This document shows positions 1 to 29,211 of a DNA stretch of 29,211 nucleotides, piece by piece. How positions within the stretch are numbered: position 1 is the first letter of the stretch; each line of letters begins with the position of its first letter. The notes beneath the pieces are model-generated. The model was given only the letters and a program-made list of their open reading frames with translations. It was not told the DNA's origin and made no database searches. This stretch comes from a virus: positions 1 to 29,211 of the IMG/VR virus record IMGVR_UViG_3300042806_000219, one strand, 5' to 3'. A program made the translations under genes and the position numbers.

Positions 1-90
1 CAGGGTGGCTGACGATTTATGGGAAAGGGTGAACGATGACAATACAGTTGCATGAAATAACACCAACACTGATTGAGCAGTTGTTGGAGC
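1..90. repeat. Left copy of a 90-bp exact direct terminal repeat (identical to 29122-29211); circular-assembly overlap or terminal redundancy
   Basis: Bases 1-90 (cagggtggctgacgattta...gttgttggagc) recur letter for letter at 29122-29211. The exonuclease ORF ending at 29176 corresponds to position 55, and the ATG at 36 corresponds to 29157. Confidence 0.95.
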
Positions 91-326
91 AGTCTGAGGA
101 GGATCGTCTTAGGGCGTTGACTCGTTCGGAGGTGCAAACTTTGTCGGCACAGTGGAAGCGGGCAAAGCGTGAGGCTACGGAATTGTTGACGTGTTGCAAG
201 ATGCGTGCGAAACGGTTGGATGGTCTTGGTGTGGATCATGAGGCGATTGCGGAAATGTTTGAGGTTCCGGTGAAGACTGTCGGGGCTTGGGTTCGGTCTG
301 GTGTGACTGTGATTGCGAAAGGGTGA
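36..326 (+). CDS. Small early protein with a C-terminal helix-turn-helix-like segment
   Basis: 96-aa ORF. The ATG overlaps the end of the exonuclease gene across the junction. C-terminus VDHEAIAEMFEVPVKTVGAWVRSG looks like an HTH. Next gene starts 3 nt after its stop. Confidence 0.7.
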   Translation: MTIQLHEITPTLIEQLLEQSEEDRLRALTRSEVQTLSAQWKRAKREATELLTCCKMRAKRLDGLGVDHEAIAEMFEVPVKTVGAWVRSGVTVIAKG

Positions 327-329
327 GTG

Positions 330-476
330 ATGACTGAAGTTGTGGTGACAGTGGAGCTCGAGGCGGAAGTGTATGTTCGGCTTTTGAACGCTGCGAATGA
401 GGTGGGTGTCCCGGTGTCTGAGTATGCCGAGGCTTTGATTGCTAACTATTTGGAGGAGAATTATGGCGAGGTTTGA
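330..476 (+). CDS. 48-aa protein, possibly ribbon-helix-helix (CopG/Arc-like)
   Basis: Below the track cutoff. ATG 330, TGA 474-476, overlapping the next start (ATG 463). Translation MTEVVVTVELEAEVYVRLLNAANEVGVPVSEYAEALIANYLEENYGEV has a short beta-strand followed by two helices. Confidence 0.5.
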   Translation: MTEVVVTVELEAEVYVRLLNAANEVGVPVSEYAEALIANYLEENYGEV

Positions 477-1008
477 TTTATCCCAGTATTCGACTGTGGC
501 GGAGCGTATTGATGCGTTCTGGGCTAAGTATCCTGACGGCAGGTTGCACACTGAGCTGGTGCATTTCTCACCGGAGCAGGTTGTCATCAGGGCTGAGGTG
601 TATCTGGATCGTAAGGATGAGCGCCCGGTTACAGTGGATTACGCGGAGGAACGTATTGACAGCTCCCCGGTGAACCGTGTCAGCATGGTCGAAAATTGCG
701 CTACCAGTGCCATAGGTAGAGCGCTCGCAGACTTAGGTGGGGCGTTCACCGGGTCTAAGCGGCCTAGCGCGGAGGAGATGCAGAAGGTTGCACGTCACGA
801 AGGGTCACAGAAATCGCGTGACTGGTTGACTGAAGCAATGAGCCTCACCGATGTTGACTTGTTGCGTATGCTATGGGCAGAAGCACAGCAGGCTGGGGCG
901 AACCCGGATGTGTTAGCGAAGGTGAAAGCTCATGCAGAGTCAATCGGTTCTGGCGGCCTCGGTGAGGGAACTGTTGCAGGCGTATCAGGAAAGCCTGGAA
1001 AACGGTGA
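463..1008 (+). CDS. Conserved-looking early protein; candidate ssDNA-annealing/recombination partner of the YqaJ-like exonuclease (function unproven)
   Basis: Track ORF 439-1008 trimmed to ATG 463 (MARFDLSQYSTVAERIDAFWAKYPDG...). Motif VENCATSAIGRALADLGG. The recombination role is inferred only from its position 3 genes downstream of the exonuclease. Confidence 0.6.
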   Translation: MARFDLSQYSTVAERIDAFWAKYPDGRLHTELVHFSPEQVVIRAEVYLDRKDERPVTVDYAEERIDSSPVNRVSMVENCATSAIGRALADLGGAFTGSKRPSAEEMQKVARHEGSQKSRDWLTEAMSLTDVDLLRMLWAEAQQAGANPDVLAKVKAHAESIGSGGLGEGTVAGVSGKPGKR

Positions 1009-1061
1009 CCCTGATGTGGATGTGTTTCGGGTGGCTCTCATTGAAAGGTTGGTGATGGTTT

Positions 1062-1388
1062 GTGATTCAATCGGAGATCGTCAAAGAACTGTACGAGCTA
1101 ACGCAGGAGAACCGGAAGGGGATTGAGTTTTACGCGGAGGCTATGGATCGGCTTGCCCGGTGTGAGAACACGTTGGACACGGTTGAGGCTCACGCGTTTA
1201 TTGCAGCGGAGGGGCCGGTTGTGGAACGTCAGGCACGGGCGAAACTGGCTTCGGCTGATGCACGCCTGGAACGGGATTTGGCGAAGGCTCAGGTGGAGCG
1301 TGTTCGAGCTAAGTTGCGGATGATTGAGTCCTCGATTATGGCGCAGGCTACTGCTGCGAAGATGGTGCAGGCGGAGATGAAACTGTGA
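1062..1388 (+). CDS. Hypothetical coiled-coil protein
   Basis: 108-aa ORF. GTG 1062 is the first start after the in-frame stop at 1053-1055. Helical, charged sequence. Its stop overlaps the next GTG (GTGA). Confidence 0.7.
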   Translation: MIQSEIVKELYELTQENRKGIEFYAEAMDRLARCENTLDTVEAHAFIAAEGPVVERQARAKLASADARLERDLAKAQVERVRAKLRMIESSIMAQATAAKMVQAEMKL

Positions 1389-1468
1389 CGAGGGTGTGGT
1401 CTGACCGTTGTGATGATTGTGGTGGGGGTTGGTTCCCTGATGGTTGTCGCTGTAAGGAGGAGTCGTGA
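1385..1468 (+). CDS. 27-aa Cys-rich micro-ORF (VTRVWSDRCDDCGGGWFPDGCRCKEES)
   Basis: GTG 1385 overlaps the previous stop (GTGA). Its own stop overlaps the next GTG. Five Cys residues, including a CDDC pair and a CRC pair. Below the track cutoff. Confidence 0.4.
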   Translation: MTRVWSDRCDDCGGGWFPDGCRCKEES

Positions 1469-1620
1469 GGGCTTGGGTTGTGGTTGTGAAGGAAGTGGAT
1501 GGCGGCTTTGAGGGTGACATTGAGAACCTGGGTGGGGCGTTTGGTGCAACCATGTTTGAGTTGATGGATCGTTTGCGGTGGATGATGGTGGAGTCTGAGG
1601 AGAACGGGCGGCAACTGTGA
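1465..1620 (+). CDS. 51-aa hypothetical protein
   Basis: GTG 1465 and TGA 1618-1620, both in GTGA overlaps with neighbours. Translation VRAWVVVVKEVDGGFEGDIENLGGAFGATMFELMDRLRWMMVESEENGRQL looks protein-like. Confidence 0.5.
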   Translation: MRAWVVVVKEVDGGFEGDIENLGGAFGATMFELMDRLRWMMVESEENGRQL

Positions 1621-1712
1621 GCCTGGTGTTGGATGACGGGATGTCTGAGGAGGAGTTTATGGCGTGGTTGGCGAGTTTGGACACGTCTGAGGATGTTGGG
1701 GAGCAGGGTTAG
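1617..1712 (+). CDS. 31-aa acidic hypothetical protein
   Basis: GTG 1617 in a GTGA overlap, TAG 1710-1712. Translation VSLVLDDGMSEEEFMAWLASLDTSEDVGEQG. Last gene of the + strand early block. Confidence 0.45.
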   Translation: MSLVLDDGMSEEEFMAWLASLDTSEDVGEQG

Positions 1713-1749
1713 GCTGTTATGCTTGTGGTGAGTGCTGAGTCAGTTTTTG

Positions 1750-1779
1750 CTGGGGCAGGTGCTTACCCGCAGTATTTTT
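1750..1779 (+). terminator. Possible intrinsic terminator ending the early + strand operon
   Basis: CTGGGG (1750-1755) pairs with CCCGCAG (1766-1772) with one bulge, followed by TATTTTT (1773-1779). Confidence 0.35.
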
Positions 1780-2110
1780 GGATACCGCAATGCCGAACCC
1801 CTCTGGGTGTCTAACTCTCGAAAGATGTAGTTAGGTGTTCAGGGGGGTTACGTGCTTCTACGCTCCCGTTTCATCAGGTTATACGCTACCGAAATATCAG
1901 TGTCCCTTATCCTGGTGAAATCTGCGTTATTGCACACATTAGGGAACTTTCATTGGGTTAGATCGTGTGAATCGGGCTGATTGTGTGTGAGCGCACAGAA
2001 TGTCGGCGTACTCAGTCACGTTCGTGTTTGTCGGCGTATGCCGTAACCCCGGTGACGTGCTTGCGCAGAGGCCATCCGGGGTCTTCGGGTGCAAGGTTAG
2101 CATGGGCAAC

Positions 2111-2134
2111 AGAAAAGCCCCTCCGTAGAGGGGC
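2111..2134 (-). terminator. Intrinsic terminator of the minus-strand small ORF
   Basis: GCCCCTC (2117-2123) / GAGGGGC (2128-2134), 7-bp stem with CGTA loop. On the minus strand it is followed by TTTTCTGTT. It lies 18 nt beyond the ORF stop at 2152. Confidence 0.75.
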
Positions 2135-2151
2135 CTTCCTGAGTATGTGGG

Positions 2152-2442
2152 TTAGCGCTGTGCGAATAAGCGCTCGTACTCCGAGTTGATTTCTGCAATC
2201 TCTGGGTTCTCGTTGCGGAGATATTCCCAAATGATTGAATCGTGGAAGTCAATCAACCCGGCTGTGTCGTTGATCCGAACGCTTGCCCGAACGACCTGCT
2301 CGCCAATCATGTTCGTTACGGTTTCAACGCTGCGGATGACAGCGATGCGAGAGCTTCTCTTAGATACGTGGCGAAACTTGATTACATCGCCGTGGACTAG
2401 TTGGTTGGCGTTCATGGTTTCCCTTTCTTCGGTGTTGCTCAT
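2152..2442 (-). CDS. Hypothetical protein (96 aa from ATG 2442; 87 aa if ATG 2415 is used)
   Basis: Track ORF 2152-2472 trimmed. ATG 2442 lies 7 nt downstream of a -10-like TACACT, which fits a leaderless start. ATG 2415 is preceded by GAAAGGGA, an SD-like sequence. I recognise no family motif. Confidence 0.7.
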   Translation of the reverse strand: MSNTEERETMNANQLVHGDVIKFRHVSKRSSRIAVIRSVETVTNMIGEQVVRASVRINDTAGLIDFHDSIIWEYLRNENPEIAEINSEYERLFAQR

Positions 2443-2448
2443 GACTCT

Positions 2449-2477
2449 AGTGTATAGGACTAGACACGCCATGTCAA
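2449..2477 (-). promoter_or_regulatory. Sigma-70-type promoter for the minus-strand ORF, overlapped by an inverted repeat
   Basis: Minus strand reads TTGACA (2477-2472), a 17-nt spacer, then TACACT (2454-2449). The inverted repeat TCTAGT/ACTAGA (2446-2451 / 2458-2463) overlaps the -10. Confidence 0.6.
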
Positions 2478-2537
2478 ACTAATCCGCAAACTATTTTTCT
2501 GACGATTTGCACGGTTCAAACCCGACCAAATGTCTAG

Positions 2538-2622
2538 TGGAGCAGCGGGGAATCGAACCCCGGTGTTGACCGAATCGCTTGCGCGGGTTCTCGGTCAATC
2601 GAATCCATCCTGCCCCAGCTCC
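2538..2622 (-). ncRNA. 85-nt tRNA-like RNA resembling an isolated tmRNA tRNA-like domain (no anticodon arm, no tag-coding module)
   Basis: Minus strand reads GGAGCUG GGGCA GGAU GGAUUCGA UUGACCGA GAACC CGC GCAA GCG AU UCGGUCAA CAC CGGGG UUCGAUU CCCCG CUGCUCC A. There is a 7-position acceptor helix (one U-U mismatch), a canonical T-arm (5 bp plus UUCGAUU loop) and a GGAUUCGA element like the tmRNA D-loop analogue. An 8-bp plus 3-bp helix capped by a GCAA tetraloop sits where the anticodon arm or tmRNA body would be. Confidence 0.6.
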
Positions 2623-2623
2623 A

Positions 2624-2652
2624 AGTATAAGCGCATACTATTTGCAGGTCAC
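2624..2652 (-). promoter_or_regulatory. Candidate promoter for the tRNA-like RNA
   Basis: Minus strand upstream of the RNA reads GTGACC (2652-2647), 17 nt, TATACT (2629-2624). An alternative -10, TAGTAT (2640-2635), would leave a short leader for RNase P. The geometry relative to the RNA 5' end is uncertain. Confidence 0.3.
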
Positions 2653-2716
2653 TTCGGCTTTCCGTTGCGGATGCGAGCCCGTTCCTGCGTGACTTCGGGT
2701 GACATAAACTGGGGGC

Positions 2717-3058
2717 ATGGCCTTGTCGTTGAAAATCCGCAAACTCATCGAGGCTCGTGACGATCACTGCTACCACTGTGGGCAGACGGAAGAATTGCAA
2801 ATTCATCACAGACGGAATAAAGGCATCGGTGGATCTAAGCTTCTGGACACTCCCGATAATCTGATGCGGGTTTGTGCAGCCTGGAATTATGGGATGGAGG
2901 CTGACCCGAGAATTGCGAATCAGGCTCGGGCGTGGAATCATAAGCTGCCGTTGTGGGAGAGGGAGAATTTGCCGGTGTTTGACCGGGCTGGGGGTTGGTG
3001 GTATCTTCAGCCTGATGGCAGTAAGGAACGCTCAGACTGGAAAGACGCAGCGTTCTAG
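2717..3058 (+). CDS. HNH endonuclease
   Basis: 113 aa. CYHCG...LQIHHRRNKG...MRVCAAWN matches the Cys pair, HH and N of the HNH motif. Confidence 0.8.
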   Translation: MALSLKIRKLIEARDDHCYHCGQTEELQIHHRRNKGIGGSKLLDTPDNLMRVCAAWNYGMEADPRIANQARAWNHKLPLWERENLPVFDRAGGWWYLQPDGSKERSDWKDAAF

Positions 3059-3166
3059 GCGGTACAATAGAGTGAGGGCCGAAGCTTAACACTCCGACCC
3101 TCACAGAAAAACCGATGATAACGGCATCGGCTTAGATTCCAGTCTAGCCGATAGAAAAGGCTAAAC

Positions 3167-3943
3167 ATGGAACAATCAATCAGGCTAGAGCGCCGGTTCG
3201 CAATCATTGACGAATGGCTCCTCGACTTAGACATCTCTGACCGGGCTGTGAGGCTGTACGCGGTGCTCGCTCGCTATGCGGATAGTGAAACGCATAAGGC
3301 TTACCCTTCACGCGGCACTCTGGCTGAGCGCCTACATTGCTCGAAGGCTTCCGTAGATCGCGCTGCGCAAGAGCTCGTTGATGCTGGGGCTATGACCAAG
3401 CAACAGCGACACAACAGTTCGGTCATTTATACGCTCCAAGTGTCCTCACCACTGCATAGGGGGGTAGTCACGGGTGATGAGGGGGGGTCTGCACCGGTGA
3501 TGACGGGGGTACTCACGGGTGATGACCTAACTAGAACCACTGAACTAGAACCACAAGAACGAAAACCACTTAACTCTGCGATAGAACAATTTTGGGCAAT
3601 CTATCCTCGAAAGACAGCTAAAGGCAGAGTCCCTGACGCTCTACGAAAAGCGCTTAAGAAGGCAACGATTGAGGAAATCGTGGCTGGTGCTGAACGGTAC
3701 CGTGACGATCCAAACCGTGAGGATGCGTTCACTCAGTATCCTGCGACCTGGTTGAACGCCGAAGGTTGGGAGGATGATCCGTTGCCATTGAGGGTGACGA
3801 TGGGTGTGCGTAAGTTGACGAACGCGGAGCAGGGTGCTTTGCTTGTCAGAAAGTTTGAGGCTGAGGAGGCTGCGGAGAAGCTCCGGCCGAAGGAAATAGA
3901 TTTCGATTATGGGTCAATGATGAAAGGGATAGAAGATGAATAA
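3167..3943 (+). CDS. Replication initiator / replisome-organizer-like protein (N-terminal winged helix)
   Basis: 258 aa. The N-terminus (DRAVRLYAVLARYADSETHKAYPSRGTLAERLHCSKASVDRAAQELVDAG) looks like a winged-helix domain. The C-terminal FWAIYPRK...YPATWLNAEGWEDDP motif is typical of phage/plasmid replication proteins. DNA iterons are embedded mid-gene. AAAGG lies 6 nt before the ATG. Confidence 0.6.
   Translation: MEQSIRLERRFAIIDEWLLDLDISDRAVRLYAVLARYADSETHKAYPSRGTLAERLHCSKASVDRAAQELVDAGAMTKQQRHNSSVIYTLQVSSPLHRGVVTGDEGGSAPVMTGVLTGDDLTRTTELEPQERKPLNSAIEQFWAIYPRKTAKGRVPDALRKALKKATIEEIVAGAERYRDDPNREDAFTQYPATWLNAEGWEDDPLPLRVTMGVRKLTNAEQGALLVRKFEAEEAAEKLRPKEIDFDYGSMMKGIEDE
3459..3525. repeat. 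Three tandem ~22-bp iterons (G-run followed by CAC[G/C]GGTGATGA); candidate origin of replication
   Basis: The CACSGGTGATGA cores are at 3469-3480, 3492-3503 and 3514-3525, each preceded by 5-7 G. The middle copy is translated in a different frame (APVMT) from the outer copies (VTGDE / LTGDD). Conservation is therefore at the DNA level, not the protein level. Confidence 0.6.
3529..3554. repeat. Two copies of AACTAGAACCAC with a 14-bp period, next to the iterons
   Basis: Copies at 3529-3540 and 3543-3554, read in different frames (TRTT versus LEP). A degenerate AAACCAC follows at about 3563. Confidence 0.5.
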
Positions 3944-4364
3944 AGCTGAGATGACTAAGGTGTTGTCGTTTTGTGCAGCGTTGGATGGTCAGCAGGTTAC
4001 TGAGGCGAAAGTGTTGATGTGGTTGCAAGTGTTGGATGGGGCTTCTTATGAGGAGGTTCAGACGGCGATTGTGCCGGCGTACACAGTTTCGTTGAATGGG
4101 ATTGTGACGGCTCGAGGCTTGTTGGATGTGTTGCACGCGAAGGCGCAACCCGCGAGGCCGGTCATGTATATGGAGGGTGAGGCTGACTTGGATGAAGCAG
4201 GTTGGCGTTCTGATCCACAGCCGGTGTGTGAGGAGCATGGGTTGCACATTTTGCGGTGTGATGATTGTTGCAAGTTGTTGCATTATCAGGCTGGTTGGAT
4301 GGATGCGGATGCTCGGCATTCGTGGGCGATGGCTAATCTGTATCAGGCTAAGGAGTTGTGGTGA
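3936..4364 (+). CDS. Hypothetical protein (follows the initiator; C-terminal Cys/His cluster)
   Basis: 142 aa. The ATG overlaps the previous stop by 8 nt. Contains CEEHGLHILRCDDCC. No family recognised. Confidence 0.7.
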   Translation: MNKAEMTKVLSFCAALDGQQVTEAKVLMWLQVLDGASYEEVQTAIVPAYTVSLNGIVTARGLLDVLHAKAQPARPVMYMEGEADLDEAGWRSDPQPVCEEHGLHILRCDDCCKLLHYQAGWMDADARHSWAMANLYQAKELW

Positions 4365-4567
4365 GCGCGTTGAGGGGTGACGAGGTTTGTGACGAGTTCG
4401 AGTGGTTGGTTGCGAACGGGATGAGCGCTCCAATGGCTGCGGAAACGTTGGGCCGGAATGTTGCGGCCATGTCACGGATGTTGTATCGCTATGGGCGAAC
4501 AGAGCATATTGCGGAGTTGGAGAAGTTTCGTAGGTTCGAGGCGAACATGGTGGGGAAGAAACTGTGA
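4361..4567 (+). CDS. Small hypothetical protein, possible HTH
   Basis: GTG 4361 lies 5 nt after AAGGAG (4350-4355) and overlaps the previous stop (GTGA). The segment MSAPMAAETLGRNVAAMSRMLYRYG looks like an HTH. Confidence 0.65.
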   Translation: MSALRGDEVCDEFEWLVANGMSAPMAAETLGRNVAAMSRMLYRYGRTEHIAELEKFRRFEANMVGKKL

Positions 4568-4875
4568 GCCTTTACAGTGACAATTTGTGGGCTGATGCTC
4601 ATGGGATTGACCTTGACGAGTTGCATCGGGAGCACCCGTTACACCCAGACCAGCTCCGGTTGCGAAGGATTATTACGAGGCGTGCGACAGCGTATTGGGC
4701 TCGGGAGCGTTTCCTTGCACGTTTGGGTGATGGTGGTGTGGGTTCTATCCTTGACACACCTGTGCCGGCCCCGGTGGAAATTCCGGTGAAAAAGGCTAGA
4801 GTGAAACGTTATGAGTTCACTGATGCACAAATGCAGATTGCGTTTAGGTCTTTAGATGCCGGTGGTGCAGTGTGA
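4564..4875 (+). CDS. Hypothetical protein
   Basis: 103 aa, GTG start in a GTGA overlap with the upstream gene. Confidence 0.65.
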   Translation: MSLYSDNLWADAHGIDLDELHREHPLHPDQLRLRRIITRRATAYWARERFLARLGDGGVGSILDTPVPAPVEIPVKKARVKRYEFTDAQMQIAFRSLDAGGAV

Positions 4876-5125
4876 GCGTTGCGGTTATGAGTGGAGTGTT
4901 TCCTCGAGGCGGGGGAAGCTCATTCTGTGTGCGAGCTGTCGGGCGCGTAGGGTTCAGACGATCTCTGCCACCGAGGGCAAGTGTTTCCCGTGGGGCGGTA
5001 GGTTCGCTGCGGATGAAATCACACCGTTGGATGACGATGGGAAACCTATGTTCCCGGGTGTCAGAAGTTGCGGCAATAATGACTGTGTCAATGTGGCGCA
5101 CGTTATCGGATATGAGAAGGGGTAG
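4856..5125 (+). CDS. Zinc-ribbon protein
   Basis: 89 aa with CERCG...CASC and a further CGNNDC. ATG 4856 overlaps the upstream gene by 20 nt. Confidence 0.6.
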   Translation: MPVVQCERCGYEWSVSSRRGKLILCASCRARRVQTISATEGKCFPWGGRFAADEITPLDDDGKPMFPGVRSCGNNDCVNVAHVIGYEKG

Positions 5126-5128
5126 ATC

Positions 5129-5521
5129 GTGATTAAGAATGAGGCTCGGATTGAGTTGACTGGTTGGTTGAACAATGTGGCGGACTTCGATTGGGGGAGA
5201 GCCCTGAAGGTGTCGGTGGATGTTCGCAAACAGAACCATCAGGGTGAGTGGGAAACAGTGGACAAAACCACCTATGACGTGACCACAGACAATCGGGCAC
5301 CGTTGGAGGGTGTGAAACAGGTTGTGGTGTCGGGTCGTATCACTGGCACTAACACGTTCCAGAAGCGTGACGGGACTCCTGGGTTTAGCATCAAGGTGCG
5401 CGCTGATTCTGTGGCACCTGCGGAGAATCAGGTTGTGTCGGACAAAGTAAATCATGCTGCGGTGAACGCGGTGTGGCCGACTGTAACGCCTGGCGTTATA
5501 TCCGAGGAAGCACCCTTCTAA
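5129..5521 (+). CDS. ssb: Single-stranded DNA-binding protein
   Basis: 130 aa with an OB-fold-like pattern (IELTGWL...VVVSGRITGTNTFQKRDGTPGFSIKV) and an acidic C-terminal tip, EEAPF, like the SSB D-D-[IL]-P-F tail. Confidence 0.7.
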   Translation: MIKNEARIELTGWLNNVADFDWGRALKVSVDVRKQNHQGEWETVDKTTYDVTTDNRAPLEGVKQVVVSGRITGTNTFQKRDGTPGFSIKVRADSVAPAENQVVSDKVNHAAVNAVWPTVTPGVISEEAPF

Positions 5522-5661
5522 TGTCTGAGCGTATGCGGAAGATTCTTGAGGCTGGTGAGGACAACCGGCAGGCTGACATTGAGCTTGGTCGACAATTGGA
5601 GCGTGACCGGATTCTTGTCTTGTTGCAGTCGTTGATTAGCCTGATTGGGAAGGGCAACTGA
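5521..5661 (+). CDS. 46-aa hypothetical protein
   Basis: ATG 5521 in a TAATG overlap with the ssb stop. Translation MSERMRKILEAGEDNRQADIELGRQLERDRILVLLQSLISLIGKGN. The longer track ORF 5473-5661 overlaps ssb. Confidence 0.55.
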   Translation: MSERMRKILEAGEDNRQADIELGRQLERDRILVLLQSLISLIGKGN

Positions 5662-5843
5662 TGGAATACTTTGGGCGAATCCTCGCATTTTCGATGGGGT
5701 TGAACTTCTTCCTGCTGGCCTACCAGGTGGATAATGTGACGGGCGTGTTCGGATGGATTTTCGGTGCCCTTCTCTGCCTGGCCGTGTTGATGTCGTTTAT
5801 ATCTCCTAAGCGATATTCTGGGAGGCGTGGAACTAACCTTTGA
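5661..5843 (+). CDS. Small membrane protein (2 predicted TM helices)
   Basis: 60 aa, ATGA overlap with the previous stop. Hydrophobic stretches ILAFSMGLNFFLLAY and VFGWIFGALLCLAVLMSFI. Confidence 0.6.
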   Translation: MEYFGRILAFSMGLNFFLLAYQVDNVTGVFGWIFGALLCLAVLMSFISPKRYSGRRGTNL

Positions 5844-6282
5844 TGTTGTGGGCCGGCCTGCACCACAGGGGTCGAAAAAGTCAATAGGGAATAATCGTTT
5901 TGTAGAGTCATCCAAGTTTCTTCCGGCTTGGCGAAAAGATGTGCGCGTTGCTGCGGAGCACTCTGTGTTGGTGAACGGTTGGGTCAGAGTGTCGGGGCCG
6001 GTTGAGTTAGAAGTCATGTTCTATCTTGACCGGCCTTCTTCCGTGTCAACAGTGAAACGCCCTTACCCTGTTGTCCCGCCTGACATTGACAAGTTGCTTC
6101 GGAGCGTGCAGGACTCGTTGACCGGGGTTGTGTATGAGGATGATGCGCAGGTGATCCGTGTTTTGGCGTGGAAGGTGTACGCGGACACGAGGGTTCCGGG
6201 GGCTTTCATCCGTGTCAACGAATTGTCACAATATGATAACGAGCCGTTTCAATCCTTCGATTTCCTAGATCTGCACGAATAA
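5827..6282 (+). CDS. rusA: RusA-family Holliday junction resolvase
   Basis: 151 aa. GRPAPQGSKK...ELEVMFYLDRP...PPDIDKLLRSVQDSLTGVVYEDDAQV matches the RusA pattern (PD-x-D-N/K-L-x-K...D-A/S-L...DD-x-Q-V). Confidence 0.85.
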   Translation: MELTFDVVGRPAPQGSKKSIGNNRFVESSKFLPAWRKDVRVAAEHSVLVNGWVRVSGPVELEVMFYLDRPSSVSTVKRPYPVVPPDIDKLLRSVQDSLTGVVYEDDAQVIRVLAWKVYADTRVPGAFIRVNELSQYDNEPFQSFDFLDLHE

Positions 6283-6313
6283 ACTTCCAATCAACCTACG
6301 AAAGGAAGCACCA

Positions 6314-6553
6314 ATGAGTGTTCAAGCAACATTGCAGAAGCAAGCAAGCAAGATTAGTGATGACCTGTTCGCGCCCTACTATGAGGCGGCCCGACTGTTG
6401 CAGGATGACAACCTGATTTGGGATAAGGACTTCGATGACATTCGCGGAGCTTTGGCACTGGCGTTGAAGGAGTGCGCGTTGACCCGAAACCTGAACCCGT
6501 GGTTCTTGGAGGTCGCATACAAACTGATTGCGACTACTAGGGCTAATGCTTGA
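6314..6553 (+). CDS. Hypothetical protein
   Basis: 79-aa ORF, AAGGAAG upstream of the ATG. Confidence 0.65.
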   Translation: MSVQATLQKQASKISDDLFAPYYEAARLLQDDNLIWDKDFDDIRGALALALKECALTRNLNPWFLEVAYKLIATTRANA

Positions 6554-6782
6554 GGATATGACTCCTCCGGTGCGCGTTTTTCCGTGCATGATTCGCACCG
6601 TGTTGGGGAACCTGAGCACTGTTGACCAAAAGATTTTGCGCACTGCTCTCGCAGATCGTGATGCTTGGAGTCATCGGGCGCTGGGGAAAGCTTTGTCTGA
6701 CCGTGGTATCCCGTTGGGGGAGAAGATTATTCGTGACCGTAGGGACAGACCTTGCGATGACTGTGTCTGTAGGGTGGACTAA
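6546..6782 (+). CDS. Hypothetical protein, possible DNA-binding
   Basis: Track ORF 6528-6782 trimmed to ATG 6546, which overlaps the previous stop (ATGCTTGA). C-terminal CDDCVC. Confidence 0.55.
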   Translation: MLEDMTPPVRVFPCMIRTVLGNLSTVDQKILRTALADRDAWSHRALGKALSDRGIPLGEKIIRDRRDRPCDDCVCRVD

Positions 6783-7933
6783 TGCTAGAGAACCTCGAGC
6801 CTGCACAGCGGGTGAAAGCTCCGAAAGACTTTCGACCAGGGCTACAGTTTGACGGTAACGAGGGTATTGCCACCACTGAGGGTTTACCTGCAGCCCCAAA
6901 CTTTGACGAGTTCCTGTTGGAGCGCGGCTACCCACCTGACGAGTATGAGATTGTGGGCACACCACGGACTTCGCAGTGGCAGCGTTGGGATGGGGAGTGG
7001 CTGACGGCGTACAGGTTCCATTTCCGCAGGAAGGTGACAGACCTCGACCTGCCCACGTTGTACGCGCAGGCGAAACGCACCACACCGAAGCCTCCAAAAA
7101 AATCCCGTAACACTCGCACATATGTGATTTGTCCTGCTGATTACCAGATTGGTAAGGGCGGCTCGAGGGGCGGACATGAGGAGAGCATCCAACGGATTCA
7201 TGCCAGCTATGCCCGCATTGAGGAGAAGCTGAAGGCAGGCAACTACGACCACATAGTCATCCTGGACATGGGGGACATTGTGGAAGGCGTGTCGAACAAG
7301 GCTGACATGGATCAGTTGATAACCAACACGCTGAGCCCGATGCAGCAGGTTGACTTAGCTTCGGCTCTCATCTGGGATCTCATCAAGTTGGCGTGCAAGT
7401 ACGCTTCAGTGACTTACGGGTCGGTTGCTTCCAACCATTGCCAGTTCCGTGTGAACAAGGCTGCGGTGGGTAGACCGGGCACGGATGACTGGGGCATTGT
7501 GATTCTGCAACAGATTCGCAGACTAGCCACCGAAGTAGGACTGCCCGTGGATCGTTGGCTTGTCCCACAACCTCATGATGAAGGGTTCGCCTTTGATGTG
7601 TTCGGTGACGGCTCACACATTCTGGGTGCGATTCACGGCCACCAGGTTGCACGGCCTGACGGGTTCCAAGCGTTCTGGACTAAAGCAGTATTCAACGACA
7701 CGTATCTTGCAGCGAGCACACTCATGGTGAGCGGGCACTTCCATCACCATCGCGTGGAGCAATTCTCGGGGGCTGAGGGTCGTGAGCGTTGGTGGGTGCA
7801 AGCGAGCACGATGGATAACGGTTCGGATTGGTTCACGAGGATGTCGGGTGGTGGTGGGGATTCGACCACAGCGGTGACCTGTTTCGAGTTGGAGGCGGGC
7901 GTGCCGTTCCGTGGGAAGATTGACTTACTGTGA
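6782..7933 (+). CDS. Calcineurin-like metallophosphoesterase (SbcD/Mre11-like nuclease or phosphatase) with an N-terminal extension of about 110 aa
   Basis: 383 aa. Ordered motifs LDMGDIVEG (GD), ASNHC (GNH-like), IHGHQ and SGHFHHH (GHxH). Confidence 0.7.
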   Translation: MLENLEPAQRVKAPKDFRPGLQFDGNEGIATTEGLPAAPNFDEFLLERGYPPDEYEIVGTPRTSQWQRWDGEWLTAYRFHFRRKVTDLDLPTLYAQAKRTTPKPPKKSRNTRTYVICPADYQIGKGGSRGGHEESIQRIHASYARIEEKLKAGNYDHIVILDMGDIVEGVSNKADMDQLITNTLSPMQQVDLASALIWDLIKLACKYASVTYGSVASNHCQFRVNKAAVGRPGTDDWGIVILQQIRRLATEVGLPVDRWLVPQPHDEGFAFDVFGDGSHILGAIHGHQVARPDGFQAFWTKAVFNDTYLAASTLMVSGHFHHHRVEQFSGAEGRERWWVQASTMDNGSDWFTRMSGGGGDSTTAVTCFELEAGVPFRGKIDLL

Positions 7934-8247
7934 CCGATGAAAATCCCATTGACTTTGCGAAGATGATGGCATCAGAACGCGCACACAACAGACCACCAAT
8001 AGAGATCATCACACCAGCGTTCCGAGGGGTAGCACAAAACTTCTTCTCCCTACCGTTGTACCTGTTCCTGGATTTGAAGGCAGCACAACATGACAAGACA
8101 GGTGACGAGTTGCTCATCTTGTTTGATGCGGCAGAGCAAGCCTTCACAGAGTTGGACATGGAGAAGCTGGAAGACTTGACGATCACACAGTTCATCGAGG
8201 TCATGCAGTCTTGGGTTCACGCTTCAGGACACAATGAATTTCAATAG
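7930..8247 (+). CDS. Hypothetical protein
   Basis: 105 aa, GTG start in a GTGA overlap. Confidence 0.65.
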   Translation: MTDENPIDFAKMMASERAHNRPPIEIITPAFRGVAQNFFSLPLYLFLDLKAAQHDKTGDELLILFDAAEQAFTELDMEKLEDLTITQFIEVMQSWVHASGHNEFQ

Positions 8248-8545
8248 CCCCTGCCTGAAATGCGGAATCCTGGTGCGCGGTTCTTCATACTGTGGGGGGT
8301 GTCGGCCTATACGGGTGGACTCCCCGGAACGACAGGCTAAGAAACGTGAGTTATATAACGCTGACTATAGGAAACGCAGGAAGCAAATAAAATCCCAAGC
8401 CACCCACTGCCACCTATGCAATAAGCCATTCGAGTTCGGGGACAGCATAGAGGCAGACCACCTCATCGCAGGACACCCGGACTCCCCGCTCGCACCAGCT
8501 CATCGTGAATGCAACCGTAGACGAGGCAACAAGCCACTACTGTAG
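8234..8545 (+). CDS. HNH endonuclease
   Basis: 103 aa. CLKCG...CGGC zinc ribbon followed by CHLCNKPF...ADHLIAGH...APAHRECNRRRGNK (HNH). Confidence 0.8.
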   Translation: MNFNSPCLKCGILVRGSSYCGGCRPIRVDSPERQAKKRELYNADYRKRRKQIKSQATHCHLCNKPFEFGDSIEADHLIAGHPDSPLAPAHRECNRRRGNKPLL

Positions 8546-8689
8546 GGGCCCCGTACGGGTCAACTAGGGGTGGGGTAAATATTAAAACACGTTTCGACCG
8601 TCACCCGCCGCCCCAGCCTTCTTGTTCTCTGCAACCATAGACAAGATTCCTGAACCCGCCCTACTTTTACAGAGTAGACTAGAAGGGCT

Positions 8690-9331
8690 ATGTGTTACGG
8701 CTGCGGAACTCTCGGGATTGACTGTATCGTGTTTGACGATCTCGGCCAATACTGCAGCCTAGATTGTCAGGCTTTGCGGGCTAAGCGCGGTGGAACTAAT
8801 GTGCCAAAGACTTTGGTGTGCCCGGTTTGTTCTACGAAGTTCTTGACTCGGAAGTGGCGATCTGTGAAGTATTGCTCGACAGAGTGCAAGGTGAACGGTA
8901 ATCGGGTTGCGGCTAGGGAACGTCATCAGCGCCTGATGGCAGAGCGTGGGCCGGTGAAAATTTGGTCGTGCGGTTTCTGTGACGGTGATATTGAGTTGCC
9001 TGTTTCCTACACTGGGGCCGGTAAGTACCATGACGATTGCAAGGTGAAGGCTAGGCGTGCGCGGAATCGGATTAAGACGGTTCGCAGGCAGGGCGCAAAG
9101 TCGGTGGAACGCATTACTCACGAGGAGGTTGCGGAGCGTGATGGTTTCGTTTGCCACATTTGCAAGCAGTTGGTGGATATGTCTTTGCCGAGGACTTCGA
9201 AGCTTGGCGCTACGCTTGACCACGTAATCCCCATTTCTAAGGGCGGCGTTGATTCTTTGGAAAATCTGAAGCTAGCTCATTGGGTTTGTAATGTTCGGAA
9301 GTCTGACAAGTTGGAGGATGTTGGTGCCTAA
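8690..9331 (+). CDS. HNH endonuclease with three N-terminal zinc-ribbon repeats; probable packaging-associated HNH
   Basis: 213 aa. Three C-x2-C...C-x3/4-C units, then GFVCHICK...LDHVIPISKGG...NLKLAHWVCNVRK (HNH). It overlaps the TerS start directly. Confidence 0.8.
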   Translation: MCYGCGTLGIDCIVFDDLGQYCSLDCQALRAKRGGTNVPKTLVCPVCSTKFLTRKWRSVKYCSTECKVNGNRVAARERHQRLMAERGPVKIWSCGFCDGDIELPVSYTGAGKYHDDCKVKARRARNRIKTVRRQGAKSVERITHEEVAERDGFVCHICKQLVDMSLPRTSKLGATLDHVIPISKGGVDSLENLKLAHWVCNVRKSDKLEDVGA

Positions 9332-9773
9332 CCCTGGTAAGTCTGCAAGCAATAAGCAGCTGATTGGTTCTCGTGCGCCTTCGGTCAGTGGTGATTCGAT
9401 TGAGTTGCATGAGGTTACTGACACACCAGAACCGTTGCGCCGTATTGATGGGCATGGCTTGGATTTGTGGAATCGTACTTGGTCGCTTGGTCAGACGTGG
9501 ATTTCGCAGGACACTGATATTGAGTTGCTTCAGTTGACTTGTGAAATGGTTGATGAGCGTGAGCAGTTGCGGTCTTACGTGTTGGAGAACATTGATGCTT
9601 GGCATGAGCGCCGGGCTTTGCGCGACTTGGATAAGGCGATTGTTTCTAATCTGTCCCTGCTGGGTTTCACGCCAACGGATCGTATGCGCCTGGGTGTTAG
9701 TCAGGTGAAGGCTAAGTCGAAACTTGAGGAGTTGATGGAGCGCCGCGCTAATCGTGAGGATGCGCGTGGATAG
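9318..9773 (+). CDS. terS: Terminase small subunit (P27-like)
   Basis: Track ORF 9291-9773 trimmed. ATG 9318 or GTG 9324 follows GGAGG (9313-9317). The C-terminal LGFTPTDRMRLGV motif is typical of P27-family TerS. Sits immediately upstream of TerL. Confidence 0.7.
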   Translation: MLVPNPGKSASNKQLIGSRAPSVSGDSIELHEVTDTPEPLRRIDGHGLDLWNRTWSLGQTWISQDTDIELLQLTCEMVDEREQLRSYVLENIDAWHERRALRDLDKAIVSNLSLLGFTPTDRMRLGVSQVKAKSKLEELMERRANREDARG

Positions 9774-11277
9774 TTGGCCTCCGGCCTGGTTGACTCCGGT
9801 TCCTGAAACGGCGTTGGCTAAGGGTCGGGTTATGGAGCCGGTGGTGGATTTCGTTGAGGCTTTCGGTATGGTGACGAAGGACTCTGTGGCGGGTAAGGCT
9901 GGGAGCCCGTTGGTGTTGCGTGAGTGGCAGAAGTCTTTGCTCGAACATTTGTTCGCATGGGATGAGGATGGAATCCGTGCACGTGTTTCCCTTGTCGGTA
10001 TGCCACGGAAATCAGGAAAAAGTGCGCTGGGTTCTGCGATTGGTCTTTACAGTTTGATTCTGGGCCCTCGTGGTGGGGAAGTGTATTCGGTGGCTGCGGA
10101 GAAGGAGCAGGCCCGCATTGTGTTTGCGGATGCTAAGCGCACTGTGGAGGCTTCGCCGGAGCTGTCAGCGTTGACGAAACTTTATCGGGATGCGATTGAG
10201 TTGCCTTCGTTCAACTCTGTGTATCGGGTGCTCAGTGCTGAGTCTGTGACTAAGGAAGGCTTGTCCCCGACCACGGTGATATTTGATGAGTTGCACGCGC
10301 AACCTGACCGGGAACTGTTTGATGTGTTCTCGCTCGCTATGGGTGCTCGTGGGAAACTTGCGACCCTCATTGCGATCACTACGGCTGGGGTTCGTTCGGA
10401 TCGCACTGGCAAAGATTCCATCGCGTTCAATCTCTATAACTATGGGAAGCGTTTGGCTTCGGGTGAGGAGAAGGATGACACGTTCTTTATGGCGTGGTGG
10501 GAGGCACCGGAGGGGGCTGATCATCGTGACCCTGAAACGTGGCGGGCCGCTAACCCTGGGTTTGGCGATTTGAATGCTGAGTCGGATTTTCATTCGGCTA
10601 TCAAACGCACACCTGAAGCGGAGTTTCGTATCAAGCGGTGCAATCAGTGGGTGTCGAGTGTGGAAACCTGGTTGCCTGCCGGGTCGTGGGATGAGTGTGC
10701 TGGTGAGGTAAACCTAACCTCGGATGATGAGATTGTGCTCGGGTTTGACGGGTCATATAACGGTGACGCTTCGGTGATTGTGGGTGCTGTTGTTCCGAAG
10801 GGTGACGAGCCTGTGAAGGTGTTTATGGTGAAGGCGTGGGAGAAGGATTTGGAGCATGACGGCCCTGAGTGGCGGGTGGACATTGGGGAGGTTGAGCAAA
10901 CAGTTTTGGATTTCTGTCAGAAACATAATGTGAAGGAGATCGCGTGCGACCCGTTCCGTTGGCAACGGTCTATGGAGTTTTTGGAGAATCAGGGGTTGCC
11001 GGTGGTGGCGTTTCCGCAGTCCCCGCAACGAATGATTAAGGCGTGTGCCGGATTCTTCGATGCTGTGGCCGAGAAGCGCCTAATCCATGACGGCGATCCG
11101 TTGCTTGCCCGCCACATAAGTAACACGGCTATCAAGTTGACTCCTGCCGGCCCTCACATCAAGAAGGAGTCCCCCTCGAGCCCCAGAAAAATTGATGCAT
11201 GTGTAGCCGCGATTCTGGCGGTTGACCGGGCCTCCGGTAAGATAGAAGAAACGGTTGTGCCCGAGTTTTTTGGTTAG
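9766..11277 (+). CDS. terL: Terminase large subunit
   Basis: About 503 aa. Walker A-like MPRKSGKSALGS and Walker B-like TVIFDELHA. GTG 9766 lies 5 nt after GAGGA; alternative starts are GTG 9754 and ATG 9760. Confidence 0.9.
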   Translation: MDSWPPAWLTPVPETALAKGRVMEPVVDFVEAFGMVTKDSVAGKAGSPLVLREWQKSLLEHLFAWDEDGIRARVSLVGMPRKSGKSALGSAIGLYSLILGPRGGEVYSVAAEKEQARIVFADAKRTVEASPELSALTKLYRDAIELPSFNSVYRVLSAESVTKEGLSPTTVIFDELHAQPDRELFDVFSLAMGARGKLATLIAITTAGVRSDRTGKDSIAFNLYNYGKRLASGEEKDDTFFMAWWEAPEGADHRDPETWRAANPGFGDLNAESDFHSAIKRTPEAEFRIKRCNQWVSSVETWLPAGSWDECAGEVNLTSDDEIVLGFDGSYNGDASVIVGAVVPKGDEPVKVFMVKAWEKDLEHDGPEWRVDIGEVEQTVLDFCQKHNVKEIACDPFRWQRSMEFLENQGLPVVAFPQSPQRMIKACAGFFDAVAEKRLIHDGDPLLARHISNTAIKLTPAGPHIKKESPSSPRKIDACVAAILAVDRASGKIEETVVPEFFG

Positions 11278-11284
11278 GGGTCTG

Positions 11285-11413
11285 ATGGCTACGATTTTGC
11301 AGGTTGCGGGTATGGCCGGAATTACAGTGGGCGTGTTACTGCTGAGTGTTCCTGCCGGGTTGGTTGTTGGTGGGTTGTTTTTGTTGATTACCGGATTCGC
11401 GTTGGGGAAATAA
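11285..11413 (+). CDS. 42-aa membrane protein between terminase and portal
   Basis: Below the track cutoff. Translation MATILQVAGMAGITVGVLLLSVPAGLVVGGLFLLITGFALGK has two hydrophobic helices. It fills the TerL-portal gap exactly. Confidence 0.5.
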   Translation: MATILQVAGMAGITVGVLLLSVPAGLVVGGLFLLITGFALGK

Positions 11414-11416
11414 TAA

Positions 11417-12772
11417 GTGCTGAATAGACTTTTTGAGCAGCGGGCCGTTTCGTTTCAAACAATTTTCGAGGCCGGTGACGATCTAGCGTTCGGGAACCTG
11501 TCGGACACTGCGATTGATTCCAAGACTGTGTTCCAGGTGAACGCGGTTTATTCTGCCGTGTCGCTTATCGCTGACACGATTAGCACCTTGCCTTTGGATT
11601 GTTTCATCCGTATTGACGGTCAGAGGCGTGCGTTCCGACCTAAGCCTTCATGGGTTGACAAACCGGACATTGCGTTGCCTCGGGTGGCGTTCTATAACTC
11701 AGTCATTGTGTCTTTGATGCTTGACGGTAACGCTTTCATTCGCGTGTTCTCGAACCGTGCCGGTGAGGTTGTGAACCTGGTGGTGCTAAACCCTCGCGCT
11801 GTTGAGGTGAAGCGCACTCCTCGTGGCACGTTGACGTTCACTGTTGAGGGTGAGGGGAAGGTGCTTTCGCAGGAGGAAGTGATTTTCATTCCTGATGTGT
11901 TGCGGCCTGGCACTATCCGTGGTGTTTCGCGTGTGGAGGCTTTGAAAGAAAACTTTGGTTTGGCGTTGGCGTTGGAGAAGTTTGCTTCCACGTTTTTCGG
12001 TAATGGCACCAACCTTTCGGGTGTCATTGAGGTTGATTCCAACCTGACCAAAGAGCAGGCCGAGAACTTGCGGAACAGTTTCGACAATGCTCACCGTGGT
12101 TGGCGTAGAGGCCACCGTACCGGCATTCTGTCGGGTGGTGCGAAGTTCAAAACAACGCAGATTGACCCTGAGTCTTCGCAGAGTATTGAGGCCCGCAGAT
12201 TCGCTGTGGAGGATGTGGCCCGCGCTTTCAATATCCCCGCAAATATGTTGAACATTCCTGGGACTACGACTTACGCTTCGGTTGAGCAAAACAACATTCA
12301 GTTCATCACTCACACTTTGCGACCTATCGTTCAGAAACTTGAGGATGCGTTCTCACCTTTGATGACTCGTTACCCTGGTGGGGAAACAGCGTTTGTGAAG
12401 TGGAACCTGGACGGTTTGGCTCGCGCTGATATTCAGGCAAGAACTTCGGCTTATTCCACGATGATTCAGGCTGGTGTGATGTCTATCAATGATGTGCGCC
12501 GGTTGGAGGACATGAGCGACATTGACGATGCGGCTGCAAGTAATGTGCGGGTGCCGTTAGCGAATATCAACATTGATGGTGCTGACCTTGTGGCTGATGA
12601 GAAGCGTGTTCGTATGGCTCAGATTCTTGTGTTGTCTGGTTATGATCCTGCGGAGTCTTTGTCGGCGGTTGGGCTTGATCCGATTGCTCATACTGGTTTG
12701 GCTTCGACTCAGTTGCAGCCGGTGGCGCAGGTTGACCCTGAGAACCCTGGTGCCGTTTACGAGGTGCAATAA
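11417..12772 (+). CDS. Portal protein (HK97 family)
   Basis: 451 aa, positioned after TerL. The N-terminal VNAVYSAVSLIADTISTLPL motif is characteristic of HK97-type portals. Confidence 0.9.
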   Translation: MLNRLFEQRAVSFQTIFEAGDDLAFGNLSDTAIDSKTVFQVNAVYSAVSLIADTISTLPLDCFIRIDGQRRAFRPKPSWVDKPDIALPRVAFYNSVIVSLMLDGNAFIRVFSNRAGEVVNLVVLNPRAVEVKRTPRGTLTFTVEGEGKVLSQEEVIFIPDVLRPGTIRGVSRVEALKENFGLALALEKFASTFFGNGTNLSGVIEVDSNLTKEQAENLRNSFDNAHRGWRRGHRTGILSGGAKFKTTQIDPESSQSIEARRFAVEDVARAFNIPANMLNIPGTTTYASVEQNNIQFITHTLRPIVQKLEDAFSPLMTRYPGGETAFVKWNLDGLARADIQARTSAYSTMIQAGVMSINDVRRLEDMSDIDDAAASNVRVPLANINIDGADLVADEKRVRMAQILVLSGYDPAESLSAVGLDPIAHTGLASTQLQPVAQVDPENPGAVYEVQ

Positions 12773-13047
12773 TGCCGATAGAGCATAGACAGGTGACTGT
12801 GGGGACTGCTGTTGTGGAGATTGTTGGTCACGATAATCAGCCTCACGAGGTTCACGTTCACAACAACAACACTGACAACGCGCACATTCTTTATCTTGGC
12901 GGGTCGGCTGTCAGTACGGCTACGGGTTTCCGGCTTGGGGCTAATGAAACTTCTACGATGAACTTGGGGCCAGAGGATCGTCTTTTTGCGGTGTCTAATC
13001 ACAGTGCGACTGTGGCAAGCGTGTTGGATATTAGGAAACAGGACTAA
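12772..13047 (+). CDS. Hypothetical 91-aa protein between portal and protease
   Basis: TAATG overlaps at both ends. The sequence looks beta-rich and I recognise no family. Confidence 0.65.
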   Translation: MPIEHRQVTVGTAVVEIVGHDNQPHEVHVHNNNTDNAHILYLGGSAVSTATGFRLGANETSTMNLGPEDRLFAVSNHSATVASVLDIRKQD

Positions 13048-14621
13048 TGGCCCCGTATTTCATTTCTAACACGGCTGAGGGGTGTGATGGTTGGGCTACC
13101 GTGAAGGATGACGGTGAGGTGATGGGTTGCCACATGAGCAAAGAAGATGCCATTGACCAGGGTGTTGCGATTGCGCTGGCTGAGGATTCCACGTTTGAGG
13201 GTGAACGCTCTGTAAGGGCTGAACCTGGTGAGCTTGTGTTGGGCGATTTTGTGGAGTGGGATTCTTCGGGCGGGATGGCTCGGGGCCGTATCGAGCACAT
13301 TATGACTGAGGGCACTTTGGGGATTCCCGATTCGTCTTTCAGTATTGAGGCCACACCTGATGACCCTGCTGCGTTGATTCGCATTTACCGACGTGATGAG
13401 AATGATTCGGGTGAGGTGTATTGGGATGAGACTGACATTCTTGTCGGTCACAAGTTTTCGACTTTGACGAAGATTGACCCGTTACCTGGTGAGCCTGAAG
13501 ATGACGGTGACGAGGATGTTGACGGGTTGCGTGCAGTTGATTTGAGGCCGCCGGCGTATATGAGGGCTAGTGCTAGGCGTGGCCTGGAATGGCATCGTGA
13601 GGGTTTGTCTGGTGATGGGGTTGTGGATCGCACTATTCGTGAGGCTGCTGCTATGGCTGAAGGTAATGTGACGGCTGACAAGTGGGTTCGTTTGCGTGCG
13701 TGGATTGCCCGTCATCTTGTTGACATGGATGCCCCACAGAACACTCCGGGTGACGATAACTATCCTGGGCCTGGTGCTGTGGCGATGGCGTTGTGGGGTG
13801 GTGGCGGTTCGAAACGTAGTGCTCAACGCGCTTTCGAGTACGCTGACGGCGTGGTTGGTAGACTAGAAGCTGAGAATGAAGGCCGAGCGAAGGGCGAAGC
13901 GTTGAGCAAGTTGGAAACCCGTATTGTTGAGGTTGACAAGTTTGAAATCCGTGAGGATGCCTCCGGGATGTTTTTGGAGGGTTACGCTGCACTGTTCAAC
14001 TCTCGCAGTGAGAACTTGGGCGGGTTCACTGAAACTATTCAGCCTGGTGCGTTCCGTGCATCCCTACGATCGCGCAACGATGTGAAACTGTTGTGGAACC
14101 ATGATTCGGGTGCTGTGATGGGTTCGACTCGTGCCGGCACTTTGACGTTGACTGAGGATGAGCGTGGCCTGAAAGTTTCCGCAACACTGCCTGACACAAC
14201 TTATGGGCGTGATGCTCGTGAGCTGGTTCGCCGTGGCGATGTGACCGGGTTCTCGTTCGGGTTTTCTATGCCTGCCCGTGGCGGGGATGAGTGGAGTTCT
14301 GACGGTACTGAACGTGTTCTGAAGTCTGTGCGTTTGCACGAGGTTTCGCTTGTTGCTTTCCCGGCTTACCCTGCCACGAATGGCACGGCTACGGTTCGAG
14401 GGTTGGACAAGATTGCACAGCGGGCGAACGTGGATGCTGATGCTCTCGCTGATGCGTTGTTGAAGATTGAGAACGGTGAGGACATTTCTTCGGATGACCG
14501 CACCTTGTTGCAGACAGTGATTGACGAGCTGGCCCCGACCCCTGAAGCTCCGGTGGTGGATAACAGTTTGGAGATGCTCGCTTTGAAGAAGAAGAAGCTG
14601 CAACTTCTGATGGGGTACTGA
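13047..14621 (+). CDS. Prohead (capsid maturation) protease, HK97/S78 family, with an N-terminal extension of about 290 aa and a scaffold-like C-terminal tail
   Basis: 524 aa. Residues from about 295 to 450 (FEIREDASGMFLEGYAALFNSRSE...LLWNHD...GFSFGF...VSLVAFPAYPAT) match the HK97 prohead protease pattern. The N-terminal part has no recognisable motif. The C-terminus is helical and ends in KKKK. Confidence 0.8.
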   Translation: MAPYFISNTAEGCDGWATVKDDGEVMGCHMSKEDAIDQGVAIALAEDSTFEGERSVRAEPGELVLGDFVEWDSSGGMARGRIEHIMTEGTLGIPDSSFSIEATPDDPAALIRIYRRDENDSGEVYWDETDILVGHKFSTLTKIDPLPGEPEDDGDEDVDGLRAVDLRPPAYMRASARRGLEWHREGLSGDGVVDRTIREAAAMAEGNVTADKWVRLRAWIARHLVDMDAPQNTPGDDNYPGPGAVAMALWGGGGSKRSAQRAFEYADGVVGRLEAENEGRAKGEALSKLETRIVEVDKFEIREDASGMFLEGYAALFNSRSENLGGFTETIQPGAFRASLRSRNDVKLLWNHDSGAVMGSTRAGTLTLTEDERGLKVSATLPDTTYGRDARELVRRGDVTGFSFGFSMPARGGDEWSSDGTERVLKSVRLHEVSLVAFPAYPATNGTATVRGLDKIAQRANVDADALADALLKIENGEDISSDDRTLLQTVIDELAPTPEAPVVDNSLEMLALKKKKLQLLMGY

Positions 14622-14767
14622 TGGCAACGGTTGAGCAGATCGCGTTGATTCTTTTCGATGTTGTTGAGGATGTTGGTGTGGCTGAAATGTTGGCCCGCCG
14701 GATTGTTGGACTCGAGGACGAGCCGACTAAAGAAACCCGCGTTATGACGGTTGCCGAAAAGCGTTAA
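14621..14767 (+). CDS. 48-aa hypothetical protein
   Basis: Below the track cutoff. ATG 14621 overlaps the protease stop (TGATG). Translation MATVEQIALILFDVVEDVGVAEMLARRIVGLEDEPTKETRVMTVAEKR. Confidence 0.45.
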   Translation: MATVEQIALILFDVVEDVGVAEMLARRIVGLEDEPTKETRVMTVAEKR

Positions 14768-14793
14768 CAGTTTAGAGCGCCGTTGACGGGTTT

Positions 14794-14840
14794 GCCCCTG
14801 CCAGGTATTCCACCCTTTCCCTGGTAGGGGCTTTTCTTTT
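14794..14840 (+). terminator. Strong intrinsic terminator upstream of the capsid gene
   Basis: GCCCCTGCCAGG (14794-14805) pairs with CCTGGTAGGGGC (14820-14831): 12 bp with one G-U. The loop is 14 nt and TTTTCTTTT follows. Confidence 0.8.
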
Positions 14841-14959
14841 GGAACGGGTTGCACGGCACGGTTTACAATTAGAGGTAGCCGGTGTGCGTCATCGCTACGG
14901 TGAGCGATTCTGTGTTATCACGGTTGCGATCCATATTCATTTAGAAAGAAAGATTACTG

Positions 14960-16099
14960 ATGACTGATTCATTTTTGAAGCGTCAGCAGGAGTTGAAAGC
15001 TAACCTCACCATGCAGATTCGCGACGTCATTGACGGTGCCGAGTCTGAGGGTCGTGGCCTTGATGCTGCTGAGCTGACCAAGATTGACCGTATCGAAGCT
15101 GACATTGAAAGCGCACAGCGCTCTATCGAGGTTGCCGAGATGACTGAAGCCCGTTCCGCTGAGTTCGCTCAGGCTGCTCGTGGCTTCTCCCCTGTTGAGG
15201 AAACTAGCCGCGATTCTGCTGAGATTTTCCGTTCGATGTCCCGTGGTGAAATCCGTGGTCACGAGTTCCTGCCTTCTGAGCAGCGCGCACTTGTTTCTTC
15301 GGCTGACACTGTTCCTGTTTCGTTCCTTGACCGTGTTTATGATCTGGCAAAGCTTGTCGGCCCATACCTGGAAACCTCTGAGGTTTTCGTTCGCGATTCT
15401 GGCAACGACTTCCGCATCCCAGTGATGTCGGGTTACAGCACCGCGGCTGAGGTCACGGAAGGTTCTGCTATCGCAGAGTCCAACCCGACCTACACCTCAC
15501 TACTTCTGGACCCAAAAAAGCAGGCCTTCATTGTGCAGCTGTCAAATGAACTGGTCCAGGACAGTGGGTTCGATATTGAGGAGCAGGTTGCACGCCAAGC
15601 TGGTGTCGCAATCGGTACTCGTGCGAACGTTGTAGTCCACGCAGCCGTTACCGCTGTTGCTGGCTCCGGTGTGACCGCTGGAACCACGAACGCATTCACG
15701 ACTGATGACCTGATCACATTGGCTTACAGTGTTGATGGTTTCGCTCGTATGCTTCCTGGCACCGGCTACATGGTGAACACCAAGACTCTTGGTGCGATTC
15801 GCCGCCTGAAGGATAACGATGGCCGTTACATCTACGACCCCGTAGTTGGACAGCCTTCCACCATCCTCGGAATGCCCGTTTACGAGAACCCTGCCGTGGC
15901 TGACATTGCTACTGGTGCCAAGGCTGTGTTCTTCGGACACTGGGGCTCCGTGAAAATTGCGAACGCAGGCGGTCTCCAGGTGAGCGTGAGCAGCGATGCC
16001 TACTTCACCAATGATGTCACGGGCTACAGGTTCGTGTACCGTCTTGGCGCTGGTGTTGCTAACGGTGCCGAGCACATCAAGTACCTGGCTCTTGCATAA
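14960..16099 (+). CDS. Major capsid protein (HK97 fold) with an N-terminal delta-like coiled coil
   Basis: 379 aa, positioned after the protease. N-terminal helical segment LKRQQELKANLTMQIRDVIDGAESEGRGLDAAELTKIDRIEADIESAQRSIEVAE. Confidence 0.85.
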   Translation: MTDSFLKRQQELKANLTMQIRDVIDGAESEGRGLDAAELTKIDRIEADIESAQRSIEVAEMTEARSAEFAQAARGFSPVEETSRDSAEIFRSMSRGEIRGHEFLPSEQRALVSSADTVPVSFLDRVYDLAKLVGPYLETSEVFVRDSGNDFRIPVMSGYSTAAEVTEGSAIAESNPTYTSLLLDPKKQAFIVQLSNELVQDSGFDIEEQVARQAGVAIGTRANVVVHAAVTAVAGSGVTAGTTNAFTTDDLITLAYSVDGFARMLPGTGYMVNTKTLGAIRRLKDNDGRYIYDPVVGQPSTILGMPVYENPAVADIATGAKAVFFGHWGSVKIANAGGLQVSVSSDAYFTNDVTGYRFVYRLGAGVANGAEHIKYLALA

Positions 16100-16121
16100 G
16101 CATTAGTCACAAGGCTGAAGG

Positions 16122-16157
16122 CCCCCGCTGTGTTGTAGGTTTCACGGCGGGGGTTTT
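16122..16157 (+). terminator. Strong intrinsic terminator downstream of the capsid gene
   Basis: CCCCCGCTGTG (16122-16132) pairs with CACGGCGGGGG (16143-16153): 11 bp with one G-U. The loop is 10 nt and TTTT follows. Confidence 0.8.
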
Positions 16158-16160
16158 CGC

Positions 16161-16166
16161 TATTAT
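16161..16166 (+). promoter_or_regulatory. Candidate -10 element (TATTAT) giving a leaderless start for the glycosyltransferase cassette
   Basis: TATTAT at 16161-16166. The A of ATG 16173 is the 7th nt downstream. No SD sequence precedes this ATG and no good -35 is visible. Confidence 0.3.
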
Positions 16167-16172
16167 GTTCGA

Positions 16173-17372
16173 ATGACCTACGAAAAGATTAAGGGTGTTG
16201 TTTCTTTAGCTTCGAATAACCCTGGGGCTCCAACGGGGTATGGGGTGCAGGCTGAGTTTCTGGTGCGTTACATGAAACGTCACAGCATGAATGTGGGTGT
16301 GCTGTCGAACTACGGCCTGGAAGGTGCCATTGGGGAGCATCGCACAGACTTTGGGAGTGTGCCGGTTTACCCTAAAGGTGTTGCACCTTATTCGCAGGAT
16401 GTTTTGACTGTGTGGCATGAGCATCATCGGCAGTCTGCACCAGACCTGAAGCACGCGATTATGACCCTTTATGATGTGTGGGTTTACAACGCTTGGAAGG
16501 ATGAGGTGCCGGTTATTTCGTGGGTGCCGTTGGATCATGTGACGTTGCCTCCTGGTGTTGCCGCGTTTTTGCGCCGCGAGAATGTGAGCCCAGTGGCGAT
16601 GGCCCCGCATGGGAAACGACAGTTGGATAACGCTGCGATAGATTCCGTTTATATTCCTCACGCTGTGAACACGAAGGTGTTTGCTAAGACGCCGAAGATG
16701 ATGGGGCCGGAGGGGATGACTCCGACACGGGAACTGTTGGGTGTGAGCGATGACACGTTCCTGGTTGCGATGGTGGCCGCGAATAAGGCGAACGGGATTC
16801 TGCATCGGAAGGCTTACGATGTGAACTTCATGGCCTTCTCTGCACACCTACAGTCGCACCCTGATTCTCACTTGTATGTTCACGCTGACCCGTCACCTAA
16901 TGTGGGCGGGTTTGATTTAGCGTTGCTTGCACGAGTGTCTGGGATTCCACCAGAGAAGATTACGTTTGCTAACAGGGATCAGTATCGGATTGGGTACAGT
17001 CAGGCTGACCTTGCAGCGTTGTATTCGGCTGCGGATGTTCTGTTGGCCCCGTCTTATGGAGAAGGTTTTGGCGTTCCGCAAATCGAGGCACAATCTGCGG
17101 GCTGTCGAGTCATAGGTTCGGGCTGGGCCGCCTCGCCTGACCTGATTGCCGAGGATGGTTGGTTGGTTGAGGGGCAACCGTTTTGGGATGAACCGCAGAA
17201 AGCTTTCTTCCAGGTGCCTTTGCTTGGTTCGGTTGTGTCAGCGTTGGAGCTGGCCTATAACGCGGAGCGCGGGTTTTCTGCGATGTCCCGTAAGTTTGCG
17301 CTCGACTTTGATGAGGAGAAGGTTTGGGCTGACTACTGGCTGCCGTTCCTGAAGGGGTACTTTGGTGGATAA
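16173..17372 (+). CDS. GT-B fold glycosyltransferase (GT4-like)
   Basis: 399 aa. E-x7-E signature in SYGEGFGVPQIEAQSAGCRVIGS, typical of the GT4/GT1 retaining glycosyltransferase C-terminal domain. Confidence 0.8.
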   Translation: MTYEKIKGVVSLASNNPGAPTGYGVQAEFLVRYMKRHSMNVGVLSNYGLEGAIGEHRTDFGSVPVYPKGVAPYSQDVLTVWHEHHRQSAPDLKHAIMTLYDVWVYNAWKDEVPVISWVPLDHVTLPPGVAAFLRRENVSPVAMAPHGKRQLDNAAIDSVYIPHAVNTKVFAKTPKMMGPEGMTPTRELLGVSDDTFLVAMVAANKANGILHRKAYDVNFMAFSAHLQSHPDSHLYVHADPSPNVGGFDLALLARVSGIPPEKITFANRDQYRIGYSQADLAALYSAADVLLAPSYGEGFGVPQIEAQSAGCRVIGSGWAASPDLIAEDGWLVEGQPFWDEPQKAFFQVPLLGSVVSALELAYNAERGFSAMSRKFALDFDEEKVWADYWLPFLKGYFGG

Positions 17373-17799
17373 GCTCATTGTTTACACTGGTGGCACGTTC
17401 GACCTGTTTCATTCCGGGCACGTCAATTTTCTGTGGAAGTGTTCACAGCTTGGGCGGGTTGTGGTGGCGTTGAACACGGACGAGTTTATTGAGGCGTATA
17501 AGGGTAAGAGCCCGGTGTGTTCGTTCGAGGAGCGTGCCGAGGTTTTGTTGGCGTGCCGTTGGGTTGATGATGTGCTGCCGAATGTTGATGGTGCGGATTC
17601 GCGCACGAGCATTGACATGGTGGGGCCGGACATTATTGCGATTGGTACGGATTGGGCTCGCAAAGATTATTACTTGCAGATGGGGTTCACGCAGGATTGG
17701 TTGGACGAGCGCGACATTTCCCTCATCTATATTCCTTACACTCACAGCATTTCGACCACGAAACTTAAGGCGCGTAGTGCTGACCGTAATCGGGTCTAG
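17362..17799 (+). CDS. tagD: Cytidylyltransferase, TagD-like (glycerol-3-phosphate cytidylyltransferase family)
   Basis: 145 aa. GGTFDLFHSGH (HxGH nucleotidyltransferase motif), NTDEF, RWVDDVLP, GTDW and the C-terminal SISTTKLK (RTxGISTT-like) are colinear with TagD-type enzymes. Starts at TTG 17362 or GTG 17365, overlapping the GT4 stop. Confidence 0.8.
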   Translation: MVDKLIVYTGGTFDLFHSGHVNFLWKCSQLGRVVVALNTDEFIEAYKGKSPVCSFEERAEVLLACRWVDDVLPNVDGADSRTSIDMVGPDIIAIGTDWARKDYYLQMGFTQDWLDERDISLIYIPYTHSISTTKLKARSADRNRV

Positions 17800-18283
17800 C
17801 CCTGACAGGCAGGCTTGGCTTGCTGATTGTTCAGCGTCCTTGGGGCGTGAGCATATTGCGGTTGTGAGTTTTGGTTTCGAGTTGGCGAAGATTCGCTGGG
17901 TGATGGAGAACACGAGTGTGAATCGTTTCCTGTTTCTGCAGGATTCTTGGGTTATCAAGTCTGATAAGTTTTGGGATTTGCTCGAGCAGTTTGAGGGGTC
18001 TGTGGCGTTGACCCGCGACCCGTATTTCTTTGGGTGCTATGCAGGGGTTTATGAGCGGCACGTTATTGACCGGATTGGTGTGCCGGTTGTGACGGATAAA
18101 GCGCACTCGATTCTTTTGGAGATTGACTGGCACCGGCGTTATGTGGAGGCGAGTGGGGAGCCGACAGTGTTGTTCCCTGAGTTGACCGATAAGAACGCTA
18201 CCGATGTGGTGGAGCGTCACGGGCGGAAGAACCTTGTGTTGGAGAATGACCTTGTGGTGAAGTGGAAGGGAACCTGGTGTTAG
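17777..18283 (+). CDS. Hypothetical 168-aa protein inside the glycosylation cassette (possible novel transferase)
   Basis: Track ORF 17489-18283 trimmed to GTG 17777, with AAGG 6 nt upstream. The first ~96 codons of the track ORF overlap tagD out of frame. FLFLQDSW may be a DxD-like acidic motif. No family recognised. Confidence 0.6.
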   Translation: MLTVIGSSPDRQAWLADCSASLGREHIAVVSFGFELAKIRWVMENTSVNRFLFLQDSWVIKSDKFWDLLEQFEGSVALTRDPYFFGCYAGVYERHVIDRIGVPVVTDKAHSILLEIDWHRRYVEASGEPTVLFPELTDKNATDVVERHGRKNLVLENDLVVKWKGTWC

Positions 18284-18945
18284 AGAACCTGATTGTGCCG
18301 GTGCTAAACCGTTACGACTTACTAGATCGCATGGTGTCGAGTATTGACTACCCGGTGAAACATTTACTCATCATTGATAATGGTGCTTCGGATGTGTTGG
18401 AGGATATGGCGATTGATGTTCCGGCTTGTGTGGAGCACACGACCTACCTGCCGATGCCCGCTAACCTCGGGGTGGCAGCGTCATGGAACTTGGGGATTAA
18501 GTCGTTTCCGTATGATGAGCGTTGGTTTATCGCATCGAATGATGTGCGTTTCGAGCCTGGTGCCCTTGGGAGGCTCTCAGAGGCCCGTAGTGACGAGATA
18601 ACCCTCTCTAGTATGTTTCCCCATTGGCAGGCGTTCGCTCTCGGCTATGAGGCTGTGAAGCGTGTGGGTTTGTTTGATGAGGGTTTCTTCCCCGCATATT
18701 TTGAGGACAACGATTATCAGCGCAGGGCGGAGCGTGCTGGGGTTGCGATTCGCCGGCTCGAGGTGCCCATGATCCATGACAACAGTTCGACCATCAGGTC
18801 TGATGAACGGCTGTTGAATCAAAACTCACGCACGTTCACTTCTAACCAGGCACACTTTTCGGAGAAGGTTGCTCGTGACGATTTTGGGGCGGGCTCGTGG
18901 AGTGTGGAACGGCGGAGGCTGAACGGGTGGGAGGCCGGGCGGTAG
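18277..18945 (+). CDS. GT-A fold glycosyltransferase (GT2-like)
   Basis: About 222 aa. LIVPVLNRYDLLDRMVSSI...LLIIDNGASD...NLGVAASWNLGI...ASNDVRF...GFFPAYFEDNDYQRRA follows the GT2 motif order. GTG 18277 lies 5 nt after GAAGGGA; GTG 18262 is an alternative start. Confidence 0.8.
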   Translation: MLENLIVPVLNRYDLLDRMVSSIDYPVKHLLIIDNGASDVLEDMAIDVPACVEHTTYLPMPANLGVAASWNLGIKSFPYDERWFIASNDVRFEPGALGRLSEARSDEITLSSMFPHWQAFALGYEAVKRVGLFDEGFFPAYFEDNDYQRRAERAGVAIRRLEVPMIHDNSSTIRSDERLLNQNSRTFTSNQAHFSEKVARDDFGAGSWSVERRRLNGWEAGR

Positions 18946-18966
18946 AATGGTGGTTGGAGGTTTATT

Positions 18967-19587
18967 TTGGCGATTGTGAATGGGTACGCAACACTTTCCG
19001 AGGTGAAGGCTGCGGCCAGAATCACCGATGACATTGATGACTCGTTGTTGGAAACTGCGATTGAATCGAGTTCCCGCGATATTGATGCTTACACTGAGCG
19101 CGTGTTTTTCAACACGGGTGCTACAGCTGTAACCCGTATTTATATTCCTGAGAACATTTACTTGCTTGAAACGGATGACATCATTGCGGTGACTTCTATC
19201 AAGTCGGACACTACGGGTGAGGGCGGGTTCGACCAGACTTGGGCTTCTACTGATTACCAGTTGGAGCCGTTGAACGGGTTGGCTGGTGGCATTGCTACAC
19301 CTTTCACGAGGGTTCGAGCTGTCGGTGATTATTTGTGGCCGATTTATGAGCCTCGGGACATCAATGCGGGGCAGGCTTCGGTTCAGATTGTGGCACGCTT
19401 CGGCTTTGCTTCTATCCCTAGTGCTATCAAACAAGCCACTATTCTTTCCTCCCTGCGGGCGTATAAGCGTTATGAGTCCCCTACGGGTGTGCTCGGGTTC
19501 TCGGATATGGGTGTGGTTCGGGTTGGCAGGCTTGACCCTGACGTGGAACGGCTGATTCAGCCTTACAGGAAGATTCGTTTCGCGTGA
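18967..19587 (+). CDS. Head-tail connector (gp6-like) protein, unusually long
   Basis: 206 aa. TTG start 7 nt after GGAGG. The N-terminus YATLSEVKAAARITDDIDDSLLETAIESSSRDIDAYT is the classic gp6-like head-tail connector opening. Confidence 0.7.
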   Translation: MAIVNGYATLSEVKAAARITDDIDDSLLETAIESSSRDIDAYTERVFFNTGATAVTRIYIPENIYLLETDDIIAVTSIKSDTTGEGGFDQTWASTDYQLEPLNGLAGGIATPFTRVRAVGDYLWPIYEPRDINAGQASVQIVARFGFASIPSAIKQATILSSLRAYKRYESPTGVLGFSDMGVVRVGRLDPDVERLIQPYRKIRFA

Positions 19588-19985
19588 GCATTAGCCTGAT
19601 GCGGGCTGGCCTCGCAACAAACATGAACACCATTACCGGGTTGCGCACTTATGCGGAGATTCCTGACGATCCGATGATGCCCGCAGCTGTCGTGCAACTC
19701 GGTTCAGTGACCTACAACAGTGCTTTCGCTAAAGGGTTGACCGAATACAGTTTCGTGGTGACAGTGATTTTCGGGCGCATTGCGACAGTGCAGGCACAGA
19801 AGAACCTTGATGCACTGATTTCGACTGGTTCAGGTTCGTTGAAGACGGCCATTGAGATAGATCGCACTTTGGGCGGTAACGCTTTTGACACGAGGGTTTC
19901 TGAGATGACTAACGTGACCTCCGTTACAATTGGAGATATAACTTACCTCTCGGCAGATTTTGCCGTGACCGTGTTCGCACTATAA
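19584..19985 (+). CDS. Head-tail joining / tail-terminator-like protein
   Basis: 133 aa, GTGA overlap, immediately upstream of the major tail gene. The pattern (TYAEIPDDPMMPAAVVQLGSV...) resembles DUF3168-type tail completion proteins. The function rests mainly on position. Confidence 0.5.
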   Translation: MSISLMRAGLATNMNTITGLRTYAEIPDDPMMPAAVVQLGSVTYNSAFAKGLTEYSFVVTVIFGRIATVQAQKNLDALISTGSGSLKTAIEIDRTLGGNAFDTRVSEMTNVTSVTIGDITYLSADFAVTVFAL

Positions 19986-19995
19986 GGAGAAAACT

Positions 19996-20409
19996 GTGGC
20001 AAAGTTTGTCGCTACTAACTACAACATCACAATCAACGGGACTAATTTCAGTTCCGACATTGCTGCAGTCACATTTGATCTGAGTGCGGCAGAGCAGGAA
20101 GTTACGGCATTTTCGGACACCTTTGTCCAAAGAATTTCGGGCTTGAAGGATGCTTCGGTCACACTTGACTGGCACCAGGACTTTGCCGCTTCGGGTGGCG
20201 TGGATGCTGTCATCTTCCCGCTTCTGGGAACCGGCGCGACCGTCACCGTTATCCCTAACGGAACTGCTGTGTCTAGCTCGAATCCGAGCTTTTCTGGGAT
20301 TTTCTTGGTCACGGAATACAGCCCGCTGGCTTCCTCAGTGGGGGATTTAGCCACGTTTAGCACCTCGTGGCCATTGAGCTCGGGAACGGTAACCAGGAGT
20401 ACTGTCTAA
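19996..20409 (+). CDS. Major tail (tube) protein
   Basis: 137 aa. GTG start 6 nt after AGGAG. Beta-rich sequence immediately upstream of the frameshifted chaperone pair. Ser/Thr-rich C-terminus (SSGTVTRSTV). Confidence 0.75.
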   Translation: MAKFVATNYNITINGTNFSSDIAAVTFDLSAAEQEVTAFSDTFVQRISGLKDASVTLDWHQDFAASGGVDAVIFPLLGTGATVTVIPNGTAVSSSNPSFSGIFLVTEYSPLASSVGDLATFSTSWPLSSGTVTRSTV

Positions 20410-20411
20410 GT

Positions 20412-20663
20412 ATGAATCCAATAAACCTACAAGTAACTTTCATTGACGAAACAAGCGTTGAGTGTTCGGCTATTGCAGCGGATTTGATTGCGTTTGAGGC
20501 ACGCTTCGATTTGAGTGTTGCCCGCCTGGGGGATGAAGTGCGTTTGACGCATATGTTCTTTTTGGCGTGGCACGCTCTCAAGCGTACCGGGCACACCACT
20601 GATGAGTTTGAGAAGTGGGTTGAGTCTGTTTCGATGGTGGCTGAGGCTCCCACAAAAAAATAA
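20412..20663 (+). CDS. Tail assembly chaperone (G-like short form)
   Basis: Track ORF 20367-20663 trimmed to ATG 20412, 2 nt after the tail-tube stop. It ends in a poly-A slippery run. Confidence 0.75.
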   Translation: MNPINLQVTFIDETSVECSAIAADLIAFEARFDLSVARLGDEVRLTHMFFLAWHALKRTGHTTDEFEKWVESVSMVAEAPTKK

Positions 20664-20830
20664 GGGGGCTCGGTGAGTCGAGCCTTCACTGGGAGATTGC
20701 GGCCCTTGCTTGTGAAACGGGGATTAGCCCGTTGGAGCTGATGAAGCTTGAGCCTCGAATGTTGTGGACTATTGAGCGTTATCTGATTGCGCGTGCTCAG
20801 GCCCAGAGTGGTAAGCGGGGCCGGCGGTAG
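20412..20830 (+). CDS. Tail assembly chaperone, frameshifted long form (GT-like)
   Basis: A -1 slip at 20654-20660 adds IRGLGESSLHWEIAALACETGISPLELMKLEPRMLWTIERYLIARAQAQSGKRGRR. The extension has no start codon of its own and fills the otherwise empty stretch 20664-20830. Confidence 0.65.
20654..20660 (+). promoter_or_regulatory. -1 programmed ribosomal frameshift site (A AAA AAA)
   Basis: Seven A residues at 20654-20660 lie in X XXY YYZ register just before the zero-frame TAA (20661-20663). The -1 frame is open from 20660 to TAG 20828-20830. Confidence 0.7.
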
Positions 20831-20839
20831 AATAGGGGT

Positions 20840-21367
20840 ATGCCCGCCCAGTTCACTGTCAAAGCCTCCGATTTGAAGGTGCTTTTGGCTGAGCTACGGA
20901 ATGTTGACCCTGGGTTGCGTAAGGCGCTCCAAAAGGAGATGCGTGAAGATCTGAAACCTATTGTTGGCAAGTTGGCTGGTGGGGTTCCTACTGCTTCCCC
21001 GTTGTCTGGTTTTGCTAATGCTCCGACTGGTAGCCGGTGGCGGTGGGCTGGGGTTTCTGGTCGGACTCAGACGCCTTTGGGTAAGCGTGCGAAGAAGCCT
21101 GGTTTCTTTCCTGTGGTGTCGATGGCGTTTCGGTCACGGGGTAAGGCTGCCGGGTTTGAGATTTTGGAGTTGGCTGGGTCTAAGAGTTCTGGGTCTACTC
21201 CGCAGGGGCGCGGGATGATTCGAGCGTTGAATGCTGCGGCACCGATGATGAGCGGGTTGGGTCGTTTCTTGATTCCGCAGGCTAAGGGTGAGGCTGGGCC
21301 GGCTGTGGTGATTGCTCGAAACATTATTGAGAAGTATGTGGCGTTAGTCAACAGGAGGATTTCGTGA
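20840..21367 (+). CDS. HK97 gp10-like head-tail/tail component protein, in an unusual position
   Basis: 175 aa. The N-terminus FTVKASDLKVLLAELRNVDPGLRKALQKEMREDLKPIVGKLAGGVP resembles the HK97 gp10 family opening. It lies between the chaperone and tape measure genes. Confidence 0.45.
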   Translation: MPAQFTVKASDLKVLLAELRNVDPGLRKALQKEMREDLKPIVGKLAGGVPTASPLSGFANAPTGSRWRWAGVSGRTQTPLGKRAKKPGFFPVVSMAFRSRGKAAGFEILELAGSKSSGSTPQGRGMIRALNAAAPMMSGLGRFLIPQAKGEAGPAVVIARNIIEKYVALVNRRIS

Positions 21368-22965
21368 GCGGTTCAATCAATATCCCGGTGGTGTCTAAGT
21401 TTGACCCGACTGGTATCAAGCAGGCTCAGACAGCTCTCGGCGGGTTTGGTAAGGCTGTGGCTGGGTTTGGTGCCATTGTTGCGGGTGCGTTCGCTGTTAG
21501 GGCTATCGGGAACTTCGCTGCGGAAACGATCCGTATGGGTCAAGAGGTTTTGCAGTCGAATGCTGTGTTGAAGCAGGTGGCGAAAACTACTAACCAGTTT
21601 GGCGGGGAACTAGATTCTGTCACTAACAGGCTTATCAAGTTTGCGGATGCTCAGGAGTTGCGTCTTGGTGTTGATGCTGAGGTTGTGAAGAGTGTTCAGG
21701 CGCAACTGTTGTCGTTCAAGGCTTTGGGTGCTTCGGCTGGTGAGGCTGGTGGGAGTTTTGACCGGGCTACGAAGGCCGCGTTTGACATGGCGATGGTGTT
21801 GAAACGGGATGCTTCTGGTCAGGCGATTGCTTTGGGTAAGGCGTTGGAAGACCCGATTCGGGGTATTACTGCGTTGCGTAAGGGTGGCACCACGTTTACG
21901 GAGCAACAGCAGGAGCAGATTAAGACTTTGGTTCAGTCGAACCGCTTGCTCGATGCTCAGGCTTTGATTTTGACGGAGGTGGAGTCACAATATGGTGGGG
22001 CGGCTGAGGCTGGGGCGTTGTATTCGGATCGGTTCCGATTGGGGTTGGAGCAGATAAAGGAAACAATTGGTATTTCGTTGTTGCCTTCGTTCCAGGGGTT
22101 TGTCGAGTATTTCCTGACCAATGTTGTGCCACCTTTGACTGAGTTTTTTGAAGTAAAGTTTCCGACTTTGCTCAGGGACATTGGGGCTACGTTTTCGGCG
22201 CTTCAGCCGGCGTTCGAGCAGGTTGGCGTTGCGATTCGTAAGGCTTTCAACATTAGTGAAGAGAACACGCTGCTAGAAGGGTTCTTGATAAACATTGAGA
22301 AGCTAAGCAAGAATGAGGCGTTCCTGGGGTTCTTGGAGCAAATGATTGTCGGGTTTGCGAAACTCCTGCCTGACCTTATCAAGTTGCTTCCGTTGATGGT
22401 TCAGTTGGCTGAGCAGGTCATCCCGTTGTTGCTTCAGCTGTTGCCGCCACTGATTAGTTTCGTCACCTTCTTAGGGGATGTGATTGGTGGGGTGGCTGGA
22501 ATGTTCACGGATTGGAACTTTGTCACTGTGGCTACCACTGAGAGTTTGGACAACTTGGGTATTAGCTCAGAAAACTTGATTCCGGGTCTTGGTGCTTTGT
22601 CTGACGGTTTGGGCCGTATTGCGGATGCGTTCAGGGGTGCTTACGAGCGGGCTAAACAGTTTTTCGACCAACTGTCTAGGAAAACTCCTGCCGGTGTGAG
22701 TTTGCCTAACTTTGGTGAACGGGCTCAGGGTGGGCGTGTGACGGGTGGTATGCCTTATCTAGTTGGTGAGCAGGGGCCGGAGGTTTTCATGCCTGGTCGT
22801 GGCGGGAACATTGTGCCGAATGACCGGCTGGGTGGTGGTGGTACGAACATCACAATCAATGTGACGGCGGGTATGGGTACTAATGGGGCTCAGGTTGGGG
22901 AGCAGATTGTGAACGCTATCAAACGGTATGAGCGTACTTCTGGCCCAGTGTTTGCGAAGGCGTAA
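21364..22965 (+). CDS. Tape measure protein
   Basis: 533 aa, GTGA overlap. Positioned after the chaperones. Ala/Gly/Leu-rich with hydrophobic central segments and a Gly-rich C-terminus. Confidence 0.8.
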   Translation: MSGSINIPVVSKFDPTGIKQAQTALGGFGKAVAGFGAIVAGAFAVRAIGNFAAETIRMGQEVLQSNAVLKQVAKTTNQFGGELDSVTNRLIKFADAQELRLGVDAEVVKSVQAQLLSFKALGASAGEAGGSFDRATKAAFDMAMVLKRDASGQAIALGKALEDPIRGITALRKGGTTFTEQQQEQIKTLVQSNRLLDAQALILTEVESQYGGAAEAGALYSDRFRLGLEQIKETIGISLLPSFQGFVEYFLTNVVPPLTEFFEVKFPTLLRDIGATFSALQPAFEQVGVAIRKAFNISEENTLLEGFLINIEKLSKNEAFLGFLEQMIVGFAKLLPDLIKLLPLMVQLAEQVIPLLLQLLPPLISFVTFLGDVIGGVAGMFTDWNFVTVATTESLDNLGISSENLIPGLGALSDGLGRIADAFRGAYERAKQFFDQLSRKTPAGVSLPNFGERAQGGRVTGGMPYLVGEQGPEVFMPGRGGNIVPNDRLGGGGTNITINVTAGMGTNGAQVGEQIVNAIKRYERTSGPVFAKA

Positions 22966-22968
22966 CCC

Positions 22969-24174
22969 GTGTCGGTAACGGTTGAGCTGGGGTTGTCTAA
23001 AGCGTTCACGTTGGATGATGCGGTGGCTGGTGTGATCGGTTCCACTGAGTTCACTATTGGTGGAATTTCATTCACTGACATCACTTCGAGGGTGACGGGG
23101 TTGTCGTTGTCGCGGGGTAAGAACCGTGACCTTGACAGGTTCAATGCTGGCACTTTGTCGGTGACGGTGAATAATGAGGATCGTGCGTTCGACCCTCTTT
23201 ATACGAGTTCACCTTTTTTCGGGGATATTGTGCCTCGCCGTGATGTGCGCGTGTTGGCTAACGGTACGGCGATTCAGTATGTGGGGAAGATTCTTGACTG
23301 GAATTTTGATTTCGAGCCGAATGGTCGGCAGTCTGCTTCGTTGGAGGCTGCGGATGGTTTCACGTTTCTTGCACAACAGGAGCTGACTCCGGGGACTGCG
23401 GTGGCACAGTTGACGGGTGCCCGCGTTGAGGCAGTGTTGTCGCAACCTTCAGTGGATTGGCCGGTTGCAGATCGTGTCATTGATGCTGGCAACAGTGACC
23501 TTGGTGCTGACGTGTTTGAGGGTAACGTGTTGTCCTATTTGCAGAAGGTGGAGCAGTCTGAAGGTGGACTGTTATTTATTGATAAGTCTGGGCGGGTTGC
23601 GTTTGTTGACCGGCTCACCACGCCAACAGTGGATAACGTGACAGTGTTTGCGGATGATGGGACTGGGATTCCGTTTGCACCGGCGGCACTCGATTACGGT
23701 ACGGAGCAACTGTATAACTCGATAACAGTGACGAGCCCTGGGTCTACAGCTGTGGCTTCTGGGGCGTTGTCGCAGACTCGTTATGGGATTGCAGAGTTGA
23801 CGGTGGACACGCTCATTGACGATGCGGATGAGGTGCAGGGTTTAGCAGATTTGTTGCTCTCGCGTTTCTCTGAGCCACAGTTACGGTTTCAGGCGATCCG
23901 TGTGGATGTGGACAAAATTACGGCTCCACAACGGGCTGAAGTGTTTGCGTTGGAGATTGGTGATGTTGCTCAGGTGAAACTCACACCGGGTAATCCTCCG
24001 GTGGGGGCGAAGGTGGAACGGTACGGGCAGGTCATTCAGATCGCGCATGACGTGTCCCCTGGGAGCCATCAGGTGACGTTCGGGTTGGGGTCGTTGCAGA
24101 CATCCTTGTTCGTTATCGGTGACCCGGAGTTCGGTACAATAGGTGAGGGCGCTCCAGGCGTTCTTGGTTTCTAG
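22969..24174 (+). CDS. Minor tail protein (distal tail, Dit-like)
   Basis: 401 aa, GTG start 3 nt after the tape-measure stop. LSLSRGKNRDLDRFNAGTLSVTVNNEDRAFDP is typical of actinophage minor tail proteins that follow the tape measure. Confidence 0.7.
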   Translation: MSVTVELGLSKAFTLDDAVAGVIGSTEFTIGGISFTDITSRVTGLSLSRGKNRDLDRFNAGTLSVTVNNEDRAFDPLYTSSPFFGDIVPRRDVRVLANGTAIQYVGKILDWNFDFEPNGRQSASLEAADGFTFLAQQELTPGTAVAQLTGARVEAVLSQPSVDWPVADRVIDAGNSDLGADVFEGNVLSYLQKVEQSEGGLLFIDKSGRVAFVDRLTTPTVDNVTVFADDGTGIPFAPAALDYGTEQLYNSITVTSPGSTAVASGALSQTRYGIAELTVDTLIDDADEVQGLADLLLSRFSEPQLRFQAIRVDVDKITAPQRAEVFALEIGDVAQVKLTPGNPPVGAKVERYGQVIQIAHDVSPGSHQVTFGLGSLQTSLFVIGDPEFGTIGEGAPGVLGF

Positions 24175-24185
24175 GAGGCGTTGAG

Positions 24186-24395
24186 TTGGCTGGTGCAGGG
24201 TTCAAGGTGTTCCAGGATGGGAATGTCCTTCTTGCCTCGGAGGTGAACACTTTCATCATGGATCAGATGATTATGGTGTTTGCCGATGCTGCGGCTAGGG
24301 ATGCTGCGATTTTGTCCCCGAGTGAGGGGATGTTTGCGTTTTTGAAGGACACAGACAAGTTGACTGTGTATAAGACTAGTTGGGGAGATTTCTAA
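24186..24395 (+). CDS. 69-aa minor tail protein, stand-alone copy of the fibre N-terminal module
   Basis: TTG start 7 nt after AGGAGG. It aligns along its whole length with the first ~70 aa of the next gene (VFADAAARDAAILSPSEGMFAFLKDTDKLTVY versus VFAGTAARGSAIGTAVEGQFAFLKDSDKLTYY). Confidence 0.7.
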   Translation: MAGAGFKVFQDGNVLLASEVNTFIMDQMIMVFADAAARDAAILSPSEGMFAFLKDTDKLTVYKTSWGDF

Positions 24396-25456
24396 TGGCT
24401 GCAGGCGGTTACAAAGAGTTTGTCGCTGGTGAAATTCTTGACGAGGATGACATCAACGATTACCTCATGCAGGGTGTCCTCGTCTTTGCTGGTACTGCTG
24501 CGCGTGGTTCTGCGATTGGGACTGCGGTGGAGGGCCAGTTTGCTTTCTTGAAAGACTCCGACAAGCTCACCTACTATTCCGGTTCGGCGTGGGAGGAATT
24601 GTCTACGACTCCTGGGGCTGCCGTTGTGTCTGGAACTACAGGCTCACCAACTTTAGGAACAGTGTCATCGGGTGGCACGACATACAATGTGTATTCGTTC
24701 ACCGGCTCTGGGTCGATTACTTTCAGCGAGGATGGTTTTGCTGAGCTGCTTGTTATTGGCGGCGGTGGAGGTGGTGGCATCGGGTGGGCTGGCGGCGGCG
24801 GTGCCGGCGGTTATCTACCGATTTCTGAAGCATATTTTCCGGTTGGTACTGCGACAATCACTGTTGGTGCTGGTGGAGCTGGCGCTGACGCTAACGACAA
24901 TGAAGGGCTGTCTGGAAACAACGGCAATTCCTCAAGAATTGGAAGTTTTTATTCGCCTGGTGGTGGGGGTGGGAGTGGCGGTACGCGCCTTTCGACTGGT
25001 CAAGTCCAGAGAGTCAACGGCCGCAACGGTGGTTCAGGCGGTGGCTCTTCAGGCTTTCAAACCAACGCAGCCGGAGCTGGCGGATTAGGTTTCTCTCCTA
25101 TAGGCAACGATGGCGGAAACCAAAGCACAATTAACACTGCCGCTGGTGGTGGAGGCGGTGGCTCCTCGGCTGTTGGAGGCTCAACTTCAACAACAACGGG
25201 TGGTGCTGGTGGAAATGGGACAGCATCTTCAATCACGGGTTCTTCAGTCACTAGAGCCGGCGGAGGCGGAGGGGGGGGAAATCCGACTGGTGGGGCAGCA
25301 GGCTCCGGCGGTGCAACAGCTGGAACCCACAACACGAGTGCCAGCGCCGCAACTGCAAACACTGGCTCAGGTGGCGGCGGAGTCAGCGATTTCTCTAACG
25401 CGTTAACGGGCGGTAATGGTGGTTCAGGTATTGTGATTGTGAGGGTGGCTGTCTAA
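24395..25456 (+). CDS. Glycine-rich tail fibre / minor tail protein
   Basis: Track ORF 24380-25456 trimmed to ATG 24395 (TAATG overlap). It has the conserved N-terminal module, then long GGxGG and Ser/Thr-rich repeats, ending in GGNGGSGIVIVRVAV as in glycine-rich phage tail proteins. Confidence 0.8.
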   Translation: MAAGGYKEFVAGEILDEDDINDYLMQGVLVFAGTAARGSAIGTAVEGQFAFLKDSDKLTYYSGSAWEELSTTPGAAVVSGTTGSPTLGTVSSGGTTYNVYSFTGSGSITFSEDGFAELLVIGGGGGGGIGWAGGGGAGGYLPISEAYFPVGTATITVGAGGAGADANDNEGLSGNNGNSSRIGSFYSPGGGGGSGGTRLSTGQVQRVNGRNGGSGGGSSGFQTNAAGAGGLGFSPIGNDGGNQSTINTAAGGGGGGSSAVGGSTSTTTGGAGGNGTASSITGSSVTRAGGGGGGGNPTGGAAGSGGATAGTHNTSASAATANTGSGGGGVSDFSNALTGGNGGSGIVIVRVAV

Positions 25457-25716
25457 TGGCACATTATGCGCGGATTGATTCCGATAACAAGGTTCGGGAA
25501 GTGATTGTTGTTCACAACGATACGCTCACTGATGAGAATGGTGATGAGTCTGAAGCACTTGGGCAGGCTTTCGTTTCCTCATTGGGGATGCAGGGAACCT
25601 GGTTGCAGTGTTCCTATAACGGAACATTTAGGGGAGTTTATCCAGGTATCGGGTACACCTATGATTCGGTGGCTGATGTTTTTGTTAAGCCTGAGGTGTC
25701 TGATGAGGCTGTCTAA
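25456..25716 (+). CDS. Hypothetical protein downstream of the fibre
   Basis: 86 aa, TAATG overlap. The opening MAHYARIDSDNKVREVIVV resembles small proteins often found beside phage fibre genes. Confidence 0.65.
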   Translation: MAHYARIDSDNKVREVIVVHNDTLTDENGDESEALGQAFVSSLGMQGTWLQCSYNGTFRGVYPGIGYTYDSVADVFVKPEVSDEAV

Positions 25717-26398
25717 ACCTTGGCCTGACGGGTTCACTGTCAATCCCAACGGTAAGTATGGGCCTCGCCGTCATCCCATTTCAGGCAAGGCCGGTGTCAA
25801 ACATCGCGGAATAGACATCGCCGGCACTTTCCCCGTCACTTCGGCTGCTCCTGGTGTTGTGGTTCATGTCGGTTGGAGTCCTAAAGGTGGCGGTAACACT
25901 GTTCTCATAGATCATGGGGAAGTTCACACTGCTTACTATCATGGGGCGCACAAGACTGGGCTTCGCGTTGGTGAACGGGTGGAGGCTGGGACTTTCATTT
26001 ACACTTCGGGGACTACTGGGGCGAGCACTGGGGTTCACCTACATTTTGAGGTTCGCAAACGCGCCAACTGGGGAACCGATGTGGATCCCACACCGTACCT
26101 GAATGGAAACTCCGCAGCATCAACATTGAAAGTGTCTGGGCGTGAAGATCGTGCAACCTGGAAGCAATGGCAAACATGGTTGCAGGAGCAGAAGTTCTAT
26201 CAGGGTCGCATTGACGGTGTGCCAGGGGCTATGACCTATAAGGCGATTCAGGCTTGGGTGGGTACTCCTCAAACCGGCAAACTTGACCTACCAACCAGGA
26301 AAGCTGTGCAGGCGCGTATCGGTGTGACAGCTGACGGTGTGTGGGGCCGTGGCACTTGGTCTACGGTTCAACGCAAACTGAATGAGGGTTCGCTATGA
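25703..26398 (+). CDS. Endolysin: M23 peptidase plus C-terminal peptidoglycan-binding domain
   Basis: Track ORF 25505-26398 trimmed to ATG 25703. HRGIDI (HxxxD) and HLHFEV (HxH) are the M23 metal ligands. The C-terminal FYQGRIDGVPGAMTYKAIQAW...VTADGVWGRGTW resembles PG_binding_1. Confidence 0.85.
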   Translation: MRLSKPWPDGFTVNPNGKYGPRRHPISGKAGVKHRGIDIAGTFPVTSAAPGVVVHVGWSPKGGGNTVLIDHGEVHTAYYHGAHKTGLRVGERVEAGTFIYTSGTTGASTGVHLHFEVRKRANWGTDVDPTPYLNGNSAASTLKVSGREDRATWKQWQTWLQEQKFYQGRIDGVPGAMTYKAIQAWVGTPQTGKLDLPTRKAVQARIGVTADGVWGRGTWSTVQRKLNEGSL

Positions 26399-26634
26399 CC
26401 GAGGAGCATGCTGAAACTGCTGGCGTGAAGGTGTCTATGAGGGACATTTATTTGGAGGTTCAACGGCAGGGCCGCCTGTTGGAGAAAATTGCTAACTCCC
26501 TGCCTGATTCAGAAGCAAAGATTGACGATCATGAGATGCGGATTCGCAAACTAGAGCAACGGATGTGGCAGGTCATCGGGGTCTTTGGATTCTTGGCCGC
26601 AATCATCAGCCCGATGGTGGCGATCCTCACATGA
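26395..26634 (+). CDS. Lysis-cassette membrane protein (coiled coil plus C-terminal TM anchor)
   Basis: 79 aa, ATGA overlap with the endolysin. C-terminal helix WQVIGVFGFLAAIISPMVAIL. Confidence 0.6.
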   Translation: MTEEHAETAGVKVSMRDIYLEVQRQGRLLEKIANSLPDSEAKIDDHEMRIRKLEQRMWQVIGVFGFLAAIISPMVAILT

Positions 26635-26852
26635 AACCGTCATGGAAGATTCGGCGCAGATATATTTTCGCAGCGTTCTCTCTCGGCTCACTCATGCTTC
26701 TCAGCGGTTCCGTAGCGGTGCTCATGAATAACGACAGTGCAACCAGCGACCTGATTACGGGTGGGGTTGCTTTGGTAACTTTGATTACAACCTCATACTG
26801 TTTCGCGGCAGTGTGGGAAGACAAATCGATAAAGGAGAATCAAGATGGATAA
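26631..26852 (+). CDS. Two-TM membrane protein, holin candidate
   Basis: Track ORF 26565-26852 trimmed to ATG 26631 (ATGA overlap). MKPSWKIRRRYIFAAFSLGSLMLLSGSVAVL...GGVALVTLITTSYCFAAVW gives two TM helices. Confidence 0.6.
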   Translation: MKPSWKIRRRYIFAAFSLGSLMLLSGSVAVLMNNDSATSDLITGGVALVTLITTSYCFAAVWEDKSIKENQDG

Positions 26853-27045
26853 GTGGAAGAAGTATTGGGATTTCGCGTTGGAGCGTGCAGTGAAAACTGT
26901 TGCTCAGGTTGCGCTAGCTGCGTTGGTTGCCGGTGCCGGCATTCTCGATGTGGACTGGATTCAGGTTGCTTCAGTTTCCCTGCTGGCCGGTCTGATGTCG
27001 TTGCTCACCTCGGTTCTCACATACGATAAGGCTGACTTATCATGA
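26845..27045 (+). CDS. Holin (r1t-like pattern)
   Basis: 66 aa. KKYWDFALERAVKTVAQVALAALVAGAG resembles the r1t-type holin opening. A second hydrophobic helix follows. Confidence 0.6.
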   Translation: MDKWKKYWDFALERAVKTVAQVALAALVAGAGILDVDWIQVASVSLLAGLMSLLTSVLTYDKADLS

Positions 27046-27122
27046 GTGAGCGTGAGGTTGTGGATGGTTTCGCTGTGCCGGTAGATCCGATGGATTTGCT
27101 TAACTGCGAAAGTTGTCAATAG
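27042..27122 (+). CDS. 26-aa micro-ORF at the end of the lysis cassette
   Basis: ATGA overlap with the holin stop. Translation MSEREVVDGFAVPVDPMDLLNCESCQ. The only support is the coupling geometry. Confidence 0.3.
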   Translation: MSEREVVDGFAVPVDPMDLLNCESCQ

Positions 27123-27163
27123 GATAGACGCGTTCGTGGTGAACGCTTCTTCTCATGGAGGCT

Positions 27164-27193
27164 AACTCCCCGTCATCTAGGTGGCGGGGAGTT
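27164..27193. terminator. Hairpin between convergent late (+) and regulatory (-) genes; possible bidirectional terminator
   Basis: AACTCCCCG (27164-27172) pairs with CGGGGAGTT (27185-27193): 9 bp perfect, 12-nt loop. There is no clear U-tract on either strand. Confidence 0.45.
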
Positions 27194-27195
27194 TC

Positions 27196-27399
27196 TCATT
27201 CCCCTAACCACGAATAGATTGTGGCCCTTGTCACGCCTAGTTTCTTTGCCAGGTGCCTAATGTTATCTCCCTGGGTATGTTCGGCCCGTAGACGGGCTCT
27301 GAGGGCTTTTGTGACCCGTTCTAGGCGTTGTAACTGCCAGACACGAAGGTCGGCAAGCTGCTCAACCGATAGTTCGTCATAGTTTCCTAAATAATCCAT
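27196..27399 (-). CDS. Small helix-turn-helix regulator (Cro/repressor/excisionase-like)
   Basis: Track ORF 27196-27555 trimmed to ATG 27399 (MDYLGNYDEL...). C-terminal HTH NIRHLAKKLGVTRATIYSWLGE. Divergent from the + genes that start at 27471. Confidence 0.65.
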   Translation of the reverse strand: MDYLGNYDELSVEQLADLRVWQLQRLERVTKALRARLRAEHTQGDNIRHLAKKLGVTRATIYSWLGE

Positions 27400-27470
27400 G
27401 CTCAGAAGTATACACTTTTTGAGGGTTGTGGTGTATCGTGCTAGACAACCCGAATGAAAGGTGGAACACA

Positions 27471-27803
27471 ATGGGTTACTTTCAACAGTTAGAGATTGAG
27501 CTGCAGGACATTCGTGACCCTCATATGAGGGCGGTTGTGTTGTGGAAACGTGCACACGAACATTTGATGACTGCCGAAGAACTGTGGGCGGTTATGACGG
27601 ATGAGGTGAAGATGGAACGGGCTCTTACTTTGTGGGAGAACGAAATGTCCTTGCCACTGCCGAAACAGGCGAGCGATCATGTTGCTTTGCTCCCTCGGAG
27701 GCGTGACCTTCGACCTAAGAAGAACCGGATGTGTGTGGTCGGGTGGTCGCTTATCGTTTCAGCGTTGGTGGTTGGTGTGACTGTGATTGTGGTGTCATTG
27801 TGA
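27471..27803 (+). CDS. Membrane-anchored hypothetical protein (C-terminal TM)
   Basis: Track ORF 27426-27803 trimmed to ATG 27471, which follows GAAAGGTGGA. C-terminal helix VVGWSLIVSALVVGVTVIVVSL. Confidence 0.6.
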   Translation: MGYFQQLEIELQDIRDPHMRAVVLWKRAHEHLMTAEELWAVMTDEVKMERALTLWENEMSLPLPKQASDHVALLPRRRDLRPKKNRMCVVGWSLIVSALVVGVTVIVVSL

Positions 27804-27937
27804 GGGCCGGGTGGGTTTTCATCGGCCTAGGTGTTGGTAGCGCTGTGCTGTTCCAACACTTAGACTCACTGATTTTCGGTGGGTTGCTTGTCCTGATGGG
27901 TGTTTGGGTTTTGACGATAAAGGAGCCGGTTCGATGA
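27800..27937 (+). CDS. 45-aa two-TM membrane protein
   Basis: GTG 27800 in a GTGA overlap. Translation VRAGWVFIGLGVGSAVLFQHLDSLIFGGLLVLMGVWVLTIKEPVR. Confidence 0.5.
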   Translation: MRAGWVFIGLGVGSAVLFQHLDSLIFGGLLVLMGVWVLTIKEPVR

Positions 27938-28104
27938 TGGATTTGCGGATGGATGGGCGGGACATTTGCTTACGCCTACGGGATGATGTGTGGCAGATAG
28001 GGGAACCTGGGACACTGTGCATCACTCGGGAGCAGGCTTACTTCCTGCGGGCTCACTTGAATGCGCTCGATGCGGCGTTCTATGACGAGCCTGAAGACGG
28101 CTAA
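27934..28104 (+). CDS. 56-aa hypothetical protein
   Basis: ATG 27934 in an ATGA overlap. Its stop overlaps the whiB-like stop on the other strand. Confidence 0.5.
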   Translation: MMDLRMDGRDICLRLRDDVWQIGEPGTLCITREQAYFLRAHLNALDAAFYDEPEDG

Positions 28105-28391
28105 CGCTCGTGTGGGAGGGTGCCTGCCCAGATTCCATAGGGTTCTTGCGCTTCGATAGCGTAGGCGAAACATTGAATCAGCAGCGGGCACTCTTTGCAC
28201 AACGCTTTGGCCGTTCGGATCGCGTACTCCCTGGTCTGTTTGTCGGGGAAGTCTTCGGGGAAGAAAATGTCGGGGATGTCTTGACATGGCACACCACCGA
28301 TTTTGACAATGGCTGCACTGAAGTCGCGGTAGCTTTGTCCCCGGTTGCTCATACAGTAAAGGTTAGTGGAGGTTTCAATGGTTGAGAACAA
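28101..28391 (-). CDS. whiB: WhiB-family transcription factor
   Basis: Four Cys in the WhiB arrangement (VPCQD...ALCKECPLLIQC), followed by the GIWAG turn. The start is TTG 28391 or, more likely, ATG 28352 (MSNRGQ...), which avoids overlap with the divergent gene. Confidence 0.85.
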   Translation of the reverse strand: MFSTIETSTNLYCMSNRGQSYRDFSAAIVKIGGVPCQDIPDIFFPEDFPDKQTREYAIRTAKALCKECPLLIQCFAYAIEAQEPYGIWAGTLPHER

Positions 28392-28593
28392 TGTGACGGA
28401 TATTCGGGCGGCTCGGTTAGCTGACCTGATTATGGCTGAGTGGTTGGATTCGCAATCTGATTCGGGTGCAATCTGGGAGAAGTCTTGGGCTGCTTTGAAA
28501 CTTGCTAAGACGGAGAACCCGGAGGAAGTGTTTCGTGAGGCTTTGCAGATAGCTCACGCTCGTTGGAAGAAGATGTTCAATGTTAAGTCCTGA
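28378..28593 (+). CDS. Hypothetical early protein
   Basis: Track ORF 28366-28593 trimmed to ATG 28378, which follows GGAGG. 71 aa. Confidence 0.6.
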   Translation: MVENNVTDIRAARLADLIMAEWLDSQSDSGAIWEKSWAALKLAKTENPEEVFREALQIAHARWKKMFNVKS

Positions 28594-29176
28594 CCAGTTT
28601 GTGGCTTCTAAGTCGGTCAATGCTGAACGGTGGTTGTCGGCTCGTAGGGAGGGTGTGACGGCTACGCAGGTGGCGAAGGCTGCATCGGGGCCGGGCGGGT
28701 TTGAGCAGGCGGTGGAGGATTATCGTGCCGACTTTGTGGAGAACGATAACCCGTATATGGCGTTTGGTCGTGCCTGGGAAGGGCCGATTTCGATGTTCCT
28801 GAAAGACAAGCATGGTGTGATGCCGAATGATTGGCTGATTTCATCCAGGGTGAGCGACCACTATCTCTGCACACCTGACGGGCTCACGCTCGAACATCAC
28901 GCAATCTCTGAAGTGAAGACTACGGGGAAGGATTGGAACCCGGTGAAAATCCCGTTACAGTATCGGCGGCAGGTGCAATGGCAACTGTTTGTGACGGGTG
29001 CAGAGTTCTGCTATTTTGCGTGGTTGCTCAGGGAGGAACGGGATGGGGCGTTTATGCCGGCCTGGTTTGACCCGAAGGTGATAAGGATTGAGCGTGATGA
29101 GGAGATGATTGTTTCGTTGGTCAGGGTGGCTGACGATTTATGGGAAAGGGTGAACGATGACAATACAGTTGCATGA
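28580..29176 (+). CDS. YqaJ-like PD-(D/E)XK recombination exonuclease
   Basis: 198 aa. The N-terminal WLSARREGVTATQVAKAA resembles the YqaJ opening. Catalytic-type TPDGL...ISEVKT (D...E-x-K). The last 55 nt lie in the terminal repeat. Confidence 0.8.
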   Translation: MLSPDQFVASKSVNAERWLSARREGVTATQVAKAASGPGGFEQAVEDYRADFVENDNPYMAFGRAWEGPISMFLKDKHGVMPNDWLISSRVSDHYLCTPDGLTLEHHAISEVKTTGKDWNPVKIPLQYRRQVQWQLFVTGAEFCYFAWLLREERDGAFMPAWFDPKVIRIERDEEMIVSLVRVADDLWERVNDDNTVA

Positions 29177-29211
29177 AATAACACCAACACTGATTGAGCA
29201 GTTGTTGGAGC
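29122..29211. repeat. Right copy of the 90-bp exact terminal repeat
   Basis: Identical to bases 1-90. Confidence 0.95.

What the first reader, a model, noticed from the sequence alone, without database searches (positions are those of the whole stretch)
2538..2622. 85-nt RNA resembling an isolated tmRNA tRNA-like domain with no mRNA module
Seen in sequence, on the minus strand:
- A 5' strand GGAGCUG that pairs with a 3' strand CUGCUCC (one U-U mismatch), followed by discriminator A.
- A canonical T-arm, CGGGG-UUCGAUU-CCCCG.
- No D-stem and no 7-nt anticodon loop.
- After a 5-nt linker there is GGAUGGAUUCGA. Compare the E. coli tmRNA 5' end, GGGGCUG-AUUCU-GGAUUCGAC.
- Then an 8-bp helix (UUGACCGA/UCGGUCAA), extended by CGC/GCG and capped with a GCAA tetraloop. 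This sits where tmRNA helix P2 would lead into the pseudoknots and tag reading frame.

Established knowledge: this acceptor, D-loop analogue, P2 and T-arm layout is the part of tmRNA bound by SmpB and EF-Tu. The G3-U70 pair is the AlaRS identity element. Here position 3 is A-U, so alanylation is doubtful.

Inference: the phage may encode a minimal tRNA-like-domain RNA. It could act as a decoy for SmpB or for tRNA-processing or modifying factors, interfering with trans-translation or with a tRNA-targeting defence. It could also be a primer or processing signal. Some large phages carry full tmRNA genes. I am not aware of a natural RNA consisting of the tRNA-like domain alone.
Basis: partly seen in the sequence, partly recalled or inferred. 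Interest (0 to 1): 0.75.

Follow-up and report, generated by a model that had tools for sequence, protein, structure and literature searches.

The report
Phage tag-less mini tmRNA gene
This phage carries a 79-base RNA gene that is only the tRNA-like head of the bacterial ribosome-rescue RNA (tmRNA), a kind previously reported in one mycobacteriophage, and here it proves to be one member of a widespread phage family that probably interferes with the host's ribosome-rescue and protein-tagging system.

Summary
The true molecule is window 2616→2538 on the minus strand, 79 nt. It has a perfect 7-bp acceptor stem (GGGGCAG/CUGCUCC) with G3·U70 and discriminator A73, which are the alanine identity elements. 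It also has UGGAUUCGA, an 8-bp P2 helix capped by a CGC-GCAA-GCG hairpin, and a canonical T-arm. Rfam tmRNA scores 48.3 bits (gathering 47); only 22 nt occupy the place of 303 model positions (pseudoknots and tag frame).

It is not unique. Pattern scans found at least 119 viral contigs and 70 unique variants. All keep G1-C72, G2-C71, G3·U70 and A73, while the other helix positions covary. A model built from these variants finds the published "TLD-only" tmRNA of mycobacteriophage DS6A (53 bits). That RNA is reported to inhibit endogenous tmRNA in E. coli. The model also finds unannotated copies in Stenotrophomonas phage Jojan60 and Streptomyces phages LuckySocke and BRock.

In the window's clade a −10 box ends 6–7 nt before G1. 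Related phages carry the gene at another site that is empty in the window.

Most likely function: an alanine-charged, SmpB-binding competitor of host tmRNA. Verdict: new member of a known kind.

The parts
2538..2616 (-). Tag-less (TLD-only) mini tmRNA gene, 79 nt from G1 (2616) to discriminator A73-equivalent (2538). The next three bases are CUA (2537-2535), so CCA is not encoded.
   Evidence: Rfam RF00023 48.3 bits over 2616-2535. Family model R1 77.3 bits. Sequence read.
2610..2616 (-). Acceptor stem 5' strand, GGGGCAG.
   Evidence: Pairs perfectly with 2545-2539 and includes G3.U70. The end-anchored count over 71 sequences gives 98.6-100% pairing at every position.
2599..2607 (-). D-loop analogue UGGAUUCGA, the conserved tmRNA 5' TLD motif.
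   Evidence: Invariant UGG.UUCGA in alignment A1, although the search patterns fixed these bases. Matches the Rfam tmRNA consensus GGaUUCGAC.
2566..2598 (-). P2 helix (UUGACCGA 2598-2591 with UCGGUCAA 2573-2566) enclosing an A-rich 5' bulge (GAACC) and the capping hairpin CGC-GCAA-GCG (2585-2576).
   Evidence: All 8 P2 pairs show compensatory changes across 73 sequences. The same bulge-and-hairpin architecture recurs across the family, including DS6A.
2546..2562 (-). T-arm CGGGG-UUCGAUU-CCCCG, preceded by the junction CAC (2565-2563; GAC in the closest relatives).
   Evidence: T-stem 100% paired, with its two outer pairs showing all four Watson-Crick types. The junction difference is seen. DS6A, L058 and L127 also have CAC.
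2538..2545 (-). Acceptor stem 3' strand CUGCUCC (2545-2539) and discriminator A (2538).
   Evidence: U70 and A73 were found in 71 of 71 members, although the search pattern constrained neither.
2624..2652 (-). Predicted promoter of the RNA: GTGACC, 17 nt, TATACT. The -10 box ends 7 nt before G1.
   Evidence: Consensus scan. A TATACT or TATAAT box ends 6-7 nt before G1 in the divergent relatives L002, L008, L030, L046, L060, L094 and L107. Expression was not shown.
2118..2477 (-). Downstream same-strand unit, probably separate from the RNA. It comprises a promoter-like site (-10 TACACT 2454-2449), an SD-like GAAAGGGAAAC, a small ORF of about 87 aa (ATG 2415 to stop 2152) with no family match, and an invariant terminator (2131-2118).
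   Evidence: The ORF content varies among L001, L004 and L007 while the promoter, SD and terminator are conserved. The ATGs at 2472 and 2442 are not credible or not conserved.
2717..3943 (+). Divergently transcribed neighbours: HNH endonuclease (2717-3058) and replication initiator with HTH_36 (3167-3943).
   Evidence: PHROG 740 and 270, Pfam PF13730. The same neighbours occur in 14-15 loci carrying 11-12 RNA variants.
14793..14880 (+). Empty alternative site. It has a terminator (14793-14840) followed by ..TTTACAATTAGAGGTAG, between the head protease and major head genes. Related phages carry a -10 box plus the mini tmRNA here.
   Evidence: Alignment A4 shows a clean absence of about 94 nt in the window relative to L026, L041, L020 and L043. 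Context shown.

Best explanation
Window 2616->2538 (minus strand) is a gene for a CDS-less, tRNA-like-domain-only tmRNA. It belongs to the same family as the one reported in mycobacteriophage DS6A.

Proposed course, with each step marked as shown or inferred:
1. It is transcribed from its own promoter, whose -10 box ends 7 nt upstream, so G1 is at or next to the transcription start (inferred from conserved spacing).
2. The 3' trailer is trimmed and CCA is added by host enzymes (inferred, because CCA is not encoded).
3. It folds into acceptor stem, D-loop analogue, capped P2 and T-arm (shown by covariation).
4. Host AlaRS charges it with alanine (inferred from invariant G1-C72, G2-C71, G3.U70 and A73).
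5. Host SmpB and EF-Tu bind it as they bind tmRNA (inferred from retention of the tmRNA TLD consensus).
6. It competes with host tmRNA for SmpB and for stalled ribosomes. Having no resume codon, tag frame or stop codon, it suppresses normal trans-translation and ssrA tagging during infection. Inhibition is reported for the DS6A homologue in E. coli and inferred here.
For: Identity:
- Rfam tmRNA 48.3 bits, above the gathering score, with only the TLD parts of the model matched.
- Model R1, built only from metagenomic viral elements, scores the window at 77.3 bits and DS6A 28478-28557 at 53.3 bits.
- DS6A is listed as 'TLD only' tmRNA (PMC4131195).

Structure:
- 407 compensatory cells against 143 +/- 10 in shuffles.
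- Covariation score 0.64 against at most 0.135 for slid partners.
- 8 of 8 P2 pairs covary and the T-stem is 100% paired.
- Acceptor positions 4-7 are 98.6-100% paired with 5-6 pair types each.

Charging:
- 71 of 71 unique members have G3.U70 rather than G-C, plus A73. Neither U70 nor A73 was imposed by the search pattern or the filter.

Strand:
- A G.U pair would be A-C on the other strand. R1 scores the plus strand at only 7.3 bits.

Function:
- The suggested mechanism is 'perhaps acting by titrating SmpB' (PMC4131195).

Independent gene:
- The -10 box is conserved at fixed spacing in divergent relatives.
- 25 of 107 copies lie in tRNA arrays, 24 of them on the same strand.
- The cassette occupies different sites in related phages, and one such site is empty in the window.

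Phage-borne:
- At least 119 viral contigs.
- The narrower pattern gave 12 viral contigs but only 9 matches in 596 Gb of bacterial genomes, of which only two copies in one MAG are clearly true members.
Against: - No expression, end-mapping, aminoacylation or SmpB-binding data exist for this RNA.
- I could not read the primary paper (Mao et al. 2009). The inhibition result rests on two secondary statements from the same laboratory and concerns heterologous expression in E. coli.
[quoted passage not shown] Plain SmpB titration would then not explain why the alanine identity set is invariant in nature. That points to a function needing charging, which fits competition on the ribosome but fits tag-free rescue equally well.
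- The benefit to the phage is unknown.
- The window's RNA has C instead of the usual G in the GAC junction before the T-arm, as DS6A does. This lowers its Rfam score to just above threshold.
- The host is unknown.
Confidence: 0.55

Rival explanations
1. Tag-free ribosome rescue. The same molecule, charged with alanine and bound by SmpB, enters stalled ribosomes and accepts the nascent chain. The ribosome is then freed by drop-off, peptidyl-tRNA hydrolase or ArfB-type hydrolysis. Ribosomes are recycled during infection without marking phage proteins for proteolysis. The RNA would be a helper of translation rather than an inhibitor.
For: - Invariant alanine identity elements in 71 of 71 members argue that charging matters, and a mere SmpB sponge would not need it.
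- A quarter of copies sit in phage tRNA arrays alongside other translation-supporting genes.
- Mitochondrial tmRNAs without a tag frame are conserved together with imported SmpB and are thought to help cells deal with incomplete mRNAs (PMC11915505).
Against: - There is no stop codon, so release needs an unproven extra step.
- The only reported experiment on a family member found inhibition of endogenous tmRNA, not complementation.
- Nothing in the sequence distinguishes this from competitive inhibition.
Confidence: 0.27
2. Decoy or countermeasure against a host defence that senses or cuts tRNA- or tmRNA-like RNAs. Examples are systems carrying SmpB-like RNA-binding domains, or nucleases that act on tmRNA. 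The ribosome would not be the target.
For: - CoCoNuT defence systems carry SmpB-like domains predicted to bind tmRNA (PMC11090510).
- A phage anti-CRISPR protein works with tRNA and tmRNA fragments (PMC11662646).
- The gene behaves like a movable accessory cassette.
Against: - This is purely circumstantial.
- No defence or anti-defence gene is consistently linked to the RNA in 96 loci.
- A decoy would not need invariant AlaRS identity elements.
Confidence: 0.08
3. Integration site (attP) or a captured fragment of the host ssrA gene, with no function of its own as an RNA.
For: - tmRNA genes are frequent integration sites, and phage attP sites carry their 3' ends (PMC11915505 abstract; PMC9004378).
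- Several mycobacteriophages match only the T-arm and 3' acceptor part.
Against: - The element contains the 5' half as well, closed into a complete fold.
- It has its own conserved -10 box.
- Both strands of each helix covary across at least 70 variants.
- No integrase was found among the 30 largest ORFs of the window.
- Many copies lie in tRNA arrays of large phages.
Confidence: 0.03
4. An ordinary or degenerate tRNA-Ala gene whose cloverleaf was missed.
For: It has a 7-bp acceptor stem, a T-arm, G3.U70 and A73.
Against: - ARAGORN finds no tRNA in the window.
- The best clan member in Rfam is tmRNA, not tRNA.
- There is no D-stem.
- The 33 nt between the D-loop analogue and the junction form one capped helix without a 7-nt anticodon loop, in every family member.
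Confidence: 0.01

Closest known systems
CDS-less ('TLD only') tmRNA of Mycobacterium phage DS6A (tmRNA Website Phage__Mycobacterium.9; Mao et al. 2009, cited in PMC4131195 and PMC11915505)
   Same: - Phage-encoded and about 80 nt.
- 7-bp acceptor stem with G3.U70 and A73.
- UGG..UCGAC motif.
- P2 closed by an A-rich bulge plus a short hairpin. The DS6A cap AAAACCGCACGCGG matches the family consensus.
- CAC junction and T-arm.
- No pseudoknots or tag frame.
- Found by the same covariance model: DS6A 53.3 bits, window 77.3 bits.
   Different: - Sequence differs throughout the helices.
- DS6A lies between gp33 and a DNA polymerase III gene, on the same strand as its neighbours, in a temperate phage that has an integrase.
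- The window's copy is antisense to all protein genes and divergent from an HNH/replication operon, and no integrase was seen.
- Only DS6A has any reported experimental test.
Standard one-piece bacterial tmRNA (SsrA; Rfam RF00023)
   Same: The whole tRNA-like domain is shared: acceptor stem with the alanine identity set, GGAUUCGA, proximal P2, (G/C)AC junction and T-arm. It reaches the Rfam gathering score.
   Different: It lacks the roughly 300-nt body: PK1-PK4, resume codon, tag reading frame and stop codon. It therefore cannot carry out the mRNA half of trans-translation.
Mitochondrial tmRNAs of jakobids and others, and the ~65-bp Mallomonadaceae plastid forms (Jacob et al. 2004; PMC11915505)
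   Same: These are natural tmRNA derivatives without a tag reading frame and are reduced to little more than the TLD.
   Different: - They are organellar products of reductive evolution that work with an imported SmpB.
- They are not accessory genes of a virus acting on a host that has its own full tmRNA.
- I made no direct sequence comparison here.
Full-length phage tmRNAs (mycobacteriophages Bxz1, Wildcat and others; Bacillus phage G; two-piece forms in marine phages such as Melnitz)
   Same: They are phage-borne ssrA-derived genes, often next to tRNA genes (PMC4131195; PMC9004378).
   Different: Those keep a tag frame and are found by ARAGORN. This one has none, and ARAGORN either misses it or miscalls a long false tmRNA around it.
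Engineered TLD minihelices used for SmpB-TLD crystal structures (Gutmann et al. 2003; Bessho et al. 2007, as cited in PMC11090510 and PMC4131195)
   Same: From my own knowledge: the design is the same, a TLD with P2 closed by a short loop, and such constructs bind SmpB.
   Different: Those are laboratory constructs. This is a natural gene under selection. I did not compare sequences.

Membership tests
tmRNA (Rfam RF00023, standard one-piece) | Score at or above the curated gathering threshold of the covariance model | tested here: met
   48.3 bits against 47, E = 2e-16. This is marginal. Closest relative L001 scores 55.7 and other members up to 81.1.
tmRNA (Rfam RF00023, standard one-piece) | tRNA-like domain: 7-bp acceptor stem with G3.U70, discriminator A, GGAUUCGA D-loop analogue, T-arm | tested here: met
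   All are present in the Rfam register and conserved across the family.
tmRNA (Rfam RF00023, standard one-piece) | mRNA-like domain with resume codon, tag reading frame and stop codon | tested here: not met
   Only 22 nt occupy the place of 303 model positions. Those nucleotides form a closed hairpin. ARAGORN finds no tag.
tmRNA (Rfam RF00023, standard one-piece) | Pseudoknots PK1-PK4 | tested here: not met
   The 79-nt RNA has no sequence available for them.
CDS-less / TLD-only phage tmRNA (DS6A type) | Homology to the DS6A element | tested here: met
   Model R1, built without DS6A, finds DS6A 28478-28557 at 53.3 bits (E = 1e-14) and the window at 77.3 bits. The cap architecture is shared.
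CDS-less / TLD-only phage tmRNA (DS6A type) | About 80 nt, with P2 closed by a short hairpin directly after the TLD; phage-encoded | tested here: met
   Family lengths are 75-86 nt to the discriminator and the window is 79 nt. The window encodes terminase, portal, head, tail and lysis genes.
CDS-less / TLD-only phage tmRNA (DS6A type) | Inhibits endogenous tmRNA function when expressed | not testable with these tools
   Reported only for DS6A in E. coli, through secondary citations.
CDS-less / TLD-only phage tmRNA (DS6A type) | Alanylation by AlaRS and binding by SmpB and EF-Tu | not testable with these tools
   Only inferred from invariant G3.U70 and A73 and the retained TLD consensus.
tRNA (Rfam RF00005) | Cloverleaf with D-arm and anticodon arm, detected by tRNA finders | tested here: not met
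   ARAGORN finds 0 genes. No tRNA match at gathering score, and tmRNA is the best clan member. The single capped helix replaces the D-stem and anticodon arm.
Two-piece (permuted) tmRNA (Rfam RF04321 and relatives) | Permuted order (3' acceptor piece before the 5' piece) and a separate coding piece | tested here: not met
   tmRNA_permuted scores 18.6 bits against gathering 47 and matches only the T-arm region. The order here is standard and P2 is closed by a loop.
attP carrying a 3' ssrA fragment | Only the 3' part of ssrA, adjacent to an integrase gene | tested here: not met
   The 5' half and a promoter are present. No integrase was found among the ORFs scanned. The window may not be the whole genome.

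The most novel reading that the evidence does not exclude
Tag-less mini tmRNAs are a widespread phage accessory cassette, not a DS6A oddity. Their function requires aminoacylation. They would be delivered as Ala-TLD.SmpB.EF-Tu into stalled ribosomes, where they either jam or bypass trans-translation. That would protect phage proteins from ssrA tagging, or block the host's recovery from defence-induced mRNA cleavage. This would be a ribosome-level host-takeover or anti-defence strategy carried out by an 80-nt RNA.
Probability: 0.3. Interest if true: 0.75.

Novelty: new member of a known kind. Interest (0 to 1): 0.5.

Why it matters
Trans-translation is the main bacterial ribosome-rescue pathway. 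How phages deal with it is poorly understood.

The papers I could search name one phage, DS6A, with a tag-less tmRNA. This window shows the same device in an unrelated small siphovirus. Following it up shows the device in at least 119 viral contigs and in several cultured phages of Streptomyces, Stenotrophomonas and Mycobacterium, where it is unannotated or annotated as a hypothetical protein.

The strict conservation of the alanine identity set makes a testable point: the natural function probably needs charging, not only SmpB titration.

There is also a practical consequence. ARAGORN misses or miscalls these genes and Rfam detects them only near threshold, so phage annotation pipelines overlook them. 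A dedicated covariance model would fix this.

Tried and rejected
It is not conserved in other clades, and the GGGGCAG register gives seven perfect pairs.
- Ordinary tRNA was rejected.
- attP or a host ssrA fragment was rejected.
- Two-piece tmRNA was rejected.
- blastn of the 361-nt region against 50,697 phage records found nothing at E <= 1e-5. The 8-kb flank hit only an HTH gene of three Arthrobacter phages at 68-76% identity, so the host remains unknown.
- The partial blastn hits in Streptomyces phage Lika and Mycobacterium phage Trixie are other tRNA-like elements, not family members (R1 at most 17.8 and 15.2 bits).
- Rfam at gathering threshold failed to find the DS6A element. My own model found it.
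- The MAFFT alignment and the first Infernal realignment left the 5' acceptor strand out of register where linkers are longer. The 76% acceptor pairing is an artefact. I recounted it anchored at the RNA ends.
- ARAGORN's full-length tmRNA calls in L074 and L128 are artefacts.
- The repeated 12-mer AGTTTGCGGATT (2481-2492 and 2734-2745) looked like an operator pair but is not conserved in the closest relatives.
- The 106-aa ORF start at 2472 lies inside the predicted -35 hexamer. The ATG at 2442 is ATA in L001 and L007.
- No protein family is linked to the RNA across all contexts.
- Mao et al. 2009 could not be read.

Full report
**1. What is in the sequence**

On the minus strand the window reads ...TATACTTGGAGCT-GGGGCAGGAUGGAUUCGAUUGACCGAGAACCCGCGCAAGCGAUUCGGUCAACACCGGGGUUCGAUUCCCCGCUGCUCCA-CUAG....

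ARAGORN finds no tRNA or tmRNA anywhere in the window. The Rfam scan gives one match at gathering level in 29 kb. It is tmRNA RF00023 at 2616-2535(-), 48.3 bits against a threshold of 47, E = 2e-16.

The alignment matches only the two ends of the 374-position model. These are the acceptor 5' strand, GGAUUCGA and proximal P2, then distal P2, T-arm, acceptor 3' strand and ACCA. Only 22 nt stand where the model has 303 positions of pseudoknots and tag frame.

The 5' acceptor strand is GGGGCAG (2616-2610), not GGAGCUG (2622-2616). In this register all seven pairs are standard, pair 3-70 is G.U, and the discriminator is A.

The molecule folds much better than shuffles (z = -3.3). The thermodynamic optimum sacrifices the T-arm. 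The canonical TLD fold is 2.1 kcal/mol higher and is the one supported by comparative evidence.

**2. It is one of a large family**

The pattern TGGATTCGA-N25-55-GGGTTCGATTCCC has 22 fixed bases. By my own rough estimate it should give less than one chance hit in the viral collection. It hit 12 other viral contigs.

Neither pattern constrains the acceptor stem. Yet 70 of 83 unique matches have a stem of at least 6 of 7 pairs placed 2-4 nt (once 7 nt) upstream of UGG. All 70 start GGG and have U at position 70 and A at position 73.

Counted from the RNA ends over 71 unique sequences including DS6A:
- Pairs 1, 2 and 3 are invariant: G-C, G-C, G.U.
- Pairs 4-7 are 98.6-100% paired, with five or six different pair types each.

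On an Infernal alignment of 73 sequences:
- All eight P2 pairs show double changes.
- The T-stem is 100% paired, and its two outer pairs use all four Watson-Crick types.
- There are 407 compensatory cells against 143 +/- 10 in shuffles.
- The covariation score is 0.64 against at most 0.135 when partners are slid.
- The lower acceptor figure in that call is an alignment artefact of variable linker length.

The interior always has the same design:
- P2 of 6-9 bp.
- An A-rich bulge on the 5' side, often AAAG or AAAA.
- A 3-4 bp hairpin with a 4-5 nt loop.
- Zero to three unpaired bases, then the P2 return strand.
- (G/C)AC, then the T-arm.

G.U at 3-70 would be A-C on the complementary strand. 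The family model scores the window's plus strand at only 7.3 bits. The functional strand is therefore the minus strand, although every protein match in the window lies on the plus strand.

**3. Relation to what is known**

Hudson, Lau and Williams (2014, PMC4131195) list 'Mycobacterium phage DS6A (TLD only)' among phages with ssrA. [quoted passage not shown] It places the DS6A form beside mitochondrial tmRNAs without a tag frame and two ~65-bp plastid forms. I could not obtain Mao et al. 2009 itself.

Rfam at gathering threshold does not find the DS6A element. My covariance model R1, built only from the 70 metagenomic variants, finds it at JN698994 28478-28557. That is 53.3 bits, between gp33 and the DNA polymerase III gene. 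Its sequence is GGGGCCG-CAA-UGGUGGUCGAC-CGCCG..AAAACCGCACGCGG..CGGCG-GCAC-GCGAG-UUCGAUU-CUCGC-CGGCUCC-A, which has the same architecture and the same G3.U70.

The window's RNA is therefore a member of the DS6A kind.

Searches of the held literature found no description of this as a broad phage family. That is absence within that library only.

**4. Distribution**

Cultured phages with full-length copies:
- Stenotrophomonas virus Jojan60: Rfam 61.8 bits, R1 76.4 bits. It lies after four tRNA genes and before the primase gene, partly under a 'hypothetical protein' CDS.
- Streptomyces phage LuckySocke (R1 81.1 bits) and BRock (75.8 bits), inside tRNA arrays and unannotated.
- By blastn also GiJojo, Alone3 and pSt2308.

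The narrower pattern found 12 viral contigs. In 596 Gb of bacterial and archaeal species representatives it found 9 places, of which only two copies in one Poribacteria MAG score as clear members. The family is essentially phage-borne.

About a quarter of copies (25 of 107) lie within 600 nt of tRNA genes, 24 of them on the same strand. The rest are solitary.

**5. Local context in the window**

The window looks like a small siphovirus. It encodes a RecE-like exonuclease, an HNH endonuclease, a replication initiator, RusA, terminase, portal, head protease, major head protein, glycosyltransferases, tape measure and endolysin, all on the plus strand. No integrase was found among the 30 largest ORFs.

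The RNA lies in a variable gap (about 1389-2716) between conserved plus-strand genes. It is transcribed divergently from the HNH gene (ATG at 2717) and the replication initiator.

A promoter-like site, GTGACC-17-TATACT, ends 7 nt before G1. In divergent relatives with the same neighbours (L002, L008, L030, L046, L060, L094, L107) a TATACT or TATAAT box ends 6-7 nt before G1. The divergent gene's start codon lies about 20 nt further upstream. So the 5' end is probably made by transcription initiation rather than by RNase P.

CCA is not encoded here (CUA). It is encoded in only a minority of family members.

Downstream on the same strand are a second promoter-like site, a Shine-Dalgarno-like sequence, a small ORF whose content varies among the closest relatives, and an invariant terminator.

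Among those closest relatives (L001, L004, L007) the RNA is invariant except for one base: G to C in the GAC junction. DS6A shares that variant.

**6. A movable cassette**

In 25 loci (10 RNA variants) the RNA lies on the coding strand between the head maturation protease and major head genes. It follows a terminator and a -10 box.

The window has the same gene families and the same flanks at 14793-14880. It has a clean absence of about 94 nt exactly where those phages carry the -10 box plus RNA. R1 with filters off finds no second copy in the window.

Related phages thus keep the gene at different positions. This argues for an independently selected accessory module.

**7. Mechanism**

Shown here:
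- The fold.
- Family membership.
- The conservation of the AlaRS identity set.
- The absence of any coding module.
- The phage-borne distribution.

Reported in the literature for the DS6A homologue: inhibition of endogenous tmRNA in E. coli.

Inferred:
- Transcription from the adjacent promoter.
- CCA addition and alanylation.
- SmpB and EF-Tu binding.
- Competition with host tmRNA for SmpB and stalled ribosomes, which would suppress tagging.

The invariance of G3.U70 and A73 is hard to explain by passive SmpB titration alone, given that inhibition in E. coli was reported not to need charging. The natural role therefore probably involves the charged RNA on the ribosome. That leaves two readings I cannot separate from sequence:
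- Competitive jamming of trans-translation (preferred, because it matches the only experiment).
- Tag-free rescue, as proposed for mitochondrial forms.

A decoy role against defences that recognise tmRNA-like RNAs is possible but unsupported.

**8. Verdict**

The element is a new member of a known but obscure kind.

The added value is the demonstration that the kind is widespread, is under strong selection for the alanine identity set, has its own promoter, and is systematically missed by annotation.

Noticed in passing
window 14793-14880 (+): Empty cassette site between the head protease and major head genes. The terminator and the downstream TTTACAATTAGAGGTAG flank are conserved with phages that carry the mini tmRNA there, but the window lacks about 94 nt (the -10 box plus the RNA).
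   Followed up: yes
window 1700-2110 (both strands): About 400 nt of apparently non-coding DNA that is nearly invariant among the window, L001, L004 and L007. It contains TACGCCGACA twice and lies between the leftward terminator and the next plus-strand gene. It may be an origin or another regulatory region.
   Followed up: no
window 2481-2492 and 2734-2745 (-): An exact 12-mer, AGTTTGCGGATT, occurs twice and flanks the RNA gene. With up to 2 mismatches there are 11 matches against 2.9 expected. The first copy is not conserved in the closest relatives, so it is probably not an operator pair.
   Followed up: partly
window 2152-2477 (-); L004 and L007 homologous regions: Small leftward cassette with a conserved promoter, SD-like sequence and terminator but variable ORF content. 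L004 has two ORFs, each preceded by the same ACGAAAGGGAAACCATG. L007 has a different ORF. The 87-aa product in the window has no PHROG or Pfam match.
   Followed up: partly
L013 (Stenotrophomonas virus Jojan60, ON045087) 3001-3083: A complete mini tmRNA (Rfam 61.8 bits, CCA encoded) follows four tRNA genes. A CDS annotated as 'hypothetical protein' (UPU15879.1) overlaps its first ~29 nt. This is probably a mis-annotation.
   Followed up: yes
L074 6093-6154 (-): A Pistol self-cleaving ribozyme (RF02679, 51.9 bits against gathering 34.5) lies about 100 nt upstream of the mini tmRNA on the same strand. It may process the transcript.
   Followed up: no
L074 5905-6228 and L128 10045-10574: ARAGORN calls full-length tmRNAs with implausible tags (AWDYNPMWVQCSA, VTANHRRIV) around mini tmRNAs. 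Rfam prefers the 80-nt form. This is a likely source of false phage tmRNA annotations.
   Followed up: yes
L015 (Mycobacterium phage Trixie, NC_023731) about 1041-1142: An unannotated ~100-nt tRNA-like element near the right genome end, just upstream of gp94. It has a 7-bp acceptor stem with G3-C70, a T-arm and an internal GAUCG-UGCAAG-CGAUC hairpin. It is not a member of this family (R1 15.2 bits).
   Followed up: partly
L014 (Streptomyces phage Lika, NC_021298) 5-22, 756-774, 1827-1845, 2521-2539, 3246-3264: Five intergenic copies of a T-arm-like hairpin, ACCnGGGUUCGAGUCCCnG, in a 5-kb stretch. One is flanked by GGGAG/CUCCC like an acceptor/T-arm minihelix next to an Ocr-like gene.
   Followed up: no
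L133 6313-6396 (-) and L134 7835-7918 (+), Candidatus Poribacteria MAG OZ240244: Two oppositely oriented copies of a mini tmRNA (about 59 bits each) on one bacterial chromosome. These are the only clear bacterial-genome members found. It is unknown whether they lie in a prophage.
   Followed up: no
Phage records (Mycobacterium phages Validus, Milly, Mufasa and others at about 33-34 kb; Microbacterium phages Armstrong and others at the right end): blastn matches limited to the T-arm and 3' acceptor part of the element, in unannotated DNA. They may be attP cores for tmRNA or tRNA genes, or other tRNA-like pieces.
   Followed up: no
L017 301-1503 (DS6A gp76) and L141 3024-3070 (BRock gp168): Two carriers of the mini tmRNA also encode RNA ligases: RtcB-like in DS6A, and an RNA ligase next to the tRNA array in BRock. 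This hints at a wider tRNA and tmRNA repair or protection toolkit.
   Followed up: no

What the first reader, a model, noticed from the sequence alone, without database searches (positions are those of the whole stretch)
16161..18945. Glycosyltransferase plus CDP-alcohol cassette between the capsid and connector genes
Seen in sequence: four co-oriented, overlapping genes sit between the capsid-gene terminator (16122-16157) and the head-tail connector gene (18967).
- A GT4-like GT-B glycosyltransferase with E-x7-E (EGFGVPQIE).
- A TagD-like cytidylyltransferase (GGTFDLFHSGH, SISTTKLK).
- A 168-aa protein with no recognisable family.
- A GT2-like GT-A glycosyltransferase (IIDNG, FEDNDY).

Established knowledge: in HK97-like siphoviruses the capsid gene is normally followed directly by connector genes. 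TagD-family enzymes make CDP-glycerol or related CDP-alcohols, the donors for teichoic-acid-type polymers. Virion O-glycosylation by phage glycosyltransferases has been reported for a few mycobacteriophages (Che8, Corndog, Myrna). As far as I know, no cytidylyltransferase was implicated in those cases.

Inference: the phage makes an activated glycerol-phosphate (or similar) donor late in infection. It then builds a phospho-glycan on a virion protein. Candidate acceptors are the Ser/Thr/Gly-rich fibre (24395-25456) and the Ser/Thr-rich C-terminus of the tail tube. Alternatively it remodels host wall polymers. The unknown 168-aa protein could be the missing phosphotransferase. The cassette may have its own leaderless promoter (TATTAT, 7 nt before the ATG).
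Basis: partly seen in the sequence, partly recalled or inferred. Interest (0 to 1): 0.8.

Follow-up and report, generated by a model that had tools for sequence, protein, structure and literature searches.

The report
Variable glycosylation island beside phage capsid gene
A small phage of aquatic actinobacteria carries, right after its capsid gene, four genes with their own promoter (three sugar-transferase-like enzymes plus a nucleotide-activating enzyme); this is one version of a highly variable island present in nearly all its relatives, and it most likely coats the virus particle with a glycan, which no experiment has yet shown.

Summary
Four co-oriented, overlapping genes lie between the capsid-gene terminator and the head-tail adaptor gene: a GT4 glycosyltransferase, a cytidylyltransferase-like enzyme (CT), a 168-aa protein (ORF3) and a GT2.

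The 168-aa "unknown" is a minimal GT-A-fold transferase (AF2 pLDDT 91). I found its family only in viral or metagenomic DNA, and it never occurs without the CT.

The cassette is not an oddity. In 44 of 45 related contigs a GT4 gene follows the capsid gene. Behind it sits a hypervariable 1.3-3.7 kb glycan island with 15 architectures (GT2, GT17-like, methyltransferases, an RmlD-like enzyme and others). The CT occurs in 13 of 45 and ORF3 in 10 of 45.

The CT keeps its catalytic motifs but fails the curated TagD and HldE thresholds, so CDP-glycerol is only the most economical guess.

The leaderless promoter is well supported: TANNNT lies 6-8 nt before the start codon in 70 of 86 relatives.

Virion glycosylation is the best reading, by analogy with Corndog and Che8. 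It is untested, and the acceptor is unknown. The tail-tube C-terminus suggestion is not supported.

Verdict: a new variant of a known kind; moderate interest.

The parts
14960..16099 (+). HK97-type major capsid protein gene; the conserved left anchor of the island
   Evidence: phrog_10 6.8e-50. 46% identical to the Pontimonas phage phiPsal1 MCP.
16117..16158 (+). Intrinsic-terminator-like hairpin after the capsid gene: 16-bp stem, loop 16133-16142 TTGTAGGTTT, U tract 16154-16157
   Evidence: -33.4 kcal/mol, z -5.9, 0 of 200 shuffles fold as well. A strong GC hairpin (about -28 to -50 kcal/mol), in most cases followed by a T run, is present in all 90 unique relatives, with different stem sequences.
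16161..16166 (+). TATTAT, a -10-like TANNNT box 6 nt before the GT4 ATG; presumed leaderless promoter
   Evidence: TANNNT lies 6-8 nt upstream of the GT4 start in 70 of 86 unique upstream regions, 59 of them at exactly 6 nt. Only 13 have an SD-like leader.
16173..17372 (+). GT4-family (GT-B, retaining type) glycosyltransferase with an E-x7-E motif; the conserved core gene of the island
   Evidence: PF13692 40.7 bits and PF00534 31.1 bits, both above cut-off. phrog_2170 5.7e-35. PDB sequence hits to MshA, PimB and sucrose-phosphate synthase. Present directly after the MCP gene in 44 of 45 relatives.
16175..16183 (+). GACCTACGA at codons 1-4 of GT4, complementary (with one G-U) to the terminator loop
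   Evidence: Loop-to-start complementarity is significant across 88 loci. The motif keeps its place at the start region even where it is non-coding (L023, L030, L038, L042).
17362..17799 (+). Cytidylyltransferase-like nucleotidyltransferase (HxGH class; TagD/ECT/CCT/Fom1-CyTase branch); substrate unresolved
   Evidence: PF01467 66.1 bits. TIGR01518 81.9 bits, below its cut-off of 165.4; TIGR02199 69.1 bits, below 181.5. PDB sequence hits: ECT 2e-24, TagD 1e-17, Fom1 CyTase 4e-15. AF2 pLDDT 82; Foldseek best hits 5x3d at 1.9e-10 and 1coz at 1.3e-9. Invariant residues include H17, H20, K47, R58, D97, W98, S131 and T133.
17777..18283 (+). ORF3: 168-aa minimal GT-A-fold transferase-like protein with conserved FLFLQDSW (QDS in place of DxD); a family found so far only in viral or metagenomic DNA
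   Evidence: No Pfam, PHROG or NCBIfam hit. 151 homologues. AF2 pLDDT 91.4, pTM 0.88. Foldseek PDB hits are GT-A glycosyltransferases: WrtF 1.9e-4, STIV A197 5e-4, TarS, SpsA, 6p61 with TMq 0.57. BFVD hits are viral GT-A proteins, including a Che8 GT. 318 clusters in a profile search, some fused to a methyltransferase or a GT2 domain. None in 50,697 phage records or in two pattern scans of 185,579 genomes.
18262..18945 (+). GT2-family (GT-A) glycosyltransferase
   Evidence: PF00535 26.5 bits, cut-off 23.3. phrog_29879 3.7e-56. 51% identical to the phiPsal1 GT2 and 33% to S-CBS4 gp15.
18943..18966 (+). TAGAAT (-10-like, 18943-18948) and GGAGG (SD, 18956-18960) before the adaptor gene; right boundary of the island
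   Evidence: Read from the sequence. It resembles the MCP-to-adaptor spacer of the island-less relative L123, GGGTAGAATG...GAGGAG...ATG.
18967..19587 (+). Head-tail adaptor gene; the conserved right anchor
   Evidence: phrog_442 7.8e-20. Conserved after the island in the relatives.

Best explanation
The four genes are one allele of a hypervariable glycosylation island that sits between the capsid and adaptor genes in a large family of roughly 30-kb siphoviruses of aquatic actinobacteria (the phiPsal1-like family).

Shown:
- The island is a separate unit. It is bounded on the left by the capsid-gene terminator plus a leaderless-type -10 box, and on the right by the adaptor gene's own -10/SD.
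- Its first gene, GT4, is nearly universal in the family. The genes behind it are swapped freely between relatives.

Inferred:
- The soluble GT4 puts the first sugar on a virion protein in the cytoplasm.
- The CT activates a small phosphorylated compound with CTP. sn-Glycerol-3-phosphate is the most economical candidate, because the phage carries no other precursor enzyme.
- The GT-A-fold ORF3, which never occurs without the CT, transfers that activated group.
- GT2 extends or caps the glycan.
- The product would be a variable surface glycan (a 'phage serotype') on capsids and/or tails, as shown experimentally for the mycobacteriophages Corndog, Che8 and Myrna.
For: Gene identities.

Synteny:
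- The same four genes lie between the MCP and adaptor genes in about 80 ORF3-anchored contigs, in at least four gene orders.
- In 45 capsid-anchored contigs, GT4 follows the MCP gene in 44. The island measures 1.3-3.7 kb and has 15 architectures.
- Accessory genes are all of glycan type: GT2, GT17-like, TOD1/MUCI70-like, MptE-like, RmlD-like and methyltransferases.
- ORF3 occurs only with the CT: 10 and 13 of 45.

Own promoter.

Soluble acidic proteins without hydrophobic segments: maximum Kyte-Doolittle(19) 1.42.

No integrase or lysogeny gene was seen among the annotated ORFs. The related phiPsal1 was judged lytic.

Precedents:
- Corndog has an O-methyltransferase plus three GTs inside the head module.
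- Che8, Corndog and Myrna virions are glycosylated by phage GTs.
- Homologous GT4+GT2(+MTase) modules sit in the head modules of phiPsal1, S-CBS4 and Mae-JY09.
Against: - There is no experimental evidence for any glycan on these virions, and no acceptor could be identified. The MCP of the island-less relative L123 does not differ in any obvious segment. The tail-tube C-terminus is conserved regardless of island content.
- There is no sequence-level homology to the mycobacteriophage GTs.
- The CT is not a TagD equivalog. It carries an 11-residue insertion relative to TagD near the substrate side.
- No known CDP-alcohol phosphotransferase fold (TagF, LicD) is present, and GT-A enzymes are not known to me to use CDP-glycerol.
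- The CT occurs without ORF3 in 3 of 45 loci.
- In large Streptomyces and Arthrobacter phages the CT homologue and its partner GTs lie among DNA-metabolism genes, not structural genes.
Confidence: 0.5

Rival explanations
1. Host-envelope remodelling. The enzymes act on lipid-linked or wall-linked host glycopolymers (teichoic-acid-like or rhamnan-type). The effect would be to change the receptor during infection: exclusion of superinfecting phages, or less loss of progeny on cell debris.
For: - TagD-class enzymes normally feed wall polymers (established knowledge). JGI's automatic name for the homologues is glycerol-3-phosphate cytidylyltransferase.
- Authors of freshwater actinophage papers proposed cell-wall modification as one role for phage GTs.
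- Wall GTs are often peripheral proteins without TM helices, so one search does not exclude this reading.
Against: - The phage appears lytic, with no lysogeny module.
- The island's position is fixed between the capsid and adaptor genes across the family. Known host-glycan conversion genes are morons near attachment or lysogeny regions (established knowledge).
- No flippase, polymerase or TagF/LicD-type gene is present.
Confidence: 0.2
2. DNA hypermodification. The GTs and the CT attach sugars (for example a heptose or another activated group) to modified bases of the phage DNA, to evade restriction.
For: - A phage cytidylyltransferase-like enzyme, together with a GT-B GT and a kinase/phosphatase, heptosylates 5hmC in DNA.
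- The 50-55% identical CT homologues of Streptomyces and Arthrobacter phages sit directly after two GTs, among replication and nucleotide-metabolism genes.
- DNA protection has been proposed for actinophage GTs.
Against: - No base-hydroxymethylating enzyme (dCMP/dUMP hydroxymethylase, C5-MTase, TET/5mYOX) was found among the window ORFs scanned, although several small ORFs have no annotation.
- The location is in the head module, next to the capsid gene.
- The accessory genes in relatives (O-methyltransferases, GT17-like, RmlD-like) look like glycan tailoring of the oligosaccharide type.
Confidence: 0.1
3. Same target (virion glycan) but different chemistry. The CT-like enzyme makes a nucleotide sugar such as ADP- or CDP-heptose, or another NDP-linked donor, rather than a CDP-alcohol. 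ORF3 (or a GT2 variant) is then an ordinary sugar transferase that uses it.
For: - ORF3 has a GT-A sugar-transferase fold.
- PHROG names the CT family after HldE. TIGR02199 scores 69 bits, close to TagD's 82. HldC is among the structural hits (5xf2, 9e-8).
- In L076 the CT-ORF3 pair lies near a weak GT9 (heptosyltransferase) hit and a cupin.
- The CT works with a heptose pathway in another phage system.
Against: - The phage has no isomerase, kinase or phosphatase to make heptose-1-phosphate.
- The best sequence and structure matches are CTP-dependent phospho-alcohol/phosphonate enzymes.
- The RWVDDV and KGK motifs resemble the CCT/ECT/TagD class.
Confidence: 0.2

Closest known systems
Mycobacteriophage virion O-glycosylation systems (Corndog gp35-38; Che8 and Myrna GTs; Freeman et al. 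2023, cited through)
   Same: Phage-encoded soluble GTs. In Corndog, an O-methyltransferase plus GTs are embedded in the head-morphogenesis operon. The hosts are Actinobacteria. The proposed product is a glycan coat on the capsid and tail tube. The ORF3 model resembles a Che8 GT at fold level (TMq 0.49).
   Different: No sequence homology was detected at E 1e-5. Here the island lies between the capsid and adaptor genes, has its own leaderless promoter, is hypervariable across a family, and in about 30% of members includes a cytidylyltransferase-like enzyme. No such enzyme is listed for Corndog. No glycan has been demonstrated.
Pontimonas phage phiPsal1 (MG835450), genes 010-012
   Same: The closest deposited phage: MCP 46%, GT4 51% and GT2 51% identity. 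A GT island occupies the same position, MCP - GT4 - ... - GT2 - neck.
   Different: phiPsal1 has an antisense SAM methyltransferase where the window has CT + ORF3. The island was annotated but never discussed.
TagD / TarD, CTP:glycerol-3-phosphate cytidylyltransferase
   Same: HxGH nucleotidyltransferase fold; conserved His, Lys, Arg and ISTT residues; similar size. 36% identity in the structural alignment to 1coz, E 1.3e-9.
   Different: Scores half the curated equivalog cut-off. RTEG is replaced by YTHS. An 11-residue insertion (KDYYLQMGFTQDWLDER region) is shared with Fom1 CyTase and with the actinophage homologues. No TagB/TagF partner is present.
Phage DNA-glycan hypermodification clusters with a cytidylyltransferase (contig 53, bioRxiv 10.1101/2023.12.21.572611)
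   Same: A phage-encoded CTP_transf-like enzyme works together with a GT.
   Different: That system needs 5hmC-forming enzymes and a kinase/phosphatase, and it targets DNA. None of these were found in the window.
Minimal viral GT-A glycosyltransferases (STIV A197, mimivirus R699) and bacterial GT-A enzymes (WrtF, TarS, SpsA)
   Same: ORF3 shares the GT-A Rossmann-like fold and small size. The literature links A197 and R699 to virion glycosylation (my own knowledge).
   Different: TM-scores are only 0.45-0.57, with 12-15% identity. DxD is replaced by QDS. ORF3 forms its own sequence family of about 318 clusters.

Membership tests
GT4 / Pfam Glycos_transf_1 (gene 16173-17372) | Profile match above the curated cut-off | tested here: met
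   PF13692 40.7 bits (cut-off 27) and PF00534 31.1 bits (cut-off 26.4).
GT4 / Pfam Glycos_transf_1 (gene 16173-17372) | E-x7-E motif in the C-terminal Rossmann domain | tested here: met
   EGFGVPQIE in the translation, inside the Pfam-matched stretch 273-333.
GT4 / Pfam Glycos_transf_1 (gene 16173-17372) | Two-domain GT-B fold | not tested
   No model was made. The PHROG alignment spans residues 9-339.
TagD (glycerol-3-phosphate cytidylyltransferase), gene 17362-17799 | NCBIfam equivalog TIGR01518 at or above 165.4 bits | tested here: not met
   81.9 bits.
TagD (glycerol-3-phosphate cytidylyltransferase), gene 17362-17799 | HxGH, catalytic Lys, and the RTEGISTT motif | tested here: inconclusive
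   HSGH and K47 (aligned with TagD K44) are invariant. ISTT is kept, but RTEG is YTHS, as in Fom1 CyTase (YTPG).
TagD (glycerol-3-phosphate cytidylyltransferase), gene 17362-17799 | Forms CDP-glycerol from CTP + sn-glycerol-3-phosphate | not testable with these tools
   Needs an enzyme assay.
HldE domain II / HldC (heptose-1-phosphate adenylyltransferase) | NCBIfam TIGR02199 at or above 181.5 bits | tested here: not met
   69.1 bits.
HldE domain II / HldC (heptose-1-phosphate adenylyltransferase) | Companion genes for heptose-1-phosphate supply (isomerase, kinase, phosphatase) | tested here: not met
   None among the window ORFs scanned. Host supply is unknown.
Cytidylyltransferase-like superfamily PF01467 | Profile match above the cut-off, and the fold | tested here: met
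   66.1 bits (cut-off 21). AF2 model pLDDT 82; 95 PDB matches at E<=1e-3, the 50 listed all of this fold.
GT-A fold glycosyltransferases (ORF3, 17777-18283) | GT-A Rossmann-like fold | tested here: met
   Model pLDDT 91.4. Foldseek probability 1.0 to many GT-A enzymes, best E 1.9e-4, TMq up to 0.57; BFVD likewise.
GT-A fold glycosyltransferases (ORF3, 17777-18283) | DxD metal-binding motif | tested here: not met
   The conserved motif is FLFLQDSW. Only D56 is invariant.
GT-A fold glycosyltransferases (ORF3, 17777-18283) | Membership of a curated GT sequence family | tested here: not met
   No Pfam, PHROG or NCBIfam hit. hhalign against the actinophage GTs next to CT: probability below 3%.
GT2 / PF00535 (gene 18262-18945) | Profile match above the cut-off | tested here: met
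   26.5 bits (cut-off 23.3); phrog_29879 3.7e-56.
Phage virion-glycosylation system (Corndog/Che8 type) | Phage-encoded GTs within or beside the virion structural genes | tested here: met
   Corndog layout.
Phage virion-glycosylation system (Corndog/Che8 type) | Glycans covalently attached to capsid or tail proteins | not testable with these tools
   Needs mass spectrometry or glycan staining of virions.
Phage virion-glycosylation system (Corndog/Che8 type) | Homology to the characterised mycobacteriophage GTs | tested here: not met
   tblastn of GT4, ORF3 and GT2 against 50,697 phage records finds no mycobacteriophage. There is only fold-level similarity.
Phage DNA glycosyl-hypermodification cluster | Enzyme that makes the hydroxymethylated base (hydroxymethylase, or C5-MTase + TET) | tested here: not met
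   Not found in the ORFs scanned. Several small ORFs remain unannotated.
Lysogenic-conversion glycan modification (Gtr / TarP type) | Temperate phage with an integrase; membrane-associated components | tested here: not met
   No integrase among the annotated ORFs. No hydrophobic segment in the four proteins. phiPsal1 was judged lytic.

The most novel reading that the evidence does not exclude
Abundant aquatic actinophages carry an O-antigen-like, rapidly exchanging 'serotype island' that coats their virions with diverse glycans. In the CT-bearing alleles, a virus-only minimal GT-A enzyme (ORF3) transfers a CDP-activated polyol-phosphate (or similar) onto a protein-linked glycan. That would be a GT-A-fold CDP-alcohol phosphotransferase, a chemistry not known for this fold, and the first phospho-glycan on a phage particle. 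Expression would be tuned by pairing between the loop of the capsid-gene terminator and the first codons of the leaderless GT4 mRNA.
Probability: 0.12. Interest if true: 0.8.

Novelty: new variant of a known kind. Interest (0 to 1): 0.5.

Why it matters
Virion glycosylation by phage-encoded enzymes has been demonstrated only in a few mycobacteriophages. If this island does the same, glycan coats would be the norm in a widespread family of environmental actinophages: at least 557 capsid relatives in IMG/VR. The coats would also be highly polymorphic.

That would point to selection on the phage surface outside any antibody context, for example by grazers, adsorption to non-host material, host surface nucleases or proteases, or particle stability.

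The CT + ORF3 module is a concrete, clonable pair in which to look for new donor and transferase chemistry.

The terminator, leaderless promoter and loop-complement arrangement is a compact model for how a phage insulates and doses an accessory operon placed inside its structural gene block.

Tried and rejected
- DNA-level searches of the cassette against 50,697 phage records, both near and distant modes: no match. All comparisons therefore had to be made at protein level.
- The consensus terminator/promoter scan found neither the hairpin (its loop is too long for the tool) nor the -10 box (there is no -35). Both were established by folding and by comparison instead.
- Cellular homologues of ORF3 were sought with two scans of 185,579 genomes: none found. 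The absence rests on strict patterns only.
- I tested whether the GTs next to the CT in Streptomyces phages are remote ORF3 or GT2 homologues, by BLASTP and hhalign: no.
- Tail-tube C-terminus as a special Ser/Thr acceptor tail: rejected. It is a conserved segment present in all relatives, including the island-less L123.
- An MCP segment specific to island-bearing phages: none seen.
- Freeman et al. 2023 (PMC10527164) is not held. Its findings are cited only through secondary papers.
- The CT substrate could not be resolved by NCBIfam, PDB sequence search, structure search or motif analysis.

Full report
**1. What is there**

The window looks like a near-complete ~29-kb siphovirus genome. It has replication genes, RusA, an HNH endonuclease, TerS/TerL, portal, prohead protease, an HK97-type major capsid protein (MCP), adaptor, tail terminator, major tail protein, tape measure, a Gly-rich fibre and an M23 endolysin. 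No integrase was seen.

Four + strand genes lie between the MCP gene (14960-16099) and the adaptor gene (18967-19587). They overlap by 11, 23 and 22 nt:
- 16173-17372, 399 aa
- 17362-17799, 145 aa
- 17777-18283, 168 aa
- 18262-18945, 227 aa

Pfam places gene 1 in Glycos_transf_1 (GT4), gene 2 in CTP_transf_like and gene 4 in Glycos_transf_2, each above the curated cut-off. Gene 3 has no hit in Pfam, PHROGs or NCBIfam. None of the four proteins has a hydrophobic segment, and all are acidic.

**2. The 168-aa protein (ORF3)**

It is a real, conserved gene. There are 151 homologues; those listed are 60-95% identical and 135-205 aa long, most of them 168. The N-terminal 21 residues, which JGI gene calls often cut off (147-aa versions), are conserved and well modelled.

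An AlphaFold2 model (pLDDT 91.4, pTM 0.88) matches GT-A-fold glycosyltransferases in the PDB: WrtF, STIV A197, mimivirus R699, TarS, SpsA, B4GalT1 and 6p61. The best E-value is 1.9e-4 and TMq is 0.45-0.57. It also matches many viral GT-A proteins in BFVD, including a Che8 glycosyltransferase.

The conserved motif FLFLQDSW occupies the place of DxD.

An exhaustive profile search finds only 318 clusters at E<=1e-3. A few are fused to a Methyltransf_24 domain or a GT2 domain. I found no member in 50,697 phage records, nor in two pattern scans of 185,579 prokaryotic genomes.

So the 'unknown' is a third transferase-like enzyme. Its sequence family has so far been seen only in viral or metagenomic DNA.

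**3. The cytidylyltransferase-like protein (CT)**

HxGH, K47 (aligned with TagD K44), R58, the D97/W98 pair and ISTT are invariant in 16 diverse relatives. It is probably active.

It does not reach the curated equivalog cut-offs: TagD 81.9 against 165.4 bits, HldE domain II 69.1 against 181.5.

The best PDB sequence hits are human ECT, B. subtilis TagD and the Fom1 CyTase domain. The model (pLDDT 82) is closest to Fom1 CyTase (1.9e-10) and TagD (1.3e-9). CCT, ECT and HldC follow within two to three orders of magnitude.

It shares an insertion and a YT-x-x-ISTT variant with Fom1 CyTase and with the actinophage homologues.

The substrate is therefore unresolved. Glycerol-3-phosphate is favoured only because the phage carries no enzyme to make any rarer phospho-substrate.

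**4. Comparative context**

The cassette has no DNA-level match in deposited phages.

The nearest deposited genome is Pontimonas phage phiPsal1 (MCP 46% identity). At the same place it has GT4, an antisense SAM methyltransferase and GT2. Its authors did not discuss the phage further.

Eighty IMG/VR contigs found through ORF3 carry GT4, CT, ORF3 and GT2 between the MCP and adaptor genes. They occur in at least four different orders, sometimes with extra genes.

A sample anchored on the capsid, which is unbiased with respect to the cassette, gave at least 557 relatives, of which 80 were fetched. Forty-five of these span the full MCP-to-adaptor interval:
- GT4 follows the MCP gene in 44.
- The interval measures 1.3-3.7 kb and shows 15 architectures.
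- The CT is in 13 and ORF3 in 10, never without the CT.
- One contig (L123) has no island at all.

The exchangeable genes are all of glycan type: GT2 variants, a GT17-like protein, a TOD1/MUCI70-like protein, an MptE/Maf-like protein, an RmlD-like reductase, several methyltransferases, and in one locus a protein that looks like a radical-SAM enzyme from its cysteine motif.

Homologous GT4+GT2 pairs also sit in the head modules of Synechococcus phage S-CBS4 (with a methyltransferase) and Microcystis phage Mae-JY09. Corndog has an O-methyltransferase and three GTs between portal and protease.

The 'capsid gene followed directly by connector genes' expectation therefore does not hold for this lineage. 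The finding is one allele of a family-wide hypervariable island.

**5. Expression signals**

A strong hairpin follows the MCP stop (16117-16158; -33.4 kcal/mol, z -5.9). All 90 unique relatives have one there, in most cases followed by a T run, with differing stems.

A TANNNT box follows it (TATTAT, 16161-16166). It ends 6-8 nt before the GT4 start codon in 70 of 86 unique relatives. The remainder carry SD-type leaders.

The adaptor gene has its own TAGAAT plus GGAGG (18943-18960). This resembles the MCP-to-adaptor spacer of the island-less L123.

The island thus behaves as an inserted, self-promoted unit. Its timing (early or late) is not known.

**6. Function**

Virion glycosylation is the best-supported reading, at a confidence of about 0.5. 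The reasons are:
- the fixed position next to the capsid gene;
- soluble enzymes;
- an apparently lytic phage;
- diversification of the O-antigen-like kind;
- the experimental precedent in mycobacteriophages.

It is not demonstrated, and I could not identify an acceptor. The tail-tube C-terminus is a conserved segment also present in L123. The MCP of L123 shows no distinguishing segment.

The strict dependence of ORF3 on the CT suggests that ORF3 uses the CT's product. However, the CT also occurs with only a divergent GT2 or another protein (L128, L137, L131).

Rivals:
- Host-wall remodelling, about 0.2.
- DNA hypermodification, about 0.1. A phage CT plus GT heptosylates 5hmC. The 50-55% identical CT homologues of Streptomyces and Arthrobacter phages follow two GTs among DNA-metabolism genes. 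Against this, no base-hydroxymethylating enzyme was found here.
- Within the virion reading, a nucleotide-sugar product rather than a CDP-alcohol product (about 0.2).

**7. Novelty and score**

GTs in freshwater actinophages have been noted before, but only with generic guesses about their role. The island structure, the CT/ORF3 module and ORF3's fold have not been described in anything I could search.

It is a new variant of a known kind (phage-encoded virion glycosylation). It is common rather than unique, and uncharacterised. Interest 0.5.

**8. Side observations**

(a) The terminator loop TTGTAGGT(T) is complementary to (A)ACCTAC(A/G)A at codons 2-4 of GT4 (16175-16183).
- Across 88 loci the mean longest complement is 7.28 nt, against 5.59 for shuffled loops (maximum 6.02 in 200 shuffles). 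A complement of 7 nt or more occurs in 51 loci, against a mean of 19 (maximum 28).
- In one clade the complement sits in the 5' leader overlapping the ATG, where the protein N-terminus differs. There are also matched variants: TCGTAGGT with ACCTACGA, and TGCGTAGG with CCTACGCA.
- The 8-mer ACCTACRA occurs 6 times in the window against 1.07 expected. Two further copies lie at gene starts, at 6294 and 20425.

(b) At 2535-2616 (-) there is an 82-nt mini-tmRNA consisting only of the tRNA-like domain, with a G3:U70 pair. It scores 48.3 bits against Rfam RF00023 (gathering cut-off 47). Ten of the 11 other viral contigs that carry the same sequence pattern have similar 82-83-nt genes, one of them inside a tRNA array.

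Noticed in passing
window 16133-16141 (terminator loop) and 16175-16183 (GT4 codons 1-4); also 6294-6301 and 20425-20432: The loop of the capsid-gene terminator (TTGTAGGTT) is complementary to ACCTAC(A/G)A at the very start of the GT4 gene. The complementarity is conserved across relatives well above shuffled controls, and it holds even where the target is non-coding or about 570 nt away. The 8-mer ACCTACRA occurs 6 times in the window against 1.07 expected, twice more at gene starts. It could be an RNA loop-to-start pairing (a pseudoknot, or antisense in trans) or an inverted-repeat protein-binding site. It remains unexplained.
   Followed up: partly
window 2535-2616 (- strand): An 82-nt 'mini-tmRNA' consisting only of the tRNA-like domain: acceptor stem with G3:U70, T arm CCGGGGUUCGAUUCCCCG and a 3' ACUA, with a 22-nt stem-loop in place of the mRNA/pseudoknot part. 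Rfam RF00023 gives 48.3 bits (gathering cut-off 47), and a TATACT box lies 8 nt upstream. ARAGORN calls nothing. Of 11 IMG/VR contigs that carry the same sequence pattern (L164-L174), ten have similar 82-83-nt genes at 55.7-76 bits (no hit was listed for L164), one of them inside a tRNA array.
   Followed up: partly
loci L083-L159 and L002-L081, interval between the MCP and adaptor genes: Across the phage family the island is hypervariable: 15 architectures in 45 contigs. Exchangeable genes include GT2 variants, GT17-like, TOD1/MUCI70-like, MptE/Maf-like, an RmlD-like reductase, methyltransferases, a protein resembling a radical-SAM enzyme by its cysteine motif (L078, not scanned against any library), a possible P-loop protein (L117), and an HNH endonuclease inside the island (L026).
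   Followed up: partly
window 17777-17839: Many JGI/IMG gene calls for ORF3 homologues are 147 aa, starting at the internal TTG (window 17840). That drops a conserved, well-modelled N-terminal beta-alpha unit. The 168-aa form, which overlaps the CT gene, is the better call.
   Followed up: yes
L082 (Streptomyces phage Coruscant), L162 (Belfort), L163 (Arthrobacter phage Talia1610): A conserved GT-GT-CT module: the GT directly before the CT is 44-68% identical between these phages, and the CT is 50-55% identical to the window's. The module lies among DNA-metabolism genes of large actinophages. Its function is unknown, and it bears on the DNA-modification rival.
   Followed up: partly
window 18943-18966 and L123 1431-1476: The adaptor gene keeps its own TAGAAT -10-like box and GGAGG SD, and the spacer resembles that of the island-less relative. 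This suggests the island is an insertion between the capsid terminator and the adaptor promoter.
   Followed up: partly
L076 2788-7867: A 24-kb viral contig carries the CT-ORF3 pair in a larger glycan cluster: GT2, a weak GT9 (heptosyltransferase-like) hit, a 216-aa unknown, a cupin and an FkbM methyltransferase. None of the window's MCP, GT4 or adaptor genes was detected in the stretch fetched.
   Followed up: no
window 24380-25456: A fibre-like protein with 28% Gly and 21% Ser/Thr. The homologous gene in a related contig carries Pfam Gly_rich_2. It is a possible but untested glycan acceptor.
   Followed up: no
L171 5916-6012 (- strand): A Pistol ribozyme hit (50.7 bits, gathering cut-off 34.5) in an unrelated viral contig that also carries a mini-tmRNA.
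   Followed up: no
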